Virus record (IMG/VR): IMGVR_UViG_3300032167_000010
Strand: one strand, 5' to 3'
DNA from: a virus
Taxonomy: Duplodnaviria > Heunggongvirae > Uroviricota > Caudoviricetes
Length of the DNA stretch: 64,000 bases
In this document: piece after piece, positions 1 through 64,000 of the stretch
How the letters are laid out: each line of letters begins with the position of its first letter
How positions within the stretch are numbered: the stretch's first letter is position 1
Notes under the pieces: model-generated
Told to the model about the DNA's origin: nothing
Seen by the model: the letters and a program-made list of their open reading frames with translations, nothing else
Databases searched by the model: none
Made by a program: the position numbers and the translations under genes

Positions 1-2
1 AA

Positions 3-3000
3 ATACGTCAAGAAATTTTAGAGGCTGCCACAGGGTTAACTAGCGCAATAGAAGCACTAGAAAAGCGCTTTATAGGCGAAGACGGCGAGATGGGCGACGG
101 TAAAGAATCTGTTGTTGGTAGCTTGCAGAAGCAGATAGCAGCGCTTGAAACTGACACAAATTCCAAGTTTGCTGACGTTCAGGCTGAGACCAATAATATT
201 AGCACCGAAATGCAAAATCTTATGTCTTATACTTCCGATAATTTTAACCCAGAAGTAGAAGGCTCTTTCGCAAATACTTTAATAAAAAATATCAGTTCAA
301 CCAATGATGCACTGCAATCTGAAATTAATACTAATAAAGGTTATATTAAATCATTACAGGGAGATATTACTTCAGCACATAATCAAGCAGCTAGCGCGCA
401 AACTGCAGTCCTAGACATTCAAGCCAGCGTCACAGACCTTAGTAAGGACCTACAAAGTCTAAGTGAAGAAACTGCTGGTGAATTTACTGAGATTAATGAA
501 ATTATAGCTAACAACAAGTCTATAGCTGAAGCAGATATAGCTGAAGTTAACAAAACTATTGAGACTTTAGATCAGCATATTACCGATACTAACAAAAGTA
601 TAGAGGTACAGGCTAATCGTATTGATACTCTTATAGCCCTACCCGACGGAAGCACTACTGCAGATGCAGAACTTATTGATATTAGAAATGGATACAGTGG
701 TGAAATTTACACTTCGGCCGGTGCAGCAGTTAGAGCTGTTGGCAATGATATCAAAGCACTTAGAGATAGTCTATCTCAATATATAGATACTCAAGCTATA
801 GACGGTTTACACTATGACCTTACTGGTGAAATAGATCAACAACGTCCTTATACGCTTTATTTGACAGCTAACAAAGAGGTTATTCCAGAATCTGGCGTAC
901 AAATTATAAGCGGAGCAGGCGGTGGCGGTGGCGGTGGAGGTAGTGTAAGCTCTCTCAAGATTAGTTATATAACTACGTCTCCTGTCATTACCACGGTTAA
1001 TGATACAACAAAACTATTATTTACATTTTCAGGCACAGACTCTTCTGGTGATATTGTTCAGGAAGCTTCTGCAACTTGGAAGGTTAATAATGTTGTAGTT
1101 GCCTATGGTATAGTTAAAGATGGTGGAAACGAGTTTGACATAACAAAGCATCTATCAGTTGGTACTAATAAAGTCTTTTTATTAGTTACAGATGATAATG
1201 GTAATACTGTTACCAAAACATGGACAGTTGAGCAGAAAGAACTTTTAATTAGTTCAGCCTTTAATGATAAAATTACATACGCGTCAGGCGAAGAAATTGT
1301 TTTTACATATACACCAGAAGGCGCTGTGGATAAAACTGCAAAATTTAAATTAGATGGTATAGAATTGCCTAGTAGTACGCTTACAGCAGATATATCTGGT
1401 ATACCACGTCAGTATAGAATACCAGCACAAGAACACGGTTCACACCTACTTGAAGTTTATTTAGAGGCTGAGATAAATGGTAGTACTATTACATCTAATT
1501 GCATAACAAAGGATATCTTAGTATATAATGCCGATAGTAAGCTGCCAATAATTGGTACATCTGTACATAATTTTAATATTAAACAGTATTCAACTGTAAA
1601 TATTCTTTATACTGTTTATGATCCTAAGTCAGAAATGCCTATTGTTGAAATAGAAGTAGATGGTGTTAACGTTTCTACCGTAGAAATTAAAGCAAATCCT
1701 GAATACAATAATACTCCTACTGGTGTTTATTCTTATACTGGTGTTGAAGCTGGACGTCACACTATTAAAATTATTTGTGTAAACCAAATCAAAACGGTTT
1801 ATGTTGATGTTGAAAAACTTGATATTACTATAGCTCCAGTAACTGCTGGATTAGCTTTTGACTTTAATCCAGTAGGCCGAAATAATAATGATAGTGCTAA
1901 CCGTTTATGGAGCTATAATGATGTTCACATGACAGTTTCAGATAATTTTGACTGGATAAATGGCGGCTATCGTGTCGAAGACGGAGAACCATGTTTCTGT
2001 ATTAAAGCAGGTTCGACAGCAACAATTGATTATAAACTTTTTGCTGATGACGCTAAGAAATATGGCAAGGAATTTAAATTAATTTTCAAGACAAAAAATG
2101 TCGCTAATCCTGACTCAATATTTTTATCATGTATTGATAATACAACAGACAGGGACCATATTGGTATTGAAATGGGAGTTCATAATGCTAATATTTATGG
2201 ACAAAATGGTAGTTTAGAATTAGCATATTCTGAAGAAGATCTTATAGAATTTGAATTTAATATTTCTAGTGATACTGAAAAAGTGCCAATGGTTATGGGC
2301 TATGAAGATGGTGTACCAAGCCGTCCAATGGTATATGATAATAACTACAATTTTAAACAAAATACAGCAAAAGATATTACTATTGGATCTCCTGACTGTG
2401 ATGTTTATATTTATAGGTTTAAAGTATATAATAACTCATTAACAAATATTGATATTCTAAATAACTTTATAGCGGATGCACGAACAGCAGAGGAGATGGT
2501 TGATAGATATAATAGAAATCAAATATATGATGAAAATCATAAACTAACTCCTGAAGTACTTGCTGAAAAATGTCCTTGGTTAAGAGTTTATAAACTTTCT
2601 GCTCCGCACTTTACTAACAATAAGAGCGATAAAGTGTCGAATACAAAAATTCAGCAGATATATAAAAATGGAGACCCTGTTAAAGATAATTGGGTTTGCT
2701 ATAATGCGCAGCATAGTGGCCAAGGTACTAGCTCTAATGACTATGGCGCGGCGGGACGAAATCTTGATTTTATCATGAATAAGTCAAACTCGTATTTTGA
2801 GTTCAGTGATGGCTCAACGGCTAGAACAATAACTTTGACTAGAACCTCTGTTCCGGTTGCTTATTTGAATGCAAAAGTAAATATTGCTTCATCTAATAAC
2901 TTAACAAACGCTATGTTGGCGAATAGATATAACAAATTTAATCCTTATAGAAGACCTTTCATTGCACGTGAAGGAGTTAACACGGACTTTATTAAGGATA

Positions 3001-6000
3001 CTATGGAGTTCCATAACTGTGTAATATTTATTCAAGAAACTGACCCTGACCTATCAACTCACAGAGAGTTTGCTGACACCGACTGGCATTTTTATGCTAT
3101 TGGTAATATTGGTGACTCTAAGAAAACAGATAACACTCGTCTTACAGACCCTAATGATAGATATGAATGCTGTGTTGAAATTATGGACGTAGAACTTCCG
3201 CTATCAGATTTCCCAGTAGATACAATGATAGATGCAATGGGATACAAAGAGGATGAAACTACTCACGAAAGAACTTATATTTGGGCAAAAGACGAAAATT
3301 TAGATAAATTGTATGAATTGGAAGGTGAATTCGTAAAAACTGAAGATACTGAAGTCATACGAAATAAAGCTTACTATACTTATAATGCGGCTACAGACAC
3401 GTACAAGTGCGTTGCTTATCCAAGTAAAAATAATTTAATTAATTTATATGAATTACGTGGCGATTATGTGCTTACAACAGATATAAAGGTAGACCTAACT
3501 AAAAAATATTATATTGATATTCTTGAACACGACGACTTTAGTGAGGATTTTACTTATGGTTGGCGTTATATTTCAGATGATGAAGACCCAGATGTAGTAA
3601 ATACCTGCAAACAAGCTTGGATTGATTTCTATAGATTTGTTACTACTTCAACTGATGAAGAGTTTAAAGCAAACTTGAAAAATTATTTTGTTATTGATTC
3701 TGCTTTATATTATTATTTATTTACTTTAAGATATTGCATGGTAGATAACCGCGCAAAAAATACCTTCTGGCACTATGGTAAAGCTGCTGATGGAACTCAC
3801 AAATGGGACCTTTGCTGGGACTATGATAACGATACTTCACTAGGGTTAAATAACTATGGTAAACAAGTGTATAGATATGGTTTGGAAGATACAGATGTAG
3901 ACGCCGTTGGTGAAGAAGTATTTAGAGAGATGGACAGCACATTTTTCTGCAAAGTGCGTGACTGTTTCCGAGATGAGTTAAAAACTATGTATAATACACT
4001 AGAGTCTCAAAATGCTTGGCATGCTGAAAGCTTTATTAAAGCTTGTGATGATTGGCAAAATGAATTCCCAGAAGAGCTATGGAGACTTGATATTGATAGA
4101 AAGTATATTAGAACATACACTGGATCATTTATAAATGGAAAAGGTGCTGCACAATTCCTTGTTAATATGTCTAATGGTAAAATGAAGTACCACCGTAGAC
4201 AGTGGGAAAGAAGCCAAGAACAGTACATGGCATCTAAATATCAAACATCGACTGCTGGGGAAGACAGCTCAGTACTTAGATGTTCTGTGCCGACAGGAGA
4301 CTTAGCTGTTCAGCCTAATTACAGACTTAAACTTACACCTTATGCGTATATATATTTAAACGTAAAATATGGTACTAATAGTCCAATTCAAGTTAGAGCT
4401 GTTCCAAATGAAGAATTTGAAATTCCATTTACTGGCACTGGTGCTGATATTATTGGTATATATAGTTCATCGTTAATACAAGACTTCGGTGATTTATCAA
4501 CATGTTATGCAACTACAGCTGATACGGCTAAGGCATCTAGAATTAGAAAACTCACTTTAGGTAATGACACTGCTGGATATATTAACCCTGGTTTCACAAC
4601 CCTGACAACCGGAGCTAACCCACTATTAGAAGAATTAAATGTAGAGAATGTAACAGGATTAACGCGATCTTTAGACTTACGTGAACTTATAAATCTTAAA
4701 AGAGTTTATGCTTTTGGCACGAATATTCCTGGAGCTTTATTTGCAGATGGTGGCAAACTAGAATATGTAGAACTTCCTAATGTAACAACAATAAATTTAA
4801 GAAATTTAAGTTATTTAGGTAATGATGGACTTGTACTAGAAAGTTATGACGATGTCGTAGACCTCGTTGTTGAGAACTGTCCTTTAATTAATAAAATTGA
4901 CTTACTTGATAATTGTGTTAATCTTAAAAGACTTAGATTAACTGACATTAACTTCGGTGATATTGAGTATGATGATTTTGCAGAAAAGTTTTTTGGACTC
5001 GGTGGTTTATCTTCTTCAGGTGCTGACCTTGCTAATGCTTATATATCAGGTACATGTCACATAAACAGTCTTACTGGTGAGCAGTACAGTAATTTAAATA
5101 CAAGGTATCCAGAGCTCGATATTGGGTTTGGCACACTAACATCGAAAGTTACGTTTAAATACTTAAATTCTGATGGCAGTGTTGGACAAGAGCTACATAC
5201 TGCTACTGTTGTAAGTAACAATTCTATACTTAATAGTTGTCCAGACCCAGAGCTTACTGTGCCTACATGGCCAGAAAATGATGCGTTTAAGTATGTACAT
5301 GTCGGTTGGTCAAGTACTAAACAAATTAGTAAGGGTGTAAATGACCACGAAGAGGACTATAAAGAATACTTAGAGGAAGATGCTTTACTAAACATAGCAG
5401 GTGATCGCGTATTATACCCAGTATTTAAAGCAGATAGAAAAAGCTATACTGTTTGGTTTACAAATCCTACAGCCAGTGAAGGGACATCTGACTATTTGTT
5501 AAAAACATTTACAATTCCTTATGGTAGTAATGTTAACTACTACACACCATATAATAATCTTGATGAATATTTAGCGGCAGGAATGCCTGTACCTAGTAAA
5601 CTAGATTCAAATGATCCTAGTCTATATGCTTTTACTGGTTGGTACCCTGAATCAACTGTAATACTTGGTGAAACAACCTATAAAGCCCAATTTACTTTTT
5701 TAGATGAAAAGTGGTATGAGCTTAAGAATAGTGAGCTATTTAATCCAAAATATAGTATTTCAGCAGGAACTATGACATTTGACGCATATATGAATACAAA
5801 TAATATAGCAGTTAAGGTTCCCGACACAATATCTTCAAATGGAGTTGATTGTAAAGTAGTTGGCCTTGGATTTTATTACAACACAACTGATATAAAATAT
5901 GAGCATACAGACCTAGAGTTTGTCAGATTACCGAGTCACTTGAAAGAAATATTTGCAAATGGTTTTAAAAACTGTAGCAGTTTAGCTGAAATTGAATTAC

Positions 6001-6809
6001 CAGAATCAGTACAACGTATTGGTAGAAGTGCTTTCCAAGGCTGTAATAAGTTAAAAACAGTACATATTCCGGCGAACGTACAAAATATAAGTGATGCAGC
6101 TTTTGCTGATTGCTTGAGATTGACAAGGTTCTCCGTAGATAGTGCTAATAAAAACTTTATTGGTAATGAAAATTATTTGGTAGATACTAAAAATCGTAAA
6201 TTTTTACAGGGTATTACTGGAGAAATTCCAGCAGACTACACTTTAAGTAGTTTAGGACAAAACTGTTTCTCAAACACTGGAATTGAGGCAGTTAATGTTC
6301 CAGAAGGTATTACTACTATTGGTTCAAATGCTTTTAGTCGTTGCTCTTATTTATGTGAGGTAACGTTACCAAGTACACTTACATCAATTGGTGCTACTTG
6401 CTTCAGCTGGTGTGGTAGTTTAGAGAGCATAACGTTGCCTGAGAGTTTAGAAGAACTGCCAACTTATGCATTTAATGAGTGCGCTTTGCGTGAAATTACA
6501 ATACCGACAGCGGTTGGAGTTGTTAGGGATAGAGCTTTTGGGTACATGCCAAGCTTACAAAAAGTAGTTTTCAATGTGGGACTGGATGGTGACGGTAATA
6601 TAAAAATACCACAAATTCACAAACAAGCATTTTTATCTTCTGGCACGGCGGCTAATCACGTAAAATTCTACGTGCCTTGGTCTAAAACTCAACACGAACA
6701 AAAATTCGAGGGTTTTGATAAAGAAGGTAATGCTTTAGATCCATTCTTTGGCGCTGTTGGTGTTACTTATGACGATTTTGTGTTTAATTACGTAGAGGAG
6801 GTAGAATAA
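3..6809 (+). CDS. Very large virion/tail-associated protein (5'-truncated): coiled coil, poly-Gly hinge, beta-rich domains, CotH-kinase-like segment, C-terminal BspA LRRs
   Basis: Frame is open from the window edge (first ATG at 90). Contains GGGGGGGGS, DNRAKN..WDYDND and LPSTLTSIG-type repeats. Confidence 0.75.
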   Translation: MRQEILEAATGLTSAIEALEKRFIGEDGEMGDGKESVVGSLQKQIAALETDTNSKFADVQAETNNISTEMQNLMSYTSDNFNPEVEGSFANTLIKNISSTNDALQSEINTNKGYIKSLQGDITSAHNQAASAQTAVLDIQASVTDLSKDLQSLSEETAGEFTEINEIIANNKSIAEADIAEVNKTIETLDQHITDTNKSIEVQANRIDTLIALPDGSTTADAELIDIRNGYSGEIYTSAGAAVRAVGNDIKALRDSLSQYIDTQAIDGLHYDLTGEIDQQRPYTLYLTANKEVIPESGVQIISGAGGGGGGGGSVSSLKISYITTSPVITTVNDTTKLLFTFSGTDSSGDIVQEASATWKVNNVVVAYGIVKDGGNEFDITKHLSVGTNKVFLLVTDDNGNTVTKTWTVEQKELLISSAFNDKITYASGEEIVFTYTPEGAVDKTAKFKLDGIELPSSTLTADISGIPRQYRIPAQEHGSHLLEVYLEAEINGSTITSNCITKDILVYNADSKLPIIGTSVHNFNIKQYSTVNILYTVYDPKSEMPIVEIEVDGVNVSTVEIKANPEYNNTPTGVYSYTGVEAGRHTIKIICVNQIKTVYVDVEKLDITIAPVTAGLAFDFNPVGRNNNDSANRLWSYNDVHMTVSDNFDWINGGYRVEDGEPCFCIKAGSTATIDYKLFADDAKKYGKEFKLIFKTKNVANPDSIFLSCIDNTTDRDHIGIEMGVHNANIYGQNGSLELAYSEEDLIEFEFNISSDTEKVPMVMGYEDGVPSRPMVYDNNYNFKQNTAKDITIGSPDCDVYIYRFKVYNNSLTNIDILNNFIADARTAEEMVDRYNRNQIYDENHKLTPEVLAEKCPWLRVYKLSAPHFTNNKSDKVSNTKIQQIYKNGDPVKDNWVCYNAQHSGQGTSSNDYGAAGRNLDFIMNKSNSYFEFSDGSTARTITLTRTSVPVAYLNAKVNIASSNNLTNAMLANRYNKFNPYRRPFIAREGVNTDFIKDTMEFHNCVIFIQETDPDLSTHREFADTDWHFYAIGNIGDSKKTDNTRLTDPNDRYECCVEIMDVELPLSDFPVDTMIDAMGYKEDETTHERTYIWAKDENLDKLYELEGEFVKTEDTEVIRNKAYYTYNAATDTYKCVAYPSKNNLINLYELRGDYVLTTDIKVDLTKKYYIDILEHDDFSEDFTYGWRYISDDEDPDVVNTCKQAWIDFYRFVTTSTDEEFKANLKNYFVIDSALYYYLFTLRYCMVDNRAKNTFWHYGKAADGTHKWDLCWDYDNDTSLGLNNYGKQVYRYGLEDTDVDAVGEEVFREMDSTFFCKVRDCFRDELKTMYNTLESQNAWHAESFIKACDDWQNEFPEELWRLDIDRKYIRTYTGSFINGKGAAQFLVNMSNGKMKYHRRQWERSQEQYMASKYQTSTAGEDSSVLRCSVPTGDLAVQPNYRLKLTPYAYIYLNVKYGTNSPIQVRAVPNEEFEIPFTGTGADIIGIYSSSLIQDFGDLSTCYATTADTAKASRIRKLTLGNDTAGYINPGFTTLTTGANPLLEELNVENVTGLTRSLDLRELINLKRVYAFGTNIPGALFADGGKLEYVELPNVTTINLRNLSYLGNDGLVLESYDDVVDLVVENCPLINKIDLLDNCVNLKRLRLTDINFGDIEYDDFAEKFFGLGGLSSSGADLANAYISGTCHINSLTGEQYSNLNTRYPELDIGFGTLTSKVTFKYLNSDGSVGQELHTATVVSNNSILNSCPDPELTVPTWPENDAFKYVHVGWSSTKQISKGVNDHEEDYKEYLEEDALLNIAGDRVLYPVFKADRKSYTVWFTNPTASEGTSDYLLKTFTIPYGSNVNYYTPYNNLDEYLAAGMPVPSKLDSNDPSLYAFTGWYPESTVILGETTYKAQFTFLDEKWYELKNSELFNPKYSISAGTMTFDAYMNTNNIAVKVPDTISSNGVDCKVVGLGFYYNTTDIKYEHTDLEFVRLPSHLKEIFANGFKNCSSLAEIELPESVQRIGRSAFQGCNKLKTVHIPANVQNISDAAFADCLRLTRFSVDSANKNFIGNENYLVDTKNRKFLQGITGEIPADYTLSSLGQNCFSNTGIEAVNVPEGITTIGSNAFSRCSYLCEVTLPSTLTSIGATCFSWCGSLESITLPESLEELPTYAFNECALREITIPTAVGVVRDRAFGYMPSLQKVVFNVGLDGDGNIKIPQIHKQAFLSSGTAANHVKFYVPWSKTQHEQKFEGFDKEGNALDPFFGAVGVTYDDFVFNYVEEVE

Positions 6810-7489
6810 TGTATAAAATTATACTCAATGGAAAAGTTATTGATGCTGTAAAAGTACCTCATTTCTTTAGAGTATTGCCTACCGGACATATTACTTTTAC
6901 CGATAAAACTTCTGCTCATGGCATAATAGGGTCTAATAATAAGACCCTATATGCGTTCATCCCTTTGCCTAATAAAGAATTAGATATAGTTACTATTGAA
7001 GAAATTACTTTAAATGAATTTGATAGTTTAAATATTGTACTAAAATCAGGCTACGCAGATAATTCTAATTTAACAAAAGCAAAACAAAATACTATAGAGC
7101 GTATCTCAAACTTATGCAAAAGCAAAATAACTGATGGATTTTCAGTAAAGTTGTCTGATGGTAAAAAATATGACTTTATGCTAACTATAGAAGACCAACT
7201 CAACTTATTAGCAATAGAAAATGAACTAAAAACAGACACAGAGCATTTTCTTTATCATGCAGCTGGTCAACAATGTAAATTTTTCTCACGTGAAGATATG
7301 TCTAAAGTTATATCAGCTTTTAGAAAACATGTTTTGTATCACACAACTTATTTTAATATAGCTAAGCAATATATAAATTCACTAACAGAGTTAGAGCCAA
7401 TAAATAAGTTTACTTATGGTATAGACGTGTCAAGTGCTACAACTGATCCTGTTATAAAGCAAATCCTTAAAAACGGAGGTAACTTATAA
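6809..7489 (+). CDS. Phage tail-associated protein (DUF4376-like C-terminal half)
   Basis: 226 aa, translationally coupled to the upstream gene; the EDQLNL..LYHA motif resembles fibre-associated proteins. Confidence 0.5.
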   Translation: MYKIILNGKVIDAVKVPHFFRVLPTGHITFTDKTSAHGIIGSNNKTLYAFIPLPNKELDIVTIEEITLNEFDSLNIVLKSGYADNSNLTKAKQNTIERISNLCKSKITDGFSVKLSDGKKYDFMLTIEDQLNLLAIENELKTDTEHFLYHAAGQQCKFFSREDMSKVISAFRKHVLYHTTYFNIAKQYINSLTELEPINKFTYGIDVSSATTDPVIKQILKNGGNL

Positions 7490-7761
7490 TGAAAGAGCCA
7501 AATATGAGAGCTAGGGTCAGCCAGCTACACAAAACCGAAGCTGAGTGGAATAGATTATCGAGTTTTATTCCGGCTTCTGGTGAATTTATAGTATTTGATC
7601 CGGATTCTAACTATCCTTATGCTAGATTAAAAGTTGGTGATGGAAATACTAAATTAAAAGATCTTCCATTTTTTATTAGCTCAGCAGTAAATGCCTATGC
7701 TAAAGAACATAGACTTAATGAAATGATAGATGCCGGACGTATAACAGATTATAAACAATAA
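7489..7761 (+). CDS. Stand-alone Mtd_N-like fibre attachment domain protein
   Basis: TEAEW..GEFIVFD..RLKVGDG..LKDLPF motif. Confidence 0.65.
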   Translation: MKEPNMRARVSQLHKTEAEWNRLSSFIPASGEFIVFDPDSNYPYARLKVGDGNTKLKDLPFFISSAVNAYAKEHRLNEMIDAGRITDYKQ

Positions 7762-7772
7762 AATTAAAAAGT

Positions 7773-7820
7773 CCTAGATTAGATTTATTAAAAATTTCTA
7801 GTCTAGGCTTTATTTTTATT
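7773..7820 (+). terminator. Intrinsic terminator
   Basis: CCTAGATTAGA/TCTAGTCTAGG stem followed by a T-rich tract. Confidence 0.65.
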
Positions 7821-7821
7821 T

Positions 7822-7830
7822 GCTAAATTA
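7822..7830 (+). promoter_or_regulatory. GCTAAATTA motif, putative phage late promoter (representative copy)
   Basis: Intergenic copies at 7822, 22091, 26814, 35583, 38880, 48886 and 60658, plus a variant at 32572; mostly upstream of structural or lysis genes. Confidence 0.55.
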
Positions 7831-7928
7831 AATGACATTAAAAATTAAATATTTAGGTTAAGCCTGAAATGATGGTTAACCTTGTGTCCAAAAATTTGAA
7901 AAGATAATTTTAAAGGAGACCTTATATT

Positions 7929-7997
7929 ATGCTTATTAAGCTCGATTATTTTGAGAAGCCATTATTTAATTATCTAAATTTTTGGCACCTAAAATAA
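7929..7997 (+). CDS. Putative 22-aa leader peptide MLIKLDYFEKPLFNYLNFWHLK
   Basis: AAGGAG RBS; lies within a long-range hairpin. Confidence 0.3.
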   Translation: MLIKLDYFEKPLFNYLNFWHLK

Positions 7998-8041
7998 CGA
8001 GTTTATTTTTATTTATAAAATATTAAAAGGAGTTTACTATT

Positions 8042-9067
8042 TTGGCTACAACCGAAAATTTACTTAATTTAAAAATTCACAAAGTAACACAAGACACTTA
8101 CGACGCAGCAAAAGAGGCAAACACTCTTGATGAGTCTGCTCTTTATTTAGTTCCAGAGAAAATTACTGATGCTGACGTAGAATTAAGTGGAAAATTTACT
8201 ATAACACAAGACTTTGGCTACTATAAGATTCCTTCTGGTCAAAACTCTACTGAAATTGGTGCAGTAGGTCAAAGCCTTCATGCTTTTCTCCAAGGTGCGT
8301 TTGCACAGGAAGATAAAACTGTATTTAGCCGCACTCCTTATTGTAATATTAGCATATCAGGGGGCAGTTATGAGATTGGTTCTACTGTAGCTCCGTCGGC
8401 TTCTTGGTCAACAAATGCTGGAACTTATAAATGGGGTACATATAGTAGTGGCGCGGCAAATTTTGCAGAGAAGTCAACTGGTATAACCTATAAAGATAGT
8501 AATGGAAATAGTCTCGAATCTGGAGATATTAATCTTAGTAATACACGTTTTGTAATAGGTGAAAGTGCTATTATTGTTACTGCAACTGGTACCGCTAAAA
8601 GAAGCGCAGTAACAAATTATCCTTGTAGCAATTTAGGCTTAGATATAACTAGTGAACTTCTACCTGAGTATAAGTCTGAACAATCTTTATCAGTAAGTCA
8701 AACTGCTACCTTTACTAGCTATAGAAAAGGATTTTACGGTGCATTAACGTCTAAGACCAGCGCAATAAATTCAACATTAATTCGTGGGCTGTCTGAGAGC
8801 ACTTCAAGTACTCCAACTAGTGGCAATAGCTGGGAATTATACATTCCAATTGGAACTGTTAGGGTAATATTCGCTTATCCTGCAACATTACAAGATGTAA
8901 GCTCAGTAATAGATAGTGCTACTTCATATGATATTAAACCATCTTTTACAAAACAAACGATTAGCGTAGATGGTGCAAGTGCGGGGTACTCTACTAACTA
9001 TAAGGTATATGTTAGCGATTTCGCTAAGGCGACTACTGAAGCAAATACTTATACAATAACTATTTAA
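8042..9067 (+). CDS. Virion structural protein (Ser/Thr-rich, beta-rich)
   Basis: 341 aa, TTG start with AAGGAG RBS; the C-terminal domain resembles that of 12533..13765. Confidence 0.55.
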   Translation: MATTENLLNLKIHKVTQDTYDAAKEANTLDESALYLVPEKITDADVELSGKFTITQDFGYYKIPSGQNSTEIGAVGQSLHAFLQGAFAQEDKTVFSRTPYCNISISGGSYEIGSTVAPSASWSTNAGTYKWGTYSSGAANFAEKSTGITYKDSNGNSLESGDINLSNTRFVIGESAIIVTATGTAKRSAVTNYPCSNLGLDITSELLPEYKSEQSLSVSQTATFTSYRKGFYGALTSKTSAINSTLIRGLSESTSSTPTSGNSWELYIPIGTVRVIFAYPATLQDVSSVIDSATSYDIKPSFTKQTISVDGASAGYSTNYKVYVSDFAKATTEANTYTITI

Positions 9068-9078
9068 GGAGAAATAAA

Positions 9079-9375
9079 ATGGCAAATAGCTATGAAAAAA
9101 TAAATAATTTGGTTGCATTGCCCGTATCTTTTAATCCACAAACAGCCTTCCCTCTTGACGCAAGGTCTATGTTTGGTAGCTTAGCTGAAGCACAAGCAGC
9201 CGCCGCTACTGCTAAAAATGCGGGTTCTAGTGAGACAGTTTATTACTATGGACAAATAATTACTGTATTTGAAAATGATATTAGTACAGTTTATGTAATA
9301 CAAGGTGATGGCACACTAAAAACTGTTGGCCAATCATTAAAAGTAGAACCAGAGTTTTTTGAGTCTATATATTAA
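9079..9375 (+). CDS. Small fibre/head-decoration-like protein
   Basis: 98 aa with RBS; FPLDAR..YYYGQIITV motif typical of phage fibre N-termini. Confidence 0.45.
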   Translation: MANSYEKINNLVALPVSFNPQTAFPLDARSMFGSLAEAQAAAATAKNAGSSETVYYYGQIITVFENDISTVYVIQGDGTLKTVGQSLKVEPEFFESIY

Positions 9376-9457
9376 TAAATAAGAACTAAGGTAAAAAAAT
9401 AATGAAAAACTATAAAAATTTAAATAAAATAGTTTTTGGTATTAGAGGTGGTAGGTA

Positions 9458-12400
9458 ATGGCAAGTACAGGATTAAGCTATACGCTTATTAATAACGATA
9501 CTGAATATGAAGTAAGTGGCAAAGGATCTTGTTCTGATGACGTTATAATTATCCCTGATACATATAACGGTAAACCTGTCACAAGTATAGGCGAAGAAGC
9601 TTTTTCTAAGCGTTATTTTCAAGCTGTAGAAATTCCAAAAAGTGTAAAAAGAATAGGTGATAGTGCATTCAAATTATGCCCTACACTCAGTAGAGTAACA
9701 TTCACAACAGACAGTGCTTTAATAAGTATAGGTGCTAGCGCCTTTATGGAGTGTGAAAAGCTCGCAGACATAACTATACCAAACAGTGTAATAAGTATTG
9801 GTGATGGTGCACTCGCATATTGCTATAAATTACAGTGTAATATAGAAGGCAACCTAAAATATTTAGGAAATGAAAGTAATCCCTATTTATATTTAGAAGG
9901 ACCACAATACTTAACAATAGAATCAGCCACAATAAATTCTAGTTGCAGGTTTATAGGCTCTCATGCATTCGTGTATTGCGATGATTTAACAAGCATAACT
10001 ATACCAAACAGTATAACAAGTATAGGTGATCATGCGTTCTATGATTGCAAATCGTTAACAAGCATTGTTATTCCAGCAAGTGTAACAAGTATAGGTTCTT
10101 ATGCGTTCAATAATTGCAACTTACTCACAAGCATAGCAATTCCAGAAGGTGTAACAAGTATAGGTGATAGGGTGTTCGGTGGTTGCAGTAAATTAACAAG
10201 TATAGAAATTCCAAATAGTGTAACAAGTATAGGTAGTTCTGCGTTTTATTTTTGTACATCACTTAAAACAATAGAAATTCCAGCAAGCGTAACAAGTATA
10301 GGTAATCAGGCGTTCTATTACTGCACATCACTCACAAGTGTAACTTTTGAAGAAACCAGTCAGTTAACAAGTATAGGTTATCAGACGTTCTATAATTGCA
10401 ACTCACTTAAAACATTAGAAATTCCAGCAAGTGTAATAAATATAGGTAAAGAAGCTTTCATATACAGTGGTTTATCACGTACTGAAGAAGACGGTCTAGT
10501 CTATTTAACAGTAAATGATAATAAATATTGTATTTTAGCGAGTTCAAAATCAGCAAGTTTATCATCAAACACTACTATTAATATAAATACAAAATATATT
10601 ATGCCGGCTGCATTTACTGGGTGTACTTCGTTAAAAAGAATAGAAATTCAGAAGAATGTTATAAGTATAGGCGAAGAAGCCTTTTATGAATGTACTAACT
10701 TAGAAGTGGTCGTAATACAGTCTAGTAAAATAATAAGCATAGGTAGTAAAACTTTCTATAATTGTAAGGCACTTACTAGCATAACTACCCTTAACTCTGT
10801 AACAAGTATAGGTAATGATGCATTCTATAATTGCAACTCACTCACAACAGCTCCATTTGGAAAAAATAGTCAGTTAAAACACATTGGTGCTAGTGCATTC
10901 TATTATTGTGAAAGCTTAACAAGTATAACAATTCCAGAAGGCGTAACAAGTATAGGTGATTTTGCGTTCCTTAGGTGCCATTCGTTAACACAAATTAATT
11001 TCAATGCAAAAGATTGTGCAGATTTAAGGTCAAGTAGCAGGGTATTTGAGGAAGCAGGAAAAAATGGAACAGGAATAACTGTAACATTTGGAGAAAACAT
11101 AGAAAAAGTAATAAAAATCCCAGCATATTTATTCTATCAAGGTAGCGGTATTTATTATGCACCAAAAATAACAAATGTAATAATTGGAAAATGTGTAACA
11201 GGTATTGGTAATTATGCGTTTGAGTATTGCCCAGCACTCACAAACGTTACATTTGAAAAAGGTAGTCAGTTAACAAGTGTAGGTGAACATGCGTTCGAAA
11301 ATTGCATAGCACTTAAAGCAATAGAAATACCGGCAAGTGTAACAAGTATAGGTAATTCTGTGTTCAAAGGTTGCAGTAGTTTGACAAGAATGACCTTACC
11401 TTTTATTGGAGCAAACAAAATTAAAACAGCGCTTAGTGGATATGATACGGTTTTTGGCTATATATTTGGTTTTAAGACATCAACCAGTCCTTCCACTATA
11501 AGCGGAGCTACTTATCAATACTGTAATGGTTCTGGCACTGAGTACTATCATTACTATATACCTACGAGTATAAAATCAGTAACAATAACTGGTGGAGAAA
11601 GTATTAGCTATGATGCATTCTATAATTGCAGCTGGTTAACAAGTATAGTAATACCAAATACAATAACAAGTATAGGTAATCATGCGTTCTATAATTGTGC
11701 GTCACTCGCAGATATAATCATACCAAATAGTGTAGAAAGTATTGGCACATCTGTGTTTGAAGATTGTACTTCTTTAGTAGGTGTAATTATAGGAGACAGT
11801 GTAAAAGGCTTAGACTCTGATATATTCGCTGGCTGCAATAAATTAGCTAATGTTGTAATGGGCAGTAGTGTAACAAGTATAGGTCAACAGGCTTTTAAGG
11901 ATTGTAACTCACTAATAAGTGTGGTGATTGCTGAAGCCACAACAGATATAGCACCGGAAGCATTTAGTGGCTGTAGTTCACTAATAAGTGTGGTATTGCA
12001 AGGTGAAACACCTCCTACTGTGCATGACGACTCTTTTTCACATACTAATGAAAATATCAAATTTTACTGTTATTCAGAATCCCTAACAGATTATAAAAAT
12101 AGTTGGGTGCATTATAAAGATAACCTTATAGGTGATTCTCTAAAAGTTTCTTTTGCTAATAGTGCTAACGCACAAAAAAAATATTTTACTTCTCGAGACG
12201 AAGTCAGAGCTAAAATAGCAGAACTAGTACTAAGAATAAAGGCTTTAGATTCTTCTTCTAGTGTTGATGAAGACCGTTTAAACTCTTTGGTCGCTTATGA
12301 GAATGACGCCAATTGGGACGCATACTTAGCTAACCTTACAGGCGAGTCTTTAGACGTTTCTTTTGCTTATAGCGCGGATGCTCAGAAAAAATACTTCATT

Positions 12401-12469
12401 TCTCAAGAAGAGGCCAACGCTATAATAGCAGAACTAGAAGCTAGAATAGCAGCTTTAGCTAGCTCTTAA
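9458..12469 (+). CDS. BspA/TpLRR-family leucine-rich-repeat protein
   Basis: Many (I)PxSVTSIGxxAFxxCxxL repeats; C-terminal helical tail. Confidence 0.9.
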   Translation: MASTGLSYTLINNDTEYEVSGKGSCSDDVIIIPDTYNGKPVTSIGEEAFSKRYFQAVEIPKSVKRIGDSAFKLCPTLSRVTFTTDSALISIGASAFMECEKLADITIPNSVISIGDGALAYCYKLQCNIEGNLKYLGNESNPYLYLEGPQYLTIESATINSSCRFIGSHAFVYCDDLTSITIPNSITSIGDHAFYDCKSLTSIVIPASVTSIGSYAFNNCNLLTSIAIPEGVTSIGDRVFGGCSKLTSIEIPNSVTSIGSSAFYFCTSLKTIEIPASVTSIGNQAFYYCTSLTSVTFEETSQLTSIGYQTFYNCNSLKTLEIPASVINIGKEAFIYSGLSRTEEDGLVYLTVNDNKYCILASSKSASLSSNTTININTKYIMPAAFTGCTSLKRIEIQKNVISIGEEAFYECTNLEVVVIQSSKIISIGSKTFYNCKALTSITTLNSVTSIGNDAFYNCNSLTTAPFGKNSQLKHIGASAFYYCESLTSITIPEGVTSIGDFAFLRCHSLTQINFNAKDCADLRSSSRVFEEAGKNGTGITVTFGENIEKVIKIPAYLFYQGSGIYYAPKITNVIIGKCVTGIGNYAFEYCPALTNVTFEKGSQLTSVGEHAFENCIALKAIEIPASVTSIGNSVFKGCSSLTRMTLPFIGANKIKTALSGYDTVFGYIFGFKTSTSPSTISGATYQYCNGSGTEYYHYYIPTSIKSVTITGGESISYDAFYNCSWLTSIVIPNTITSIGNHAFYNCASLADIIIPNSVESIGTSVFEDCTSLVGVIIGDSVKGLDSDIFAGCNKLANVVMGSSVTSIGQQAFKDCNSLISVVIAEATTDIAPEAFSGCSSLISVVLQGETPPTVHDDSFSHTNENIKFYCYSESLTDYKNSWVHYKDNLIGDSLKVSFANSANAQKKYFTSRDEVRAKIAELVLRIKALDSSSSVDEDRLNSLVAYENDANWDAYLANLTGESLDVSFAYSADAQKKYFISQEEANAIIAELEARIAALASS

Positions 12470-12532
12470 AGTAAGGAGTAGAGTAAATGATAAGACATAA
12501 TATAAAATTAAAAGGTAAATTGGTGATTAATT

Positions 12533-13765
12533 ATGGCAGTAAAGAATATTAAAACAAGAATACAAAATAAGCATGATACCGAAGCTAACTGGCAACAAGC
12601 TACGAATTTCGTACCAATGGCTGGTGAAATAATCGTGTATGATGCTGACAGTACATATAGTTACGAGCGCTTTAAAATCGGTGATGGAAAAACTTTGGTT
12701 ATGAACCTGCCTTTTGCAGGAGGTGTTGATGAAACATCAGTTAAATTGTCAAGTGATTTATATACTTATACAGCTATCGGAAAAATTACAAGCGCGTCTA
12801 ATACAAGCCCTTACAAAGTGGCATCTAAAGGCGATACGCTAAAAACCGTTTTCAATACTGTATTTGGCACTCAACAAGACCAACAGCCTGCTATTACTAC
12901 AAGTAATGTAAATCTAAGTGTAGCTGCTGGAACTACTTCTTATGGTGGAGGTGAATATGGAACGACTGTAGCAAGCACCGATGTAACTATTACATTTACC
13001 CTAAATAATTCTGGTACTGCTCAGTATGGATATAGATGTGGCGCTACTAAAACTACAGGCAGTCAAACATTCTATTATCCCGTTACAAAACAAAATAATG
13101 CAGATATTAAAATTACGTTACCATCAGGAAAAACAGCTTCCGTAACAGCTGGTACTCTTGTGGCTACAAATAGTAATATACTTTATTGTAATTTTAATAG
13201 CAGTAAACAAGTTAAAATTAAAATTTCTCTAGCAGCTGGAAGCGTCACTACCAGTTCGCAGACACGCTATGGTCAAATTACGGGTGAAGTTACACTCGGT
13301 GCGGCTCAAAAAGAAAATCAGTTAACGAGTGGAACGCCTATTACTAAATTCTTAACTTATTTAGGTAGTGATGCCACTAATACAAGTGCTTTAAGTGGTG
13401 GAAATAAATCAAATACAGCTGGAAGTTATACTATTTCTGCGGGTTCTTATTCGCCTTATTATCTTGCAAGCACTTCTAGTAGCTTAGCATCAGTTGCAAA
13501 AAATGTCGCTACTAAATATACTTCTGGGGCGGTTAGTGTTACCTGCAGTGAACCTAGTTATATTTGGTTTTTGCTCGCACCTGGCACTAGCGGAACCAAA
13601 ACTATTCAATACGAAGCTCTCGGTCAATGGTACGAATTTAATGGTGGTACTACCGGTCCAGTAGACGTAACCCTTACACTAGACAGTGGCGCAACTGTAA
13701 CTTATAAAGGTTACCGTACCAATAAACAGGCGGCGGCAGGAACAACTTCATTTAAAATTGTTTAA
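12533..13765 (+). CDS. Tail/head fibre protein with N-terminal Mtd_N-like domain
   Basis: TEANW..GEIIVYD..RFKIGDG..LPF followed by Thr/Ser/Gly-rich beta domains. Confidence 0.65.
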   Translation: MAVKNIKTRIQNKHDTEANWQQATNFVPMAGEIIVYDADSTYSYERFKIGDGKTLVMNLPFAGGVDETSVKLSSDLYTYTAIGKITSASNTSPYKVASKGDTLKTVFNTVFGTQQDQQPAITTSNVNLSVAAGTTSYGGGEYGTTVASTDVTITFTLNNSGTAQYGYRCGATKTTGSQTFYYPVTKQNNADIKITLPSGKTASVTAGTLVATNSNILYCNFNSSKQVKIKISLAAGSVTTSSQTRYGQITGEVTLGAAQKENQLTSGTPITKFLTYLGSDATNTSALSGGNKSNTAGSYTISAGSYSPYYLASTSSSLASVAKNVATKYTSGAVSVTCSEPSYIWFLLAPGTSGTKTIQYEALGQWYEFNGGTTGPVDVTLTLDSGATVTYKGYRTNKQAAAGTTSFKIV

Positions 13766-13781
13766 TAGGAGAATATAAATT

Positions 13782-16232
13782 ATGTCAGAATTAAAATTAG
13801 GTAATATTAAACCTGTTGGTGCGGATAACGTTGTTGTTGAAAGCAAGTATGTTAAAGGTGGTTATGTTGTTGTTACCTCCACTACAGAACGCGACGCACT
13901 AAAGGGTGCTAACGGCGAGAATATTATAAATGGCTCGCTTTGTTACTGCACTGCAGATTCTAAATTTTATCAATATAACGGGACAACTTGGGCGGAAAAA
14001 GAATTCGGCACTACAACTGAAGCTACTACCTCCGCAGCAGGTTTAATGTCAGCTGCAGATAAAGAGAACTTAGATATTATTGTAGATTCTTTTAATAGTG
14101 ATGATGCTAATACAACCATTGATACTATTAAAGAAGTATTACAAGCTTTTGAGAGCGCCCCAGAGGGTACAAATATAGCTAATGTATTAGCTGGCAAAGC
14201 TGATGCTAACCATAATCACGATAATGCTTATGCACCTATAGATCACGATCATAATCATAACCATGACGATAGATATTCTCAACTTGGTCATAACCATGAT
14301 GATAGATATACTACTAATCTTAAAAATGGTGAAGGTTCTAATTCTTTAACTTTTACTCAGACAGATTCGGAAATTTCATATAAAAATGGAAATATCGTTT
14401 TTACTCCTCCCCAAAGCAGTACTAGTGATACTTTCTCCACTAGCACTAAGGGCAAAGGAGCACTAAATCTTACTTTTATTGGAAAAACGGATAGAAATCA
14501 TTTTTTAAATCTTGGCAATCAAAATATAGTTGAATATTCCGCAAAAGAAAACAATGATCTTATTAGTGCAAATAACAAAAATAATACAACTTTTACTCTT
14601 CAAGAAAATGAACCAGACGATGGTGGCGTAATTGCTGGTTATAAACATTACTCAAATTCTAGAGGCACTAGCTTATTTGGTGCTTGGAATAGAGCATTAA
14701 CATCTACTACAGCTTCAAAACAATCTTTTATCGGCGGTTATAGAAACACACTTTTTGATTCTCAATATCATATAATGCATGGTAATAATAATTATGCAGA
14801 GAAGAGTACAGATGGTGCTACCTTTGGTTTTGGTTTAAACAATCCATACAGTTATGCAACTGTAATAGGTAAATATAACTCTCCCAAGGACTGGGCTAAG
14901 TATAGGACTGACAATGCTATTAATGGTAGTCCTTTATTTGTTGTTGGTAAGGGTGCAACATCACCTGTTTATAATGTAGAAATTATAAGTACAGCTGACT
15001 ATACTTTATCTGACTTAGAGAATGAAGCAATTGCAGGAGAAGTTGCTGTTCATACTAGTGTTAGTAGCTTAGACTTGGCTGCTAAGGTTAAGCACAATAT
15101 TGAGCATAAAGATGATACCGCTGCTGGTGAAGACTTATATTATAGTGAAGTGACATTAACAAAAAATGCTAAAACTGGCGTGATAACGGTTAGCACTCAA
15201 TTTGATAAGTTAATCACAGACGCCAATGCGTCGTATACTCATATTTATAAGAAAACTATAAGTAGCCGTTCGAATGCTTTTGTGCTTACTGATCAAGCTA
15301 GGGCATTTTTAAATAGAGAAGGTAGACCGAAAGACACCCTTTTAGATAAGGAAGTGTTAATAGGTGCAGATTTGACAGAATATGATAGACAAAGACGTGC
15401 AAATGCAAATCTCTTAACTGAGCTTAAAGACTTAGAAAGAGATTTAGAAAATAAAATTATTTGTACTTTTAATATTACAGAGTCAAATAGCAACGTAAGC
15501 TTTAGCGTAAGCAACAAAGAATATGTAAACTGGGGCGATGGCACTATATCTATCGCGGGTAAAGATGATACCGGTTCGCATATCTATAAAAATCCAGGTG
15601 AATATACTTGTATTATTAGTGGAACTTCTGCTGGACTTAGTTTTCCACAATTTGCGTTTAGAAACTGCTCTGCGTTAAAGCATGTTATAGTTAAAGGTGT
15701 TAATGTCATTGCTTTTGGCGCATTTACCGGGTGTGTTAACTTAGAAAGTGTCATAATTGGTAAAAATGTCAGTGTACTTGAGGATAGAGCATTTGAAAAT
15801 TGCAGTAACTTAAAAACTGTAACTATACAAGGCGCAACCTCTATAAGGTCAGCCGTATTTAGCGGTTGTATTTCACTTGATACAATAATAATTGAATCAG
15901 CAGGCGTTGGCCTTAGCTCAATTGGGGCTTTACCAGATAATTTAAATAAAATAATTGTACCCACCGGTGAACTTTCTAATTACAGAAAAACAGCATCAAA
16001 CTGGAGCTTAGCAGCTGACAAAATTATAGGCGCGGTAGACCCTGGTTATTTGACAGAAACGCTCACAGATTATCAACGTAAGATAACAGTAAATCCAACA
16101 GGTACAACATCACATTCAGTATCAAAATTAAAAATTGACGGTACTATCTATAATATTTATGACTCTGGTGCTATAAGATCTTTAAATTTTGCAACTGAAG
16201 ACGACATAAAATCAATTTTTTGGGGGAATTAA
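13782..16232 (+). CDS. Fibre protein with HxH repeats, WGDG (PKD-like) domain and BspA LRRs
   Basis: NHNHD..HNHDDRY repeats, VNWGDG motif, AFxxCxxL repeats. Confidence 0.7.
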   Translation: MSELKLGNIKPVGADNVVVESKYVKGGYVVVTSTTERDALKGANGENIINGSLCYCTADSKFYQYNGTTWAEKEFGTTTEATTSAAGLMSAADKENLDIIVDSFNSDDANTTIDTIKEVLQAFESAPEGTNIANVLAGKADANHNHDNAYAPIDHDHNHNHDDRYSQLGHNHDDRYTTNLKNGEGSNSLTFTQTDSEISYKNGNIVFTPPQSSTSDTFSTSTKGKGALNLTFIGKTDRNHFLNLGNQNIVEYSAKENNDLISANNKNNTTFTLQENEPDDGGVIAGYKHYSNSRGTSLFGAWNRALTSTTASKQSFIGGYRNTLFDSQYHIMHGNNNYAEKSTDGATFGFGLNNPYSYATVIGKYNSPKDWAKYRTDNAINGSPLFVVGKGATSPVYNVEIISTADYTLSDLENEAIAGEVAVHTSVSSLDLAAKVKHNIEHKDDTAAGEDLYYSEVTLTKNAKTGVITVSTQFDKLITDANASYTHIYKKTISSRSNAFVLTDQARAFLNREGRPKDTLLDKEVLIGADLTEYDRQRRANANLLTELKDLERDLENKIICTFNITESNSNVSFSVSNKEYVNWGDGTISIAGKDDTGSHIYKNPGEYTCIISGTSAGLSFPQFAFRNCSALKHVIVKGVNVIAFGAFTGCVNLESVIIGKNVSVLEDRAFENCSNLKTVTIQGATSIRSAVFSGCISLDTIIIESAGVGLSSIGALPDNLNKIIVPTGELSNYRKTASNWSLAADKIIGAVDPGYLTETLTDYQRKITVNPTGTTSHSVSKLKIDGTIYNIYDSGAIRSLNFATEDDIKSIFWGN

Positions 16233-16235
16233 TTA

Positions 16236-17159
16236 ATGCCAAATAGTAAAGTAATTAATTTAGCAAGACTACAGAATTATGACGCACAAAGACGTGCTCA
16301 TTTAGCAACTGAATTAAGAGAATTAGAAAAAAATTTAGAAACTAAATTTATTTGTGTTTTTAATATTACCGCGGCTAATACACCAGTAACTTTTAATATA
16401 ACAGGCAAGAGTAGTGTAGATTGGGGAGACGGTAGTATTAATACTGATGGTCCTGGCATGGCATCACATACCTACGCTAATCCAGGTGAATATATTTGTA
16501 TTATCAGTAGTGAGTCAAGTTTAACGCTAAACCAAGATGCATTTAAAGACTGTTCGGCTCTGAAACAAGTTATAATTAGAAGCACTAGTGCTGTTAGTCA
16601 TGGGGCATTCTCTGGATGTACTAACTTAGAGAGTGCTGTAGTAGGTGATAGTGTAACAAGTATAAAAGATTATGCGTTCAAAGATTGTAGTTCTCTCAAC
16701 ACCATAACAGTTAATGCTACAAATGCTACTTTAGCTTCTTCAGCTTTGTCAGTGACTTTGATAAATTTAACAAAAATAATTGTGCCTATCGACTATGTAG
16801 ATGCATATAAAACTAAAACAAACTGGGCACAGTTTGCAGATAAAATAATAGGCATAGTAGACACTAAATATTTAAAAGAAAAAATTGGCCAAACAAAAAC
16901 AGAACTCGAAGCGGCAGATGCTGCAAACAAGACAGAATTACTTGGTAAAATTGCAACACTTGAGGCTGCTTTAACTAATGTAAACAATTTTATTGGCGGC
17001 GATAGTAGTGTTGACTACACTGGGTTTAGTACGCTTTTCCAAACAAGAATAGATGATGCTCTTGAAACAACTTCTAACGAAGTTGTTGGTGCTATAAACG
17101 AGTTAAATAGCCAAATTAGTGATCTAGATTTAGAGTTTTTTGGTTTACTATACAATTAG
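16236..17159 (+). CDS. WGDG domain + BspA LRR protein, paralogue of the 13782 C-terminus
   Basis: YDAQRRAHLATELRELEKNLE aligns with YDRQRRANANLLTELKDLERDLE; LRR repeats. Confidence 0.75.
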   Translation: MPNSKVINLARLQNYDAQRRAHLATELRELEKNLETKFICVFNITAANTPVTFNITGKSSVDWGDGSINTDGPGMASHTYANPGEYICIISSESSLTLNQDAFKDCSALKQVIIRSTSAVSHGAFSGCTNLESAVVGDSVTSIKDYAFKDCSSLNTITVNATNATLASSALSVTLINLTKIIVPIDYVDAYKTKTNWAQFADKIIGIVDTKYLKEKIGQTKTELEAADAANKTELLGKIATLEAALTNVNNFIGGDSSVDYTGFSTLFQTRIDDALETTSNEVVGAINELNSQISDLDLEFFGLLYN

Positions 17160-17178
17160 TTAAGGAGATTTTATTATA

Positions 17179-17412
17179 ATGAAAAACAATAACATAATAG
17201 TAATAACAGCGGATGAAGGTAAGGTTTTTAGAAGAATTGCCGACGGTCAAATATATGGACGTAAAATTAGCTTAGGATATTCTTATTTTATCGGCGGTGT
17301 TAAATTAACTGAACCACACTTAGATATCCCTGAAGATTTTGAACAAATCGATGACCCAGAATTAAGCATAGCTAAAGAGCTTGACTTAGTAGATGAAGTT
17401 GCTGAACAATAA
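17179..17412 (+). CDS. Small hypothetical protein of the fibre module
   Basis: 77 aa, AAGGAG RBS. Confidence 0.6.
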   Translation: MKNNNIIVITADEGKVFRRIADGQIYGRKISLGYSYFIGGVKLTEPHLDIPEDFEQIDDPELSIAKELDLVDEVAEQ

Positions 17413-17441
17413 TTAATTAAATTTAGGAGTAGTGAATAATT

Positions 17442-19937
17442 ATGACATATAGTAATGAATGGATATATGATAATGCTAGCAACCTTATATTTGAGGAGCT
17501 TGGTGGCGATGCCTTCTTTGAAACCTATTATGCTGTGGTTGGCTATTTTAATGATCCAACCTGGATAAGCTTACCTGAAATGTATACTGATGAGCGCGGT
17601 CATTCGTATCCTGTGTGTATAAGAGATGGAGCATTTGAAAACTGTACCTCACTTAAAACCGTATATATACCTCACACTGCAGATATCGGCATGGCACAAC
17701 TTCCAGTGGCTTATATGGGTCAGGGGGTGTTTAATGGCTGTACAAACTTAGCTAACATATACTGTGCTGATAACGCCAGTGATGACAACTTACCAGCGGG
17801 TTGGCCAAGTAACTGGAAAGGCACTACTGGTGGCGGTAAGGACAGTAATGGTCGCACTATTGTAACTCAAGTACATTGGGATTACCTTAATGAATCGAGT
17901 GGTTTTGATGATCCAGAAGTGTGGGAGGATGACTATTTAATATACGAACCAATAGATGAGGCTACTTGTGCCGTTTCTGGTTTTAAAGACAATACAGCTG
18001 CTTTAGTTATACCAAGCAGTTTTAATGGTAGATTTGTAACAGTTATATATGATGCAGCGTTCTATGGTTATGAATCACTCACAAGCGTAGTACTAGGAAA
18101 TAAGGTAGAACTTATTGGCGGGAGTGCTTTTGAGAATTGCAGTGCGCTAGAGACTGTGATTATGCCTAATAGTGTGACTGAAATAGGTATGGCGGCGTTC
18201 AGTGGCTGTACTTCACTTAAAACACTAAAAATTCCAGATAGTGTTACAAATATTGGCGAACTTGCATTTTCGAATTGTTCTTCTCTTACAAGTATAGAAA
18301 TTCCTTCTGGAGTAGAAACGATATATGTGGGTACATTTTCATATCTATCATCGCTTAAAAAGATAATATTATCAAACGGTATAAAAAAAATATGTTCTAA
18401 CGCATTTGAAGAGTGTCATTCTCTTGTAGAAATTCGTATTCCAAACAGTGTGGAAGAAATAGAGTTTGGTGCGTTTGTAAATTGTAACTCGCTAATAAAG
18501 ATGACTATACCTTTTGTTGGTAATAAGTATAATAATACAAAAAACGGGTTTTTTGGCTATATTTTTGGTGCTGAGGGATATGCTGATAACAGTAATTGTG
18601 TCCCAGAATCATTAAAAACAGTTATAGTCGGTAGTAAGAAAAATATAGGCCAACAGGCGTTTAGGGGTTGTAATTCAATTGAGACTATATCACTCTCGGA
18701 TGATTTAACTGAGATATCCACGTACGCCTTCTACGGGTGTTCTTCACTAAAAAGTATAAATATCCCAGAAAGCTTAACATCTATAGGTCAACAAGTATTT
18801 CAATTATGTAGTTCACTTTTAGATATAGTAATTCCAGATGGTGTAACAAGTATAGGTCAACAGGCTTTTAAGGATTGTAGCTCATTGGAAAGTGTAGAAA
18901 TTCCAGCAAGCGTAACAACTATAGGTTCTAATACATTTAATGGCTGCACGTCACTTACAAAGGTAAATTACACAGGAACAATAGATCAGTGGGCGCAAAT
19001 AAGTTTTGGTAATGCGGTGGCAAACCCGCTATATTACGCTAACAACCTATATATAAATAATGAATTAGTAACAGAGATAGTATTATCGGTAGAGACAATT
19101 ACTAAATATGGTTTTTATAACTGTACATCTTTAATAGACATAGTTATAGCTGACTCTGTTAAAACTATTAGTGGTTATGCCTTTATGGGTTGTGAGTCAG
19201 CAACAAGCATAACAATAGGAAATAATGTAAGAACTATAGGTGGTTATGCCTTTAAAGACTGTAAATCATTAACATGCATTGTTATTCCAGAAAGCGTAAC
19301 AAGCATTGCTGTAGATGTATTCACGGGGTGTGATTCTTTGTTGGGGATAATAATGCTACCTAGTACTCCACCACATTTTGGTGCCAGTACGATTGATGCG
19401 GCAAAAGTTAAATTTTACTGTGTCACAAAGTCATTGATTGATGAATATAAGAAAAGCACCAACTTTAACACGTATGCTTTTATGGTATATGATATGAGAC
19501 TGTATTTTATGCTTAACTCTCAAGCACAAAAAACACACACTGAAAAGCGTATTAATGCTGCAACTTCAAATATTAATTATACACAACTTTACCGTCACAA
19601 TATTGCTATTGGTTTTTTGCCAGAAAGTGCTGAATATATATCAGGTATTGCTGGTTTTAACTTAAGATGCATATCGCTTAGTGCTAAGCCCTTTAACAGT
19701 ATATACAATGCGTTAGAAATAGTTCAAGCACAAGGATTTGGTGCATTAGCTGTTTTATCTGTTGATCGTTTATCAGCGGACGGTGTAAGTATAATAAATA
19801 ACGCAAATGTTTATACAAATCTTATAGATATGAACGGCCTTTTTATGACTAACCAAAATGGCAAAATCACTCTTGTGAATGAGATTTGGAATAAAATAGA
19901 TCTGGCTAGTGTTTATGATGATGTTACTCCATTATAA
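17442..19937 (+). CDS. BspA/TpLRR-family leucine-rich-repeat protein
   Basis: Numerous IPxSVTxIGxxAFxxC repeats. Confidence 0.9.
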   Translation: MTYSNEWIYDNASNLIFEELGGDAFFETYYAVVGYFNDPTWISLPEMYTDERGHSYPVCIRDGAFENCTSLKTVYIPHTADIGMAQLPVAYMGQGVFNGCTNLANIYCADNASDDNLPAGWPSNWKGTTGGGKDSNGRTIVTQVHWDYLNESSGFDDPEVWEDDYLIYEPIDEATCAVSGFKDNTAALVIPSSFNGRFVTVIYDAAFYGYESLTSVVLGNKVELIGGSAFENCSALETVIMPNSVTEIGMAAFSGCTSLKTLKIPDSVTNIGELAFSNCSSLTSIEIPSGVETIYVGTFSYLSSLKKIILSNGIKKICSNAFEECHSLVEIRIPNSVEEIEFGAFVNCNSLIKMTIPFVGNKYNNTKNGFFGYIFGAEGYADNSNCVPESLKTVIVGSKKNIGQQAFRGCNSIETISLSDDLTEISTYAFYGCSSLKSINIPESLTSIGQQVFQLCSSLLDIVIPDGVTSIGQQAFKDCSSLESVEIPASVTTIGSNTFNGCTSLTKVNYTGTIDQWAQISFGNAVANPLYYANNLYINNELVTEIVLSVETITKYGFYNCTSLIDIVIADSVKTISGYAFMGCESATSITIGNNVRTIGGYAFKDCKSLTCIVIPESVTSIAVDVFTGCDSLLGIIMLPSTPPHFGASTIDAAKVKFYCVTKSLIDEYKKSTNFNTYAFMVYDMRLYFMLNSQAQKTHTEKRINAATSNINYTQLYRHNIAIGFLPESAEYISGIAGFNLRCISLSAKPFNSIYNALEIVQAQGFGALAVLSVDRLSADGVSIINNANVYTNLIDMNGLFMTNQNGKITLVNEIWNKIDLASVYDDVTPL

Positions 19938-20019
19938 TATCCATTATAATATTCTTAAAGATTTTTGAACAAATTAACAAAGCTATAGAAATTTTTTCTA
20001 AAGCTGGAGGTGATAAATA

Positions 20020-21888
20020 ATGTCAAGTGCAGGACTAAAGTATACCCTTAGCGGTAAAACATATGTATTGAGTAGTATAGGAACTTGTAAAGATACTAAC
20101 ATAGTTATCCCGGCCAAGCATCCAGATAATGGAAAAGCTATAACCAGCATAGGTAAAGAAGCATTTAAGGGCTGTACTTTTATTGAGAATATAAGCTTTG
20201 AGGATGATAGTGAATTAACATCTGTTGGTACATATGCGTTCACTGATTGCTCGTCACTCAAAAGCATAACAATACCAAAAAGTGTGAAAACTTTTAATAA
20301 CTATGCCTTTAAGGGCTGTACATCATTAGATGAAATAAAATATAAAGGCACAGTGTCTGAGTGGGCGGCAAAAATTAGCTTTTACAATCCACAAGCAAGC
20401 CCGTTTTGTAACCGTGATCCTAAAAAGAACAAAATTGAGCCCAGACTTTATGAATTTGATGAAAGCATTTCTGACTATATAGAAGTCACAGAAATAAATG
20501 AACATAATTTCACTGCTAGTAAGATCTCGGGTTATGCATTTTATAAATGTTACAGTCTAACAAGTGTAACAATACCAAACTGTGTGACAAACATTGGCAG
20601 AAGTGCTTTTTCTGGCTGCGAATTATTGGAAAACGTGAAAATAGATGGTGCGCCGACCGTTAGTGAAGGTATATTTTCATGTTGCTATAACTTAAAGTTT
20701 GTTACTATCAATAAAGGTCTAACCACTATAAGTAATAGTATGTTTTCTGACTGTCATAATCTACCTACTATAAACATTCCTGACAGTGTTACAAGTATAG
20801 GCAGTGAGGCGTTTAAGAATTGCTACATAGACTTAACCACTATAACCATTCCTGACAGTGTTACCAGTATAGGTAATAGAGCATTTTATGGATGTGGAGC
20901 ACTCATAGGTATTAGCTTTGGCAAAACCAGTGAGTTAACAAGTATAGGTGTTCAAGCGTTCTATAATTGCGACTCACTTACATCTATAACTATCCCAGAT
21001 AATGTAACAAGTATAGGTGATGATGCGTTCTCTGGCTGTATTAGTTTGACACATACATCGGAGACAGGATCAGGGGTATCCCGAAACTTAAAGTATATAG
21101 GTACTAGTAGTAACCCCTACTTATACTTAGTTGGTGTTATATTAAGTCAAACAAATCATATAACGTCTGCACAAATACATTATAAGTGTAGATATATAAA
21201 TAGTCAAACATTTAACAATTGTAGTTTATTAGCAAACATATATGTAGATGAAGATAATACAAATTATAAATCTATAGATGGTAATTTATATAGTATAGAT
21301 GGAACAACATTAATTACGTATGCAAGAGGTAAAAAAACTACATCATTTAGGATACCTAATACTGTAGAAAAAATAAATAATTTTGCATTTTGTAACTGTA
21401 TAAACTTAGCAAGTATAACAGTCCCTGATAGCGTAACGAGTATAGGCGAGTCAGCGTTCAGCGGTTGCAAGTCATTAATAAGTCTAATAATCCCAGATAG
21501 TGTGACAGGGATAAGTACTAATACCTTTATAAAATGTATATCATTAGAAAATATTGTAATAGGAAGCGGTATAGTAAGCATTGATAAGGACGCGTTTAAA
21601 GAGTGTGGCTTATTAACAAATATGGTATTACTAGGAGATACTCCGCCTACCTTAAGTGCAACACTGCCTAACAACATAAAATTATACTGTTATCCTGAAA
21701 ACTCAAATTCTTATAAAACGGCAACAAATTGGCAAGACTATTCAGATAACTTTATAGGAGATACTCTAAAAGTCACATTTGCGATTAATGCAGCAGTTCA
21801 AAAGAAACTATTTGAATCTAAAAAAAGCTTTAATGCTAGAATGCAAAGATTAGATGCTCAATTAGCTAGCCTCGAATCTACTAGATAA
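20020..21888 (+). CDS. BspA/TpLRR-family leucine-rich-repeat protein
   Basis: IPDSVTSIG repeats; N- and C-termini paralogous to 9458..12469. Confidence 0.9.
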   Translation: MSSAGLKYTLSGKTYVLSSIGTCKDTNIVIPAKHPDNGKAITSIGKEAFKGCTFIENISFEDDSELTSVGTYAFTDCSSLKSITIPKSVKTFNNYAFKGCTSLDEIKYKGTVSEWAAKISFYNPQASPFCNRDPKKNKIEPRLYEFDESISDYIEVTEINEHNFTASKISGYAFYKCYSLTSVTIPNCVTNIGRSAFSGCELLENVKIDGAPTVSEGIFSCCYNLKFVTINKGLTTISNSMFSDCHNLPTINIPDSVTSIGSEAFKNCYIDLTTITIPDSVTSIGNRAFYGCGALIGISFGKTSELTSIGVQAFYNCDSLTSITIPDNVTSIGDDAFSGCISLTHTSETGSGVSRNLKYIGTSSNPYLYLVGVILSQTNHITSAQIHYKCRYINSQTFNNCSLLANIYVDEDNTNYKSIDGNLYSIDGTTLITYARGKKTTSFRIPNTVEKINNFAFCNCINLASITVPDSVTSIGESAFSGCKSLISLIIPDSVTGISTNTFIKCISLENIVIGSGIVSIDKDAFKECGLLTNMVLLGDTPPTLSATLPNNIKLYCYPENSNSYKTATNWQDYSDNFIGDTLKVTFAINAAVQKKLFESKKSFNARMQRLDAQLASLESTR

Positions 21889-21906
21889 AAATGGAGGTAT
21901 TAATTA

Positions 21907-21999
21907 ATGAGAATGGTTTTATACATTAGGGGTAAAAGATACAAAGTCATTTTAGCAGATGAAACTTATAACATTTATATACCTCAAGAACCTAATTAA
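21907..21999 (+). CDS. Putative 30-aa protein MRMVLYIRGKRYKVILADETYNIYIPQEPN
   Basis: GGAGGT RBS; lies between the LRR gene and a terminator. Confidence 0.4.
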   Translation: MRMVLYIRGKRYKVILADETYNIYIPQEPN

Positions 22000-22020
22000 A
22001 AATAAAAATTAAATATTAAT

Positions 22021-22068
22021 AAACTCAGAGTAAAATTTATTATAATAAACGCTCTGAGTTTTATTTTT
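22021..22068 (+). terminator. Intrinsic terminator
   Basis: AAACTCAGAG/CTCTGAGTTT stem followed by a T tract. Confidence 0.7.
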
Positions 22069-22132
22069 ATTAAATCTATTACAAGTATTAGCTAAATTAT
22101 GTGTAAAGGTTAATAAGAAAGGACTGATTAAT

Positions 22133-22960
22133 ATGAAATATAGTTCAAGTAATCGGCCGTTTGTTTGTATGCAAACACAGAGTACTTGCTATAAAGAAAC
22201 TTCTAAGATGCAGATAAAAGGCATTTTATGGCACTCTACGGGAGCTAATAACCCGTACTTAAAAAGATATATACAACCTAGTGAACGTCGTCCAGAAGGC
22301 GATTCTTGGACTCGTAGTGAAGGTTTAAAGATACTTGGAAAAAATAAGTATCAAAATGATTGGAACCATATTGATATAAAGGCAGGAGTTACTGGTTGGA
22401 TAGGAAAACTTGCAGACGGAACAGTAGAAACTATTCAAACTCTACCTTGGAATTATAGGCCTTGGGGTTGCGGAAGCGGTTTAAAAGGGTCTTGCAATGA
22501 CGGTTGGATTCAACTAGAAATATGTGAAGACGATTTAAAAAATAAAGACTACTTTAGTAAAGTTTATAATGAAGCTTGCGAGGTTACTGCCTACCTATGT
22601 AAAATGTATGACATTAATCCCAAAGGAATAGTTCTACATAACGGAATAATGGTTCCAACTATACTATGTCATCAAGACAGTTATAAACTAGGGCTTGGAA
22701 GTAATCACGCGGATATCTACCACTGGTTTCTTAAATATAATAAAGATATGAACACTGTTAGACAGGACGTTAGTACTTTATTAAAAGAATCAACAATTAA
22801 AAAATTATATCGAGTACGAAAAAATAAGAATGATGCTAAGTCACAAATAGGGGCTTTTTCTTCCTTATCTAATGCTAAAACTGCTTGTAAAAAAGCGGGA
22901 TCTGGCTATAAAGTATTTGATTGGAATTGGAAAATTATTTATACAAGTAAATCTAATTAA
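22133..22960 (+). CDS. Endolysin, N-acetylmuramoyl-L-alanine amidase (Amidase_2) with C-terminal cell-wall-binding domain
   Basis: ILWHSTGANN, QTLPW..WGCG, IQLEICED and CHQD..HAD motifs; C-terminal YRVRK..QIGAFSSLSNA. Confidence 0.85.
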   Translation: MKYSSSNRPFVCMQTQSTCYKETSKMQIKGILWHSTGANNPYLKRYIQPSERRPEGDSWTRSEGLKILGKNKYQNDWNHIDIKAGVTGWIGKLADGTVETIQTLPWNYRPWGCGSGLKGSCNDGWIQLEICEDDLKNKDYFSKVYNEACEVTAYLCKMYDINPKGIVLHNGIMVPTILCHQDSYKLGLGSNHADIYHWFLKYNKDMNTVRQDVSTLLKESTIKKLYRVRKNKNDAKSQIGAFSSLSNAKTACKKAGSGYKVFDWNWKIIYTSKSN

Positions 22961-22975
22961 AGTGAGGTAATTACT

Positions 22976-23365
22976 ATGGATCGGTTAAACATTTTAGGAC
23001 AAGTTTTTGAGCTTTTAGTTTTTCCTGTACTCATTGCTGCTGCTGGCTATTTTGTAAGCTGGATATCTGCTAAGAAAGCTGAAATTAAAGCAAAAACAAA
23101 AAATGAAACAGTTGCAAAGTACGTCGATATGCTTGATAAAACTATTTCTGAGTGTGTTTTATCTACGACACAAACTTATGTAGACGCACTTAAGAAAGAA
23201 GGTAAATTTGACGCTGAAGCACAAAAACATGCATTTACCCTAACTTTTGATGCGGTTATGGCTATTTTAACGGATGACGCTAAAGAATATCTAAGTGAAG
23301 CTACTAACGATTTGACTACTTTTATTGGCAGTAAGATTGAAGCCAGCGTTAAAGTTAATAAATAA
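22976..23365 (+). CDS. Holin-like protein (LL-H-like)
   Basis: Single N-terminal hydrophobic helix; directly follows the endolysin. Confidence 0.6.
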   Translation: MDRLNILGQVFELLVFPVLIAAAGYFVSWISAKKAEIKAKTKNETVAKYVDMLDKTISECVLSTTQTYVDALKKEGKFDAEAQKHAFTLTFDAVMAILTDDAKEYLSEATNDLTTFIGSKIEASVKVNK

Positions 23366-23406
23366 TAATTAACGTTAAATCTATGAGTGAAAGGCAAACT
23401 TAAGTT

Positions 23407-24081
23407 ATGATCAAGTTTAGAAGAGGAAGTACTACAAGCTGGCGTGGCACTAAGACAAAGTTAGAGCCAGGCCAGCCTGGTTATGACAAAACTAAACATA
23501 AGATAAAAGTAGGCGACGGAGAAACTTCGTGGTCTGATTTACCATACTCAAGTGGTTTATTTACTGAAGAAATTCTTGACTCTGAAGCTAATGCAAAAAA
23601 CAGATTCAATAAAACTAAAAATGAGTCTATCTATGAGCAAGATAAAACTATTATCACTTATGGAAAAGACGCTCCCGGTGATGACACTATCGGTCAAATT
23701 TACTTACAACAAACTGACGAGCCAGAAGTGGACTATGTAGTGGAATCTGGTATCAATGGTATTTGGTCTTACCAAAAATGGAAGTCTGGTATTGCAAAGT
23801 GTTGGTGTACCTATTCTTTGACAGCTAATGTACAAGAACCTTTCGAGTCAGGTGCGCTTTTCTATGGGAGTGGCGGAGGTAGGATTAGTTATCCTTTTAC
23901 TTTCACAAATACACCTACTGAGATTGCTACCTTACAGAGTTCAGGTGGACTTGCTTGGCTAGCTAATTCTAGTGCGAATACGAAAAATGCTTCTGGAAGC
24001 TATGCAATTATTAGTCCTAATGCGGAATTAGCTACCACTGCTTATAATATTTCACTACAGGTTGAAGGTTTCTGGAGATAA
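23407..24081 (+). CDS. Minor structural protein with Mtd_N-like N-terminus
   Basis: RRGSTTSW..KIKVGDG..WSDLPY; C-terminal YQKWKSGIAKCW motif. Confidence 0.6.
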   Translation: MIKFRRGSTTSWRGTKTKLEPGQPGYDKTKHKIKVGDGETSWSDLPYSSGLFTEEILDSEANAKNRFNKTKNESIYEQDKTIITYGKDAPGDDTIGQIYLQQTDEPEVDYVVESGINGIWSYQKWKSGIAKCWCTYSLTANVQEPFESGALFYGSGGGRISYPFTFTNTPTEIATLQSSGGLAWLANSSANTKNASGSYAIISPNAELATTAYNISLQVEGFWR

Positions 24082-24093
24082 TAGGAGGCTTTT

Positions 24094-25164
24094 ATGTCGA
24101 CAACAATAACTAAAATTGGACATGCCTCTATTAGTGAGCAAGGTTCTATTAATGGTATTGCAGGCGATTCTACTGGTAATGAAGTTTGTATGGTAGACAA
24201 CTACAATATTTCTAGAATACAACCTTATATTGTATTACGTCCAAAAACTACTGCATTAGCCAATGCTTCTGTTGAGGCATGTAAAGCCGGGTGCAATAAT
24301 AATCATATAGGTTATTCACAGAATACCAGAAACACTTTAAATAACTATGCAAAAGTGGTTAATTATGACTTGACAAAAGTCTTAGTTAATTGTAATACCG
24401 ACTGTTCAGCTTTTATGACAGTGTGTGCAATAGCAGGTGGTGCTAAGATTGAATATGGTTCAAATGCACCAACAACCTCTAATATGCGTACACGATTTAA
24501 ACAGTCCGGCTATTATACAGTCTTAACTGACACTAAGTATACAACGCAGACCGATTATTTAAAACCTGGTGACATCTTAGTACGAGAAGGTCATCATACA
24601 ATAATGGTTTTAGAAAATGGTAGTGTTATTATAGATGATGAAGAAGAAACTGTAGAGCCAGTAGTACCAGAAGAATCTGAAGACCCTACATTACCTAGCG
24701 GAATAACTACACTAGTAAAAATTACTACTCGTTCAGCTGAATTAAGCTTGAACAAAATAGAAAGTACAAAAGCTTCTATAAATATTAAAATAATAGAACA
24801 AAAAACTGGTTCGACAGCTAAGATTATGAATGCTGATAAAGTAGCTAAATATACTTGGACTTATCGACTAGAAAATCTTTCTAACAATACAAAAACAACT
24901 AAAGATTTATCGATTAGTTCTGGCACACAGACTCTAAACTTAAATAATCTCACCAAGGAAACTGCGTATGCTATGCAAGTTTTTGCGGTAAAGGGTGGAA
25001 AACCTGCATTTTGTTCGTCAAAAATGTTATTTATAACAAGTATGAATGCAGTAGAAAAAGTGCCAGAAAAACAAAAATTTACTGGTGACTCTGTAAATGT
25101 TATAAATCAAATTTATATAAAAGTAAATAATAAATATCAACCTGCAATAATTTATAAAATATAA
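24094..25164 (+). CDS. NlpC/P60/CHAP-like peptidoglycan peptidase with C-terminal beta domain
   Basis: GYSQ..R, TDCSAF and GDILVREGHHT motifs (catalytic Cys/His pattern). Confidence 0.7.
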   Translation: MSTTITKIGHASISEQGSINGIAGDSTGNEVCMVDNYNISRIQPYIVLRPKTTALANASVEACKAGCNNNHIGYSQNTRNTLNNYAKVVNYDLTKVLVNCNTDCSAFMTVCAIAGGAKIEYGSNAPTTSNMRTRFKQSGYYTVLTDTKYTTQTDYLKPGDILVREGHHTIMVLENGSVIIDDEEETVEPVVPEESEDPTLPSGITTLVKITTRSAELSLNKIESTKASINIKIIEQKTGSTAKIMNADKVAKYTWTYRLENLSNNTKTTKDLSISSGTQTLNLNNLTKETAYAMQVFAVKGGKPAFCSSKMLFITSMNAVEKVPEKQKFTGDSVNVINQIYIKVNNKYQPAIIYKI

Positions 25165-25168
25165 AGGA

Positions 25169-26809
25169 GTGGTTAAAGTGGTTACGCTGTGGATAGGCGA
25201 TTTTAGAATAAAACAGTTACAAAATACTTATAAGGCCGTACAACAGGCCGCTGAATACCACTATCTTATTGAAGACCAGGCAGAATATTCATGGTTTAAC
25301 AACAGCGCACTCCCACAAATACAAAACATGACGCTAGAAGAAGCTAACTTAGTAATTATGCTCGGATTTGTTGATTGTATATATAGCAGTGTGTGGTCTT
25401 CTTTTAAAGTAAATAAATTAGCTGAGCAATATGCTGAGGCAATTAATAATTTTGCAAGTAGATATACTAATTTTAATGTTTATGTTTGTACGGTAAATCC
25501 AATTAACGGTAATTATCCCTTTGTTACAGGAGGTAATAACTTTATTACTGAAAGTGATCTTACCAAAAAAATTGAGTTATTTAATAGAACACTTAAAAGT
25601 AAGTGCACTACAACGGTTATAGATAGTTATAAATATTTGACGAATACTAGTTTTAATACTCTCGATGGCATTCGATATTTGTCAGATACCTGTACCGCGC
25701 TACACAACTATATTACAGCCAATTTCAAGTCGAATAGCTTAGCCTACTTTTCACCTAGATTAGTTGCTCCAAATTCAGAAGGAGACTCCTCATTGTATTG
25801 GACGGAAATTAATCCATATCCAGCACTGCCTAACTGTGCGGCATATGCTTGGGGCAGATTTTATGAAATTATTGACGAAGAGCCAAAGTTAAGTACGGAA
25901 TCTGTAGAAAAATGGTATTCTTACACTGCAGATGGCTATCAACGAGGACAAGAACCTAGAGTTGGAGCTATTGCTTGCTGGAATAACTTCGTAGCAGTAG
26001 TAGAACAAATAAGGGATGATGAAAGCATTATAACGTCAGAGAGTGGCTGGAATTCTACAGATAACTCCGATATTTGGCAACAAAGAGAACGTACAAATGA
26101 GAATGAAAATTGGGGCCAGATTGATGGTACATTTCAAGGATTTATCTACTGCCCTAAAATAGAAGTAGACACTTCACCAAAAATAAGTAATTTTAAAGTT
26201 GATAAATGTCTTGCTACTGAAGCAACAATTTCTTTTTTAGCTAGTAACTGTAAAACTACTAAATATACTGCGTTAAAAGGTGGAATAAAAATTAAAAGTA
26301 GTACATTTTCTAACAATGGCTATAAGACTATTAGGTTAACTGGGTTGATACCAAACACAACGTATAAATTAACTTTAGAGGCCCAGAATAAAGAAGGGGA
26401 CTCCACATCGCATGAGTTATTATTTACAACTAAACAAGACCCACCGTCAAGTGTAGCCGGTGTAAAAATTAGTATAAATAATGATAGTGAATTTACTTTA
26501 GAAATAAGTAGACCCACATATTTAGGCCATTGGGGTAAAAATAGTGGCTATACTATACAGTTAATAGTTAATAATAAGACAGTTAAAACTATTACAGAAA
26601 ATAATGCGGATACAGATAAAAAATTATCTAATTTCACTTTAAAAAATAAATTTAATTATGTCGCTAATAATGGGGATAACATTCAAATTGGAGTGCGAGT
26701 TTGGGTGAAAGATAATAATGACACAAAAATTTATGATAATCAAAAAGCAAAAACTTCAAATGCTATTTGTTTAATGCAAAAGCCGGTAAAGCTTTATCTA
26801 AATAAATAG
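25169..26809 (+). CDS. SGNH-like + CHAP-like + FnIII-like multidomain protein
   Basis: LPNCAAYAWGRF, GAIACW, VAVVEQ, SESGW and FQGFIY motifs; LTGLIPNTTY FnIII-like segment. Confidence 0.65.
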   Translation: MVKVVTLWIGDFRIKQLQNTYKAVQQAAEYHYLIEDQAEYSWFNNSALPQIQNMTLEEANLVIMLGFVDCIYSSVWSSFKVNKLAEQYAEAINNFASRYTNFNVYVCTVNPINGNYPFVTGGNNFITESDLTKKIELFNRTLKSKCTTTVIDSYKYLTNTSFNTLDGIRYLSDTCTALHNYITANFKSNSLAYFSPRLVAPNSEGDSSLYWTEINPYPALPNCAAYAWGRFYEIIDEEPKLSTESVEKWYSYTADGYQRGQEPRVGAIACWNNFVAVVEQIRDDESIITSESGWNSTDNSDIWQQRERTNENENWGQIDGTFQGFIYCPKIEVDTSPKISNFKVDKCLATEATISFLASNCKTTKYTALKGGIKIKSSTFSNNGYKTIRLTGLIPNTTYKLTLEAQNKEGDSTSHELLFTTKQDPPSSVAGVKISINNDSEFTLEISRPTYLGHWGKNSGYTIQLIVNNKTVKTITENNADTDKKLSNFTLKNKFNYVANNGDNIQIGVRVWVKDNNDTKIYDNQKAKTSNAICLMQKPVKLYLNK

Positions 26810-26854
26810 ATTTGCTAAATTATATATAAAATAAAATTTCTTTGTGAGGATTTT

Positions 26855-28768
26855 ATGGAAGATAAGATTAAAAATAAGTTAATAGAAGGTCTTCAGGACA
26901 ATAAAGAATTAAAAAATACTATAAATTTTGAAGGTACTGAAGAATATAACATTAATGCTGTAACTGCTGATGTCGCTAGATACACAAAGGCTGACTTAAT
27001 ATTAAAACCATCTTTAGGAGAAGGTATTAACCTTACTAATGACGAGAAGAATATCAGAAACGGTATATTTGACGGTAATGAAGATAGAGTTATAAATTAC
27101 GTGCCTTCTGATGGCGGTACTTTTACTGGTCCTGTACAGATTAATGTGAATAAGACATCTGTAGACGGTGTAGGTGTTAATGAAATTATTAACCGAGGCC
27201 AAATGGAAACTGTTATATCGCAGTTAGACGGTGCACCTCTATATACATGGGATGTGAGTGCAGGTTACAACGCGGTAGAGAACGATGACGAAGTGCCTTA
27301 TAAGTTAAATACAGTTATAGGAAGTATAGAAGACCTTCCAATTTTTGAGGCTTTTGCTAGTGGCGAAGCTCATAACAAATATGTAACACCGGATAGTTTT
27401 GATAATGCTTATATAATATATGGTAGTACATATGACGATGCTTATTTTAATCAAGCATATAATGATGTAAGAGATACTATAACAAAACTAGTATTTAAAG
27501 GAACTCTTAGTACCGAAGCTGACAGAGTAAGAATACGTGCTGGTGAATTTTATGCAGATGGGTATCAAGACGGCTCACCATATGGCTTTACAAATCTTGA
27601 AACTGTATATATTAATCCGGGAGCTTACTGGATAGATAATGGTGTTTTTAGGGGGTGTAGAAAGCTAACAACAGTAGACATTCCTGATAGTATTGAAAAG
27701 ATTGGTAAAAAGGCCTTTGAAGGCTGTACTAAACTAACTAATATTGTTCTTGGAAGCAATATAAAGGAAATACAATCAGAAGCATTTATAGGTTGTACAA
27801 GTCTTAAAAGTATAGCTATATGTAATAACGAGGTAACAATAGCTTCAAACGCTTTTTCTGGTTGTACTGCCTTAAAGAAAGTATATTTTAAAGGTACTCA
27901 AGCTGAGTGGAAAACACTTACAAGTGGTAATAGCCTGTTAAACAATCTAGAAGTTGTTACTATTAGTGATACAGCTTTCCCATTTTTATATATTTGTAAA
28001 ACCGACGAAAAGGATACATCACTTACTTCAAATAAGATGTTCTTAAAACTACCAAACGAACCTTTGGTAGAAATTTCTAAAGGCGCAGTTCGTTTAGAAC
28101 GTAGAGATAGTAAAACAAGCGGTAATGTAGACTACTTTACTTATGATGTTTTAGCTGCTGTTATTGCAGGTATAAACTCTAGAATAACTGCATTAGGCAG
28201 TACAGCTTTAGCACTTCCTGAAAAACTTACAGTACATGATGAGACGGGTAATACAGTAGTTCTAGATATACCAGTTAACGTTGTTTCTGATGAAGCAGAT
28301 ACACTTATAGTAAAAGAGGCTGTTGTACCAGATGTAGACGAATTACAAGGTCAGCTTACGAAAGTAACAGGTAGAGACAGATGTGTTACACCAATAGAAG
28401 AAACAATATCTATAGCTATAAAAGAGCCAGCGCTTGATGATAATGGCGATGTGTTGACAGATGAAGATGGTAATATAATTTATGATGAGACGAAGACCCG
28501 TTATGAAAATCATACTAAAGTAGTTGGTCATGATGTAACGTATACTGACCCCAGTGAATACACAGGTGATATAACATCTGTTTTACAGGCAAAAGCAGAT
28601 GAAGTCGGTAGAAATATTCAAACTGGCTATTATCAAAAAACACAAAATGAATTTACTAGCAGTTCTTCTGCTAATACTATTACAATATCAAGTGCAGATC
28701 CTACTGATTCAACGCCGGGGCAGATTGGTGATATAATGATTGTAATTAATACTGGAGATGGAGAGTAG
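26855..28768 (+). CDS. Structural protein with central BspA LRRs
   Basis: IPDSIEKIGKKAFEGCTKL repeats. Confidence 0.7.
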   Translation: MEDKIKNKLIEGLQDNKELKNTINFEGTEEYNINAVTADVARYTKADLILKPSLGEGINLTNDEKNIRNGIFDGNEDRVINYVPSDGGTFTGPVQINVNKTSVDGVGVNEIINRGQMETVISQLDGAPLYTWDVSAGYNAVENDDEVPYKLNTVIGSIEDLPIFEAFASGEAHNKYVTPDSFDNAYIIYGSTYDDAYFNQAYNDVRDTITKLVFKGTLSTEADRVRIRAGEFYADGYQDGSPYGFTNLETVYINPGAYWIDNGVFRGCRKLTTVDIPDSIEKIGKKAFEGCTKLTNIVLGSNIKEIQSEAFIGCTSLKSIAICNNEVTIASNAFSGCTALKKVYFKGTQAEWKTLTSGNSLLNNLEVVTISDTAFPFLYICKTDEKDTSLTSNKMFLKLPNEPLVEISKGAVRLERRDSKTSGNVDYFTYDVLAAVIAGINSRITALGSTALALPEKLTVHDETGNTVVLDIPVNVVSDEADTLIVKEAVVPDVDELQGQLTKVTGRDRCVTPIEETISIAIKEPALDDNGDVLTDEDGNIIYDETKTRYENHTKVVGHDVTYTDPSEYTGDITSVLQAKADEVGRNIQTGYYQKTQNEFTSSSSANTITISSADPTDSTPGQIGDIMIVINTGDGE

Positions 28769-28773
28769 AAGTA

Positions 28774-29148
28774 ATGTCAACTAGAATAATTAAAATCAAT
28801 CGTGGTGATTCGTTTGAACTACCCGTAATAATTCCAAGAAAAGACGACTATACGAAACCTTATTTCTTGACGAGTGGAGACGCCCTGTATTTTGCATTAA
28901 TGTATCCTAATCAACGTTTTGAAGATGCGATTTTTATAAAAGGGTACACACTCGAAGAGCAGGATGTTAAAACAGGTGAAATTATTGTGAAGATTGTTCC
29001 TAATGATACGAGAGCTCTTACGCCTGGTGTATATTATTACACTGCTAAGTTACAAAGAGGCGGCACATTGGAAGATATTACTGACTTTGATGAGCCTGAT
29101 GAAGTTAGAACAATAATTGAAAGAACTAAGTTTATTATTAATGAATAA
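28774..29148 (+). CDS. BppU-N-like baseplate/fibre adaptor protein
   Basis: INRGDSF..IVKIVPNDT..LTPGVYYY pattern. Confidence 0.5.
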   Translation: MSTRIIKINRGDSFELPVIIPRKDDYTKPYFLTSGDALYFALMYPNQRFEDAIFIKGYTLEEQDVKTGEIIVKIVPNDTRALTPGVYYYTAKLQRGGTLEDITDFDEPDEVRTIIERTKFIINE

Positions 29149-29167
29149 ATTTTAGTATAAAATATCG

Positions 29168-29267
29168 TATATATAAATATATTTATAAATAATATAAAAT
29201 ATAATAATATATATATTATAATATAAATATATAAAATAATGATTAAATATATTATATATTTTATTAA
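29168..29267. other. 100-nt A/T tract containing a single G; candidate origin/DNA-unwinding element
   Basis: Only G29241 interrupts it; sits at a module boundary. Confidence 0.5.
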
Positions 29268-29300
29268 GACGCAGAGTAATTTTTGCGTCTTTTTATTTTT
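29266..29300 (+). terminator. Intrinsic terminator
   Basis: AAGACGCA/TGCGTCTT stem followed by a T tract. Confidence 0.7.
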
Positions 29301-29384
29301 TAAATTTATTTAGCAAAATACGTTAAATTGTGTTGTATTATATATTAGATAATGTTTCGTTATTATAAAATTTTGGAGTAAATT

Positions 29385-29708
29385 ATGGAAAAACACGAAG
29401 AATACCTTTTATCAATTGTAAAATATCAGCAGGAAATTATTGATAAATATAAAGAGTATATTGAAGAAATGATTCATAAAGAAATTATAGAGAGTGTTCG
29501 AGATATTGATGTCTTTGATCCTACTAATCGTCTTTCACTTAAACAAATTAGTATTCCTGAATCAACTTTTGCGGTCAGGTGTGACCCTTGGACGTTAAGA
29601 AAATGGGAATGGTTAAAAATGGAAACGCCGATAATGAATTATAATAAAATTGCTCTTATAGCGCAGGAGATTAAAGAAGATGAATACAGAAAGACTAATT
29701 CAAATTAA
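29385..29708 (+). CDS. Hypothetical protein
   Basis: 107 aa, GGAG RBS, downstream of a TGTATTATAT motif. Confidence 0.6.
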   Translation: MEKHEEYLLSIVKYQQEIIDKYKEYIEEMIHKEIIESVRDIDVFDPTNRLSLKQISIPESTFAVRCDPWTLRKWEWLKMETPIMNYNKIALIAQEIKEDEYRKTNSN

Positions 29709-29904
29709 AAATTATTATGTGGAAGGTATTCCTAGTAAAGAAGACTTAGAACAAGCTAAACAAATCTGTATTGAAGAAAATTGTGTTATTGAACTTAGTT
29801 GGTGTCCAAGTGTTTATGCTGGTTGGCATAGTGTCTTTATTAAACAAGATTCAGATATTGATTACTTATATGAGCGTAAAGTACCTCGTGTTTATGGAGT
29901 TTAA
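29680..29904 (+). CDS. Hypothetical protein
   Basis: 74 aa, AGGAG RBS, overlaps the upstream gene. Confidence 0.55.
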   Translation: MNTERLIQIKNYYVEGIPSKEDLEQAKQICIEENCVIELSWCPSVYAGWHSVFIKQDSDIDYLYERKVPRVYGV

Positions 29905-29906
29905 AT

Positions 29907-30305
29907 ATGATTATTAGAATAACTGTTAATGACAATGATTTTACAGAATATCTTGAACAGTTTGCAGGCGACTTGGAACTTCGTTCTTACTATTGCAAAT
30001 TAATTAGAAAAAATAAATTTACTCATGAACACTATGTATATGATGAACGCTTTAGACAGCTCTTCTATAATACTGATAAATATACCACAGAACTTACTAA
30101 AGAACTTTGTGATATGATTAAACATAGCTGGGAAATTTTTGTAAAGGAAATTCTTGAGCTCGAAGATTATCAAGATGATAAAACGCGAGAATATCTTATT
30201 AAGAATTTTAAAGTTAAATTTCAAAAAAGTCTTACTCCTAAATGGGAAAATGGTGAAGTAGTTTATATCTGTTGCGGATATCCTAATAAATGGTGGACGT
30301 TTTAA
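29907..30305 (+). CDS. Hypothetical protein
   Basis: 132 aa, GGAG RBS. Confidence 0.6.
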   Translation: MIIRITVNDNDFTEYLEQFAGDLELRSYYCKLIRKNKFTHEHYVYDERFRQLFYNTDKYTTELTKELCDMIKHSWEIFVKEILELEDYQDDKTREYLIKNFKVKFQKSLTPKWENGEVVYICCGYPNKWWTF

Positions 30306-30353
30306 TTTAAAAATAAAAATTTATAAAGTATTAAAAAATTTTTAAAATTATAC

Positions 30354-30363
30354 TGTATAATAT
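30354..30363 (+). promoter_or_regulatory. TGTATWATAT extended -10-like promoter (representative copy)
   Basis: Copies at 29334, 30354, 32594, 35809, 38921, 41377, 43434, 44879 and 61420, all intergenic and upstream of non-structural units. Confidence 0.65.
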
Positions 30364-30393
30364 AATGTAAGCAACTTGCGCATAAGCTTACAT

Positions 30394-30450
30394 AGAGCCT
30401 ATACTTATTTCTAACGTAAATTTTGGGAATTTAAAAGTGGCAGTTAGGCC
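30394..30450 (+). ncRNA. Bulged-helix ncRNA family, copy 1 (57 nt)
   Basis: AGAGCCTA-T-ACT-TATTTCT ... AGT-TAGGCC. Confidence 0.7.
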
Positions 30451-30547
30451 AAATAAGATACTACGTTTAGCGGTGCCTTACTTTGGTTTAAGATCAAAAA
30501 AGACATCGCTAATTTTATTTAAAATTATTTTTTCAGAGGTATAAAAT

Positions 30548-32530
30548 ATGACTAATATTAAAAACATTCTTATTTCTCGTCGCATGCTTTTAGCTGATGG
30601 TTTTTCAGTAAGTAATTCTAAAATTGAAAATGCATACCTTAATGCTTTTTTACTTTCAAATTTTGGTATTGTTGTAAATAAGCCGGAACTTTTAACTAAA
30701 GAAATGGTTAAAGACATATCAGATGTTTATAAACTTAATGTTCCTAAATCTTATTTTGCAAATCCACAGGATACTAAGTTTTATACTGCTGAAGAACTTT
30801 TAATAGAACAATGTGTTTCATATTTCCTTGCTTACGGTGCGGAAGAATCACATGTTCACGTTTTTGATAAAAAACTTCCTGATTATCCTGTAGGAAACGA
30901 AATTAAGCTCCGCGAGTTTAAAATCTTAAATCCGGAAGAAGCGATTATAGAACTTGTTGCAATCACAAAAGCTTATGCTGAATATAAACGTCCTTGGAGT
31001 TTAGATGAACAAAATGAATTTTTAGCTCTTTACTATAATGGACAAGGTTATTATGACTTAAATACTATGCCACTTCTTTGCGGAGATAATGCTGTCTTTA
31101 TGTTAGATAAAGATGTAAACTTTGCACAGTTTTTATTTAAGAAAGATGTTGTGAAACTTTCTGTTGCAAAAGTAGGTGAATGTAAAGACCTCGTACTTGA
31201 TTCTGATACTAAAAAGCTTATTAAAGCAATTATTCCACTTGTTAAGGATTGTCCTATGTCTAAGAAACAAGCTAAGTTCTTTAATAAACTTGTTCAAATT
31301 ACTGGTGCAAAGGCAAAGAAAGTAGATAATAAACAATCACCTAATAAACTTGCCATTGAAAAAATTAAAGCAGGTGATATTATTGGTGCAGCTGACATTT
31401 TTGCTAAGAATGGTTCTCTTCTTGAGCGTAATCTTAAGTTTCTTCTTTCACGTGCAAATCCTATCGAAGCAGCAGTAATTCTTAGTATGCTCTCAAATAA
31501 AAATCCTACAGTGCTTTATCAACTTATATCTACTATTAATGCGGATAATGAAGAAGCTCGTACATTCTCTTTCTTTGCTAAAAATAAGGTTAAAACTCAC
31601 GCAGAGACTGAGTACGAAGCTCGTTGGAGAAAGTCTCGTTTGAATGACGCTACTAAGAAACTTGTCCATGATATTTGCTTCGAAAAAATTGCGGAACATT
31701 ATAAAGCCTCAGAAAAACTTGGTAAGGTATATATTGATTCTAAGTTCTATCGTGTAGCAATGCCAGTTAATACTTCTGCATCGGGTAAGGGTATAGACGT
31801 TCCTACGACTGGCACAAGACTTCCTATTACTGGTACTAAGATTCGTTCTTTTGTACACTGGGAGAATGCTTTCGATATTGACTCTTCTGTAATTCTTGAA
31901 AAAGAAGATGGTAGATTAGATTCTATAAACTATAGTAGTTATTATTCTCGTAATTATCAAGGTGTAGCTCGTTTTTCTGGAGATATTACAGGTTCTAAAG
32001 GTACTGAATACTTTGATTTAGATTTAGAATCATTAAAAAATCAAGGTATTAAAAGAGTGATATTTACTTTCCATGGTTTTTGTTCAACTCTTAATGAAGG
32101 TGAAATTTACTGTGGTTATCAAAACAAAGAGGACTTCAATACTAAAGCTTGGGACCCTAAAAATATTGAGCTTAAGATTCATGTTAAAGGTGATAAACGC
32201 GCTTATATAGCTTTTGCCGTGGACCTTGAAACTATGGAAATTGTAGTTCTTAATTTAATGCGTGACGACGACTCTCGTGTTGTTTCTTCTAAAGATTTTG
32301 AAGCTATTAAAGCTTTTATAGACCCTGCAAAACTTGAACTTAATATGGGTTTAATTGCTGAATGGCGTGGTGAAGTTGTAGAAACTCCTGAAGAAGCCGA
32401 CGTTGTTTTTGCTGATGACTATATTTCTAATGTTGAAAATCTTCCAGTTTCAGAAGATGGTTCAGCTAGAGCGCAGACTGTAATTCGTTCGTTTGATGTT
32501 GAGAAGCTTAACGCAATCGCAAATGTTTAA
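30548..32530 (+). CDS. Helical-domain + C-terminal TerD-like domain protein (candidate RNA-binding partner)
   Basis: 660 aa; FVHW..DIDSS..FSGDITG..GTEYFDLD resembles the TerD fold; recalled similarity to the MXAN_6230/SCO0854-like family is unverified. Confidence 0.55.
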   Translation: MTNIKNILISRRMLLADGFSVSNSKIENAYLNAFLLSNFGIVVNKPELLTKEMVKDISDVYKLNVPKSYFANPQDTKFYTAEELLIEQCVSYFLAYGAEESHVHVFDKKLPDYPVGNEIKLREFKILNPEEAIIELVAITKAYAEYKRPWSLDEQNEFLALYYNGQGYYDLNTMPLLCGDNAVFMLDKDVNFAQFLFKKDVVKLSVAKVGECKDLVLDSDTKKLIKAIIPLVKDCPMSKKQAKFFNKLVQITGAKAKKVDNKQSPNKLAIEKIKAGDIIGAADIFAKNGSLLERNLKFLLSRANPIEAAVILSMLSNKNPTVLYQLISTINADNEEARTFSFFAKNKVKTHAETEYEARWRKSRLNDATKKLVHDICFEKIAEHYKASEKLGKVYIDSKFYRVAMPVNTSASGKGIDVPTTGTRLPITGTKIRSFVHWENAFDIDSSVILEKEDGRLDSINYSSYYSRNYQGVARFSGDITGSKGTEYFDLDLESLKNQGIKRVIFTFHGFCSTLNEGEIYCGYQNKEDFNTKAWDPKNIELKIHVKGDKRAYIAFAVDLETMEIVVLNLMRDDDSRVVSSKDFEAIKAFIDPAKLELNMGLIAEWRGEVVETPEEADVVFADDYISNVENLPVSEDGSARAQTVIRSFDVEKLNAIANV

Positions 32531-32608
32531 AAAAAATTAATAAATTATTAAATTATTAATAAAAAATATTTGCTAAATTTTATAGAATAATATTGTATAA
32601 TATAACAT

Positions 32609-32722
32609 AGAGCCAATGCTTATTTCTTTAGCCTTTTAAGCCGTGTGTCGTAGGTTCGAATCCTACCGTCAGCCTTCGGGTGGCGTAGCTCAGCGGTAGA
32701 GCAACGTAAATATAGCTTGGCC
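32609..32722 (+). ncRNA. Bulged-helix ncRNA copy 2 carrying a circularly permuted tRNA-Lys(UUU)-like domain (YrlA-like)
   Basis: Order is anticodon loop CTTTTAA, T arm, acceptor 3' strand, TTCG loop, acceptor 5' strand, D arm; closed by GCCAA/TTGGC. Confidence 0.85.
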
Positions 32723-32728
32723 AAAAAT

Positions 32729-32816
32729 CGGGGTGTGCTGAAACTGGCGAGACAGGGTGGACTTAAAATCCACTACATTAGAAACGTTGGTGGTTCGAAT
32801 CCACTCACCCCGACCA
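32729..32816 (+). tRNA. trnL: tRNA-Leu(TAA)
   Basis: Cloverleaf, GTGGA-CTTAAAA-TCCAC, long variable arm, CCA. Confidence 0.92.
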
Positions 32817-32823
32817 GTAATTT

Positions 32824-32899
32824 GGGCCTCTAGTTCAGCGGTTAGAGCCCCGGTCTCATAAACCGGTAGTCCACAGTTCGAATCTGTGGAGGCCCACCA
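32824..32899 (+). tRNA. tRNA-CAT (probably Ile2, possibly Met)
   Basis: CCGGT-CTCATAA-ACCGG, CCA. Confidence 0.88.
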
Positions 32900-33446
32900 G
32901 TAAATAAACAACTAAATAGGTGCTTTATTGCGGATAGACATATCTATGGTAACTTTTGATGAGTTGATGATTGTGTATTTTAAGAGTTCGAGAACAATGA
33001 TAAAGTTGAATGGTTTTTGAAAACAGCCTATTTTAGTCAATTAAATATCCCGTGCCTTCTCACGTCTATTAAGTTAGAATGACATGTGCCAGAGCTAACC
33101 TAGTCGGGGACACTAAAAGTGGAAGTCCTATACCCGTGGTAAGTCGCCTCTAATCAATCCGTGGAAATTAGAAACCGTAAGAAGTTAGAAAAGGGCTAGT
33201 CATAAAGCTGAATCTGGTGGCTAGATAAAAGGATATTTAATTTGTATAAATTCGTCTCGTAGTTCGTCGAGTTTAAATAACCGAACGTGTGCAATATATA
33301 CAGAGTCAATTGACCGAGTAGTGAAGCACGCACCTCTACCAATGAGGCGGTCGTACAACATAGCACAATCCAATGAGAAAAGGACAGAGGCTCTTAACTG
33401 TAGCCAGAAGATGTGAGAGTTGCTTCCTCACCCGCTAAAATTATTT

Positions 33447-33534
33447 GGAGAGATGTCAGAGTGGCCTAATGTGCACGCTTGGAAAGCGTGTGTACTGAAA
33501 GGTACCACAGGTTCGAATCCTGTTCTCTCCGCCA
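33447..33534 (+). tRNA. trnS: tRNA-Ser(GGA)
   Basis: CACGC-TTGGAAA-GCGTG, long variable arm, GCCA. Confidence 0.93.
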
Positions 33535-34084
33535 GTGCGTTTTTGTTATATTTTTCGTAATAAAAAAAATAAAATATAGCTTAAATTGATAGGAACTAAT
33601 GCACGAATATCTAATGGAGTCATTTTAGGAATGATGTTGATATAGTTAGGGTAAGCATTAAAGTACTTCTTATTGTGTAGGTTAACATGCAGATAAGCGT
33701 TATGGCCCTACCGATACGTTAAATCGGGGAACAGTGTTTGTGGGGATACTATATTTACTGAGATTAATGATCTTGTCTAGAGTTCAAGTATTTTAAGAGC
33801 GCGACACTTAAGCTCTTCTGTACTCAGCAGTTTATAAAAGAACGAACAAAAGAGTAACAACAACTTAATAAGTAAGTATAAATCAATTGAGGTGTCCATC
33901 AAGCAGAGGCTTGTTTGGAGGACAGAGCTACCCGCGACTTGGATGAAATAGAGTCTGAAATCAAGCGGCCAAGAAGGTCTTGAAAAAGATATGGTAGCAG
34001 GAAGTGGCGAGGCGATAGCAGGTCAACTCAAGAGTACCTAGGTTATTAGTAAATTGAGGAAGCTGAAAATTAATTGTTGATTAT

Positions 34085-34162
34085 GCGGGATTGATGTTTT
34101 AATGGCTAGCATTTCTGCCTTCCAAGCAGATCGTGAGGGTTCGAGTCCCTTATCCCGTTCCA
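34085..34162 (+). tRNA. trnG: tRNA-Gly(TCC)
   Basis: TCTGC-CTTCCAA-GCAGA, TCCA. Confidence 0.92.
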
Positions 34163-34510
34163 GTATATCTTGGATAAAATTCTAGATACCAAGAAACTTC
34201 GAATATATTGAATAAGAAGGCTGAGTCCGTCGGTACAAGGCAATATGAGAGAATGATCAACGGACTACTCTCAAAATTATTTTTTTGGGCTGGTCATAAG
34301 ATCTAGGTCCACCAATACGGGAGTTTTCCTGTTATTTAGTTGTTAGCTTAGTAAGTCGTAGGCCGGACAAATACGTGTAGCCCCCGGTTATTGCGAGAGT
34401 CGAACAGCGCAACGGGGTGGTTGGCAACAACTAGTCGAAAGATGTAGATAAGTTCATTACACGTGTTTATTTATAATACTCGATTCTCTCAAAGGAAACT
34501 AGAGAGACGT

Positions 34511-34586
<76 letters not shown>

Positions 34587-34874
34587 ATTTGGGTAGAAGG
34601 TAGTCGCTTGAAATACAGTTGAGCCTCTAAAATACGCTCTTATATACGGCGAGGAATAGTATATAATATAATGTAAAGTTAAATAAGGTGCCACGAAGCT
34701 TTATAAATAATCTTTGCTGTGTTAATAAACGGGAAACTGTTTTACTCGAGGTGAGCTTATAAAAGGGTCAGTAGCTGTGGTAAATGGAACGAGATAAACA
34801 GCCTTATATTTATGTAAAATATTTCTAAGGAGGTAATCATTATGCTATAACTAAATTTATAAGGAGTTATCGTA

Positions 34875-35234
34875 ATGAAACCAAAACACAAATATTTTAG
34901 AAATCAGCGCTATAAGAACTCGCTTGAAAGAAAGTATAACAACGGATATAACGAAAGTTATCCAAGTAATATTGTTTTCTTAACAAAAGAACAAGACCCA
35001 CGTGCTAAAAGGGAAGCCGCTTGGTGGTGGAGCTATGACTTTAAGAAGAAAACACATTACAAATATTATGCTAGACCTGAAGTTCCTTATACTGTTATGG
35101 AAGAACACTATAAACCCGATAGAACTAAGCATTTTTTCAAGAAACATTCAAATAGAGCTGTAAGACGTACAAAAGACGCTTATAACGGCGGAAGCTGTAA
35201 AAAAGTTTTTGATTTATGGTGGACATTGTTTTAA
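34875..35234 (+). CDS. Basic hypothetical protein within the tRNA island
   Basis: 119 aa, AAGGAG RBS, followed by a hairpin. Confidence 0.7.
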   Translation: MKPKHKYFRNQRYKNSLERKYNNGYNESYPSNIVFLTKEQDPRAKREAAWWWSYDFKKKTHYKYYARPEVPYTVMEEHYKPDRTKHFFKKHSNRAVRRTKDAYNGGSCKKVFDLWWTLF

Positions 35235-35263
35235 GTCTTGGCTAGTTTTAACTAGCCTTATTT

Positions 35264-35339
35264 AGGGGTGTCGTATAGTTGGTTAGTACACAAGACTTTG
35301 ACTCTTGCAGGGTTAGTTCGAGTCTAGCCGCCCCTGCCA
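35264..35339 (+). tRNA. trnQ: tRNA-Gln(TTG)
   Basis: CAAGA-CTTTGAC-TCTTG, GCCA. Confidence 0.9.
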
Positions 35340-35428
35340 GATGCTGAGTATGACTATCCTTCAACAGAAAACAGTACGTCATTCTATCACAATATGAATG
35401 AAGCACAAACAAAAGAAGGGATTTATAT

Positions 35429-35549
35429 CACGACTTAGTTCATAGGTAAGAGCACCCAAATCCCAGGGAAGAGAGAAGCGTTGAAGCTGATTACTAGCTA
35501 GAATTGGCAGAGCTGAAGAGGAGCATCGTCGTAGGTGCAGTCGTGTCAA
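35429..35549 (+). ncRNA. Free-standing ~120-nt tRNA-like RNA, paralogue of the tRNA-Thr insert
   Basis: CACGACT/AGTCGTG acceptor-like stem, D arm, CCC-AAATCCCA-GGG hairpin, T-like arm. Confidence 0.7.
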
Positions 35550-35618
35550 TTATTAAATTAATAATTTATTAAAAAATTATTAGCTAAATTAATTAGATAA
35601 AGTTAAGGAGTATATAAC

Positions 35619-35714
35619 ATGAAAAAGATTATTTTTGCCAAAACATTAAAAAATAACAATAGTAGTGTTATGCCATTTTATCGTAAAGCCAGAGACCCAG
35701 TATTCCAGTGTTAA
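35619..35714 (+). CDS. Putative 31-aa peptide MKKIIFAKTLKNNNSSVMPFYRKARDPVFQC
   Basis: AAGGAG RBS, downstream of a GCTAAATTA motif. Confidence 0.4.
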   Translation: MKKIIFAKTLKNNNSSVMPFYRKARDPVFQC

Positions 35715-35825
35715 GAATTTTTATAGTAGATAAAGTATCTTAGCGCTTGGGATTATAAAAAATTCTGAGCGCTTTTTATTTTTATTATTAAAATTTACAT
35801 GAGAGTATTGTATAATATATTATAA

Positions 35826-35959
35826 GCGCCTGTAGCTCAGTTGGCAGAGCACGTGACTTGTTTGAGTAGCATAAGTAATGCGATATTATGTGAGTTCAAA
35901 TCTTACCTCAAGCACCATTAATCACGGTGTCCCGAGTTCGAATCTCGGCAGGCGCACCA
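35826..35959 (+). tRNA. trnK: tRNA-Lys(TTT) interrupted at 34/35 by a 58-nt mini-tRNA (35860-35917)
   Basis: Exons of 34 nt and 42 nt give 76 nt with CGTGA-CTT|TTAA-TCACG. Confidence 0.9.
35860..35917 (+). ncRNA. Anticodon-arm-less mini-tRNA nested in tRNA-Lys
   Basis: GTTTGAG/CTCAAGC stem, D arm GCAT-AAGTA-ATGC, T arm GTGAG-TTCAAAT-CTTAC, ACCA. Confidence 0.88.
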
Positions 35960-36209
35960 AAGAGGGCTATTTCCAAGCCCTGCTGGTTTGCTCGGCCGTT
36001 ATTGGTATTTAATGGAAATAAGTATTAATAGATAAAGTACGATAATCTTTATCCCTGGTTATGCAGGTTAATATAGAGGTAAGCGAGTGGTTTCCTGCGC
36101 ATTCCTACATATCAAATTCGGCGAGGAGATGGTTTGGTTTCTACTAACCAAATAACTTAGTAGACTATCTAGAGTAATATTCCGGGGATAGTTAAATAGT
36201 AGAATATAT

Positions 36210-36318
36210 GTGAGAGTAGCCAAGTAGTAAGGCCACCCGACGGGGTTACAAAGTGAGGTGCAAGTCCCACTGAAAGCATAGGGCGTACGGATCGTTGGTG
36301 CAAATCCAACCTCTCACA
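36210..36318 (+). ncRNA. tRNA-like RNA with two T-loop hairpins and no CCA
   Basis: GTGAGAG/CTCTCAC stem, D arm, TGCAAGT and TGCAAAT loops. Confidence 0.6.
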
Positions 36319-36324
36319 ATTTAT

Positions 36325-36399
36325 AGGGGATTGGTGTTAATGGCAGCATAGGGGTCTCCAAAACCTTTGGTTAGAGTTCAAATCTTTAATCCCCTGCCA
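36325..36399 (+). tRNA. trnW: tRNA-Trp(CCA)
   Basis: GGGGT-CTCCAAA-ACCTT, GCCA. Confidence 0.9.
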
Positions 36400-36549
36400 G
36401 GGCAGTTATAATGTGGTGAAGAATGGTCTGCCGAAGCAAAATCCGTAGGGTCATGAGGTATGGATACTCCTCGATTAATATAAGTATGCAAATTGAAAAT
36501 AGGCCTTAAGTAAATAAGTGAAAATATTAATAAAATTATCCATATTTTT

Positions 36550-36625
36550 GCAGGATTAGCTCAGTTGGGAGAGCAATTGTCTTACAAGCAATGGGTCGGC
36601 GGTTCGAGCCCGTCATTCTGTACCA
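36550..36625 (+). tRNA. trnV: tRNA-Val(TAC)
   Basis: ATTGT-CTTACAA-GCAAT, ACCA. Confidence 0.92.
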
Positions 36626-36883
36626 GTTGAGTTCGGATATAGCGAACTTTTGAAATGCTTAAGCATACTAGTAAATACTTAATCAAAGTAAATTTAGTAG
36701 TGGAATGTAATGTGGAAAAAGCTTTGACTCCGATACCATTTCACTCAACACCATTCAGTTCTGGGGTAAGTTAGTTGAACCGGTTATACTAACAACCATA
36801 TGTGCGTAGAATATGGATTTAACCTGACAGGCGGATATTCCTGTAGATGCAGAAAGGCTGCGAACTGAGACCATTTTAATTAC

Positions 36884-37000
36884 ATGTCAGTGGCGGAAAA
36901 ATCCTGCAGACCAAAGACAGTAGGTGGATAGACGTAACCCTGTTAAGGGTGAAGAGTCTTGCAAGCTCTTATAAAGGTTCAAATCCTTTCTGACATACCA
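36884..37000 (+). ncRNA. Atypical type-II tRNA-like RNA with D-loop insertion and 6-nt anticodon loop
   Basis: ATGTCAG/CTGACAT-ACCA, T arm AAAGG-TTCAAAT-CCTTT, ACCC-TGTTAA-GGGT. Confidence 0.7.
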
Positions 37001-37116
37001 AGGGCAAACAGTTATCACTTTCATTAGAGCCCTAGATAAAAGTTCCTGAAAGTGAAAGTTTTTCTTTTTCACAGTAGCTTGGTTTTATGATGACTTAAAA
37101 AACACAAACTATGATT

Positions 37117-37192
37117 CTAGGTATAGCACAATTGGATGTGCATCGCCCTTCTAAGGCGACGGTTGTAGGTTCGAGCCCTGCTACCTAGACCA
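37117..37192 (+). tRNA. trnR: tRNA-Arg(TCT)
   Basis: TCGCC-CTTCTAA-GGCGA, ACCA. Confidence 0.93.
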
Positions 37193-37199
37193 AAAGTAT

Positions 37200-37277
37200 G
37201 CCTCGGTAGCTCAGTTCGGTAAGAGCACTAGACTGAAAATCTAGACGTCGGCGGTTCAAATCCACCCTGAGGCACCA
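37200..37277 (+). tRNA. trnF: tRNA-Phe(GAA)
   Basis: CTAGA-CTGAAAA-TCTAG, ACCA. Confidence 0.93.
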
Positions 37278-37411
37278 AAAGCGGAAAAAGTACAATTCTG
37301 CTCAGCAACGCGTAGTATAGGTAGAGGTAGAATTACGCCAAAACGAGGTCATATGCCGTGGAGGAAACCCTGACACCGACGAGACTGGTTCATCAGGAGC
37401 GTTGTGAATAT

Positions 37412-37484
37412 GCCAGATGTGCTAGGAACACAAGGAGGTCTCATACACCACCTGTGCTTGGAGCGTAACCAAGATCTGGTACCA
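37412..37484 (+). ncRNA. Degenerate CAT-anticodon tRNA-like RNA
   Basis: GCCAGAT/ATCTGGT-ACCA, CTCATAC loop, non-canonical T loop AGCGTAA. Confidence 0.6.
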
Positions 37485-37570
37485 ATAGTAAATATAGGTT
37501 CGAGCCCTGTATTGGGGAGCCTTAAGTGGAACAACTCCCCGATTAGTTTAATTGGACTAAAACTTACTAT
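37485..37570 (+). ncRNA. Second circularly permuted tRNA-like RNA, open at the anticodon end
   Basis: ATAGTAA/TTACTAT closing stem, T arm, ATTGGGGAG/CTCCCCGAT stem, D arm. Confidence 0.75.
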
Positions 37571-38012
37571 GCACGAAACCGCGGGAAGTGTGGTAACCGG
37601 CGGTCTAAAAATGAAGGATCACCAAACCTTATACATGACAACGCTGAAATCGCCTCTATGATGTATAAGTGAGTCCAATAGCCTTGACAGTAAGACTGGG
37701 GTTGAATGTTACCTTACATATTACGATATGGTAAGATACTAAAAGCTGTCTGAAATACCTCTGGCAAGAGATTTAGTAGTGACTCTATAACATAAACTAC
37801 TTGGTAGCGTATGTGCGGAAGGCAAGGCAGTGTTTTTACATTGTTCCTTGGATACTATAAGAAATTATAGTAGTACAGGCTATGTTGAATAGTCTTAAAT
37901 AAAAACCCGTGAATGTCAGTAAATGTCCCGAAAGTATCAACAGAGAAGCTGACTAATCTCGTTCTAGGTGTAGGATAGGGACGAGCAGGTTTACGGGGCT
38001 CCTGCTCAATAT

Positions 38013-38087
38013 GGGGAATGTAGTGTAAAGGTAGCACCTCAGTTTGTGGCACTGATAGTTAGAGTTCGATCCTCTACGTTCCCACCA
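38013..38087 (+). tRNA. trnH: tRNA-His(GTG) with encoded G-1 and A73
   Basis: TCAGT-TTGTGGC-ACTGA; 3' end CGTTCCC-A-CCA. Confidence 0.9.
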
Positions 38088-38104
38088 GTTAAGTTATATT
38101 ATAT

Positions 38105-38190
38105 GGGTAGGTAGCGAAGAGGTTAAACGCTGCGGGCTGTAAACCCGCCCCTGTTTAGGTTCGCTGGTTCGAATCCAGCCCTGCCCACCA
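38105..38190 (+). tRNA. trnY: tRNA-Tyr(GTA)
   Basis: GCGGG-CTGTAAA-CCCGC, ACCA. Confidence 0.93.
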
Positions 38191-38387
38191 ATACGACTAG
38201 ACTCATAAGTCGTTCAATAGAGTACAAAGCCTTGGTTGCGGGAGTCGCAATTACACAAGGATGCAGAGACTCGCCCTTATAAAGGGAATTAAATAAATTG
38301 AGTATGGGCATGATTAGGGACTTTCCACCCATGAAGATAAAGCGGAAAGGATAACGTTATGACGCCTGGGAATAGACCAGGATGCAT

Positions 38388-38464
38388 ACGCTCTTAGCTC
38401 AATTGGATAGAGCTTTGCGCTACGGACGCAACGGTTAGGGGTTCGAGTCCCTTAGAGCGTGCCA
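38388..38464 (+). tRNA. trnR: tRNA-Arg(ACG)
   Basis: TTGCG-CTACGGA-CGCAA, GCCA. Confidence 0.93.
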
Positions 38465-38672
38465 AGCCTTCTTACAGAGATAACCATCACGTTGGCACTG
38501 CTGAAGAATAAAACCAGGAGATTTTGGCGCTCCTGTTTGGATGTTGAAACTTCCTATTGTTAATCTGTTTGAGACTCAAAACAGAGCGTTTACTCTGGTA
38601 ATCGTTGGAAAACCTATGAGGTAGTATAACTGACTCAGTGTTATATGACTGCAGGGAATAGTTCTGCACTAT

Positions 38673-38750
38673 CGATGTGTAGTTCAGTTGGTTTAGAGCA
38701 CCTGTCTGATACACAGGAAGTCGGTGGTTCGAACCCACCCACATCGACCA
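38673..38750 (+). tRNA. trnI: tRNA-Ile(GAT)
   Basis: CCTGT-CTGATAC-ACAGG, ACCA. Confidence 0.88.
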
Positions 38751-38762
38751 AAAATTTAATAT

Positions 38763-38838
38763 CTGGGTGTGGCGCAGTTGGTAGCGCGCTTGAATGGGGT
38801 TCAAGAGGTCGGGAGTTCAAGTCTCTTCACTCAGACCA
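38763..38838 (+). tRNA. trnP: tRNA-Pro(GGG)
   Basis: CTTGA-ATGGGGT-TCAAG, ACCA. Confidence 0.9.
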
Positions 38839-38937
38839 TAAAAATATTATACTTTATTAAATTTGTTTTTAAATTATATGCTAAATTAATAGTACCCTGA
38901 TTAAAAATTAAATAATTTATTGTATAATATAATATCT

Positions 38938-39031
38938 GGAGGGGTACTCAAGTTGGTGAAGAGGACGCACTGCTAACGCGTTAGGGCGGTGATGAGCCGT
39001 CGCGAGAGTTCGAGTCTCTCCCCCTCCGCCA
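38938..39031 (+). tRNA. trnS: tRNA-Ser(GCT)
   Basis: ACGCA-CTGCTAA-CGCGT, long variable arm, GCCA. Confidence 0.92.
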
Positions 39032-39066
39032 ATTACTATATATTAAAATTTATTTTGGGGCTATTA

Positions 39067-39378
39067 ATGTATACTATAATTTATAAAGGTAAGTCAATCT
39101 CTTACAACGAAAATAATATTCATATAAAAAATTCATATAAAGTTAAAAATAGCGCCGAAATGGAAGAAGCTTTAAGATATGTTGTAGCCAGAGCTGCTAA
39201 ACGCGGAATTACCTATAAACGCAGTATGGCTAGTTGGATTAGAGAATGGAAAACACATAATTTTTTATGTGGTATGAAATACAAAGTAGCTCAAACTTCT
39301 TCAGTAGACCTTAATGAGAATGAGAGTTTATTTAGACGTTTAAGTTATTTTATATTAGCTCTATTTTATAGAGGCTAA
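39067..39378 (+). CDS. Hypothetical protein (start moved to the ATG downstream of tRNA-Ser)
   Basis: MYTIIYKG..., 103 aa; the longer ORF call overlaps the tRNA. Confidence 0.6.
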   Translation: MYTIIYKGKSISYNENNIHIKNSYKVKNSAEMEEALRYVVARAAKRGITYKRSMASWIREWKTHNFLCGMKYKVAQTSSVDLNENESLFRRLSYFILALFYRG

Positions 39379-39385
39379 ACCTTAC

Positions 39386-39462
39386 GGGCCCATATATCAG
39401 CTGGCTAGATGGTTTCCCTTGCAAGGAAAAGGTCGTCGGTTCGAATCCGACTGGGTCCACCA
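39386..39462 (+). tRNA. trnA: tRNA-Ala(TGC)
   Basis: G3:U70 pair, TTTCC-CTTGCAA-GGAAA, ACCA. Confidence 0.93.
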
Positions 39463-39587
39463 CTAGTAGATAAGTAACAAATATCAGCACTACAACAAGC
39501 CTACGTAGGTTAGTATAGCGTATTAATCTATGTATGAAATTAAATGCTAGATGTGTAGCGAGTGCAAGACTTTATTGTACGTTTTAT

Positions 39588-39670
39588 GGGGGTGTGGTGA
39601 AATTGGCAGACACGCCAGACTTAGGATCTGGTGCGTAAGCGTGCAGGTTCAACTCCTGTCACCCCCACCA
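39588..39670 (+). tRNA. trnL: tRNA-Leu(TAG)
   Basis: CCAGA-CTTAGGA-TCTGG, ACCA. Confidence 0.93.
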
Positions 39671-39679
39671 AAATAATAT

Positions 39680-39754
39680 GGTCCTTTAGTATATCGGTTA
39701 GTATAGCGGACTGTCACTTCGCAGAGAGGAGTTCAACTCTCCTAAGGACCGCCA
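39680..39754 (+). tRNA. trnD: tRNA-Asp(GTC)
   Basis: GCGGA-CTGTCAC-TTCGC, GCCA. Confidence 0.92.
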
Positions 39755-39918
39755 ATAAACACAATATAACGAAGAATATTGAGGTTAATGTATTCTAAGG
39801 TAACTGATAGGGGTAACCCACCAAAGAGCTAATAGGATTTTTCTAATGCTGAAGTTACATAGGTATTAGACTTTGTTGACCTAACTCTACCTAAGGTCAT
39901 TAGTATTGTGTTATATTT

Positions 39919-39993
39919 TGGGGAGTCGCCAAGCGGTAAGGCCCTGGATTCTGACTCCAGTACTCGTAGGTTCGAATCCTGCTTCCCCAGCCA
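39919..39993 (+). tRNA. trnQ: tRNA-Gln(CTG)
   Basis: CTGGA-TTCTGAC-TCCAG, GCCA. Confidence 0.93.
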
Positions 39994-40054
39994 TAGTATG
40001 AGGTTTCGTGGGAAGTGCCCCGAGTAAAACTAGCAACAAATTACCTCACTTTAT

Positions 40055-40131
40055 GCCCAGTTGGAGAAGAGGCTTAACTCACCACCCTTTCACGGTGGCA
40101 TTCGCGTGTTCGAATCACGTACTGGGTACCA
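40055..40131 (+). tRNA. trnE: tRNA-Glu(TTC)
   Basis: CCACC-CTTTCAC-GGTGG, ACCA. Confidence 0.92.
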
Positions 40132-40208
40132 GGAAGTTGTTGGTTGTATAATACTTTAAACCTTCACGGCTTGACCTACGCCGTACAGTAAGTAGGTTAT
40201 AAACAGAT

Positions 40209-40283
40209 TGGTAGGTAGCCTAGCGGATAGGCAGCAGACTGTTAATCTGCCTTAGGTGGGTTCAACTCCCTCCCTACCAGCCA
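40209..40283 (+). tRNA. trnN: tRNA-Asn(GTT)
   Basis: GCAGA-CTGTTAA-TCTGC, GCCA. Confidence 0.9.
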
Positions 40284-40344
40284 CTAAATTAAAACTTATA
40301 TCTCTAAGACAATAAAATATTTTATATAAAGGAGATTGTGTATT

Positions 40345-40566
40345 ATGTTAAAACACAAATATCTATTCTTAGAGATCAGTGCAAATGATGATCAAGTATT
40401 GTCAAAAAGAATCCTTAAATCAAGAGAATCAGGTATGAGATTAATGGAAAAAGAACTAACTAGTCTTGATGCTGAAGTAAGAGAGTTGATTTATAGAGAT
40501 GCTAGAAAACACTTGCAAGAATTTATTTGCACTAATGGATTAGTATTCATTATAAATAGGATCTAA
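40345..40566 (+). CDS. Hypothetical protein
   Basis: AAGGAG RBS before the ATG at 40345; 73 aa. Confidence 0.55.
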   Translation: MLKHKYLFLEISANDDQVLSKRILKSRESGMRLMEKELTSLDAEVRELIYRDARKHLQEFICTNGLVFIINRI

Positions 40567-40580
40567 TCCAATCTCTATAT

Positions 40581-40642
40581 TATCAGTTAGTGTACGGAGC
40601 ACTCCAATGGCAGAGTAAGTTCAATTCTTACAATGATAACCA
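40581..40642 (+). ncRNA. Free-standing anticodon-arm-less mini-tRNA
   Basis: TATCAGT/AATGATA-ACCA, D arm GTGT-ACGGA-GCAC, T arm GTAAG-TTCAATT-CTTAC. Confidence 0.7.
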
Positions 40643-40771
40643 AGCGCTTATTTGAGATAGTCACTAGGACAATAAGAACTGTTGCATAAAGACTATTATG
40701 GTGAACAGTGGTGTAAGCTAAGACAGAGACTTACATAGGTGAGTACCAGATAATCAAATCTCACCTTACCT

Positions 40772-40846
40772 GGCCTCATGGTCAAGCGGTTAAGACGCCG
40801 CCCTCTCACGGCGGAATCAGGAGTTCGATTCTCCTTGGGGCTACCA
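40772..40846 (+). tRNA. trnE: tRNA-Glu(CTC)
   Basis: CCGCC-CTCTCAC-GGCGG, ACCA. Confidence 0.92.
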
Positions 40847-40878
40847 TAAAAACAGTAAATAATTTAAATATATAAATT

Positions 40879-40935
40879 AGAGCCTGAACTTATTTCTGAG
40901 GATAAAAATAAATATGGATTTAACTTAGTCAGGCC
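40879..40935 (+). ncRNA. Bulged-helix ncRNA family, copy 3 (57 nt)
   Basis: AGAGCCTG-A-ACT-TATTTCT ... AGT-CAGGCC. Confidence 0.7.
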
Positions 40936-40951
40936 ATTATAAAAATAACTT

Positions 40952-41027
40952 AGAGCTCATACTTATTTCTATTGAAGATACATATACTCCTGGACGTATG
41001 TGCCAGGCACTAAAGATTAGTTGAGCC
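40952..41027 (+). ncRNA. Bulged-helix ncRNA family, copy 4 (76 nt)
   Basis: AGAGCTCA-T-ACT-TATTTCT ... AGT-TGAGCC. Confidence 0.7.
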
Positions 41028-41047
41028 TGTTATTTTTAATTCAATAT

Positions 41048-41123
41048 TGCAGAGTAGAGAAGTGGTCATCTCGCCGTCCTCATAAGTCGGAAATCATTGG
41101 TTCGAATCCAATCTTTGCACCCA
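41048..41123 (+). tRNA. trnM: tRNA-Met(CAT), initiator-like D arm, subtype uncertain
   Basis: CCGTC-CTCATAA-GTCGG, T arm, CCA. Confidence 0.82.
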
Positions 41124-41127
41124 TTAT

Positions 41128-41322
41128 GCTTCAGTAGCTCAACTGGCAGAGCAGCTGACTTCGTCGATTAGTTTAATTGGGAAAACAACCGAATCCCAGG
41201 TAAAAGACAACCTTTGATAACAATTACGATCAAATTGTTTAGGTTAAGATAAACAAGTTCAAATCTTGTATCGGCGTCCAGTAATCAGCAGGTTGATGGT
41301 TCAATTCCGTTCTGAAGCTCCA
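41128..41322 (+). tRNA. trnT: tRNA-Thr(TGT) interrupted at 34/35 by a 119-nt tRNA-like RNA (41162-41280)
   Basis: Exons of 34 nt and 42 nt give 76 nt with GCTGA-CTT|GTAA-TCAGC; acceptor GCTTCAG/CTGAAGC-TCCA. Confidence 0.9.
41162..41280 (+). ncRNA. tRNA-like RNA nested in tRNA-Thr
   Basis: CGTCGAT/ATCGGCG-TCCA, D arm GTTT..AAAC, T arm ACAAG-TTCAAAT-CTTGT. Confidence 0.87.
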
Positions 41323-41324
41323 CT

Positions 41325-41366
41325 AAAAAGAAAGTTATTCATTTTTTGGGTAGCTTTCTTTTTTTA
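41325..41366 (+). terminator. Terminator closing the tRNA island
   Basis: AAAAAGAAAGTTA/TAGCTTTCTTTTT stem with T tract. Confidence 0.65.
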
Positions 41367-41410
41367 TTATTTTTATTGTATTATATAATAATAAATTTTA
41401 GGAGTATTAA

Positions 41411-41635
41411 ATGAAAAATTATAACAGTTTTATTATATTTTCAATAGTTTGCAGATTGTTAGCTATTATAGGCGTTCTTGCTTTTGTAGCTTTTATGGTA
41501 GTTTCTACAAGTAATCTTAAATGCTTGTGGTTATTATTTTTACTTTTTGCTGTTGAGTGGGTACCTGTTTATGAAGTCAAATCAAAAAACTCTGAAGATA
41601 ATTCAGAAAATAAAGGAGTTATTATAAATGATTAA
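41411..41635 (+). CDS. Small membrane protein
   Basis: Two hydrophobic segments; AGGAG RBS. Confidence 0.65.
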   Translation: MKNYNSFIIFSIVCRLLAIIGVLAFVAFMVVSTSNLKCLWLLFLLFAVEWVPVYEVKSKNSEDNSENKGVIIND

Positions 41636-42224
41636 TGTTAAAAGATTAAGATGTTTTATTGGCTGGTTAGCAATGTTGCTTCCTTGGATTGTGGTTATCT
41701 TATCACTAGCTTTTGGTTATAGTTTTCCTGAATCTATTTCAGCTACCTATTACCGTGATGAGTGTATTGTGCCATTTATGATTATTTTGGGATCGGCTTC
41801 AATTTTACTTATGTATTATGATGGCTATGATAAAACTGATGATATCTTGAATACTGCTGCTGGTGTCTTAGGTTTATGTATTTGTTTTTTCCCATGTGAT
41901 GCTGGTGGTACTTTTAGACTCAGTACAGAACTTAATAGCACTTTACATATGATTTCTGCAGTATTATTTTTTATTATATTATCTTATATATCCATTTTCC
42001 AATTTACAAAAACATCTGGAAATATGACAAAACAGAAAAAGACACGTAATATTATCTACAGAGTCTGCGGTTGTGGTATGGTAGCATCATTTTTAATTTT
42101 ATTAATTCCAGGATTTTCGATTAAAATCTGGTTAACAGAAGCTATCGCTTTACTTTTCTTCGGAATATCGTGGTTAACTAAGTCTGATGTTTATAAGTGG
42201 TTAGCAGCTGACTCGAAGGAGTAA
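41628..42224 (+). CDS. Multi-pass membrane protein (DUF998-like)
   Basis: About 6 hydrophobic helices; SISATYY and LHMISAVLFF motifs. Confidence 0.65.
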   Translation: MINVKRLRCFIGWLAMLLPWIVVILSLAFGYSFPESISATYYRDECIVPFMIILGSASILLMYYDGYDKTDDILNTAAGVLGLCICFFPCDAGGTFRLSTELNSTLHMISAVLFFIILSYISIFQFTKTSGNMTKQKKTRNIIYRVCGCGMVASFLILLIPGFSIKIWLTEAIALLFFGISWLTKSDVYKWLAADSKE

Positions 42225-42229
42225 TACAT

Positions 42230-42829
42230 ATGATTAAAGTTATTAAACATGGACAAACAGAATTCACTCATACTTGTAGTCGCTGCGGCTGTGAGTTTAC
42301 ATATGAATATGAAGATATAAAGCAAGATAGCTTTAATTTAACGGCGTCTTCTGCTAGATTTGTAATATGCCCTGACTGTGGAAATCAGTGCTATATAAAC
42401 ATTGGTAATATTGGTTGGCCTTGGCCTAATAGCTCACCAATTCCTTGTAATACTCCCTCTGACACAGCGCTAAACCCTTGTAGTGATTGTGATTGGTGGA
42501 AGAGAATGACAACCGATGGAATTAACTGGTATGTTGGCGATACTCCCTGCACCTGGTGTGCTAAAAATCCTATGAAAGTGACTTGTGATACTACCACTAC
42601 GGCCACAATTAGTATTAATGATAACAGCAGCACTATTGGTACTCTACAACTTACACCTGAGGATTTAAAAAAGTATAATATGAATATCTACGGATACCGA
42701 CCAACTTCTGGTGAAGAGTGTCCGCCACCACCTCCTAAGTCTGGTTCTAATGTTGTAAAGAGCGGCTGTAATTCATGTCATAAAGAAACAAAGCGTGGTG
42801 GTAATAAAAACTGTAATTGTACAGAATAA
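42230..42829 (+). CDS. Cys-rich Zn-ribbon protein
   Basis: CSRCGCEF, CPDCG, CSDC, CTWC. Confidence 0.65.
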   Translation: MIKVIKHGQTEFTHTCSRCGCEFTYEYEDIKQDSFNLTASSARFVICPDCGNQCYINIGNIGWPWPNSSPIPCNTPSDTALNPCSDCDWWKRMTTDGINWYVGDTPCTWCAKNPMKVTCDTTTTATISINDNSSTIGTLQLTPEDLKKYNMNIYGYRPTSGEECPPPPPKSGSNVVKSGCNSCHKETKRGGNKNCNCTE

Positions 42830-42918
42830 AACTCAATCTGAGCCAAATTTGGGCTTCTAATGACGTTTAAATTTGTAACAAAAATTATATAATATTTGTT
42901 ACAAAAATAGGAGATTCT

Positions 42919-43377
42919 ATGAAAGAAACTAGACCACCTTTTAGCTGGAAAGTATTATTATTTGATATAAACAGTAAAAAATTAGAAGAATATGATGTTT
43001 TAAAATATCGTGAGAAGCTAGTTAAAGAGCTAAAAAAGAAATATAATACTAAAGAAGAATTTGCGGATAAATTAAATAGAGACTTAATGTATCAGTACTG
43101 GTCTAAGTGCCAATACGAAATGATTCTTTATATAGAAAATGGAAGAGTTTTTGCAAAGCCTTGGGTAGGGGTTAGAGACCTAGAGAATTATGCAGTGGAT
43201 ATTACAGATAGAACTGACTTGAATTGGCCAGCTTTTGCAGAAAAAATGATAAAAGAATATGGCTGGCGAGATGGTACTGTTAAAATAGATGTTTATGACC
43301 AGCTTAAGTTTAATTTTGATGAGCTAGTAGATTTTTGTTGGAATTATAGACACAAGTATCAAAGAACTAAAAAATAA
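42919..43377 (+). CDS. Hypothetical phage protein
   Basis: 152 aa, AGGAG RBS. Confidence 0.7.
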   Translation: MKETRPPFSWKVLLFDINSKKLEEYDVLKYREKLVKELKKKYNTKEEFADKLNRDLMYQYWSKCQYEMILYIENGRVFAKPWVGVRDLENYAVDITDRTDLNWPAFAEKMIKEYGWRDGTVKIDVYDQLKFNFDELVDFCWNYRHKYQRTKK

Positions 43378-43383
43378 TTAATT

Positions 43384-43419
43384 AAAAGAGCTGGTAAATT
43401 TTATCAGTTCTTTTATTTT
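43384..43419 (+). terminator. Intrinsic terminator
   Basis: AAAAGAGCTGGT/ATCAGTTCTTTT stem. Confidence 0.6.
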
Positions 43420-43587
43420 GTCTAGCTTTGTACTGTATAATATTATATAATTTGGAGGACCTAAGCTACGAGTAAAATAAAACGGCATGTAGTTCAAGCA
43501 GCTGTGAATAAGCTTGACGCAAAACTTCAAGAAGAAATAACCTGCGAGCACTGTGAAAAATGGCGAACGTTGGGATAGTGAGGATAA

Positions 43588-44130
43588 ATGATTATGGCAA
43601 AAATTTATAGAACAATTAATAAAGAAACTTTTGTACCTGAGAAAAACTATTTTAAGGTAGAAAAGGTAGAAGTGTGCAGAGATGAAACACCTGAAGAAGT
43701 TTTATATGAAAAGAAATCTAATACATACGCTTCATCCGCGTGGTTAATCGGATGCGTCGGTGGAGCAATAATTTTTGTGGCTTCGATAATTTTAGGAAGT
43801 TTTGGCTTGTTATTACCGTGTTTTGGATTAGTACTGCTACTCATTCCGCTGTTTATAATAGTTAAAAAATTATTTGACACCTCTGATAGTTATGAAGAAA
43901 AGCTTAATAAATTTTATAATGAATTTGGGGCAAAGCTTTGGGATGAGGCTACGGCTGAGCTTTATGAATATAATAAACAGCAGTATAAAATAGCCGAAGA
44001 ATGGCGAGCACAACATCCATTTGAAGAGAAAATTAGAGCAGTACTCGCTGACCCGAAATCAAGTGTGGATGTTGCAGAAATGGCATATTTCTTTGCTGAA
44101 AAATATTTAAAAGAAAAAGTAGGAGATTAA
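43588..44130 (+). CDS. Membrane-anchored hypothetical protein
   Basis: Two central hydrophobic helices. Confidence 0.65.
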   Translation: MIMAKIYRTINKETFVPEKNYFKVEKVEVCRDETPEEVLYEKKSNTYASSAWLIGCVGGAIIFVASIILGSFGLLLPCFGLVLLLIPLFIIVKKLFDTSDSYEEKLNKFYNEFGAKLWDEATAELYEYNKQQYKIAEEWRAQHPFEEKIRAVLADPKSSVDVAEMAYFFAEKYLKEKVGD

Positions 44131-44132
44131 TT

Positions 44133-44594
44133 ATGGCAAGTGTAATAGATAAGTATTCAATAGATCCAGAAACCGGGGTGATGAAAGATTTTATAATTGA
44201 AGACGTTAACGAAATTCCTGGAGCACTTGAAACTATTTGTAATATGTATCCGTATACTTATGAAGGTAAAAAGCCAGAAGGTTTTGTTTTTGATGAAGAT
44301 AAATCCGTAAAATGGAACAGAGAACAAGTAGAAATTTATAATAAAAAGCTCGACGAAGACCGTGAAAAACACAGAAAGCTTAGATATATTAGCAAAGTAA
44401 ATTTAGACAAAGCCGTTATAGATTACATTCTTAAATATGAAACTTCTACAAAAATGTCAAGGGCTATAGCTAACGGATTACTAGCTAAGATTAAGCTAGA
44501 ACACGATGACTGTTGGTGGCACTGGATTAGTTCTTATGTAGAATTTGCAGACTTTATTATTGATACTTTAAAGGAGGAAGATAAAAATGCTTAA
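44133..44594 (+). CDS. Hypothetical protein
   Basis: 153 aa, AGGAG RBS. Confidence 0.65.
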   Translation: MASVIDKYSIDPETGVMKDFIIEDVNEIPGALETICNMYPYTYEGKKPEGFVFDEDKSVKWNREQVEIYNKKLDEDREKHRKLRYISKVNLDKAVIDYILKYETSTKMSRAIANGLLAKIKLEHDDCWWHWISSYVEFADFIIDTLKEEDKNA

Positions 44595-44874
44595 TACTTG
44601 CGATATCTGTGGAAAAACTGCAGAGTGCGAAAGTGTTTGTAGTTGTTTTGGCGCATTTTCATACGCGATTTGTGAAGAGTGTCTTACGGCGGGTAAAGAA
44701 CCCTACAGCAGTATAGTAAGTTATATTGCAAACGCAGGACACTTCCCAAAAGATATTAGTTCTGAATATAGAGCTATAGTAAGAGAACAACTTAAACTAC
44801 ACAATAAGACTGAAGAAGAATTTATAACAGATGTAGAAAATTGTATTAATAATATGTATGCTTTTTTCTACTAA
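44587..44874 (+). CDS. Small Zn-finger-like protein
   Basis: CDICG and CEEC motifs. Confidence 0.65.
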   Translation: MLNTCDICGKTAECESVCSCFGAFSYAICEECLTAGKEPYSSIVSYIANAGHFPKDISSEYRAIVREQLKLHNKTEEEFITDVENCINNMYAFFY

Positions 44875-44919
44875 ATATTGTATTATATAATATAAAAATA
44901 ATTATTGAGGTTAAATAAT

Positions 44920-46341
44920 ATGAGTTATTATGCTATTGTAACTGCTTTAAAAAACGTGCGTAAGCACCCTAATGCAGACAGACTTCAACTTGCCTCAGTA
45001 TTTGGTAATACTATTTGTGTTGACTTAACTTATACTGATGGCCAACTTGGTGTATATTTTCCAACAGGTGGACAGCTTTCAGTAGCTTTTGCTGAGGCAA
45101 ATAACTTGCTTCGTAAAAAAGATGCCGAAGGAAATAATATCGGTGGATATATGGACCCAGATAAAAGAAATGTAGCGGCTATTAAACTAAGAGGTGAGAA
45201 GTCTGATGGGCTTTTCCTTCCTTTGAATAGTCTCGAAACTTTTGGTGATATTTCTACTTTGAAGGCTGGCGACCGAATCGACGTGTTTAATGGTACAGAG
45301 ATTTGCACCAAGTACATACCTAAAATTAATATTAGACGTGGCAGTTTTTCTGAAGGAAATCGTACTAGAAAAACTAAGGCGCCTATTGCTCCTTTATTTG
45401 CAGAACACGCAGACACTGAACAGCTTGCCTATAACTTGGGTATGTTTAAGGTCGGTGATGAATTAGAGTTTACTCTAAAAATGCACGGGACTTCTCAACG
45501 TACCGGTCATCTTAAAGTTTTGACTGGTTATAAGAGAACTTTTTTTGATAAGCTTTTTAAAAGACCTGGCACACCTATTTATGATTGGGGCTATGTTTCT
45601 GGTACCCGTCGTGTAGTTCTTGATACTTTTGATGGTGGTTTCTACGGCTCAAATGAATTCAGAGAACAACATCATAATGCTTTTGTTGGAAAGCTTTGGA
45701 AGGGTGAAACTGTTTATTACGAAGTAGTTGGTTTTACTCATACTGGTGCGCCTATTATGGGTAATGGTAATAACGAAAAACTTGGTAAAGACTTTGTAAA
45801 GCAGTATGGTAAAGAAACTGTATTTAGCTACGGCTGTAATCCAACTGGTGAGTGCATTATGTGTGGTGAAGATGAACTTAGCGCTTTTAAAGTTCCAGTT
45901 GATGTTCCAATATCAGATACTTATGTTTACCGTATGACAATGACTAATGAAGATGGTGAAATTGTTGAGTATACGCCAGACTTTATAAGGTATCGTTGTG
46001 AACAAATGGGCGTTAAATGTGTTCCTGTTTTCGGTAAAGCTACAATTAGTGAAGATAGACTACATTTTGTAACACAAGACGGTTATGACCATGACTATTT
46101 AATTGGTGACGGTACTATTGGTGATATGGTAGTAAAGTGTGCTGAAGACTTTTATGCTGGACCTGACCCTGTGGGTAAGACACACACTAGAGAAGGTGTT
46201 GTTGTTCGTATTACTAATAGACCTAAATTCGCAGCAGTAAAACATAAAAACTTTGAATTTAAGGTCTTAGAAGGTATCATTTCTGAAAAGCTTACAGAAT
46301 CAACCACAGAAATAGCAGAAGATGTTCTTGCGGAAATGTAA
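44920..46341 (+). CDS. ATP-dependent RNA ligase (DRB0094/Rnl2-like) with N-terminal OB-fold tRNA-binding-like domain
   Basis: N-terminal HPNADRL..IKLRGEKSDG; nucleotidyltransferase motifs TLKMHGTS, YYEVVG, REGVVVR, KHKNFEF. Confidence 0.85.
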   Translation: MSYYAIVTALKNVRKHPNADRLQLASVFGNTICVDLTYTDGQLGVYFPTGGQLSVAFAEANNLLRKKDAEGNNIGGYMDPDKRNVAAIKLRGEKSDGLFLPLNSLETFGDISTLKAGDRIDVFNGTEICTKYIPKINIRRGSFSEGNRTRKTKAPIAPLFAEHADTEQLAYNLGMFKVGDELEFTLKMHGTSQRTGHLKVLTGYKRTFFDKLFKRPGTPIYDWGYVSGTRRVVLDTFDGGFYGSNEFREQHHNAFVGKLWKGETVYYEVVGFTHTGAPIMGNGNNEKLGKDFVKQYGKETVFSYGCNPTGECIMCGEDELSAFKVPVDVPISDTYVYRMTMTNEDGEIVEYTPDFIRYRCEQMGVKCVPVFGKATISEDRLHFVTQDGYDHDYLIGDGTIGDMVVKCAEDFYAGPDPVGKTHTREGVVVRITNRPKFAAVKHKNFEFKVLEGIISEKLTESTTEIAEDVLAEM

Positions 46342-46353
46342 TAAGAGGTTTAT

Positions 46354-46605
46354 ATGAGCAAAAATACTAATAGTACAAATGGTGGAATTGGAGTAAGTAT
46401 GGTGTTATTTTTAATTTTTTTAGTTTTGAAACTTGTTGGGGTTATTAATTGGTCATGGTGGTGGGTGACTTCTCCACTTTGGATTACTACTAGTATCATA
46501 AGTTTAGTAATCGTAGTAGCATATATTTATTGTTGTATTGATGATGCTAAAGAAAGGCGCAGAATCAACAAATCAAGACGAGGTAATAAGAATGAAAAAG
46601 ACTAA
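46354..46605 (+). CDS. Small membrane protein
   Basis: LVLKLVGVINWSWWWVTSPLWI; two transmembrane segments. Confidence 0.7.
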   Translation: MSKNTNSTNGGIGVSMVLFLIFLVLKLVGVINWSWWWVTSPLWITTSIISLVIVVAYIYCCIDDAKERRRINKSRRGNKNEKD

Positions 46606-47401
46606 AGATTCACTTGGCGATCGCATGAAGGAGTTTTATGAGAATCGTTCTAAGATGTACCTCACAAGACGAACTCCTGTAATTATTCGTTTAGATGGTA
46701 AGGCTTTTCACAGCTTTACAAAAGGTTTTAAGAGACCTTACGATGAAATCTTCCATGAAGCAATGAATAACACAATGAAGTATCTTTGTGCTAATATTCA
46801 GGGTTGTAAACTTGGTTATACGCAGTCTGACGAGATTACACTTCTCTTGACTGACTATACTACTCTTACAACTGATGCTTGGTTTGGTTATGGCGTTCAG
46901 AAAATGTGCTCTATTGCAGCTTCGATGGCGACTTTAATGTTTAATAAGTATTTTAGAACTGCCGTTAATCGCCACTTTGAGGGCGCTATTGGCATGGATG
47001 ACTACCACAAGACCATGTGCCTAGCTCGTGATAAAGGCGCAATGTTTGATGCCCGTTGTTTTAATATTCCAAAAGAAGAAGTAACTAACTGCTTTATTTG
47101 GAGGCAGCAAGACGCAACTCGAAATGCTATTCAAATGTTAGGTCAAACTCATTTTTCTCATAGAGAATTACAAGGTAAAAGTTGCAATGATATTCAAGAC
47201 ATGTTGATGTTGCAAAAAGGTATTAATTTTAACGATATGCCTATTGAATTCAAGCGTGGTGTTTGTTGCATTAAAAAAGAAGTTGAATGCACTGATAGAC
47301 TTATAGGTTATAAGCATGATTGGGTAATAGATACAGAGATTCCAATTTTTACTCAGGATAGAAATTATATTGAACAATATTTACTAGAAAAAGAAATCTA
47401 A
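46592..47401 (+). CDS. thg1: tRNA(His) guanylyltransferase Thg1-like protein (3'-5' polymerase)
   Basis: GDRMKEFYE, IRLDGKAFH, YTQSDEI, FDARCF and WRQQDATRN motifs. Confidence 0.9.
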   Translation: MKKTKDSLGDRMKEFYENRSKMYLTRRTPVIIRLDGKAFHSFTKGFKRPYDEIFHEAMNNTMKYLCANIQGCKLGYTQSDEITLLLTDYTTLTTDAWFGYGVQKMCSIAASMATLMFNKYFRTAVNRHFEGAIGMDDYHKTMCLARDKGAMFDARCFNIPKEEVTNCFIWRQQDATRNAIQMLGQTHFSHRELQGKSCNDIQDMLMLQKGINFNDMPIEFKRGVCCIKKEVECTDRLIGYKHDWVIDTEIPIFTQDRNYIEQYLLEKEI

Positions 47402-47420
47402 AATTAAGAGGTGTTTAAAA

Positions 47421-47702
47421 ATGTTTATTATTAGTGGTGGAAGAGGAACTGGTAAAACTAAACTTTTACTTCAACATGCAGCTGATAAAGGCGCTACTAT
47501 TGCGTGTTCAAATCCTATAGAAATGAGAGAACGTGCTCATAGCTACGGAATTGTTGGACTTAATATTATTTCTTATGAAGATGTTGCTATTTTTAAAACG
47601 GCTTATCCTGATAAGGTAGACTCTTTGTATATTCATGATATAAATAAATTTCTTGAAACTAATTTTTCGTGGATATCTGGCTACTCACTAAGCTTTAGTT
47701 GA
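47421..47702 (+). CDS. Short P-loop protein
   Basis: Walker A-like GGRGTGKT at the N-terminus. Confidence 0.6.
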   Translation: MFIISGGRGTGKTKLLLQHAADKGATIACSNPIEMRERAHSYGIVGLNIISYEDVAIFKTAYPDKVDSLYIHDINKFLETNFSWISGYSLSFS

Positions 47703-47712
47703 GGTTAATTTA

Positions 47713-48429
47713 ATGGTATATATTACAGGAGATATTCACGGTAATCCATCAGAAATTATTTACATGGCTCAGCGCTGGGGAATAACTAAAGATGATATTA
47801 TAGTGCTTCTTGGTGACGTTGGAGCGAACTATTATCTTAATAAAAAAGATAATAGAACAAAAGAAGCTTTAAGTAAATATATTGATGCTACCATTCTTTG
47901 TATCCATGGTAATCACGAAGCGCGTCCTGCGATGATTGGGGGATATGAGCTTATGGATTGGAATGGTGGACAAGTATATGTTCAACCAGAGTATCCCAAC
48001 CTGCTCTTCGCTCATGATGGATCCATCTTTAATTTAGAGGGCTTGAGTTGTCTAGTGCTTGGCGGAGCGTACAGTGTAGATAAGTATTATCGTCTTAAAG
48101 AAGGCTATGCCTGGTTTTTTGATGAACAACCATGTAAAGGTATTAAACTTTACGCAGAGCGCCAAATTGCGGAAGCGGGCAATAAAGTAGATGTTGTATT
48201 TTCACACACCTGTCCATTTAAATATGAGCCTATTGAGGTATTTTTACCAGGCATTGATCAATCTACTGTTGATGACAGCACTGAAAAATGGCTTGATGAA
48301 ATCGAAAATAAACTTGATTATAAAGCCTGGTACTGTGGACATTGGCATATAAACAAACGTATAGATAAAATGCACTTTTTATTTAATACGGTTGAAATAT
48401 TAGATGATATTAAAGATAAAGGAAATTAA
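47713..48429 (+). CDS. Calcineurin-like metallophosphoesterase
   Basis: GDIHG, GDVG, GNHE, FSHT and GHWH motifs. Confidence 0.88.
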   Translation: MVYITGDIHGNPSEIIYMAQRWGITKDDIIVLLGDVGANYYLNKKDNRTKEALSKYIDATILCIHGNHEARPAMIGGYELMDWNGGQVYVQPEYPNLLFAHDGSIFNLEGLSCLVLGGAYSVDKYYRLKEGYAWFFDEQPCKGIKLYAERQIAEAGNKVDVVFSHTCPFKYEPIEVFLPGIDQSTVDDSTEKWLDEIENKLDYKAWYCGHWHINKRIDKMHFLFNTVEILDDIKDKGN

Positions 48430-48433
48430 TAAA

Positions 48434-48796
48434 ATGAAAAATTATGAAACAAAAGTTTATGACTACATTGATAAAAACACAGGTATACATATTGTAAAAG
48501 CTATTACTAGATACGCGGATGACCCTATTTATGCTATTGCAAAGTGTGATCCAAATGATAAATTCGACCTTGAATTAGGTAAAACTATTGCACTTAAACG
48601 TCTTAATATTAAGATTGCTAAAAAACGTCAAGCCAGTATACGCGCTTGGGCAAAATCTTGCAAGAATCATTTAGACTATCTTGAAAGCGAAAAGCGTCGT
48701 GTTAAGAAAGCTTTAGAATATGCGGAGTGTGCTGCTTTAGACCGTAAGGTAGAAATTAAAAATATTGAGACTGAACTCGCGAAATTAACTAAATAA
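48434..48796 (+). CDS. Hypothetical phage protein with C-terminal coiled coil
   Basis: AKCDPNDKFDLELGKTIA motif. Confidence 0.65.
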   Translation: MKNYETKVYDYIDKNTGIHIVKAITRYADDPIYAIAKCDPNDKFDLELGKTIALKRLNIKIAKKRQASIRAWAKSCKNHLDYLESEKRRVKKALEYAECAALDRKVEIKNIETELAKLTK

Positions 48797-48817
48797 ATTA
48801 AAAATAGATTATAAATT

Positions 48818-48865
48818 AAAAGCTGTATATTATTTATAGATAAGCATACAGCTTTTAATTTATAT
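48818..48865 (+). terminator. Terminator ending the accessory module
   Basis: AAAAGCTGTAT/ATACAGCTTTT stem. Confidence 0.65.
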
Positions 48866-48925
48866 TTTTATTAAATCTATTATTTGCTAAATTATTTGAT
48901 ATAAAAAGTTATAGGAGGTGCGGCT

Positions 48926-49594
48926 TTGATTACTAAGGCAATTATAAAATCAATAAATGCTACTGGTACTCGTTGTACCGTAGAAATACCTTTATTTAAG
49001 TCCGCTTCTATGACAAAACCAGTAGAAGCTACTGCTTTGATAAATATTACACCTGGTATATTTAACAATTTAAAAGTTAATGATGTCGTATTTATTGGTT
49101 TTGAAGAAAATGCGATGGAAAAGCCTATTATTTTAGGTAAGCTTTTTACTGGAGCCTCTGAGGGAAATATACGTGGTGGAGGCGGCATATTTAATAATTT
49201 GACAGTAAATAGTACCGCAAATTTACCTGCATCAACAACCTTTACGTTTCCACAAACACCGCAAAATGAATATAAAGATTTTACATCTTTAAAAAGTATT
49301 GCAGATTACATAAAGTGGTTAGAACGTTATGCTAAAGCAAATGTTGATCATATAAGCTCCGACTTTAAGTGTTTTAAAAATTGGACTCAGTGGCAGCTAA
49401 AGCCAGAAAACGTTGAAATCGACGATGGAGATTTAGACGATAATAACTCTTGGCTACATGATGAAGAATATTGTCCCTTTATGTATCAAGAAGAAAACGA
49501 CTTTTGTATCATTTGCGGCGAGAATTGTTCTAAAAAGAATAATATTAGACAGTATCTTGACCCACCTGCAGATAAGAAGTATCCAAATATATAA
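48926..49594 (+). CDS. Baseplate spike/hub protein (gp5/gpV-like OB fold)
   Basis: LKVNDVVFIGFEE..PIILGKL; directly upstream of the gp25-like gene. Confidence 0.6.
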   Translation: MITKAIIKSINATGTRCTVEIPLFKSASMTKPVEATALINITPGIFNNLKVNDVVFIGFEENAMEKPIILGKLFTGASEGNIRGGGGIFNNLTVNSTANLPASTTFTFPQTPQNEYKDFTSLKSIADYIKWLERYAKANVDHISSDFKCFKNWTQWQLKPENVEIDDGDLDDNNSWLHDEEYCPFMYQEENDFCIICGENCSKKNNIRQYLDPPADKKYPNI

Positions 49595-49610
49595 AATAGG
49601 AGTATAGTTT

Positions 49611-50003
49611 ATGAGATCTTACAAGTTTCCAAAAATGTTTAGGTCAAATAGTTCTCAAATTTGGCGTGCAGACGAGTACGGAAAGGCTACTAAACAGAAC
49701 GTGTTATTACTGCTTCAATCTGAGCGCGGAGAACTTGAGTGTGATCCGTATTTTGGTATTTTATTAAAACACTATATGTTTAACCAAAATAGCTATGTAT
49801 TAAAAGATATGTTAATTGATACACTTTATACTCAGATTGCAATATTTTTGCCTCAAATTAAAATAACTAGAAATTCAGTAGACATTATTACTGACGTACA
49901 AAAAGGTAAATTATACTGTAAATTTTCTGGCATTAACCAGATTGATTATACACACAATACTTTTAATTTATTACTATTTGATGAAGCACGTCAAATATCG
50001 TAA
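49611..50003 (+). CDS. Baseplate wedge gp25-like protein
   Basis: LLLLQSERGEL..DPYFG motif. Confidence 0.8.
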   Translation: MRSYKFPKMFRSNSSQIWRADEYGKATKQNVLLLLQSERGELECDPYFGILLKHYMFNQNSYVLKDMLIDTLYTQIAIFLPQIKITRNSVDIITDVQKGKLYCKFSGINQIDYTHNTFNLLLFDEARQIS

Positions 50004-50019
50004 AACAGGAGAGTAGAAA

Positions 50020-53000
50020 ATGCTTACTAAAAATGAAATTTCAACATTAAGTTTATCACCAACCAAAAAAGATTTCGTTCAAATTTGGAACGAACTTTTA
50101 GACGTTGCTGGCAAGTTATCAGAGCGCTGGGATCCTACATCTACTAACGAGAGTGACCCAGGTATTGTTATACTAAAAGCTTTGACTGGTATTGCTGATA
50201 AGTTAAATTATAATATTGACAAAAATACTCTAGAGGCTTTTATGCCAACAGCAGCACAAGAAGATTCTATGCGTAAACTTTGTGATATGCTTGGTTATAG
50301 CATGAAGTACTATCGTTCAGCAGAAACTAGTGTTACTGTTAAGTATTATAACTCTGATCCTTCTGATGAGGAAGTACACGTTGTATCGAATTCCACTGGT
50401 CTAGAAATACCGAAATTTACTGTTATTACTAACGCTGATAAGGATATTAGTTATTTTACCACTAATCAGATTCCTTTATATATTTCAAGTAAAGCGCCAT
50501 CTGTAACAGTTAGCTGTATGGAAGGCCAAATTGTTAAATGCGAGAGCACTGTTAATAATAATGTAATTACTCTTGCTCAATTATCCGAAGGAAATAAGTT
50601 CTATTTACCTGAAACACAAATCGCTGAAAACGGTATTTTTATTTATAATGTTTCCAATGATGAGGTTACTGGTCAAATTGTTGATGGTACGCCTTGGGAA
50701 AAAGTTGATAATTTAAACGTACAAGCAAGTAATACGAGGGTCTTTAAGTTTGGTTATAACTCATATGAAGGGCGTCCTTACGTAGAGTTTCCAACAGACT
50801 GTAGTGAATTGATTAATGATGGTTTATTTATTTATTATGCTAGAACTAGTGGCGCAAATGGTAATGTATCAGTAAACACCCTTACCCAAATTGAGCTTCC
50901 TACAGGAGGTAACTGGTCAAAAGTAGCTGCAGAAAGCTTTAGTGCAACAAATATGTTCGCAGCTACCTCTGGTGTAAACTTAGAAACTATTGGTCAAGCG
51001 TATAATAATTTTAAAAAGACTATCGGTACTTTTGAAACTCTTGTTACTTGTAGAGACTATATGAATAAGATTTACAGTCTTAGTACTGATGTTGGCAAGC
51101 CTTATGTTTCTAACGTATTAGTTACTGATATTAGAAATGACCTTAATAGAGCTATTACTATTTGTAGTTGTGATGATGCTGGTATTTATTATAAGGAAAT
51201 GCCGCTAACTAGTACAGTGACTAAGGAGTTTACTACTAAAAACGGAGATATTGTTAATATAGATATTGAGGAGCCAAAGATTAACCACTTTGACCTTGTG
51301 ATCTATCCATTTAAGTCATACACCCAGATTCGCAGTCTTTCTACTCCAGTTCAGTCTACATATGATGCATCATTTACGTATAACCCACAAACTTTTAACA
51401 ATATTGAAGTGGAACTAGAAAATACAGGCTTAAAAACTATCGCTCACAATTTCGTAAAACCGAAAGAGGGCGACATCCTAAGCATTAATAATTATTTAAG
51501 ATTAAATGCTATAGTTGGCACTAATAATAAAGTTTCTGTAGAAGAAGCTCAATTAATAAAAGAAAAAATTAAAATTGCGTTAGCAAATGCTTTTAATATG
51601 CGTGAACTAGATTTTGGTGAAGAGATTCCATTTGAAAGCATCGTTGATGTCATAGAGCACGCAGACTCTAAAATTAAAGTAGTTTCTTTAAATGAGCCTG
51701 ACCTATATACCACTTTTACGGTAATAGATAAGGTAATAACTGCAGACACTGTAGAAATTAAAGAGTATGCAGTAGCCTCTGATAATTGGTTAACGCTTGA
51801 GCAGGCGACGGCTTCTAAACGTTTTGAGACAGACACGCCTTCTACTGGCACTTTTGATACTAAAAAAGCTAGGGAGCTTTATAATAAGCTAGTTGTTCGT
51901 AATATCTTAGCAGGTAGGGTGCCTTTGTTTAAGTATAATACCACATTTACCTCTGATTTTAGCGAAAAACCATATCAAGTTACTAAGCCAATCAATCCTA
52001 GCAGCCTTCCTGAGGCTTGTCTAGCGTACTTTAATAGTGATATTAACAAAGATGCTCCTTATTTGCTTTGGTGTGACAAAGATACAAATGATACTTATGC
52101 TCGTAACGGCGCTCGTGGTGAGCCAACCAACCTTGATGAGATAGAAGCAAATCCTGACGCGACACGTATTTATAACTATACCTGTACAAAAACAGAGTCT
52201 CCTAAAGAAGTTATCGAAAATGGAGATGGTAGTACAGTTGTTACTCCTAAATATCCGAATAATATTATTACTTCAGAAGCTAATAGTAAAATCACTAAGA
52301 TTAAATCTGAATGCTTAATAACTTCTACTGATAGTAATGATGACCATATAAAGGACGTCACCCTAAATGCTGGGGAGCAAATAAAATTTAGAGCTAAAAA
52401 CTTTAGAACTACCGAAACCTATCCCGCTTATGTGAATTATCATTTACATCTTGATAGAACTAACACTCAAGAAGCTTCACCGGCTGTCGCTGATACATTA
52501 TTTAATTTAATAGTTGGTCAAAGTCTTTGGGACGATTTATTTAACTACACACGCACGAATGGTGATAAAGGGGTTGTTACGACATTTTTAAAACAAGATG
52601 TCAAGAATGGTAATGTTAGCAGTGCTGCACCTACTATAGATAAGCAGCCTATTAATACAATTTTATATCAAAGCAGTTGTATTAAATTTTATTACGCTGA
52701 TCCTACACTCATTAATGCCCCTAACGGTGTCGTTGGGGATATTGATGACGATACAATAATAGGGTTTGGTCTTAATCCAGACATAGACACTAAGACTGTT
52801 TTAGTTTACAGCGCTGAACAGCTTAATAACATTTTAGAATATATAAACAGTGAAATTATTGGCGCTAATACTACTTCAAACTGGGAAATTTCATATAAAA
52901 TTGAATATGTTCCATTTACAAGTACTAATTTAGACTTCTGGAAAGAGTTTGTTAATGAACATATTAAATTTAATGGCAATGCTCCTGCCTCAGAGGGAGG

Positions 53001-56000
53001 TAATAATTTATGGCGAAAATACACAGGTAGTTCATATCCAACAGGTAAATATATTTTAGGCGGTTTAATAGATAACGGTTACAAGCTACTTTCTTTCTCA
53101 ACTGAATACTTTGGAATACTTGATACGTATATTGATGCAAATAATACGTTAAATAACAGGTTACAAGGGATTTATATTGCAGAAACGTTAGGTAACGACG
53201 CTGTTGCCGCTGAAATTGCTAATGATACTGAGTATAAATTGAGAGACGGTGAATATTTATGCATTAAATATACACCTTCATCAACATCAGAAGATGGCAC
53301 TACTGACGAAAACCAAGCCCCTATTACAAAAGTAATCCAAAATACTATTATACGACCTAATGGTTTTACGAGTGGCTTAAAAGATTCAACGGCATTTCAA
53401 AATGAAGGGAACTCTCCTATAGGATCTGCCGATTTCGTTATCGATGGCAATAAACGTGACATAGAACTATTCAGTCTAGGTGTAAACGAGCAAATAGAGA
53501 TTAGAGAACCTTCTAGCGTAGCATTAGGTAAAGATACTTTTGCTACAGATGATGCAGTTATATACGTTTATAAGAACTTTAATGATTGTCCCGCATTGGA
53601 AACTATCCAAGCTAAAGACGTAGCCAGTGGTCAACGTAGTAGTACGTATATTTTAAAAGAGGGTGAATACTTCTTTTATACAGATAAAAATAAGTCTGAA
53701 CTTGCTTACTATTCAACGGGCACCGGTATTACTCTTGAAGGCAATGTAAAAATACCTACTTGTGATATTATTGATATTTCTACTATCTTAGACTCAGGTA
53801 TTTCTGAGATACCATGGAAGGCTGTCAGCGTCTCTGGTATAAATGATAAAATTATTTTCCAAGAATATCAATATAAAACACTAGGTCAAAATGATAAGTT
53901 AAACACTTTAAGAACTGTGGGTAGAGTTCCAGGTAAGTTAGATGGCTCTTGGTGTAAATGTGCCGATGTGTCTTACACGATAGCTGGTGAAACTGAACCT
54001 GACAAACTTCCACTAATCGATATCGACGACAATGAGGGTAATGGATGGGAAGCTTGTAGTTTATTAGAAATAAATGTGTCTCCTTCTGTTGCTCAAACAC
54101 TACGTAATACGGATAAGGTGAAAACAAGTATAGCTTTATATGATACCGATAATAAGAAAATAAAAGTTATTGAGGCAGAGCCTAGCTTCCCGCTTTCTTT
54201 TAAAGCCAACGTTACTGGCCAGTCTAGTACGGGTGAGCTGTCGTTATCTGATATTTATCTAAATACAGATGCCAAAAGTTTTACTTTTAAAGTTACTGCA
54301 GAAGAAACTCCTTCAGTAATACAAGTTCAGGAAAATTCTATAATACCGTTGAGGGCTAGCCTCTCAAGCGGTGATGTAAAAATAACTAAAAGTGCTAGTT
54401 CTTGGAGTCAGGTGTTATTAAGAGAAATCGGAAGTAAAACAGACGATCACGGAGATATTACTTACAATGCTTTAAAGTTGTCTACTACAATACTTCCAAA
54501 TACTTATGGCATATTTAGTATCTATTTAAAACAAGATACGCAATACCATACAAGCCTTAGATTACTTCCTGGGTCTGCTAATGATATAATATCACTATTT
54601 AATTCAAGTAGAGCAACTTATTCAGAGGACACTGGATTAGAGCTAACCCCAGGATTAAACTGTATTCGCATTTCAGAATCTTGTGATATTTATATTACAT
54701 CAAATGCTCCTAATGGTTTACTATGCTTTGATACTCTACGATTAGTCGATGTTTCTAAAATTAATGATAATCAAAAAACTACTCATGGATTAAACTTAGA
54801 GCAATTAGGCTACTTAGCTACTTCTGATACGACAACTTGGAACGAAATTGATTCTCGTGCTCGTAAAAATCTTAAGAAAGCTCTTACTGAAGAAGCGCTA
54901 CAGAAAGTTGAAGCTAGAATACAAGAACTTAATAATAAAGTCTCAGTAGCAGAAGCTTCATTAGCTGCTGATAGACCAAAAGCAGAGATTATTAAAGAGT
55001 TCTTAAAACAGGCAATTAGTGAACTCGAGGCCTTAATTAAAACTGACGATGACGATACGTCTTTTAAAACTACTGATACTTTAACTACTTTAATTACGCA
55101 GTTTGAAGCCTTAACTGAATCGCTATCTGCTGAGAAAGAACTTCAAAAAGCTTTAGATGATAATAAAGCTATCGAAGATATTACAAAGAGTCTTGCAGAC
55201 CTTTTAAATAATTTTGATGATATTAGTGCATTACAACAAAGTTTAATTGATGCGCTAGCTAATTTGTATAGCGATGTATCGACTAATATGGAAAATATTG
55301 AAGAGTTGAGTCAAGAAGATATTGTCGATGACTATAATATAGCTGTCAAGGCTACTGGGTCAAGCTACCTCTCAGACGACGGGCTTAAAAATGCTTTAAA
55401 AGTAGCAAGTTTGGCAAAAATTAATTCTGAATATGACAACAAGCTTGAGTATATTGTTTCTGAGTTAATCGCTAGCCAGGAAGAGGAATTGGCTAGAAAG
55501 ATTTATACATTTAAATATAGTGATATTGAAGACTTAATAGATGAGCTGACCACAGCACTATTATCAGATGACGCTTCTAGTATTGAAAACCAAATTAGTG
55601 CTATATCTACGGCGGTCAAATCTGAAACTGATATTGACTATACGTCTGTAGCTGAGTTGTTACTAGACCTTCGTGCTGAAGTAAAAACTCTTAATATATC
55701 TGCTATATTAAGTAAAGTCAATGAAGCAGCAGAGAATAGCTTATATGCTGAGCTTCTTGACCATTTACAAGAGCTGGGTGGTGCGCTCGAGTTTAGTAAT
55801 AACTCACTTATAAACAAAATTGACGAAGTACTTACGTTGGTATATAGCAAAACCGATAGTAACAAAGACGATGATATCGTAGATTGTGTCGAACAGATAG
55901 AGAGAGTTATTTGGGCGGCAGCAAAAGCAAATGCACAAATAATTACAACTGAGCTCACAAAAATTACTAACTTGGCTAGTAAAGATACTATTTTAGCATT

Positions 56001-57522
56001 ATTACGTGATAGTACTATTCTTAACCGTAACATTTTAATAGAACAGCTTGAATTAGCTATCCAAAAAAGAACAGAGTATGAAGAGACTGTAGAAAGTTTT
56101 TCTAATAATACTTTAGCGAGTAGTGACCTTCCTTTTGGTAATGAAGCAATAGTGACAGTTTGGCCTGACTATATGAAAAAAGCTATTAAAGATGAAGTTG
56201 AACCTTTATATAGTGCTATTCGTGCAATTGTTAGAGATTTATCTATATCGGCAGCAGTTATTAATACTAATGTTTTAACAGACCGACCAGTTCTTCATAA
56301 ACTCGCAAATATTAAATTATTTAAAAAGCTTTATAAACAAGCTAAAGATTTAGTATATAAAAGTAACCAAGTAAGCAATAAAAAAGCAATTGTTGAAACA
56401 CTGAGTAATAGCGCACTAGCTATTCCTGAGGTTCAGACTAAATTAAATGCATTTACGGAAACCAATGCTGGTGCATTAGTCATTTATAACCTAGCTACTC
56501 AGCTAAAAAGTATTGATGAAAATGACGTATTAGCTCAACAGCAAATTTTAACGGATCTAAAAGAAGAGCTTACTAAATTAATTCAATTAGATGAAAATCT
56601 GTTGAAAATTACTGCTGAAATGCTAAGCCCAAGCATTTTACTTTTAAGAGGACTGCCTGAAGGTGATTTTTATAATGAGGTTAGAAACTTTATTAATAGT
56701 GAAGACGGCATAAAAGTGCAAGTATTAGACCGCGACCTTGATGCAGCTATTGATAATATTGTATTACAGTTAAGATATCTTGTTAATACCTTAACTGACT
56801 ATGCTATTAGCTATAATGGTGCGCTACTTCCAAGTAGTTACATCGCTAATTTAAGCACCTATAAGGCTGCTAAGGATAAGGTACCAGTTGCTAAACCGAC
56901 TGAGTGGGACATATTTAAGATTTTATTGGATGATAACTTAAAGGCTGCTTGGAGGGTTGTGACGGAAGCAGGCGGATTTTATTGGATAGATAGTGCTGGC
57001 AGAAGAATTGGTACAACGGATGACTTAGCTGATGATTATAGATATCGTTACTATAATAAGAACTGGTATGAATTGGTTGATAACCGAGCTGAGCCTGGCT
57101 CTAAAATTGAACAAATAGTTAGTATTAATACTAGTTATGAGGACGAACAGTTAACAGAAATTGTAACTGAACTTCTTGGTGAAGACGTAGATGATGATGG
57201 ACAAATAGACAATGGTATAACAGCACTAGGCGCAGGTAATATTCCTGAATCATTTAAAGAAGTTTTTATTAGAGCTAAATTAGAAGAACAGCTCTTAGCT
57301 GAAATACGTAATATAGATAAAAATAATTTATTTTACTATAATACTCCAGTAGAAGCAGACGTAGCAATTGACTTTAATGAGGGTGATAGCAAATTAAATA
57401 CTTTAATGTATCCAGCTACTAACTATGATATTAATAACGTAAATAATAGTTTTGTTATTTCTAAAATTGATATTAGTTACTTAGACAGTGGAATTCAGCT
57501 AGCACGCTCTTCGCGTTTATAA
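50020..57522 (+). CDS. Giant baseplate wedge protein (gp6/baseplate-J-like N-terminus plus long helical region)
   Basis: KDFVQI..ESDPGIVIL..LNYNID..LGY motif; 2500 aa. Confidence 0.72.
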   Translation: MLTKNEISTLSLSPTKKDFVQIWNELLDVAGKLSERWDPTSTNESDPGIVILKALTGIADKLNYNIDKNTLEAFMPTAAQEDSMRKLCDMLGYSMKYYRSAETSVTVKYYNSDPSDEEVHVVSNSTGLEIPKFTVITNADKDISYFTTNQIPLYISSKAPSVTVSCMEGQIVKCESTVNNNVITLAQLSEGNKFYLPETQIAENGIFIYNVSNDEVTGQIVDGTPWEKVDNLNVQASNTRVFKFGYNSYEGRPYVEFPTDCSELINDGLFIYYARTSGANGNVSVNTLTQIELPTGGNWSKVAAESFSATNMFAATSGVNLETIGQAYNNFKKTIGTFETLVTCRDYMNKIYSLSTDVGKPYVSNVLVTDIRNDLNRAITICSCDDAGIYYKEMPLTSTVTKEFTTKNGDIVNIDIEEPKINHFDLVIYPFKSYTQIRSLSTPVQSTYDASFTYNPQTFNNIEVELENTGLKTIAHNFVKPKEGDILSINNYLRLNAIVGTNNKVSVEEAQLIKEKIKIALANAFNMRELDFGEEIPFESIVDVIEHADSKIKVVSLNEPDLYTTFTVIDKVITADTVEIKEYAVASDNWLTLEQATASKRFETDTPSTGTFDTKKARELYNKLVVRNILAGRVPLFKYNTTFTSDFSEKPYQVTKPINPSSLPEACLAYFNSDINKDAPYLLWCDKDTNDTYARNGARGEPTNLDEIEANPDATRIYNYTCTKTESPKEVIENGDGSTVVTPKYPNNIITSEANSKITKIKSECLITSTDSNDDHIKDVTLNAGEQIKFRAKNFRTTETYPAYVNYHLHLDRTNTQEASPAVADTLFNLIVGQSLWDDLFNYTRTNGDKGVVTTFLKQDVKNGNVSSAAPTIDKQPINTILYQSSCIKFYYADPTLINAPNGVVGDIDDDTIIGFGLNPDIDTKTVLVYSAEQLNNILEYINSEIIGANTTSNWEISYKIEYVPFTSTNLDFWKEFVNEHIKFNGNAPASEGGNNLWRKYTGSSYPTGKYILGGLIDNGYKLLSFSTEYFGILDTYIDANNTLNNRLQGIYIAETLGNDAVAAEIANDTEYKLRDGEYLCIKYTPSSTSEDGTTDENQAPITKVIQNTIIRPNGFTSGLKDSTAFQNEGNSPIGSADFVIDGNKRDIELFSLGVNEQIEIREPSSVALGKDTFATDDAVIYVYKNFNDCPALETIQAKDVASGQRSSTYILKEGEYFFYTDKNKSELAYYSTGTGITLEGNVKIPTCDIIDISTILDSGISEIPWKAVSVSGINDKIIFQEYQYKTLGQNDKLNTLRTVGRVPGKLDGSWCKCADVSYTIAGETEPDKLPLIDIDDNEGNGWEACSLLEINVSPSVAQTLRNTDKVKTSIALYDTDNKKIKVIEAEPSFPLSFKANVTGQSSTGELSLSDIYLNTDAKSFTFKVTAEETPSVIQVQENSIIPLRASLSSGDVKITKSASSWSQVLLREIGSKTDDHGDITYNALKLSTTILPNTYGIFSIYLKQDTQYHTSLRLLPGSANDIISLFNSSRATYSEDTGLELTPGLNCIRISESCDIYITSNAPNGLLCFDTLRLVDVSKINDNQKTTHGLNLEQLGYLATSDTTTWNEIDSRARKNLKKALTEEALQKVEARIQELNNKVSVAEASLAADRPKAEIIKEFLKQAISELEALIKTDDDDTSFKTTDTLTTLITQFEALTESLSAEKELQKALDDNKAIEDITKSLADLLNNFDDISALQQSLIDALANLYSDVSTNMENIEELSQEDIVDDYNIAVKATGSSYLSDDGLKNALKVASLAKINSEYDNKLEYIVSELIASQEEELARKIYTFKYSDIEDLIDELTTALLSDDASSIENQISAISTAVKSETDIDYTSVAELLLDLRAEVKTLNISAILSKVNEAAENSLYAELLDHLQELGGALEFSNNSLINKIDEVLTLVYSKTDSNKDDDIVDCVEQIERVIWAAAKANAQIITTELTKITNLASKDTILALLRDSTILNRNILIEQLELAIQKRTEYEETVESFSNNTLASSDLPFGNEAIVTVWPDYMKKAIKDEVEPLYSAIRAIVRDLSISAAVINTNVLTDRPVLHKLANIKLFKKLYKQAKDLVYKSNQVSNKKAIVETLSNSALAIPEVQTKLNAFTETNAGALVIYNLATQLKSIDENDVLAQQQILTDLKEELTKLIQLDENLLKITAEMLSPSILLLRGLPEGDFYNEVRNFINSEDGIKVQVLDRDLDAAIDNIVLQLRYLVNTLTDYAISYNGALLPSSYIANLSTYKAAKDKVPVAKPTEWDIFKILLDDNLKAAWRVVTEAGGFYWIDSAGRRIGTTDDLADDYRYRYYNKNWYELVDNRAEPGSKIEQIVSINTSYEDEQLTEIVTELLGEDVDDDGQIDNGITALGAGNIPESFKEVFIRAKLEEQLLAEIRNIDKNNLFYYNTPVEADVAIDFNEGDSKLNTLMYPATNYDINNVNNSFVISKIDISYLDSGIQLARSSRL

Positions 57523-57534
57523 TGGAGGATTATT

Positions 57535-58308
57535 ATGATTAGATTTAAGGATCAAGTCCCTACGATATACACAAGAGCATCACGAGACTTTCAGTATTTA
57601 GGTTGGTTGATAGACGTTGTGCTTAACTCAGTTAAGCACAACGTAGATAGTCTATATGATTTACCAAACAGTCAGGTAGACACCAGACTTACTGAACTAC
57701 TTGCAATGACCTTAGGTTTTAAAGTAAAACGTAATTATAATCAAAAACAGTTAGCCGCCCTTGTAGCTGCGCTACCAAAAATACTAAAATATAAAGGTAC
57801 TAAAACAGCTATCTCGTATGCAGGAAACGCTTTAATTGCAGCCTCTGGAGCCGTTGGTAGCTTCCAAAGTAAAATCGTAGACGGCGAATTACAAGTAACA
57901 TTACCAGAAGACCTTGTAGATATTGCACTATTTAATGATTTATTGCCTTATATACTTCCTGCTGGAATGAGTAGCCGTGTTATACGTAATAATGACGTTG
58001 TAAAAGGTATTACTACGCAATTAGCTTATCGTGATAATGCTACAGCTACCATGGTTAATGACCTTACATTTGTCGAAGAAACTCAACAAACTACTGGTTT
58101 ATCTACTATGTTTGACGTAGACACTGCTTCAGCTAAAAACTTTACTTTTGCTAACTTTGTTGAAGAAGATTTTGATGTAGAGGTAAATACTGGCTTGCTT
58201 GACAATAGTATTATTGCAGCTGTGGTAGAACCTTTAATGAATCCATTTCCTACAAACAGTACACCTCCTGACGAGGTTGATGCTGAGACACTAGAAACCC
58301 CAGATTAA
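57535..58308 (+). CDS. Baseplate wedge/tail protein I-like
   Basis: LLAMTLGF..KYKGTKTAI pattern; follows the J-like gene. Confidence 0.6.
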   Translation: MIRFKDQVPTIYTRASRDFQYLGWLIDVVLNSVKHNVDSLYDLPNSQVDTRLTELLAMTLGFKVKRNYNQKQLAALVAALPKILKYKGTKTAISYAGNALIAASGAVGSFQSKIVDGELQVTLPEDLVDIALFNDLLPYILPAGMSSRVIRNNDVVKGITTQLAYRDNATATMVNDLTFVEETQQTTGLSTMFDVDTASAKNFTFANFVEEDFDVEVNTGLLDNSIIAAVVEPLMNPFPTNSTPPDEVDAETLETPD

Positions 58309-58388
58309 TTTTTGGTTAAATATATACTCCTTAATATGTTATATATTAAGGAGTATATGTAAATTAACCACAAGGAGAATTTATTTAT

Positions 58389-58922
58389 ATGAAAAATATT
58401 GCAAGAAATACACTTACCTATTCGGGTAAAGTAACCTTATCACAATGGGTTGGTTCAAAAAAAATTGTAGTAGGACAAACTCACAATAGTGGAGGCAAAC
58501 TTTTGTTTGACTTTTTAGCGAGCTGCTTTATAGGTGATTTTGGCGGTGCATACTCAAAATTACCTCGTCAAATAGGTATCTATACAGAAAAAAATGGGTT
58601 AATTTCAAGCGGTCATAAGTTTCCGTTAATTGCAGCAGCGAAGCAGGTAGAAAGTACTGCAAAGAATAGTACTGTGCGATATAGTTTTAGTATTCCATTT
58701 GAGGTAATTAGCTCAATAAGCTCTTTTGAAAACGTATATATTGGGCTATATCCAGAGAATCCTATTAACCCTGATGCTGCTTATGCAGATTATTTAGCCA
58801 ACTTCTCATTGAGGGACCTAAAAAAAAGTTCATTCTTTCTGAATTCAGCTCTTGTAGTAGATTGGGATTTACAAATAATTAATGGTGGTACCGCATATGA
58901 TGAGTCCACATTAAGTGATTAA
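58389..58922 (+). CDS. Baseplate/tail-fibre proximal structural protein
   Basis: 177 aa; assigned from context. Confidence 0.45.
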   Translation: MKNIARNTLTYSGKVTLSQWVGSKKIVVGQTHNSGGKLLFDFLASCFIGDFGGAYSKLPRQIGIYTEKNGLISSGHKFPLIAAAKQVESTAKNSTVRYSFSIPFEVISSISSFENVYIGLYPENPINPDAAYADYLANFSLRDLKKSSFFLNSALVVDWDLQIINGGTAYDESTLSD

Positions 58923-58944
58923 TATTCAAGGAGATATTTAATTT

Positions 58945-60621
58945 ATGTTTAATAAAATTAATAATGCTGCAACTTTAACCTTTTTGAAGAGTTCTTCTGT
59001 AAAAACTTTTCCTAGTGGACGTAGACGTAGTGAACTTATCTCAATAGACATAGACAAAGATAGGAATGGCACAGTAGACACAACAGAGAGTTATTATATT
59101 CCATTTGATCCTGAAGCTCGTTTAAATACTGAAGCCAATAGTAGAAAATACTCTAGCTTAAATGGCTATACTCAAACCTATTTAAAAGAATGGGATGAGG
59201 GGTCTGCTGCTGTAAATGGTAGAATTTTGCTTTCACTTGCAGGTTATCTTTTTGATATTGGGCTTAGTTCTCTAAAAACACCTGCGGCTTTCGGTGATGC
59301 AATAATTAGCGGTTTTAACACTAAATTACAAAGTATAATAAGCAGTGATACAGCCACTGACGCCGAGAAAACCGCAGCGCAAAGCTTATTAGATGAAATA
59401 GCTGACAAAACTAGTATTTATGCTAATATAATACTAGAAGATGTGAAATTGTACTCAAGTACTAGTAACTTACCTGATTATTATACCAGTATTTTAAGAG
59501 ACCAGCCTAGTGCCGAAACAAAGCTTTCAAGCCCTTGTCTTGACTTACTGAATGTTGATCTTACCGATTCGCCTGGTCAAGACTATATAGCAGCTCTTAG
59601 CAACTATTACTTCTCTGGACTCTCTTTTTCTACTAGCCCGCTAACTACTAACGGTGATAACTATGAATGTAAAACAAGAGATCAATTCTCGCGTACTGTT
59701 CAACTTGAAAATGGAGATGGATCTACTACATCAGTAACTCAACATATAGTGTCTTTATGTATCTTAGAAAAAAGTGGTGCTAACTGGATTATTCACCAAC
59801 CTGCTTATCTTCCTAGAATAGAACACGGCATAACAGAAGATTCTATTGTAATTTATGGTAATACCACACTAAAAGGGGCTGATAAAACGCTCAAAGTAGA
59901 AGGTTTCACAGACATAGATGGTGATACTACTATAAAGAGTAATCTTAAGGTAGAGGATAATATTAATGTTGGTACGCCTGTCACACCTGCTACTGCTGAT
60001 AATGGCGGCTATATTGTAGCTAAAGAAGACATTACTGCAGAACACGATCTTATTGCGAAAAATAACCTTAAAGTGCATGAAGATGCGACTATTGAAACGA
60101 GCTTAGTAGTAGGTGAAAGAGCTGATAGTGACTCAACTGAGGCCGGTACTATTACAGCTAAAACACATATTGAAACACCTACGCTTAATGCGAGTACTGA
60201 AATTACTACTCCTGAAGCGGATATAACAACTGCTAATATTGACACGGCTAATATTACTGACACTGCTAATATTAATATTGCTGATATTACTACTGCCAGT
60301 ATAGAGACTGCTACGGTAACTAATGAGCTAAAAGTTCAAAAAGTCGAAGCTGATGATACAGATGCAAAAATAACTGCAGATACCGCTGAAATTACAGGTA
60401 ATCTTACAGTTAAAAAGACCCTTATTGCTACAGAGAACTTAGAGGCAGGTATTAATAACTTAGAGGTCAATAGAGCTAGTATTGATAATCTTACCGCAAC
60501 ATGCGCTGATGTAGAAGATATTTATCAAGGTAACTATAAAGTTCCAGTCATCGAGCTTATAGAATCTGATGCGTTCTGGCAATTAAAGATTTCTCGTATT
60601 GGAACAAAACCTCAAAATTAA
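58945..60621 (+). CDS. Tail fibre-like protein with beta-helix repeats
   Basis: ADITTANIDTANITDTANINIADITT-type repeats. Confidence 0.55.
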   Translation: MFNKINNAATLTFLKSSSVKTFPSGRRRSELISIDIDKDRNGTVDTTESYYIPFDPEARLNTEANSRKYSSLNGYTQTYLKEWDEGSAAVNGRILLSLAGYLFDIGLSSLKTPAAFGDAIISGFNTKLQSIISSDTATDAEKTAAQSLLDEIADKTSIYANIILEDVKLYSSTSNLPDYYTSILRDQPSAETKLSSPCLDLLNVDLTDSPGQDYIAALSNYYFSGLSFSTSPLTTNGDNYECKTRDQFSRTVQLENGDGSTTSVTQHIVSLCILEKSGANWIIHQPAYLPRIEHGITEDSIVIYGNTTLKGADKTLKVEGFTDIDGDTTIKSNLKVEDNINVGTPVTPATADNGGYIVAKEDITAEHDLIAKNNLKVHEDATIETSLVVGERADSDSTEAGTITAKTHIETPTLNASTEITTPEADITTANIDTANITDTANINIADITTASIETATVTNELKVQKVEADDTDAKITADTAEITGNLTVKKTLIATENLEAGINNLEVNRASIDNLTATCADVEDIYQGNYKVPVIELIESDAFWQLKISRIGTKPQN

Positions 60622-60717
60622 TAATTTGTTAATTTATTAAAGAGCTATATTTTATTCGCTAAATTAATTGATTAAATTATGTTATTTATTATTTAATTTA
60701 GTGAAGGAGTATTTGAC

Positions 60718-61356
60718 ATGCCAGGTTGGTTATTGACCATATTAAGCGCAGCAGGGTCTGTTGTGTTAACACTTACTGTGACCCTACTTTTTAATAAGTT
60801 AGTTGCATTGCCAAAAATTAGAAAAGAACAAAGAGAGGCTGAAGAAGCTAGAATTGCTGAAAGAGAGGCCGCTCAACAAGCAGAAATTAATAAGCTTAAG
60901 CAAGGAAACGAAGTAAGAGACGCAAAAATAGCCGCACTTCAAGCGGCCGTAGATGCTCTTCCTTCTTATCGTGCACAAAGTCTTCAGATTCAAACTCAGC
61001 TTCAAACAACTGACAGAGAAATCTTATCTGCTTGCGAAGCTATTCAACGTGGGGTTGCAGATAACCAACGTGTTTTAAATGAGCGTCTAGACCGTTTAGA
61101 AAGTCGTGAAAAGAACGCTATTAGACAGAAACTTTTAGATGAACACCGTCTTTTTACTAATAAAGAAAGAAATCCGATGAAAGCTTGGACAGAAATGGAA
61201 CAACACGCCTTCTTTAAATTGGTAAGTGACTATGAAGATCTTGGTGGTAATGACTATGTTCACAGTCAAGTACTTCCAGATATGAATAAGCTAGAAGTAA
61301 TTAAAATGGATGATTTTGAAAGACTTGCAGCACTTATGTCAAGTAGAAAAATATAA
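60718..61356 (+). CDS. Membrane-anchored coiled-coil protein, holin-associated type
   Basis: N-terminal transmembrane helix; C-terminal YEDLGGNDY motif. Confidence 0.5.
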   Translation: MPGWLLTILSAAGSVVLTLTVTLLFNKLVALPKIRKEQREAEEARIAEREAAQQAEINKLKQGNEVRDAKIAALQAAVDALPSYRAQSLQIQTQLQTTDREILSACEAIQRGVADNQRVLNERLDRLESREKNAIRQKLLDEHRLFTNKERNPMKAWTEMEQHAFFKLVSDYEDLGGNDYVHSQVLPDMNKLEVIKMDDFERLAALMSSRKI

Positions 61357-61364
61357 TATTATAG

Positions 61365-61398
61365 AGACCTGTCGAAAGATAGGTCTTATTTTTTTTTA
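61365..61398 (+). terminator. Intrinsic terminator
   Basis: AGACCTGTC-GAAA-GATAGGTCT followed by a T tract. Confidence 0.8.
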
Positions 61399-61484
61399 TT
61401 AAATTTTAAAAATAGATATTGTATAATATAAAGTATAAAATACTAAATGATGAATAAACGATACCAAAGGAGTAAGACAATATT

Positions 61485-63563
61485 ATGGCAAATAAACAAT
61501 ATACTTCCGATAATATTAAAGTTTTAAATGATATCGAACACATTCAGCTTCGTTCTGGAATGTATATCGGTGAGGCTAACGACCCAAGATCGCTTTTCTC
61601 TGAGATGTTTGATAATGCTATGGACGAAGTTTCTGCTGGCCATTCACCAGAGCTTATTGTTGAAGTAGATACTAAAGAAAATAGATACTGCGTAAGCGAT
61701 TTCGGGAGAGGGATCCCGATTGGCAAGAAAAAGTTAGAAAATGGTGAGGAAAAAGAAGTAGTAGAAGTTCTTATGACTATTGCCAACTCTGGCGGTAAAT
61801 TTGATAATAACTCTTATAACTATTCCGCCGGCCTCAATGGTGTAGGTATGACTGTTACTAATGCGCTTTCTGAAACTTTTGAAATTATTACTCGTCGTAA
61901 TGGAAGATACGTGCATGCCATCACTCACGGCTCAGCGCAAGTTGAATTAAATAGGGGTAAATTTGACGGACCTTCTGGTACATCAGCGTCTTTTATACCA
62001 AATAAAAAATACTTCCATTCGGTAAAAATTCCACGTGAGTTTATCCTTAGTCGTTGTAGGATTGCTTCAGCCCTCGGATTTAGAGCTAAGTGTGCTATTG
62101 ACGGCGAGGCACAGAATACAGATTGTACTATTTTTGACTTAATTAAAGAAGAAGATAATAAGGTCGCTACATACGTAGATATTCCTACTATTGAAGTTAA
62201 AAATGACGCAGGCGAGTCAATGAAAGTAGCCTTGCGTTATACTTCAGATACAAAAGATAGATATTTTGGTTATACCAATCTTCTTGCTAACTATCTTGGC
62301 GGTACTCACGTACAATGTCTATCTAAGACTGTTATTTCAGCATGGGAAACGCTTATAAACAAATATAAGAATTTACGTCCAGTAGTAGAATTAAAGCCTT
62401 CTGATTATCTTGTAGGTCTCAGGGGTGTATGTGCTGTATTTATTTCGCACCCAGAATTTTCATCCCAAACAAAAGAGAAACTAGTTGTAAATAAGGCCTA
62501 TTTTGATAGCCTTATGGAAGCGTTTAGTAAGAGCTTAATAAAGTATTTAACTGATAATATTGATGTTGCACAACAGCTTATAAAGCGCTTTGAAGAGTAT
62601 CGTATCGCACAGAATGCTCTGCTTTCTCGTAAAGAGATTTCTTCTTTAATCAAAATTAATGAAGACTCTGGTGATAATATTAGACGTCGCTCAGTTGTGT
62701 CTAAACTCGTAGAATGTACCTCAAGGAAGAGGGATGATACAGAGTTATTTATAGTTGAAGGTGATTCTGCTATGGGACCTTATTTATATGTAAGAGATAA
62801 AGCAACTCAAGCAGTGCTTCCTATCAGAGGTAAGATTCTTAATACTACATATAAAGACCTTAAAGAAGTTATTCAAAATAAAGAAATCTGTGATATTGCA
62901 AATAGTATTGGTTGTGGCATTGGCGCTCAATGCGATGCTTCAAAGTCTCGTTATGAACGAGTAATTATTTCAGCCGACGCCGACCCTGATGGACTTCAAA
63001 TTAACTGTCTAGTACTTGCTGTATTTATTAATTTGTTCCCTGATATGGTTAAGCAAGGTAGAGTCTACGTTTCCCTTCCACCTTTGTATTGTTGGGGCAA
63101 GTCAGCTAAAGACTATGGCTGGTGCAACAAAGTAGAAGATATTCCTACTACTGCTAAAGACGTTCACCGCTTCAAAGGTCTTGGCGAAATGAACGATGAC
63201 CAATTATATTATTTCTTAGTAGATAAAAATACTAGAAACGTACTTCAAATAGAGTATCCTTCAGATATCGACGAATTTAACAAAATTCTTGGTACGTCAG
63301 AAGGTAAAGGTAGTTTGCTTAAAGACCTTGGCATTATTTTAAGTAATGAAGCAAGAGCTTTTGAAAATCCTATTGCAGAAGTTAAGCCTGTTAAAGCAGT
63401 GGAAGAAGTTAAAACTGAAGTTAAAAAAGTTGCTGAAAAGAAGCCCGCTAAAACACAAGTTAAGGCCTCAGAAAAGACATCAACTAAAAAACCTGCCGCT
63501 AAAAAGAAGGCCGTAGAAGCTAAGCCTGTACAAGCAAATCTTTTTGCTGGGCTATTTGACTAA
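61485..63563 (+). CDS. gyrB: Type IIA DNA topoisomerase subunit B (GyrB/ParE-like)
   Basis: EMFDNAMDE, GLNGVG, IVEGDSA, LPIRGKILN, DADPDG and RFKGLGEMN motifs. Confidence 0.95.
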   Translation: MANKQYTSDNIKVLNDIEHIQLRSGMYIGEANDPRSLFSEMFDNAMDEVSAGHSPELIVEVDTKENRYCVSDFGRGIPIGKKKLENGEEKEVVEVLMTIANSGGKFDNNSYNYSAGLNGVGMTVTNALSETFEIITRRNGRYVHAITHGSAQVELNRGKFDGPSGTSASFIPNKKYFHSVKIPREFILSRCRIASALGFRAKCAIDGEAQNTDCTIFDLIKEEDNKVATYVDIPTIEVKNDAGESMKVALRYTSDTKDRYFGYTNLLANYLGGTHVQCLSKTVISAWETLINKYKNLRPVVELKPSDYLVGLRGVCAVFISHPEFSSQTKEKLVVNKAYFDSLMEAFSKSLIKYLTDNIDVAQQLIKRFEEYRIAQNALLSRKEISSLIKINEDSGDNIRRRSVVSKLVECTSRKRDDTELFIVEGDSAMGPYLYVRDKATQAVLPIRGKILNTTYKDLKEVIQNKEICDIANSIGCGIGAQCDASKSRYERVIISADADPDGLQINCLVLAVFINLFPDMVKQGRVYVSLPPLYCWGKSAKDYGWCNKVEDIPTTAKDVHRFKGLGEMNDDQLYYFLVDKNTRNVLQIEYPSDIDEFNKILGTSEGKGSLLKDLGIILSNEARAFENPIAEVKPVKAVEEVKTEVKKVAEKKPAKTQVKASEKTSTKKPAAKKKAVEAKPVQANLFAGLFD

Positions 63564-63576
63564 GGAGGTATATTAA

Positions 63577-64000
63577 ATGAGTAAAGTTATTCCTGTAAAA
63601 GATGCTCTTGAACTTGCATCTGAAAATTATAAAGAATACAGTATCTACGTTGCAGCTGGTCGTGCGTATGGTTCAGTAATAGACGGCGCAAAAAGTGTAC
63701 AAAAAAGAGTTATTTATTCTCTTTATAAAAAAGCCCCTAGATCAATTATTAAGGTAGCAGAAGCAGCTGGTTATTGTCTTGATATGCACCCGCACCCAAC
63801 GGCTGTTCCTGAAGTAATCGTATCTCTTGGTGATACTAGTAATAAATTTAACTTTTTAGATAAGCAAGGAAACTTCGGTAATCGTCTTAAAAACATAGAA
63901 GCATCTGCACCCCGTTATATCGGTTGTAAGCTTTCTGACCTTGCTATCGACTTAACGTGTGATGGTGTTGAATATTGTCCTACTATGACCGGTGAATTAG
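63577..64000 (+). CDS. gyrA: Type IIA DNA topoisomerase subunit A (partial, runs off the window)
   Basis: My translation: MSKVIPVK..IDGAKSVQKRVIY..HPH..QGNFG..SAPRY (catalytic Tyr motif). Confidence 0.9.
   Translation, partial: MSKVIPVKDALELASENYKEYSIYVAAGRAYGSVIDGAKSVQKRVIYSLYKKAPRSIIKVAEAAGYCLDMHPHPTAVPEVIVSLGDTSNKFNFLDKQGNFGNRLKNIEASAPRYIGCKLSDLAIDLTCDGVEYCPTMTGEL

What the first reader, a model, noticed from the sequence alone, without database searches (positions are those of the whole stretch)
37485..37570. Second permuted tRNA-like RNA without the Y-like handle
Seen: it starts directly after the CCA of the 37412 element. Order is ATAGTAA, T arm ATAGG-TTCGAGC-CCTGT, ATTGGGGAG, a 15-nt loop, CTCCCCGAT, TA, D arm GTTT-AATTGGACT-AAAAC, TTACTAT. 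The ends pair as a 7-bp anticodon-position stem and the acceptor is extended to 9 bp and looped. tRNA scanners would likely miss it.
Basis: seen in the sequence. Interest (0 to 1): 0.72.

Follow-up and report, generated by a model that had tools for sequence, protein, structure and literature searches.

The report
Stand-alone back-to-front tRNA mimic
This 86-base stretch in a giant phage's tRNA gene cluster is a real, conserved RNA with the shape of a tRNA but wired back to front, with its amino-acid end capped and no anticodon; it resembles the tRNA-like part of bacterial YrlA "Y RNAs" but lacks their protein-binding handle, so it probably binds a tRNA-recognising factor rather than decoding.

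Summary
Window 37485-37570 reads: 7-bp outer stem, AU, T arm, 9-bp capped acceptor with a 15-nt loop, UA, D arm. All tRNA core nucleotides are present.

ARAGORN and Rfam miss it in native order. Re-permuted with a dummy anticodon loop, ARAGORN calls it a tRNA. Of 127,828 equivalent constructs from the window, it is the only one that gave the intended call.

It is not a one-off. Covariance models found four strong homologues (64-81 bits) in other large-phage tRNA arrays: L009, L027, L135 and L050. The next hits, at 46 bits or less, are one weaker candidate (L362), a duplicated-tRNA remnant and tandem-tRNA junctions. Across the five sequences 94% of pair cells are paired and 12 of 24 pairs show compensatory changes. 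The rival minimum-energy fold has none.

The order of parts and the conservation pattern match the tRNA-like effector domain of YrlA Y RNAs. But there is no Ro60-binding module, no TROVE gene among the ORFs tested, and no Rfam YrlA hit. Every member sits 0-4 nt after a tRNA 3' end.

Best reading: a stand-alone, non-decoding tRNA mimic released by tRNA processing. It is a new variant of a known kind, and its function is inferred, not shown. The scan's sequence index holds no look-alike in other genomes.

The parts
37412..37484 (+). Context only: an odd tRNA-like RNA (acceptor GCCAGAT/ATCTGGT, T arm CTTGG-AGCGTAA-CCAAG, then ACCA). Its CCA abuts the element with no spacer.
   Evidence: Sequence; fold; not called by ARAGORN or Rfam.
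37485..37491 (+). Outer stem, 5' strand (ATAGTAA). It occupies the position of the anticodon-stem 3' strand.
   Evidence: Pairs with 37564-37570. 6 of its 7 pairs show compensatory changes among 5 homologues.
37492..37493 (+). Two-nucleotide variable region, AU. It is invariant in the family, and the U sits at the Y48 position.
   Evidence: Alignment A4.
37494..37510 (+). T arm ATAGG-TTCGAGC-CCTGT, with a canonical T-loop (U54 U55 C56 R57 A58).
   Evidence: 96% of its stem cells are paired in the family.
37511..37543 (+). Capped acceptor: a 9-bp helix ATTGGGGAG/CTCCCCGAT closed by the 15-nt loop CCTTAAGTGGAACAA.
   Evidence: 5 of 8 modelled pairs show compensatory changes. Loop length ranges from 4 to 15 nt among homologues.
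37544..37545 (+). UA linker, equivalent to tRNA U8-A9. Invariant in the family.
   Evidence: The same UA is conserved in YrlA.
37546..37563 (+). D arm GTTT-AATTGGACTA-AAAC, with A14, G18-G19 and A21 equivalents.
   Evidence: The stem GUUU/AAAC is kept in 4 of the 5 homologues; in L009 it is altered by a one-base insertion.
37564..37570 (+). Outer stem, 3' strand (TTACTAT). It occupies the position of the anticodon-stem 5' strand. The following bases GCAC do not extend the helix.

Best explanation
The element is a stand-alone tRNA mimic with the same wiring as the effector domain of YrlA Y RNAs. It is a circularly permuted tRNA body whose acceptor helix is capped by a loop. Its two ends form a blunt 6-7-bp helix where the anticodon stem would be. 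It has no anticodon loop and no free CCA.

Shown:
- The parts, their order and the tRNA core nucleotides (U8-A9, A14, G18-G19, A21, the T-loop UUCGA, a pyrimidine at the end of the variable region).
- Conservation with compensatory changes in five phage contigs.
- Its position inside tRNA arrays, 0-4 nt after a tRNA 3' end.

Inferred:
- It is co-transcribed with the tRNAs, probably from the TGTATAATATA promoter at 35809, with no terminator predicted in 36400-38200.
- It is cut out by the enzymes that trim its neighbours.
- It folds into an L-shape through the T-loop/D-loop elbow.
- Because it can neither decode nor be charged as made, it acts by occupying a factor that recognises the tRNA body. 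That factor would read the elbow together with the conserved T and D stems, so the RNA would work as a decoy, competitor or tether.
- RNase P may in addition open the capped acceptor, as it does in Mycobacterium smegmatis YrlA.
For: - Anatomy and permutation test.
- Family: a single-sequence model R1 and a 4-sequence model R2 find L009:6517-6592 (80.5 bits), L027:3372-3448 (74.3), L050:6315-6388 (73.9) and L135:8640-8722 (63.6). The next hits score 46 bits or less: the weaker candidate L362 (45.8), a duplicated-tRNA remnant L297 (39.5) and tandem-tRNA junctions at 35 bits or less.
- Whole records of L027, L050 and L135 each hold exactly one strong copy.
- Covariation: 94.1% of cells paired, 12 of 24 pairs changed on both sides, 0 of 500 shuffles as good, and slid controls at 32-49% paired.
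- The MFE-specific helices have 70% paired cells and no compensatory change.
- L027, L050 and L135 share no detectable protein with the window, so the RNA is kept in unrelated phages.
- No tRNA of these arrays resembles the members closely, so they are not recent pseudogenes.
- The Rfam YrlA consensus structure has the same order: stem, V, T arm, capped AS, UA, D arm, stem.
[quoted passage not shown] That is the pattern seen here.
- Promoter motif and lack of terminators.
Against: - No expression data.
- No partner is identified.
- The Rfam YrlA model does not hit the window copy at E <= 10 and gives only 13.7 bits on L050.
- The family's D stem GUUU/AAAC and T stem differ from YrlA's GCUC/GAGC, so any partner need not be the YrlA one.
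- The variable region is only 2 nt, shorter than in tRNA or YrlA, so the core may be strained.
- The element is absent from two near-complete relatives of this phage, L003 and L004, so it is dispensable in that lineage.
- Only five sequences support the covariation, and the alignment was fitted to the model.
Confidence: 0.55

Rival explanations
1. Two-piece, possibly chargeable tRNA-like RNA. RNase P cuts inside the capping loop at the 5' side of the 7-bp acceptor. The other end is trimmed and receives CCA. This leaves two base-paired pieces that form an anticodon-less tRNA with a free acceptor end. In members with G3.U70 it could be charged with alanine.
For: M. smegmatis YrlA, which has a 7-bp capped acceptor, is cut by RNase P and gets CCA in vivo. 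All members have 7 or more acceptor pairs, while the loops vary freely in length and sequence (4-15 nt), as expected for a removable spacer. L009, L027, L135 and L050 share ACTGTC/GGCGGT with a G.U at position 3:70, and L135's loop starts TCCA.
Against: The window copy has C3-G70 and L362 has G3-C70. In the window, L027 and L050 the -1 and 73 positions are base-paired (8-9-bp helices), and L050 is closed by a tetraloop; these are poor RNase P substrates. The discriminator and the -1 base are not conserved. No use is known for an anticodon-less charged RNA in a phage.
Confidence: 0.15
2. Processing punctuation. The element's job is to recruit RNase P, or another tRNA-shape-reading nuclease, to cut exactly at its 5' end. 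That cut would create the mature CCA-OH end of the tRNA(-like) gene in front, as mascRNA does for MALAT1.
For: In the three arrays whose tRNAs carry an encoded CCA (window, L009, L050), the element begins 0 nt after that CCA. Ordinary tRNA-tRNA spacers in the window are 7-17 nt. The outer stem is 6-7 bp, the length of an acceptor stem, and joins the D arm without a spacer, giving a helix of about 11 bp from the elbow. tRNA-like 3'-end formation by RNase P is established for lncRNAs (cited).
Against: By sequence homology the T arm stacks on the capped helix, not on the outer stem, so RNase P would be expected to cut in the loop instead. L027, L135 and L362 have 2-4-nt gaps. The upstream partners are unrelated to one another: tRNA-Trp, a class-I-shaped tRNA with anticodon UAG, and two odd tRNA-likes. 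The strict conservation of the D and T stems is not needed for a mere cleavage signal.
Confidence: 0.12
3. True permuted tRNA gene. The ends are joined by the phage RNA ligase (44905-46341) into a circle, and the acceptor is then opened to give a decoding tRNA, as in Cyanidioschyzon merolae.
For: The 3' half precedes the 5' half. The phage encodes an ATP-dependent RNA ligase, a Thg1-like enzyme and a phosphoesterase. Other tRNAs of this array appear split by tRNA-like inserts. ARAGORN calls no tRNA-Cys or tRNA-Lys in the window.
Against: There are no anticodon-loop nucleotides: the ends pair flush in all members, and joining them would give a loop of 0-4 nt. The flanks of the five members yield no consistent 7-nt loop. 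No bulge-helix-bulge motif is present.
Confidence: 0.04
4. Evolutionary debris. It is the junction left by a tandem duplication of a tRNA gene followed by deletion of the outer halves, with no function.
For: Tandem copies of one tRNA automatically produce this arrangement: L181, and probably L297 (CCACCAC-ACCA-spacer-GTGGTGG). The element is missing from close relatives L003 and L004.
Against: There are five homologues in unrelated phages with compensatory changes in 12 of 24 pairs and invariant tertiary nucleotides. None resembles any tRNA of its own array. There is one copy per record.
Confidence: 0.05

Closest known systems
YrlA (Y RNA-like A) tRNA-like effector domain; Rfam RF02553; Chen et al. 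2014 (PMC4201824); crystal structure preprint 10.1101/312249
   Same: The order of parts is the same: enclosing stem, variable region, T arm, loop-capped acceptor, UA, D arm. The conserved nucleotides are the same: T-loop UUCGA, D-loop GG, UA linker, and a pyrimidine at the end of the variable region. The conservation pattern is the same: T and D stems fixed, while the acceptor, the anticodon-position stem and the loops vary. YrlA also occurs in phages and lies next to tRNA genes in some genomes.
   Different: There is no Ro60-binding module: the outer helix stops at 6-7 bp and there is no GNCGAA motif. No TROVE gene was found among the window ORFs tested (20.0-32.5 kb and 41.6-49.6 kb) or in the relatives' records. 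Rfam gives no hit. The variable region is 2 nt instead of 4-5. The D stem is GUUU/AAAC instead of GCUC/GAGC. The element is embedded in a tRNA operon flush against a tRNA 3' end.
Handle-bearing permuted tRNA-like RNAs of the same phage group (window 32609-32722 and copies next to the 660-aa protein gene in L001-L023)
   Same: They have the same T arm - capped acceptor - UA - D arm module inside a 5-bp stem. Model R1 hits them at 15-32 bits.
   Different: They carry a conserved outer handle (GCCAAT-GCT...AGC-TTGGC) and their own TGTATAATATA promoter. Their variable region is 4-5 nt and their D stem is GCUC/GAGC or GCC/GGC. They always lie beside the 660-aa gene. The finding has none of these features.
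Circularly permuted tRNA genes of Cyanidioschyzon merolae and other algae (from my own knowledge; discussed in PMC3673656 and PMC4238349, listed and not read here)
   Same: The 3' half is encoded upstream of the 5' half, and the acceptor strands are joined by a spacer.
   Different: Those genes keep a complete anticodon loop after circularisation at a bulge-helix-bulge motif, and they yield decoding tRNAs. Here there is neither an anticodon loop nor a BHB motif.
Two-piece (permuted) tmRNA tRNA-like domain (from my own knowledge)
   Same: The gene order is T arm, acceptor 3' strand, spacer, acceptor 5' strand. Four homologues have G3.U70.
   Different: This element has a full D arm with a stem, and no mRNA-like domain or tag reading frame. 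ARAGORN calls no tmRNA. The window copy lacks G3.U70.
mascRNA-type tRNA-like 3'-end processing modules (cited in the preprint read)
   Same: Both are tRNA-shaped RNAs placed directly after another RNA's 3' end.
   Different: mascRNA has normal tRNA order and is eukaryotic. Here the T arm stacks on the capped helix rather than on the end that abuts the upstream RNA.

Membership tests
YrlA / bacterial and phage Y RNAs | A tRNA-like module in the order V - T arm - loop-capped acceptor - UA - D arm, enclosed by a stem | tested here: met
   Sequence; covariation; same order as the RF02553 structure line.
YrlA / bacterial and phage Y RNAs | Conserved tertiary-contact nucleotides: T-loop UUCRA, D-loop GG, UA linker, last variable-loop pyrimidine | tested here: met
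   All are invariant in alignment A4.
YrlA / bacterial and phage Y RNAs | A Ro60-binding module: a long terminal stem with the conserved GNCGAA(N)G helix | tested here: not met
   The outer stem is 6-7 bp and the flanks do not pair. There is no GNCGAA within 60 nt of any of six members.
YrlA / bacterial and phage Y RNAs | Encoded next to a Ro60 (TROVE) gene | tested here: not met
No TROVE hit among the 21 window ORFs tested with Pfam (19 at 20.0-32.5 kb and 41.6-49.6 kb, 2 small ORFs inside the array), nor in the records of L003, L004, L027, L050, L135, L286, L297 and L362. Most of those records are fragments.
YrlA / bacterial and phage Y RNAs | Score at or above the Rfam RF02553 gathering threshold (69 bits) | tested here: not met
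   No hit at E <= 10 on the window copy. 13.7 bits, E = 1.6, on L050.
tRNA (RF00005 / ARAGORN) | Native-order cloverleaf with a 7-nt anticodon loop and a free acceptor end | tested here: not met
   Not called in native order. It is called only after in-silico permutation with an added loop.
Circularly permuted tRNA genes (algal type) | The termini carry the two parts of a complete anticodon loop (and a BHB motif), so that joining them restores a decoding tRNA | tested here: not met
   The ends pair flush. A direct join is not called a tRNA at default settings. There are no consistent loop nucleotides in the flanks of five members.
Two-piece tmRNA | G3.U70 acceptor, a reduced D loop without a stem, and a tag reading frame downstream | tested here: not met
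   The window copy has C3-G70 and a full D arm. ARAGORN finds no tmRNA.
New family: handle-less permuted tRNA-like RNAs of phage tRNA arrays (defined here) | R2 score above 60 bits, AU variable region, D stem GUUU/AAAC, and a position 0-4 nt after a tRNA 3' end | tested here: met
   85.4 bits (the window copy is one of the sequences R2 was built from, so a high score is expected); other features.

The most novel reading that the evidence does not exclude
Large phages carry an independent class of anticodon-less, capped tRNA bodies that the host tRNA machinery processes like tRNAs. These would act as weapons or regulators in the conflict over tRNAs. Two forms are possible. One is a decoy that soaks up a host factor recognising the tRNA elbow and body, such as a defence nuclease, a modification enzyme or RNase P. 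The other, after RNase P opens the cap, is a two-piece chargeable RNA that diverts an aminoacyl-tRNA synthetase.
Probability: 0.2. Interest if true: 0.8.

Novelty: new variant of a known kind. Interest (0 to 1): 0.6.

Why it matters
YrlA RNAs are the only described 'capped, permuted' tRNA mimics. They are thought to work as tethers between Ro60 and an unknown factor that binds the tRNA elbow. This finding shows the same module existing on its own, without the Ro60 handle. It is conserved in unrelated giant phages and placed in the tRNA production line.

That argues the tRNA-like module has an activity of its own. It also gives a small, handle-free bait for finding the long-sought partner. Finally, it adds to the evidence that the 'non-tRNA' spacers of phage tRNA arrays encode unannotated structured RNAs that standard tRNA finders miss.

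Tried and rejected
- blastn of the 421-nt region, and of the L027 and L050 elements, against 50,697 GenBank phages gave nothing useful. The one exception was a 56-nt match to a YrlA-like region beside the Ro-like gene of Streptomyces phage Alone3.
- An exact 23-mer found nothing in IMG/VR.
- Degenerate-pattern scans of IMG/VR and of GTDB genomes mostly returned tandem-tRNA junctions. A descriptor script and the models removed these.
- The 85-aa ORF 37404-37661 that overlaps the element has no Pfam or PHROG match, so I take it as spurious.
- I tried to build an anticodon loop from the flanks (for example AU-GCA-AU or AU-CCA-AU). This was rejected because the flanks of the five members give no consistent loop.
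- I looked for derivation from a particular isoacceptor. No tRNA of the arrays is close.
- I looked for a common upstream partner. The upstream RNAs are unrelated to one another.
- The MFE fold that pairs the T loop with the D loop is not conserved.
- The L297 and L345 hits were rejected as duplicated-tRNA or tandem-tRNA junctions.

Full report
**What is there**

The window is a stretch of a large phage genome. Almost all ORFs lie on the + strand and GC is 31-41%. It carries lysis and tail-type genes upstream and an array of 25 tRNA genes at 32.7-41.3 kb. An ATP-dependent RNA ligase, a Thg1-like enzyme and a metallophosphoesterase lie at 44.9-48.4 kb.

The finding lies between tRNA-Phe (37200-37277) and tRNA-His (38014-38087).

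| Part | Coordinates | Sequence |
|---|---|---|
| Outer stem | 37485-37491 with 37564-37570 | ATAGTAA / TTACTAT |
| Variable region | 37492-37493 | AT |
| T arm | 37494-37510 | ATAGG-TTCGAGC-CCTGT |
| Capped acceptor helix (9 bp) | 37511-37519 with 37535-37543 | ATTGGGGAG / CTCCCCGAT |
| Capping loop (15 nt) | 37520-37534 | CCTTAAGTGGAACAA |
| Linker | 37544-37545 | TA |
| D arm | 37546-37563 | GTTT-AATTGGACTA-AAAC |

The linkers between helices are 2, 0, 2 and 0 nt. The nucleotides that build the tRNA core are all present: U8-A9, A14, G18-G19, A21, the T-loop UUCGA and a U at the Y48 position. The element begins immediately after the ACCA of an odd tRNA-like RNA at 37412-37484.

**Is it more than chance?**

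ARAGORN and the Rfam tRNA model do not see it in native order. Joining the 5' half, a dummy 7-nt loop and the 3' half plus CCA gives a sequence that ARAGORN calls a tRNA at default settings, whether 5, 6 or 7 outer pairs are kept.

The same fixed-geometry permutation at every position of both strands made 127,828 constructs. The intended call appeared only at +37485. The seven other calls are a tandem-tRNA junction and reverse strands of real tRNAs.

ViennaRNA's minimum-energy fold keeps the outer stem and the capped helix but pairs the T loop with the D loop. It scores -25.9 kcal/mol against -17.7 for the cloverleaf-type fold. This is a known weakness of energy folding on tRNAs, so I settled the point with comparative data.

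**Homologues**

No match exists in GenBank phages by blastn, and an exact 23-mer finds nothing in IMG/VR. I built a covariance model from the single sequence (R1) and then one from four sequences (R2). I ran these on loci fetched through the neighbouring 660-aa protein and through degenerate DNA patterns.

| Locus | R2 score (bits) | Context |
|---|---|---|
| L009:6517-6592 | 80.5 | Close relative of this phage (80-93% protein identity); directly after the CCA of tRNA-Trp |
| L027:3372-3448 | 74.3 | Between a class-I-shaped tRNA with anticodon UAG and tRNA-Ile(tat) |
| L135:8640-8722 (-) | 63.6 | Relative of L027 |
| L050:6315-6388 (-) | 73.9 | Directly after the CCA of another odd tRNA-like RNA; 4 nt before tRNA-Ala |

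A weaker candidate is L362:2464-2533 (45.8 bits), 3-4 nt after tRNA-Phe. The hit after that, L297 (39.5 bits), looks like a duplicated-tRNA remnant. All hits at 35 bits or less that I inspected are junctions of two ordinary tRNA genes.

Whole-record searches give exactly one strong copy in each of the L027, L050 and L135 contigs. They give none in two near-complete relatives of this phage, L003 and L004, which carry only the handle-bearing type. L027, L050 and L135 share no detectable protein with the 64-kb window. No tRNA of any of these arrays is close to the elements. The elements are therefore an old lineage of their own rather than fresh pseudogenes.

**Covariation**

On the five-sequence alignment:
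- 94.1% of pair cells form standard pairs.
- 12 of 24 pairs change on both sides: 6 of 7 in the outer stem, 5 of 8 in the capped helix and 1 in the T stem.
- None of 500 shuffles reaches these values, and sliding the partners drops pairing to 32-49%.
- The D stem GUUU/AAAC, most of the T arm, the AU and the UA do not vary.
- The two helices specific to the MFE fold have 70% paired cells and no compensatory change.

Two caveats apply: there are only five sequences, and the alignment was fitted to the model.

**What it is like**

The blastn hit of the L050 copy fell beside the 'Ro-like RNA binding protein' gene of Streptomyces phage Alone3, where Rfam finds weak YrlA matches. The RF02553 consensus structure has the same order as the element: stem, 4-nt V, T arm, capped 'acceptor', UA, D arm, stem.

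Chen et al. [quoted passage not shown] In YrlA the D and T loops and stems, the UA linker and the last pyrimidine of the variable loop are conserved, while the acceptor, the anticodon-position stem and the variable loop vary. The authors also report that M. smegmatis YrlA, with a 7-bp capped acceptor, is cut by RNase P and receives CCA. The family found here shows the same conservation pattern.

Membership in YrlA is nevertheless not met:
- There is no Ro60-binding module. The outer helix ends at 6-7 bp and no GNCGAA motif lies within 60 nt in any member.
- No TROVE domain appears in 21 tested ORFs of the window or in eight related records, most of which are fragments.
- There is no Rfam hit on the window copy, and only 13.7 bits on L050.

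The same phage group also has a handle-bearing version next to the 660-aa gene, at window 32609-32722, with up to three tandem copies in L004. Those copies have their own promoter, a 4-5-nt variable region and a GCUC/GAGC or GCC/GGC D stem. The finding is thus a distinct, handle-less relative.

**How it probably works**

Exact copies of the promoter motif TGTATAATATA lie on the + strand at 30354, 32594, 35809, 38921 and 61420. No terminator is predicted in 36400-38200. The element is therefore most likely transcribed with the tRNAs from the 35809 promoter.

Its ends coincide with tRNA processing sites. In arrays with encoded CCA it lies 0 nt after the upstream CCA: window, L009 and L050. In CCA-less arrays it lies 2-4 nt after the discriminator: L027, L135 and L362. 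In L027, L135 and L050 it lies 4-7 nt before the next tRNA.

As made, it has no anticodon loop and no free 3' acceptor end, so it cannot decode or be charged. I therefore take it as a stand-alone tRNA mimic. Its conserved elbow and T and D stems would bind a factor that recognises the tRNA body, so it would act as a decoy, competitor or tether (confidence 0.55; the fold is supported by covariation, the function is inferred).

Rivals:
- Opening of the cap by RNase P to give a two-piece, perhaps alanine-chargeable RNA (0.15). Four homologues have G3.U70, but the window copy has C3-G70.
- A punctuation role that makes the upstream CCA end (0.12). The 0-nt spacing, against the usual 7-17 nt, speaks for it. 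The stacking of the T arm on the capped helix speaks against it.
- A true permuted tRNA gene sealed by the phage ligase (0.04). There are no loop nucleotides.
- Debris of a tandem duplication (0.05). Covariation and one copy per record in unrelated phages speak against it.

**Verdict**

The element is a new variant of a known kind: the YrlA-type tRNA-like module as an independent RNA in phage tRNA operons.

The scan's index holds no look-alike on other DNA. Earlier notes on this window describe the handle-bearing copy, the tRNA-like introns and the ligase cluster. I used them as context only.

Noticed in passing
window 37412-37484: An odd tRNA-like RNA directly upstream. It has a 7-bp acceptor GCCAGAT/ATCTGGT plus ACCA, a T arm with the non-canonical loop AGCGTAA, a hairpin with the anticodon-like loop CTCATAC, and no normal D arm. 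Neither ARAGORN nor Rfam calls it.
   Followed up: partly
window 35828-35955; L004:12625-12780: A tRNA-Lys(UUU)-like gene whose anticodon loop CTT|TTAA is interrupted by a 58-nt mini tRNA-like RNA ending in ACCA. In relative L004 a homologous mini tRNA-like insert sits at the same 34/35 position of a tRNA-Leu(UAA)-like gene (CTT|AAAA).
   Followed up: partly
window 32609-32722; L004:12083-12490: A handle-bearing permuted tRNA-like RNA next to the 660-aa gene. L004 and L005 carry three tandem copies. The bodies differ from copy to copy and covary, while the handle (GAGCCAATGCT...AGCTTGGCC) is conserved. The first two copies follow a TATAAT-type promoter.
   Followed up: partly
window 36885-36999: A tRNA-like RNA of about 115 nt (ATGTCAG...CTGACATACCA, T arm AAAGG-TTCAAAT-CCTTT) with a long internal insertion. 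ARAGORN does not call it.
   Followed up: no
L050:6389-6466 (-): Another non-canonical tRNA-like RNA (GGTCTAG...CTAGACCGCCA, T loop TTTGACT) sits directly before the L050 copy of the element. This mirrors the window's arrangement, although the two upstream RNAs are not similar in sequence.
   Followed up: partly
L027:3297-3370; L135:8726-8799 (-): A 74-nt class-I-shaped tRNA with anticodon UAG, called tRNA-Leu but lacking the long variable arm, precedes the element in both phages.
   Followed up: no
L286:8943-9022 (-): A handle-less permuted tRNA-like element of unrelated sequence: TCTTA, ATTGAT, GTAGG-TTCGAGT-CCTAC, capped CCTTGGC/GCCGAGG, TG, GTGC-AATTGGATGAC-GCAT, TAAGA. It is not adjacent to a tRNA, which suggests the class is broader than the family defined here.
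   Followed up: no
L067 (Streptomyces phage Alone3, OR725492.1 10920-11023): The annotated tRNA-Ser(gct) upstream of the Ro-like gene overlaps a second YrlA-like module (T arm, capped acceptor TGCGTCCA/TGGGCGTA, D arm). It may be a Y RNA rather than a tRNA.
   Followed up: partly
window 30354, 32594, 35809, 38921, 61420: Five exact + strand copies of TGTATAATATA, an extended -10-like promoter motif. They stand in front of ncRNA and tRNA transcription units. With one mismatch allowed there are 16 matches, against 6.7 expected.
   Followed up: partly
L028:3898-3969 (-): A T arm identical to the window element's (AAATATAGGTTCGAGCCCTGTAT) is followed by a capped hairpin but no D arm, in a contig with no tRNA calls. 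It may be a tmRNA-like or another tRNA-derived RNA.
   Followed up: no

Follow-up and report, generated by a model that had tools for sequence, protein, structure and literature searches.

The 62-nt sequence at positions 40581-40642 of the window (the whole 64,000-nucleotide stretch of caudoviral DNA under analysis, IMG/VR record IMGVR_UViG_3300032167_000010) is probably a shortened allele of a conserved, free-standing gene for a non-decoding, tRNA-shaped RNA, found in a narrow clade of giant gut phages. A preliminary description had presented it as a free mini-tRNA devoid of anticodon arm, and the architecture reported there is present, with a D stem of 4 bp, a D loop of 5 nt, no anticodon arm and a terminal ACCA.

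Read from its 5′ end, and entirely on the + strand, the element consists of the 5′ strand of the acceptor stem, TATCAGT (40581-40587), a TA spacer, a D arm GTGT-ACGGA-GCAC with GG in its loop (40590-40602, with stem strands at 40590-40593 and 40599-40602), a linker of 12 nt, TCCAATGGCAGA, that replaces the anticodon arm (40603-40614), a T arm GTAAG-TTCAATT-CTTAC (40615-40631), the 3′ strand of the acceptor stem, AATGATA (40632-40638), and a discriminator A followed by an encoded CCA (40639-40642). Acceptor stem, TTCRANN T arm and discriminator with CCA occur at the spacing of a tRNA, and the element is directly preceded by a leader, ...CTCTATAT (40567-40580, + strand), with T at -1, which is of the ...ATAT type typical of the tRNAs of this region and is kept in the orthologues. 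The two acceptor strands pair at 6/7 positions, with a G6.A67 mismatch, versus 7/7 pairs in every true tRNA of the island; the same mismatch occurs in two of the longer relatives described below, L163 and L164. Neither ARAGORN nor the Rfam tRNA model RF00005 (E ≤ 1) made a call on the 62-nt form; its minimum-energy fold (-9.3 kcal/mol) differs from the proposed mini-cloverleaf (-5.0 kcal/mol), with a z-score of -0.38, which is not significant, and D and T arms each account for about 0.38-0.39 of the ensemble.

Regarding its setting, the element lies in a tRNA island of 9 kb with 25 tRNAs, all on the + strand according to ARAGORN, where a tRNA-Lys gene (35826-35959) and a tRNA-Thr gene (41128-41322) are each split by a tRNA-shaped insert, and where a scan for T arms followed by NCCA also recovered a free element of 117 nt (36884-37000). 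The best public DNA matches to the stretch come from animal faecal metagenomes; megablast of 39000-42000 against GenBank phages returned no match and no close relative. Between 32500 and 41400, 24 of the 28 tRNA-type genes have T at -1, and in many of them a leader ending in ATAT or TTAT sits directly 5′ of the mature end. No promoter or terminator was found between the element and its neighbours, nor is any such signal prominent around it; the next terminator-like hairpin is at 41325-41363, 3′ of tRNA-Thr. As for expression, six public RNA runs contained 4% of the sampled words, and the two that were mapped cover only the conserved tRNA-Glu gene at 40772-40846, with a signal from many organisms that speaks neither for nor against expression. 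Among the other genes of the island, tRNA-His (38013-38087) has an encoded G at -1 opposite an A73 discriminator, and not C73, and no D arm in the island comes nearer to that of the 62-nt element than its own, GTGT AAAGGTA GCAC.

Both strands of the window were scanned for a 5-bp stem closed by a TTCRANN loop and followed, after 7 nt, by NCCA. Each of the 30 sites found lies on the + strand between 32.6 and 41.3 kb, and they correspond to every tRNA of the island, the two inserts, the 117-nt element and the 62-nt element; a first-order Markov model predicts 0.155 such sites per window by chance and 0.01 for the + strand of the island. On sequence grounds, 40581-40642 is confirmed as a real tRNA-shaped, non-decoding RNA gene.

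The relatives of the element were found through the gene upstream of it, ORF73 (40345-40566, + strand), which encodes a conserved protein of 73 aa, has a good Shine-Dalgarno sequence and counts 19 homologues with 66-100% identity; it matches no Pfam or PHROG family, and the identical protein is encoded on contigs of up to 444 kb. Contigs were sought for 9 of the 19 homologues, one of which had no DNA, and all members of the family were reached in this manner, from short contigs of ENA, Logan and JGI; a search of IMG/VR for related loci with ORF73 returned no relative. In the closer subfamily (loci L163, L164, L165/166, L171, L175, L176, L177 and L178), an element of 95-97 nt occupies the position of the 62-nt one, and the gap between the ORF73 stop codon and the tRNA-shaped RNA, 14 nt in the window, is 14-16 nt in 9/9 family members. 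The 3′ neighbour instead varies, up to the case of L175 where a tRNA-Glu begins 4 nt past the CCA; the element has therefore no host tRNA around it, in agreement with its earlier description as free-standing. Some distant homologues of ORF73 have a true tRNA-Asp downstream instead, and those at L170 and L172 are followed by no tRNA-type structure. Two distant phage loci carry two homologues of ORF73 each (L167:2349-3222; L170:202-3222), and 2 kb downstream of the pair in L170 lies a gene with a weak match to the TROVE (Ro60-like) Pfam family (5244-6222). Exact-pattern scans gave zero matches, both for the 5′ part of the element in IMG/VR and for its 3′ part in JGI metagenome contigs and GTDB genomes, and a full-text literature search returned no paper on this RNA family or on free mini-tRNAs in phages.

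Eight distinct long-form sequences were recovered at the orthologous position, with the same ends as the window element. Their layout comprises a 7-bp acceptor stem, a short D arm with a GG loop, a central arm, a variable region of 4 nt, a T arm and ACCA; the additional 33-35 nt are a second copy of the D arm and its linker. In L164, for example, GTGT-ACGGA-GCAC-TCCAATGGCAG is followed by TTTA and then by GTGT-AAGCAAAATA-GCAC-TCCAATGGTAG. By direct alignment, the two units are alignable above shuffled controls (p ≤ 0.001) in every long form; the duplication, being short and having an indel, was missed by Tandem Repeats Finder. Since the linker is nearly palindromic, one copy pairs with the other around the hairpin of the second D arm, producing a cloverleaf with a long central arm, and RNAalifold yields the same cloverleaf unprompted.

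Over the eight long forms, 93.5% of the pair cells hold standard pairs, versus 37-51% when the partners are slid by 1-3 columns. D arm and T arm are 100% paired across the family, and the acceptor stem is paired 7/7 in six orthologues, as in TATCGAT/ATTGATA. Changes on both sides of a pair occur twice: the closing pair of the T stem passes from G-C to U-A in six orthologues, so that six of the nine family sequences have a TTAAG...CTTAA T stem and not GTAAG...CTTAC, and one U-A of the central helix passes to C-G. All nine sequences have the same D-loop ACGG and the same T loop, which points to a preserved elbow, and ACCA is encoded in eight of the nine, with ACTA in L177; the elbow signature and the CCA end stressed in the preliminary description are indeed kept. 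The long forms gave no RF00005 match at E ≤ 5 and no ARAGORN call, and the loop of the central arm is variable and of 9-10 nt, so that the long form is non-decoding as well. The possibility that it is a decoding tRNA with an insert was considered and discarded, since no loop has the U33-type geometry of an anticodon and no tRNA finder made a call. The structure is thus kept through sequence change at an orthologous position, in few sequences from close relatives; the covariation is suggestive but not strong, as it draws on eight sequences of near relatives and on two pairs with full compensation. Judged by these alignments, the conserved, clade-restricted family of tRNA-shaped RNAs behind ORF73 appears real.

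Compared with the 95-nt forms, the window copy lacks exactly one unit of 33 nt and is otherwise identical to L163/L164; the linker at 40603-40614 is the surviving copy of the duplicated unit and contains the deletion junction, and in the long form it supplies one strand of the central helix. Run X7, from another study, contains the long form, in which 19 extra letters join position 40611 back to 40598, and the flank of its contig has a single difference in 173 nt (172/173 identical, about 0.6% divergence); an independent Logan contig of run X1 has the short form with no differences over 40200-40801. The repeats involved, of about 13-15 nt, are shorter than assembly k-mers, so that a short form created by assembly collapse is unlikely. 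The deletion was seen only in the window lineage, and, since a nearly identical flank still carries the long form, the arm-less architecture appears to have arisen very recently, when recombination or slippage between direct repeats removed one unit. The short allele may resemble the ancestor that preceded the duplication, given that the long form arose by duplicating an internal unit; the deletion is too recent to bear a trace of selection on the short allele. The flanking ATCTC...GAGAT was also considered as the remnant of a host anticodon stem, and this was rejected because the 3′ flank differs in L163/L164, L175 and L177.

The preliminary description further held that the element is the free paralogue of the tRNA-Lys insert, and this was not borne out. 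A covariance model built from the long forms (R1) assigned 62.5 bits (E 2.6e-12) to the window copy; when the island was scored with filters off, this was followed by tRNA-His with 32.2 bits, the Lys insert with 24.6, and tRNA-Met, -Asp, -Gly, -Glu and -Trp with 22-23. The near-identical T arm that had been noticed stands, as 15/17 bases match, the best T-arm match in the window, but only 7/21 comparable positions match elsewhere, no more than for any tRNA; in overall identity to the element, the Lys insert ties with tRNA-Asp and the Thr insert. The motif GTRAG-TTCAAWT-CTTAC with ACCA is generic: 98 of its 112 exact matches in IMG/VR are canonical tRNAs. Neither about 1.08 Mb of related loci nor five related phage records, of which four have a completeness of 95% or more, contained an R1-type element nested in a tRNA, and the window element itself is not enclosed by the anticodon-loop halves of a host tRNA, its 5′ flank being the ORF73 stop codon and the leader. 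The comparison relies on R1 scores and on position-wise identity, the nested inserts being too diverse in MAFFT to build a reciprocal model. Given the deletion origin, the generic T arm and the R1 ranks, no specific kinship is supported, and the likeness to the Lys insert seems to be a generic tRNA likeness joined to a coincidental deletion. The Lys insert has 58 nt, lacks a central arm and folds cleanly; it shows that processing is possible without such an arm, provided that tRNA-Lys is to function.

Several inserts of this kind were encountered in related loci. Those in tRNA-Leu(UAA) at L049:12623-12777, L047:13027-13180 and L046:4108-4296 are placed right after the CTT of the anticodon loop and share with the Lys insert of the window the acceptor start GTTTGAG/GTTTGAA and the GTGAG T stem; their lengths are 67, 68 and about 102 nt, respectively, versus 58 nt for the latter, and their central hairpins differ in length. 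From these likenesses, a single insert family seems to occupy different host tRNAs, with a variable middle. At L076:1548-1604 (also in L104, L110 and L135) there is an arm-less mini-tRNA of 57 nt, CACGAAA...TTTCGTG-ACCA, with D arm GCTT-AAGAA-AAGC; its host reads as tRNA-Ile(UAU), with the insertion apparently after position 32 and not 34/35. The 71-nt insert at L005:17169-17316 has the D arm GTGT AACGGAA GCAC and a T loop, TTCAATT, like that of the free element; R1 scored it at only 21.7 bits. Finally, at L164:764-903 the Rfam tRNA model spans 140 nt (42.7 bits), corresponding to a tRNA gene with an insert of about 65 nt that does not have the T arm with CCA by which the tRNA-shaped inserts are recognised.

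Between the element and tRNA-Glu(CTC), a block of 129 nt (40643-40771) has a mean column identity of 89% among the window, L165, L171 and L176, above that of the neighbouring ORF. It folds into four hairpins and has no Rfam match; of its six compensated pairs, four belong to the last hairpin (GGTGAG..CTCACC changed to GGATAT..ATATCC). The block is absent from L163/L164, L175 and L177, and is therefore a module separate from the element; it is a candidate for an undescribed structured RNA.

In the favoured reading, that of a shortened allele of a conserved family, an internal tandem duplication of D arm and linker would have created the central arm, and recombination or slippage between the repeat units would then have removed one 33-nt unit in the window lineage, leaving acceptor stem, D arm, 12-nt linker, T arm and ACCA. 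The RNA would be transcribed within the tRNA operon; an RNase P cut at 40580/40581 would free its 5′ end, and also end the ORF73 message, and trimming to the encoded CCA would form the 3′ end. The product may then accumulate as a small tRNA mimic and engage some tRNA-binding factor through its elbow and CCA, a role that we infer purely from its shape. The short allele would probably keep the processing signals, with any role that depends on the central arm lost or altered.

This reading has to be weighed against others. It is possible, if doubtful, that the family RNA is functional and that the deletion inactivated the window copy, which would then be a young pseudogene: the central arm seems important, since all eight long forms retain it with compensatory changes; the loss is very recent, the fold is weak and the acceptor stem has its mismatch. 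Against this, the copy retains an intact acceptor, D arm, T arm, leader and CCA, the Lys insert uses the same minimal architecture where processing is required, and the mismatch is found in L163/L164 too, which are long forms. An RNA serving only as punctuation in cis, whereby RNase P ends the ORF73 message and splits off the downstream tRNAs while the RNA thereby set free is itself functionless, is unlikely. The constant distance from the ORF73 stop codon next to a variable 3′ neighbour, the real tRNA-Asp behind some distant homologues and the loss of the central arm in the window, which would be harmless, speak in its favour, and the constant position behind ORF73 would fit such a purely cis-acting signal equally well. 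A compensated central arm and an invariant D-loop ACGG, however, exceed the needs of a bare RNase P minihelix, and the homologues of L170 and L172 do without any tRNA-type structure downstream; because the central arm is kept by compensatory change, a mimic acting in trans is ranked above pure punctuation.

A reading in which the 62-nt form is active as a minimal tRNA mimic and makes up, with the anticodon-loop inserts, one class of tRNA-shaped modules (acceptor, short D arm, T arm and CCA) appears quite unlikely; such modules would gain and lose central arms by duplication and deletion and could live free in tRNA operons or nested in anticodons, the free copies being a reservoir for new inserts. 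The original proposal, of an autonomous mobile mini-tRNA, paralogous to the Lys insert and a free source of anticodon-loop inserts, is very improbable: the shared minimal layout, the best T-arm match, the frequency of tRNA-shaped inserts in different host tRNAs among relatives and the similar D arm of the L005 insert can be cited for it, whereas the layout is the product of a recent deletion, the sequence kinship does not extend beyond the generic T arm and no nested family member occurs in the loci and phage records searched. As for a chance likeness, or the decayed remains of an ordinary tRNA with no selected structure, the silence of the tRNA finders and the insignificant z-score would agree with it; the expected number of sites for the island strand, the conserved orthologues, the excess of paired cells and the compensatory changes make it scarcely credible.

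In terms of meaning, the deletion origin removes one support for a free-living twin of the tRNA-Lys intron, and what emerges in its place is an undescribed, clade-restricted RNA family tied to a small conserved gene, with a central arm made from a duplicated D arm. The pair of long and short alleles in nearly identical phages amounts to a natural experiment on how much of the tRNA shape is needed for processing and for the role of these non-decoding phage RNAs, a question that dates back to the discovery of the T4 species 1 and 2 RNAs.

Among the known systems, acceptor/T-arm minihelices are model substrates of RNase P, of the CCA-adding enzyme and of some aminoacyl-tRNA synthetases. The short allele approximates a minihelix with a small D arm and an encoded CCA; the minihelices are laboratory constructs, whereas here the form is a natural allele, known from its sequence. 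Large phages pair their tRNAs with RNA-repair enzymes, and sometimes with Ro/TROVE proteins that have tRNA-like partners (PMC7824862). Bacterial and phage Y RNAs of the YrlA type (RF02553) resemble the element in that a non-coding RNA from a large phage carries a module similar to a tRNA; the element differs in lacking a Ro-binding stem and in ending in an open CCA where those RNAs have a closed helix, and RF02553 gave no match at the 40581-40642 locus. A weak YrlA-like match occurs elsewhere in the island, at 32626-32729.

The anticodon-loop inserts resemble the element in having an acceptor stem, a short D arm, a T arm and NCCA around a variable centre, with lengths from 58 to about 120 nt; they include those of tRNA-Lys and tRNA-Thr in the window and that of the Lak megaphages, whose tRNA-Thr(TGT) contains an intron that "may itself encode a tRNA" (Devoto et al. 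2019, PMC6784885). However, these inserts are nested in a host tRNA, while the present element is free-standing, has unrelated flanks and revealed no specific kinship with them.

Of the named systems, those nearest to the element are the stable RNAs of T4 known as species 1 and species 2 (rnaC and rnaD). Their genes are likewise free-standing, encode small non-decoding RNAs and share the strand of the tRNAs in a phage tRNA operon, and they are transcribed together with these tRNAs and with an interspersed ORF, segB (PMC2330249). T4 rnaC, like the present family, ends in a T arm, CCGGG-TTCGAAT-CCCGG, and a 7-nt acceptor strand. The T4 RNAs differ in that they have no sequence similarity to the family, measure 119-139 nt, have no encoded CCA and contain elaborate, unrelated interiors, whereas the present RNAs have 95-97 nt (62 nt here), an encoded ACCA and a central arm derived from a duplicated D arm. 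In conclusion, the element sits inside a tRNA operon and on the same strand as the tRNAs, has ends of tRNA type and is unable to decode, and by these traits it appears to belong with the long-known non-decoding RNAs of phage tRNA operons, as a member of a family that is itself undescribed and narrow, and that seems to have been caught here as a fresh deletion allele.

What the first reader, a model, noticed from the sequence alone, without database searches (positions are those of the whole stretch)
41128..41322. Second nested case: tRNA-Thr(UGU) split at the same 34/35 position by an unrelated 119-nt tRNA-like RNA
Seen: exons 41128-41161 and 41281-41322 (34 + 42 = 76 nt) give GCTGA-CTT|GTAA-TCAGC with G1-C72 and C2-G71, matching the other tRNA-Thr. 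The insert again starts at its acceptor +1 and ends at TCCA. Two different inserts at an identical site, both after a wobble U34, argue against chance or misassembly. Inference: either a shared splicing route, or a fossil of repair in which anticodon-nuclease-cut tRNA was ligated to a mature small RNA and retro-copied into the genome.
Basis: partly seen in the sequence, partly recalled or inferred. Interest (0 to 1): 0.93.

Follow-up and report, generated by a model that had tools for sequence, protein, structure and literature searches.

The report
tRNA-shaped intron splitting phage tRNA-Thr
A giant gut phage's threonine tRNA gene is cut in two, inside its anticodon, by a 119-base tRNA look-alike that runs exactly from a tRNA 5' end to a CCA tail, so it is probably removed by ordinary tRNA-trimming enzymes and the halves rejoined by the phage's RNA ligase, a splicing route nobody has yet demonstrated.

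Summary
Window 41128-41161 plus 41281-41322 join into a canonical 76-nt tRNA-Thr(UGU). The 119 nt between them (41162-41280) is a tRNA-like RNA with a 7-bp acceptor stem, D arm, T arm and TCCA end.

- **Empty site:** a syntenic relative (L100) carries the same Met-Thr gene pair with Thr uninterrupted. The alignment gap is exactly 41162-41280.
- **Second occurrence:** another phage (L155) has a homologous 96-nt insert at the same site.
- **Insert family:** the insert belongs to a covarying family of mostly free-standing tRNA-like RNAs, with a free copy at 35429-35549.
- **Wider pattern:** about 40 distinct nested tRNA genes turned up in related viral contigs. Nearly all inserts follow a U inside the anticodon, and 32 of 34 end in CCA when that was not imposed.
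- **Function:** no locus also holds an intact gene with the same anticodon.
- **Ligase:** all 10 nested-bearing contigs tested encode an ATP-dependent RNA ligase.

Best reading: RNase P cuts 5' of the insert, an endonuclease cuts after CCA, and the phage ligase seals. Splicing itself is not shown.

Related introns were noted in Lak megaphages (Devoto 2019) and jumbo phages (2026). This scan has already reported the class on at least 31 other genomes. The "repair fossil" reading is not supported.

The parts
41128..41161 (+). 5' exon of tRNA-Thr(UGU): acceptor 5' strand, D arm, anticodon stem 5' strand, C32 U33 U34
   Evidence: It aligns to L100:10475-10508 of the intact orthologue.
41162..41280 (+). 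119-nt tRNA-shaped insert (intron): 7-bp acceptor, D arm, invariant CC-GAAUCCCA-GG mini-hairpin, long variable hairpin, T arm, TCCA end
   Evidence: It is a member of covariance model R1 at 123.7 bits, as a training sequence. A homologous 96-nt insert lies at L155:1073-1168.
41281..41322 (+). 3' exon of tRNA-Thr(UGU): G35 U36 A37 A38, anticodon stem 3' strand, variable loop, T arm, acceptor 3' strand, U73, CCA
   Evidence: A close relative's exon 2 (L155, query positions 130-171) matches annotated tRNA-Thr genes of isolated phages at 86-88% identity.
41325..41363 (+). Terminator-like hairpin plus T run closing the tRNA array
41048..41123 (+). tRNA-Met(CAU) 4 nt upstream. The Met-Thr pair is syntenic with L100:10392-10550.
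35826..35959 (+). The other nested gene: tRNA-Lys(UUU), exons 35826-35859 and 35918-35959, split at 34/35 by a 58-nt mini-tRNA (35860-35917, ends ACCA)
35429..35549 (+). Free-standing paralogue of the Thr insert (same RNA family, ends TCAA, no flanking tRNA halves)
   Evidence: It scores 103.9 bits against R1, as a training sequence. Orthologues ending TCCA lie at L147:6793-6910 and L150:56-173.
44905..46341 (+). ATP-dependent RNA ligase with an N-terminal OB domain and a nucleotidyltransferase domain (Rnl5/DraRnl-like)
   Evidence: phrog_968 at E 6e-61. TIGR02306 at E 2e-13, below its cut-off. A profile hits Naegleria RNA ligase 5COT through the motif I lysine and T4 Rnl2. K192-M-H-G195 is invariant.
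46538..47401 (+). Thg1-like 3'-5' nucleotidyl transferase
   Evidence: PF04446 at E 2.4e-31 and phrog_4717 at E 1.7e-93.
47421..47702 (+). 93-aa ORF with a Walker A motif (GGRGTGKT). Its role is unknown; it is a possible kinase remnant.
   Evidence: The motif is read directly from the translation. Only weak family hits were found.
47713..48429 (+). Calcineurin-like metallophosphoesterase, a possible RNA 3'-end healing enzyme
   Evidence: PF00149 at E 7.5e-13 and phrog_1649.

Best explanation
This is a working tRNA-Thr(UGU) gene carrying a tRNA-shaped intron. The array is transcribed as usual. The insert folds as an independent acceptor/T-arm unit with a 3' TCCA tail, so host RNase P cuts at its +1 (41161|41162), leaving exon 1 with U34-3'OH. 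A second endonuclease cuts right after the CCA (41280|41281), leaving exon 2 with a 5' phosphate. This enzyme would be RNase Z-like or still unknown. The two halves stay paired in the outer cloverleaf, and the phage ATP-dependent RNA ligase (44905-46341) seals the nick in the anticodon loop. The products are a 76-nt tRNA-Thr and a free 119-nt tRNA-like RNA, which is itself a member of a functional RNA family. Shown: the anatomy, the recurrence, the empty-site allele, the conservation and the ligase co-occurrence. Inferred: every enzymatic step.
For: - **Boundaries:** the insert runs from acceptor +1 to CCA, and the gap against the intact orthologue is exactly the insert.
- **RNase P minimal substrate is what is conserved.** All 32 inserts found with only a 7/7 acceptor required also have a 5/5 T stem stacked on it, against 7% of background candidates. 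32 of 34 end in CCA when that was not imposed. Inserts range from 46-nt minihelices to a full tRNA(CUA) cloverleaf inside tRNA-Ile.
- **Position -1:** it is U in 39 of 39 CCA-ended cases. Ordinary tRNAs in the same loci have U at -1 in 226 of 302, and 23 of 25 in the window.
- **Outer gene behaves as functional.** The exons are 60/76 identical to L100's intact gene, and 14 of the 16 differences form 7 compensated pairs. Of 57 nested genes, 0 share a locus with an intact gene of the same anticodon. ACA and AAA are heavily used codons, at 30 and 48 per 1000.
- **Gain and loss:** L155 has the homologous intron at the same site in exons nearly identical to L100's intact gene.
- **Ligase:** 10 of 10 nested-bearing contigs encode an ATP-dependent RNA ligase, either phrog_968/PF09414 or Rnl1 PF09511.
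- **Lak phage comparison:** in Lak phage tRNA-Thr, whose genes lack encoded CCA, my reading of Table S6 puts the 3' splice site at the inner tRNA's discriminator, the RNase Z site.
Against: - No RNA data show a spliced junction.
- The cut after CCA has no assigned enzyme. From general knowledge, Bacillus-type RNase Z is inhibited by CCA, and exonucleolytic 3' trimming would destroy exon 2.
- Rnl2/Rnl5-type ligases prefer nicks in duplexes, not loops (from the literature, not tested here).
- The ligase control set is tiny: 1 of 2 near-complete controls also has a ligase, and the 2 fragment controls were not searched with every ligase family.
- No insert follows U33, which a pure RNase P preference does not explain.
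- One nested Thr gene (L080:4426-4490) has G at -1 and ends CAA.
- The neighbouring phosphoesterase hints at 2',3'-cyclic-phosphate chemistry, not RNase P/Z-type ends.
Confidence: 0.55

Rival explanations
1. The gene is spliced, but by a different cut-and-heal route. [quoted passage not shown] The phosphoesterase (47713-48429) and a kinase heal them, and the ligase seals, as in T4 Pnkp/Rnl1 repair. The tRNA shape of the insert would then serve its own function, not excision.
For: The ligase, Thg1-like protein, P-loop ORF and metallophosphoesterase lie together 3.6-7 kb downstream. All junctions lie inside the anticodon, where known anticodon nucleases cut (general knowledge). No insert follows U33.
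Against: It does not explain why inserts shrink to just acceptor, T arm and CCA. It does not explain why boundaries coincide with mature tRNA ends, or why -1 U matches ordinary RNase P sites. No convincing kinase or endonuclease was found in the window.
Confidence: 0.2
2. The gene is not spliced. The outer tRNA is only a scaffold and processing platform that releases the inner tRNA-like RNA. The two halves are discarded, or act as a nicked tRNA or tRNA-half decoy for host anticodon nucleases.
For: The inner RNA belongs to a family that also exists as free genes, so it has a function of its own. A true suppressor tRNA is nested in L015/L128. No RNA evidence for the joined form exists.
Against: Split genes are always the only gene for that anticodon in their locus, 0 of 57 duplicated, while relatives carry the intact gene in the same slot. 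The joined anticodon loops are always canonical 7-nt loops with U33 and a purine at 37. Ligases are present in 10 of 10 contigs. Most inserts are 46-50-nt minihelices with no obvious function of their own.
Confidence: 0.15
3. The gene is a dead relic: a pseudogene made by a one-off insertion, or a retro-copied repair product, with no current function.
For: The insert boundaries equal mature RNA termini, as expected if a mature small RNA was ligated into a broken anticodon loop. One related case has a CAA end and G at -1 and may be decaying.
Against: All 21 outer stem pairs are intact despite 21% exon divergence from the orthologue. The same intron sits at the same site in a second, diverged phage. 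The design recurs in about 40 genes of five anticodons. The split gene is a sole copy for a frequent codon. No reverse transcriptase was found in five near-complete related genomes.
Confidence: 0.05

Closest known systems
'Enigmatic' introns in tRNA genes of Lak megaphages (Devoto et al. 2019, PMC6784885), and the note that jumbo-phage tRNA introns 'could encode another tRNA' (PMC13037316, 2026)
   Same: These are phage tRNA genes interrupted in the anticodon loop, including a tRNA-Thr(TGT). The intron holds a tRNA-like fold. Presence or absence differs between related phages. No mechanism is known.
   Different: By their Table S6, Lak introns lie 3' of the anticodon, carry about 30 nt ahead of the inner tRNA-like part and have no CCA. 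Here the insert splits the anticodon itself after U34 and is exactly the inner RNA from +1 to CCA. There is no sequence similarity.
Group I introns in bacterial and plastid tRNA anticodon loops (e.g. tRNA-Leu(UAA), inserted between U34 and A35; from general knowledge)
   Same: They occupy the same place in the tRNA (34/35), a U precedes the 5' splice site, and they are mobile with a patchy distribution.
   Different: The window insert is 119 nt and the family ranges from 46 to 123 nt, with no group I core. The last base is A of CCA, not the required G. No Rfam intron or ribozyme hit was found. The insert cannot be self-splicing by that chemistry.
Archaeal and eukaryal protein-spliced tRNA introns (bulge-helix-bulge, EndA/Sen endonuclease, RtcB or Trl1 ligase), including the archaeal pre-tRNA-Trp intron that encodes a box C/D RNA
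   Same: They follow the same logic: protein enzymes cut at structure-defined sites, a ligase joins the halves, and the intron can itself be a functional RNA.
   Different: There is no bulge-helix-bulge here: the junctions sit in a 3 x 8-nt internal loop next to a 7-bp helix. The position is inside the anticodon, not 37/38. The host is bacterial, and the recognition element is a tRNA acceptor/T-arm module.
Phage T4 tRNA repair (host PrrC cuts tRNA-Lys in the anticodon loop; T4 Pnkp and Rnl1 heal and seal; from general knowledge)
   Same: A phage RNA ligase acts on a tRNA broken in the anticodon loop. U34 tRNAs are concerned. Rnl1-family ligases are present in four of the ten nested-bearing contigs tested.
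   Different: In T4 the break is damage inflicted by the host. Here the break would be programmed by the gene's own architecture, and the ends expected from RNase P need no healing.
Non-decoding tRNA-like small RNAs such as YrlA (Y RNA-like) and T4 species 1 and 2 RNAs
   Same: The inner 119-nt RNA and its free paralogues have acceptor, D and T arms but no anticodon arm.
   Different: There is no Rfam match. The family is defined by an invariant CC-RAAUCCCA-GG hairpin. Two members are nested in tRNA-Thr.

Membership tests
tRNA (outer gene, tRNA-Thr UGU) | Cloverleaf with a 7-nt anticodon loop, U33 and a purine at 37 once the insert is removed | tested here: met
   ARAGORN calls a 76-nt tRNA-Thr(tgt). 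Rfam RF00005 scores 45.3 bits against a gathering score of 29, even with the insert.
tRNA (outer gene, tRNA-Thr UGU) | Thr identity elements G1-C72, C2-G71, G35 and U36 (from the literature, recalled) | tested here: met
   Read from the sequence. The window's tRNA-Thr(GGU) has the same ends. A close relative's exon 2 (L155) matches annotated phage tRNA-Thr genes.
tRNA (outer gene, tRNA-Thr UGU) | An uninterrupted orthologue exists at the syntenic position | tested here: met
   L100:10475-10550 lies after tRNA-Met, and the alignment gap equals the insert.
tRNA-shaped introns of large phages (Devoto 2019 type) | A phage tRNA gene interrupted in the anticodon loop by an insert containing a tRNA-like fold | tested here: met
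tRNA-shaped introns of large phages (Devoto 2019 type) | The same gene occurs with and without the insert in related phages | tested here: met
   The window and L155 carry the insert; L100 does not.
tRNA-shaped introns of large phages (Devoto 2019 type) | The intron lies 3' of the anticodon, with extra sequence ahead of the inner tRNA and no CCA (Lak Table S6) | tested here: not met
   Here the anticodon is split at 34/35 and the insert is exactly +1 to CCA. I therefore file it as a variant.
Group I intron | Conserved catalytic core, a G as the last intron base, length of about 200 nt or more | tested here: not met
   No Rfam hit at E up to 1. The last base is A in all CCA-ended cases. The length is 119 nt.
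Bulge-helix-bulge intron | Two 3-nt bulges separated by a 4-bp helix at the splice sites | tested here: not met
   The predicted fold places the junctions in a 3 x 8-nt internal loop beside a 7-bp helix.
Bacterial RNase P substrate (inner element) | A 7-bp acceptor stem stacked on a T stem-loop, a single-stranded 3' NCCA, and preferably U at -1 | tested here: met
Bacterial RNase P substrate (inner element) | Actual cleavage at +1 by RNase P | not testable with these tools
   This needs an enzyme assay or 5'-end mapping.
ATP-dependent RNA ligase, Rnl5/DraRnl-like (44905-46341) | N-terminal OB domain plus a nucleotidyltransferase domain with a motif I lysine (KxxG) | tested here: met
   PF21189 OB domain. 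The profile aligns to Naegleria RNA ligase 5COT through KLDG/KMHG. K192 and G195 are invariant.
ATP-dependent RNA ligase, Rnl5/DraRnl-like (44905-46341) | Score above the curated family cut-off (TIGR02306) | tested here: not met
   It scores 49.7 bits against a cut-off of 151. It is a distant relative, best placed in phrog_968 (E 6e-61).
AAUCCCA-loop tRNA-like RNA family (defined here, model R1) | Acceptor, D and T helices kept by covariation, plus an invariant CC-RAAUCCCA-GG hairpin followed by AARAGA | tested here: met
   Nine sequences were aligned. 13 of 19 pairs show changes on both sides, and no acceptor pair is broken.

The most novel reading that the evidence does not exclude
These inserts are introns that both splice and spread at the RNA level using only tRNA-processing enzymes and a ligase. 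RNase P and a CCA-end endonuclease release a mature tRNA-like RNA. The phage ligase can also run the reverse path, stitching that RNA into a tRNA whose anticodon was broken after a U, for example by a host anticodon nuclease. The product is then copied back into DNA or fixed by recombination. That would be a third, protein-only and ribozyme-free kind of mobile intron in bacteria and their viruses.
Probability: 0.1. Interest if true: 0.95.

Novelty: new variant of a known kind. Interest (0 to 1): 0.72.

Why it matters
Bacteria and their phages are thought to have only self-splicing tRNA introns. If these inserts are removed by RNase P, a 3'-end endonuclease and an RNA ligase, that is a new splicing pathway built entirely from housekeeping tRNA enzymes. 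It would also give a physiological job to the many unexplained phage RNA ligases. The pathway would explain the 'enigmatic' tRNA introns reported in megaphages. It shows that standard tRNA finders miss essential phage tRNAs: here the only Lys(UUU) and Thr(UGU) genes. It also offers a simple, testable substrate, a 195-nt transcript. The link to a family of free tRNA-like RNAs suggests how such introns arise.

Tried and rejected
- **RNA evidence:** no RNA holder is listed for the array. RNA runs found with 40750-41350 hold only 4-7% of its words, so expression and splicing could not be examined.
- **Whole genome:** none is held for this window.
- **Isolated phages:** no record carries either nested gene or the relatives' nested genes. 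Only ordinary tRNA similarity was found.
- **Literature:** searches for tRNA-like or nested introns with RNase P and ligase found no mechanistic paper.
- **nhmmer:** the 119-nt insert hit the free copy only weakly (E 0.73). Homology was established instead by a motif scan and a structure-aware alignment.
- **Model R1:** it found no further members in the 75 loci searched.
- **Single-sequence ligase search:** it missed divergent ligases in G006-G009, which the phrog_968 profile then found.
- **Rejected on anatomy:** group I intron, bulge-helix-bulge intron and small ribozymes.
- **ARAGORN intron mode:** its calls of Arg(tct) for this gene and Thr(tgt) for the Lys gene are mis-parses, shown by the empty-site alignment and the inner boundaries.
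- **Other proteins in the window:** no RNase Z-like nuclease, kinase family or reverse transcriptase was recognised.
- **MAFFT alignment A3:** it put inner acceptor strands out of register, so pair counts were made per sequence in a script instead.

Full report
**What is there.** The window is part of an uncultivated large phage. It encodes BspA-type LRR tail proteins, CHAP and amidase lysins, and a GyrB-like protein. It has a tRNA array at 32.7-41.3 kb. Standard ARAGORN finds 25 tRNAs and nothing at 41128-41322.

Joining 41128-41161 to 41281-41322 gives a 76-nt tRNA-Thr(UGU) with every stem paired and anticodon loop CUUGUAA. Rfam's tRNA model scores the interrupted locus at 45.3 bits, above its gathering score of 29. 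No intron or ribozyme family matches. G1-C72, C2-G71 and U73 match the array's tRNA-Thr(GGU). A terminator-like hairpin follows at 41325-41363.

The 119-nt insert starts with a 7-bp acceptor helix. It has a D arm, a 5-bp T stem with loop UUCAAAU, and ends UCCA.

**The site is exact and real.** L100 is a 233-kb relative that is syntenic from the upstream 660-aa gene onward. It has the same tRNA-Met/tRNA-Thr(UGU) pair, but its Thr gene is uninterrupted. The pairwise alignment has one gap, equal to 41162-41280. The flanking bases allow no alternative placement.

Contigs from four faecal metagenome runs, one of them not flagged as a possible source, cover both nested genes without a single difference or indel. 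ARAGORN's intron mode mis-parses the gene as Arg(tct).

**It is one of a recurrent class.** Using the phage's RNA ligase I fetched 45 related viral loci. Two pattern scans added 98 more.

A scanner asked only for an inner 7-bp acceptor helix, a T stem and CCA. It then required ARAGORN to call a tRNA across the splice. It found 58 nested genes in real sequence, about 40 of them distinct, and 0 among 5059 candidates in reversed sequence.

- The outer genes are Leu(UAA), Lys(UUU), Gln(UUG), Ile(UAU) and Thr(UGU).
- The junction is after position 34 in most, after 35 in some Lys and Gln genes, and after 36 in one Ile gene.
- The base before the insert is U in all 39 CCA-ended cases.
- For Ile(UAU), junctions occur after U34 and U36 but not after A35.
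- When CCA was not imposed, 32 of 34 inserts still end in CCA and two end in CAA. One of the CAA cases has G at -1.
- All 32 inserts found without a T-stem requirement have a perfect 5-bp T stem next to the acceptor strand, against 7% of background candidates.
- Inserts range from 46-nt minihelices to a complete tRNA(CUA) cloverleaf inside tRNA-Ile.

**The insert belongs to an RNA family of its own.** A motif shared by the insert and a free element at 35429-35549 retrieved further members from viral contigs. Nine sequences align with an invariant CC-RAAUCCCA-GG hairpin followed by AARAGA. Their acceptor, D and T helices covary: 13 of 19 pairs changed on both sides, and no acceptor pair is broken. 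Most members are free-standing genes.

Two members are nested, both in tRNA-Thr(UGU) at 34/35: the window's, and a 96-nt version at L155:1073-1168. L155's exons are almost identical to L100's intact gene. The intron has therefore been gained or precisely lost among close alleles. The window's other insert (58 nt, in Lys) belongs to a different family. That family also occurs in Leu and Gln genes of L100.

**The split gene looks functional.**
- Against L100's intact gene the joined exons are 60/76 identical. Fourteen of the 16 differences form seven compensated base pairs, and all 21 stem pairs are kept.
- In 57 locus-by-anticodon cases, no locus also has an intact gene with the same anticodon. 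Relatives carry the intact gene in that slot.
- In the window, the interrupted genes are the only Lys(UUU) and Thr(UGU) genes.
- AAA and ACA are used 48 and 30 times per 1000 codons.

**Likely mechanism (inferred).** What is conserved in the inserts is the minimal bacterial RNase P substrate: an acceptor helix stacked on a T arm, plus a 3' NCCA. The U at -1 matches ordinary tRNAs of the same loci, which have U at -1 in 226 of 302 cases and in 23 of 25 in the window.

RNase P would leave exon 1 with a 3'-OH. A cut directly after CCA would leave exon 2 with a 5'-phosphate. Those ends are what ATP-dependent RNA ligases join.

The window encodes such a ligase 3.6 kb downstream. It matches phrog_968 at E 6e-61 and is a distant DraRnl/Rnl5 relative with an invariant motif I lysine. 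Next to it lie a Thg1-like enzyme, a small P-loop ORF and a metallophosphoesterase.

All ten nested-bearing contigs tested have an ATP-dependent RNA ligase. Six have the phrog_968/PF09414 type and four have T4 Rnl1 type. Among four chance-hit control contigs one had a ligase, but two controls are fragments that were not searched with every ligase family. This association is therefore only suggestive.

The weak link is the cut after CCA, for which no enzyme can be named. The absence of inserts after U33 is also unexplained.

**Prior knowledge.** Devoto et al. 2019 reported "enigmatic" introns in Lak megaphage tRNAs. These include a tRNA-Thr(TGT) whose intron may encode a tRNA. A 2026 jumbo-phage survey repeats that such introns "could encode another tRNA". 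Neither paper proposes a mechanism.

By their Table S6 the Lak introns lie 3' of the anticodon, have about 30 nt ahead of the inner tRNA and lack CCA. By my reading, the Thr intron ends at the inner discriminator, which is the RNase Z site. The present design is a distinct variant: the anticodon itself is split after a U, and the insert is exactly +1 to CCA.

Earlier agents of this scan have reported the same class on at least 31 other genomes and proposed the same route. Those notes gave me the Devoto lead, which I checked.

A shared splicing route is the better-supported half. A dead repair fossil is contradicted by the conservation data. Five near-complete related genomes have no RVT_1 reverse transcriptase. 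RNA-level insertion remains possible as a historical origin, because the boundaries equal mature RNA termini.

**Limits.** No RNA data exist for this phage. No cultured phage carries the element. Every enzymatic step is therefore inference.

Noticed in passing
L015:411-587 (also L128:2702-2855, minus strand): A complete cloverleaf tRNA with anticodon CUA (amber-suppressor type, 77 nt, ends ACCA) is nested inside tRNA-Ile(UAU), after U36. It is a true tRNA within a tRNA. Free tRNA(CUA) genes occur in L006, L024 and L030, which hints at TAG recoding in some relatives.
   Followed up: partly
window 32626-32729: A weak Rfam match to YrlA (Y RNA-like) scores 35.7 bits against a gathering score of 69. 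It lies directly upstream of tRNA-Leu(UAA). Earlier notes describe a four-copy Y-RNA-like family in this array.
   Followed up: no
window 47421-47702: A 93-aa ORF with a Walker A motif (GGRGTGKT) lies between the Thg1-like gene and the metallophosphoesterase. With the ligase this resembles a split kinase-phosphatase-ligase RNA repair set, but no kinase family matched.
   Followed up: partly
L100:3273-3427, 4498-4634 and 5134-5332: The syntenic relative has its Leu(UAA), Gln(UUG) and Lys(UUU) genes interrupted (68, 63 and 123 nt), whereas the window's Leu(UAA) and Gln(UUG) are intact and its Thr is interrupted. Insert occupancy is shuffled gene by gene between two related arrays.
   Followed up: partly
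L034:3146-3536 and L009:15226-15604: Three consecutive units of about 120-130 nt are called intron-bearing tRNAs by ARAGORN and match model R1 weakly (35 and 31 bits). They may be another family of oversized tRNA-like RNAs.
   Followed up: no
window 41281-41312, in run X1 (table 7): One short metagenome contig matches exon 2 from 41281 onward. Directly before it the contig carries ...AGAGCAGCTGATTT, which is exon 1's end with one change and no insert. Its acceptor strand then diverges. It looks like an intact tRNA-Thr(UGU) of another organism in the same sample.
   Followed up: no
L080:4392-4530: This is a nested tRNA-Thr(UGU) whose 65-nt insert follows G35 and ends ACAA instead of CCA. It is the only exception to the after-U rule, and may be decaying or processed differently.
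   Followed up: no
all loci: Ordinary tRNA genes in these phages have a strong leader consensus: A at -2 (72%) and U at -1 (75%). About 74% encode their CCA.
   Followed up: yes
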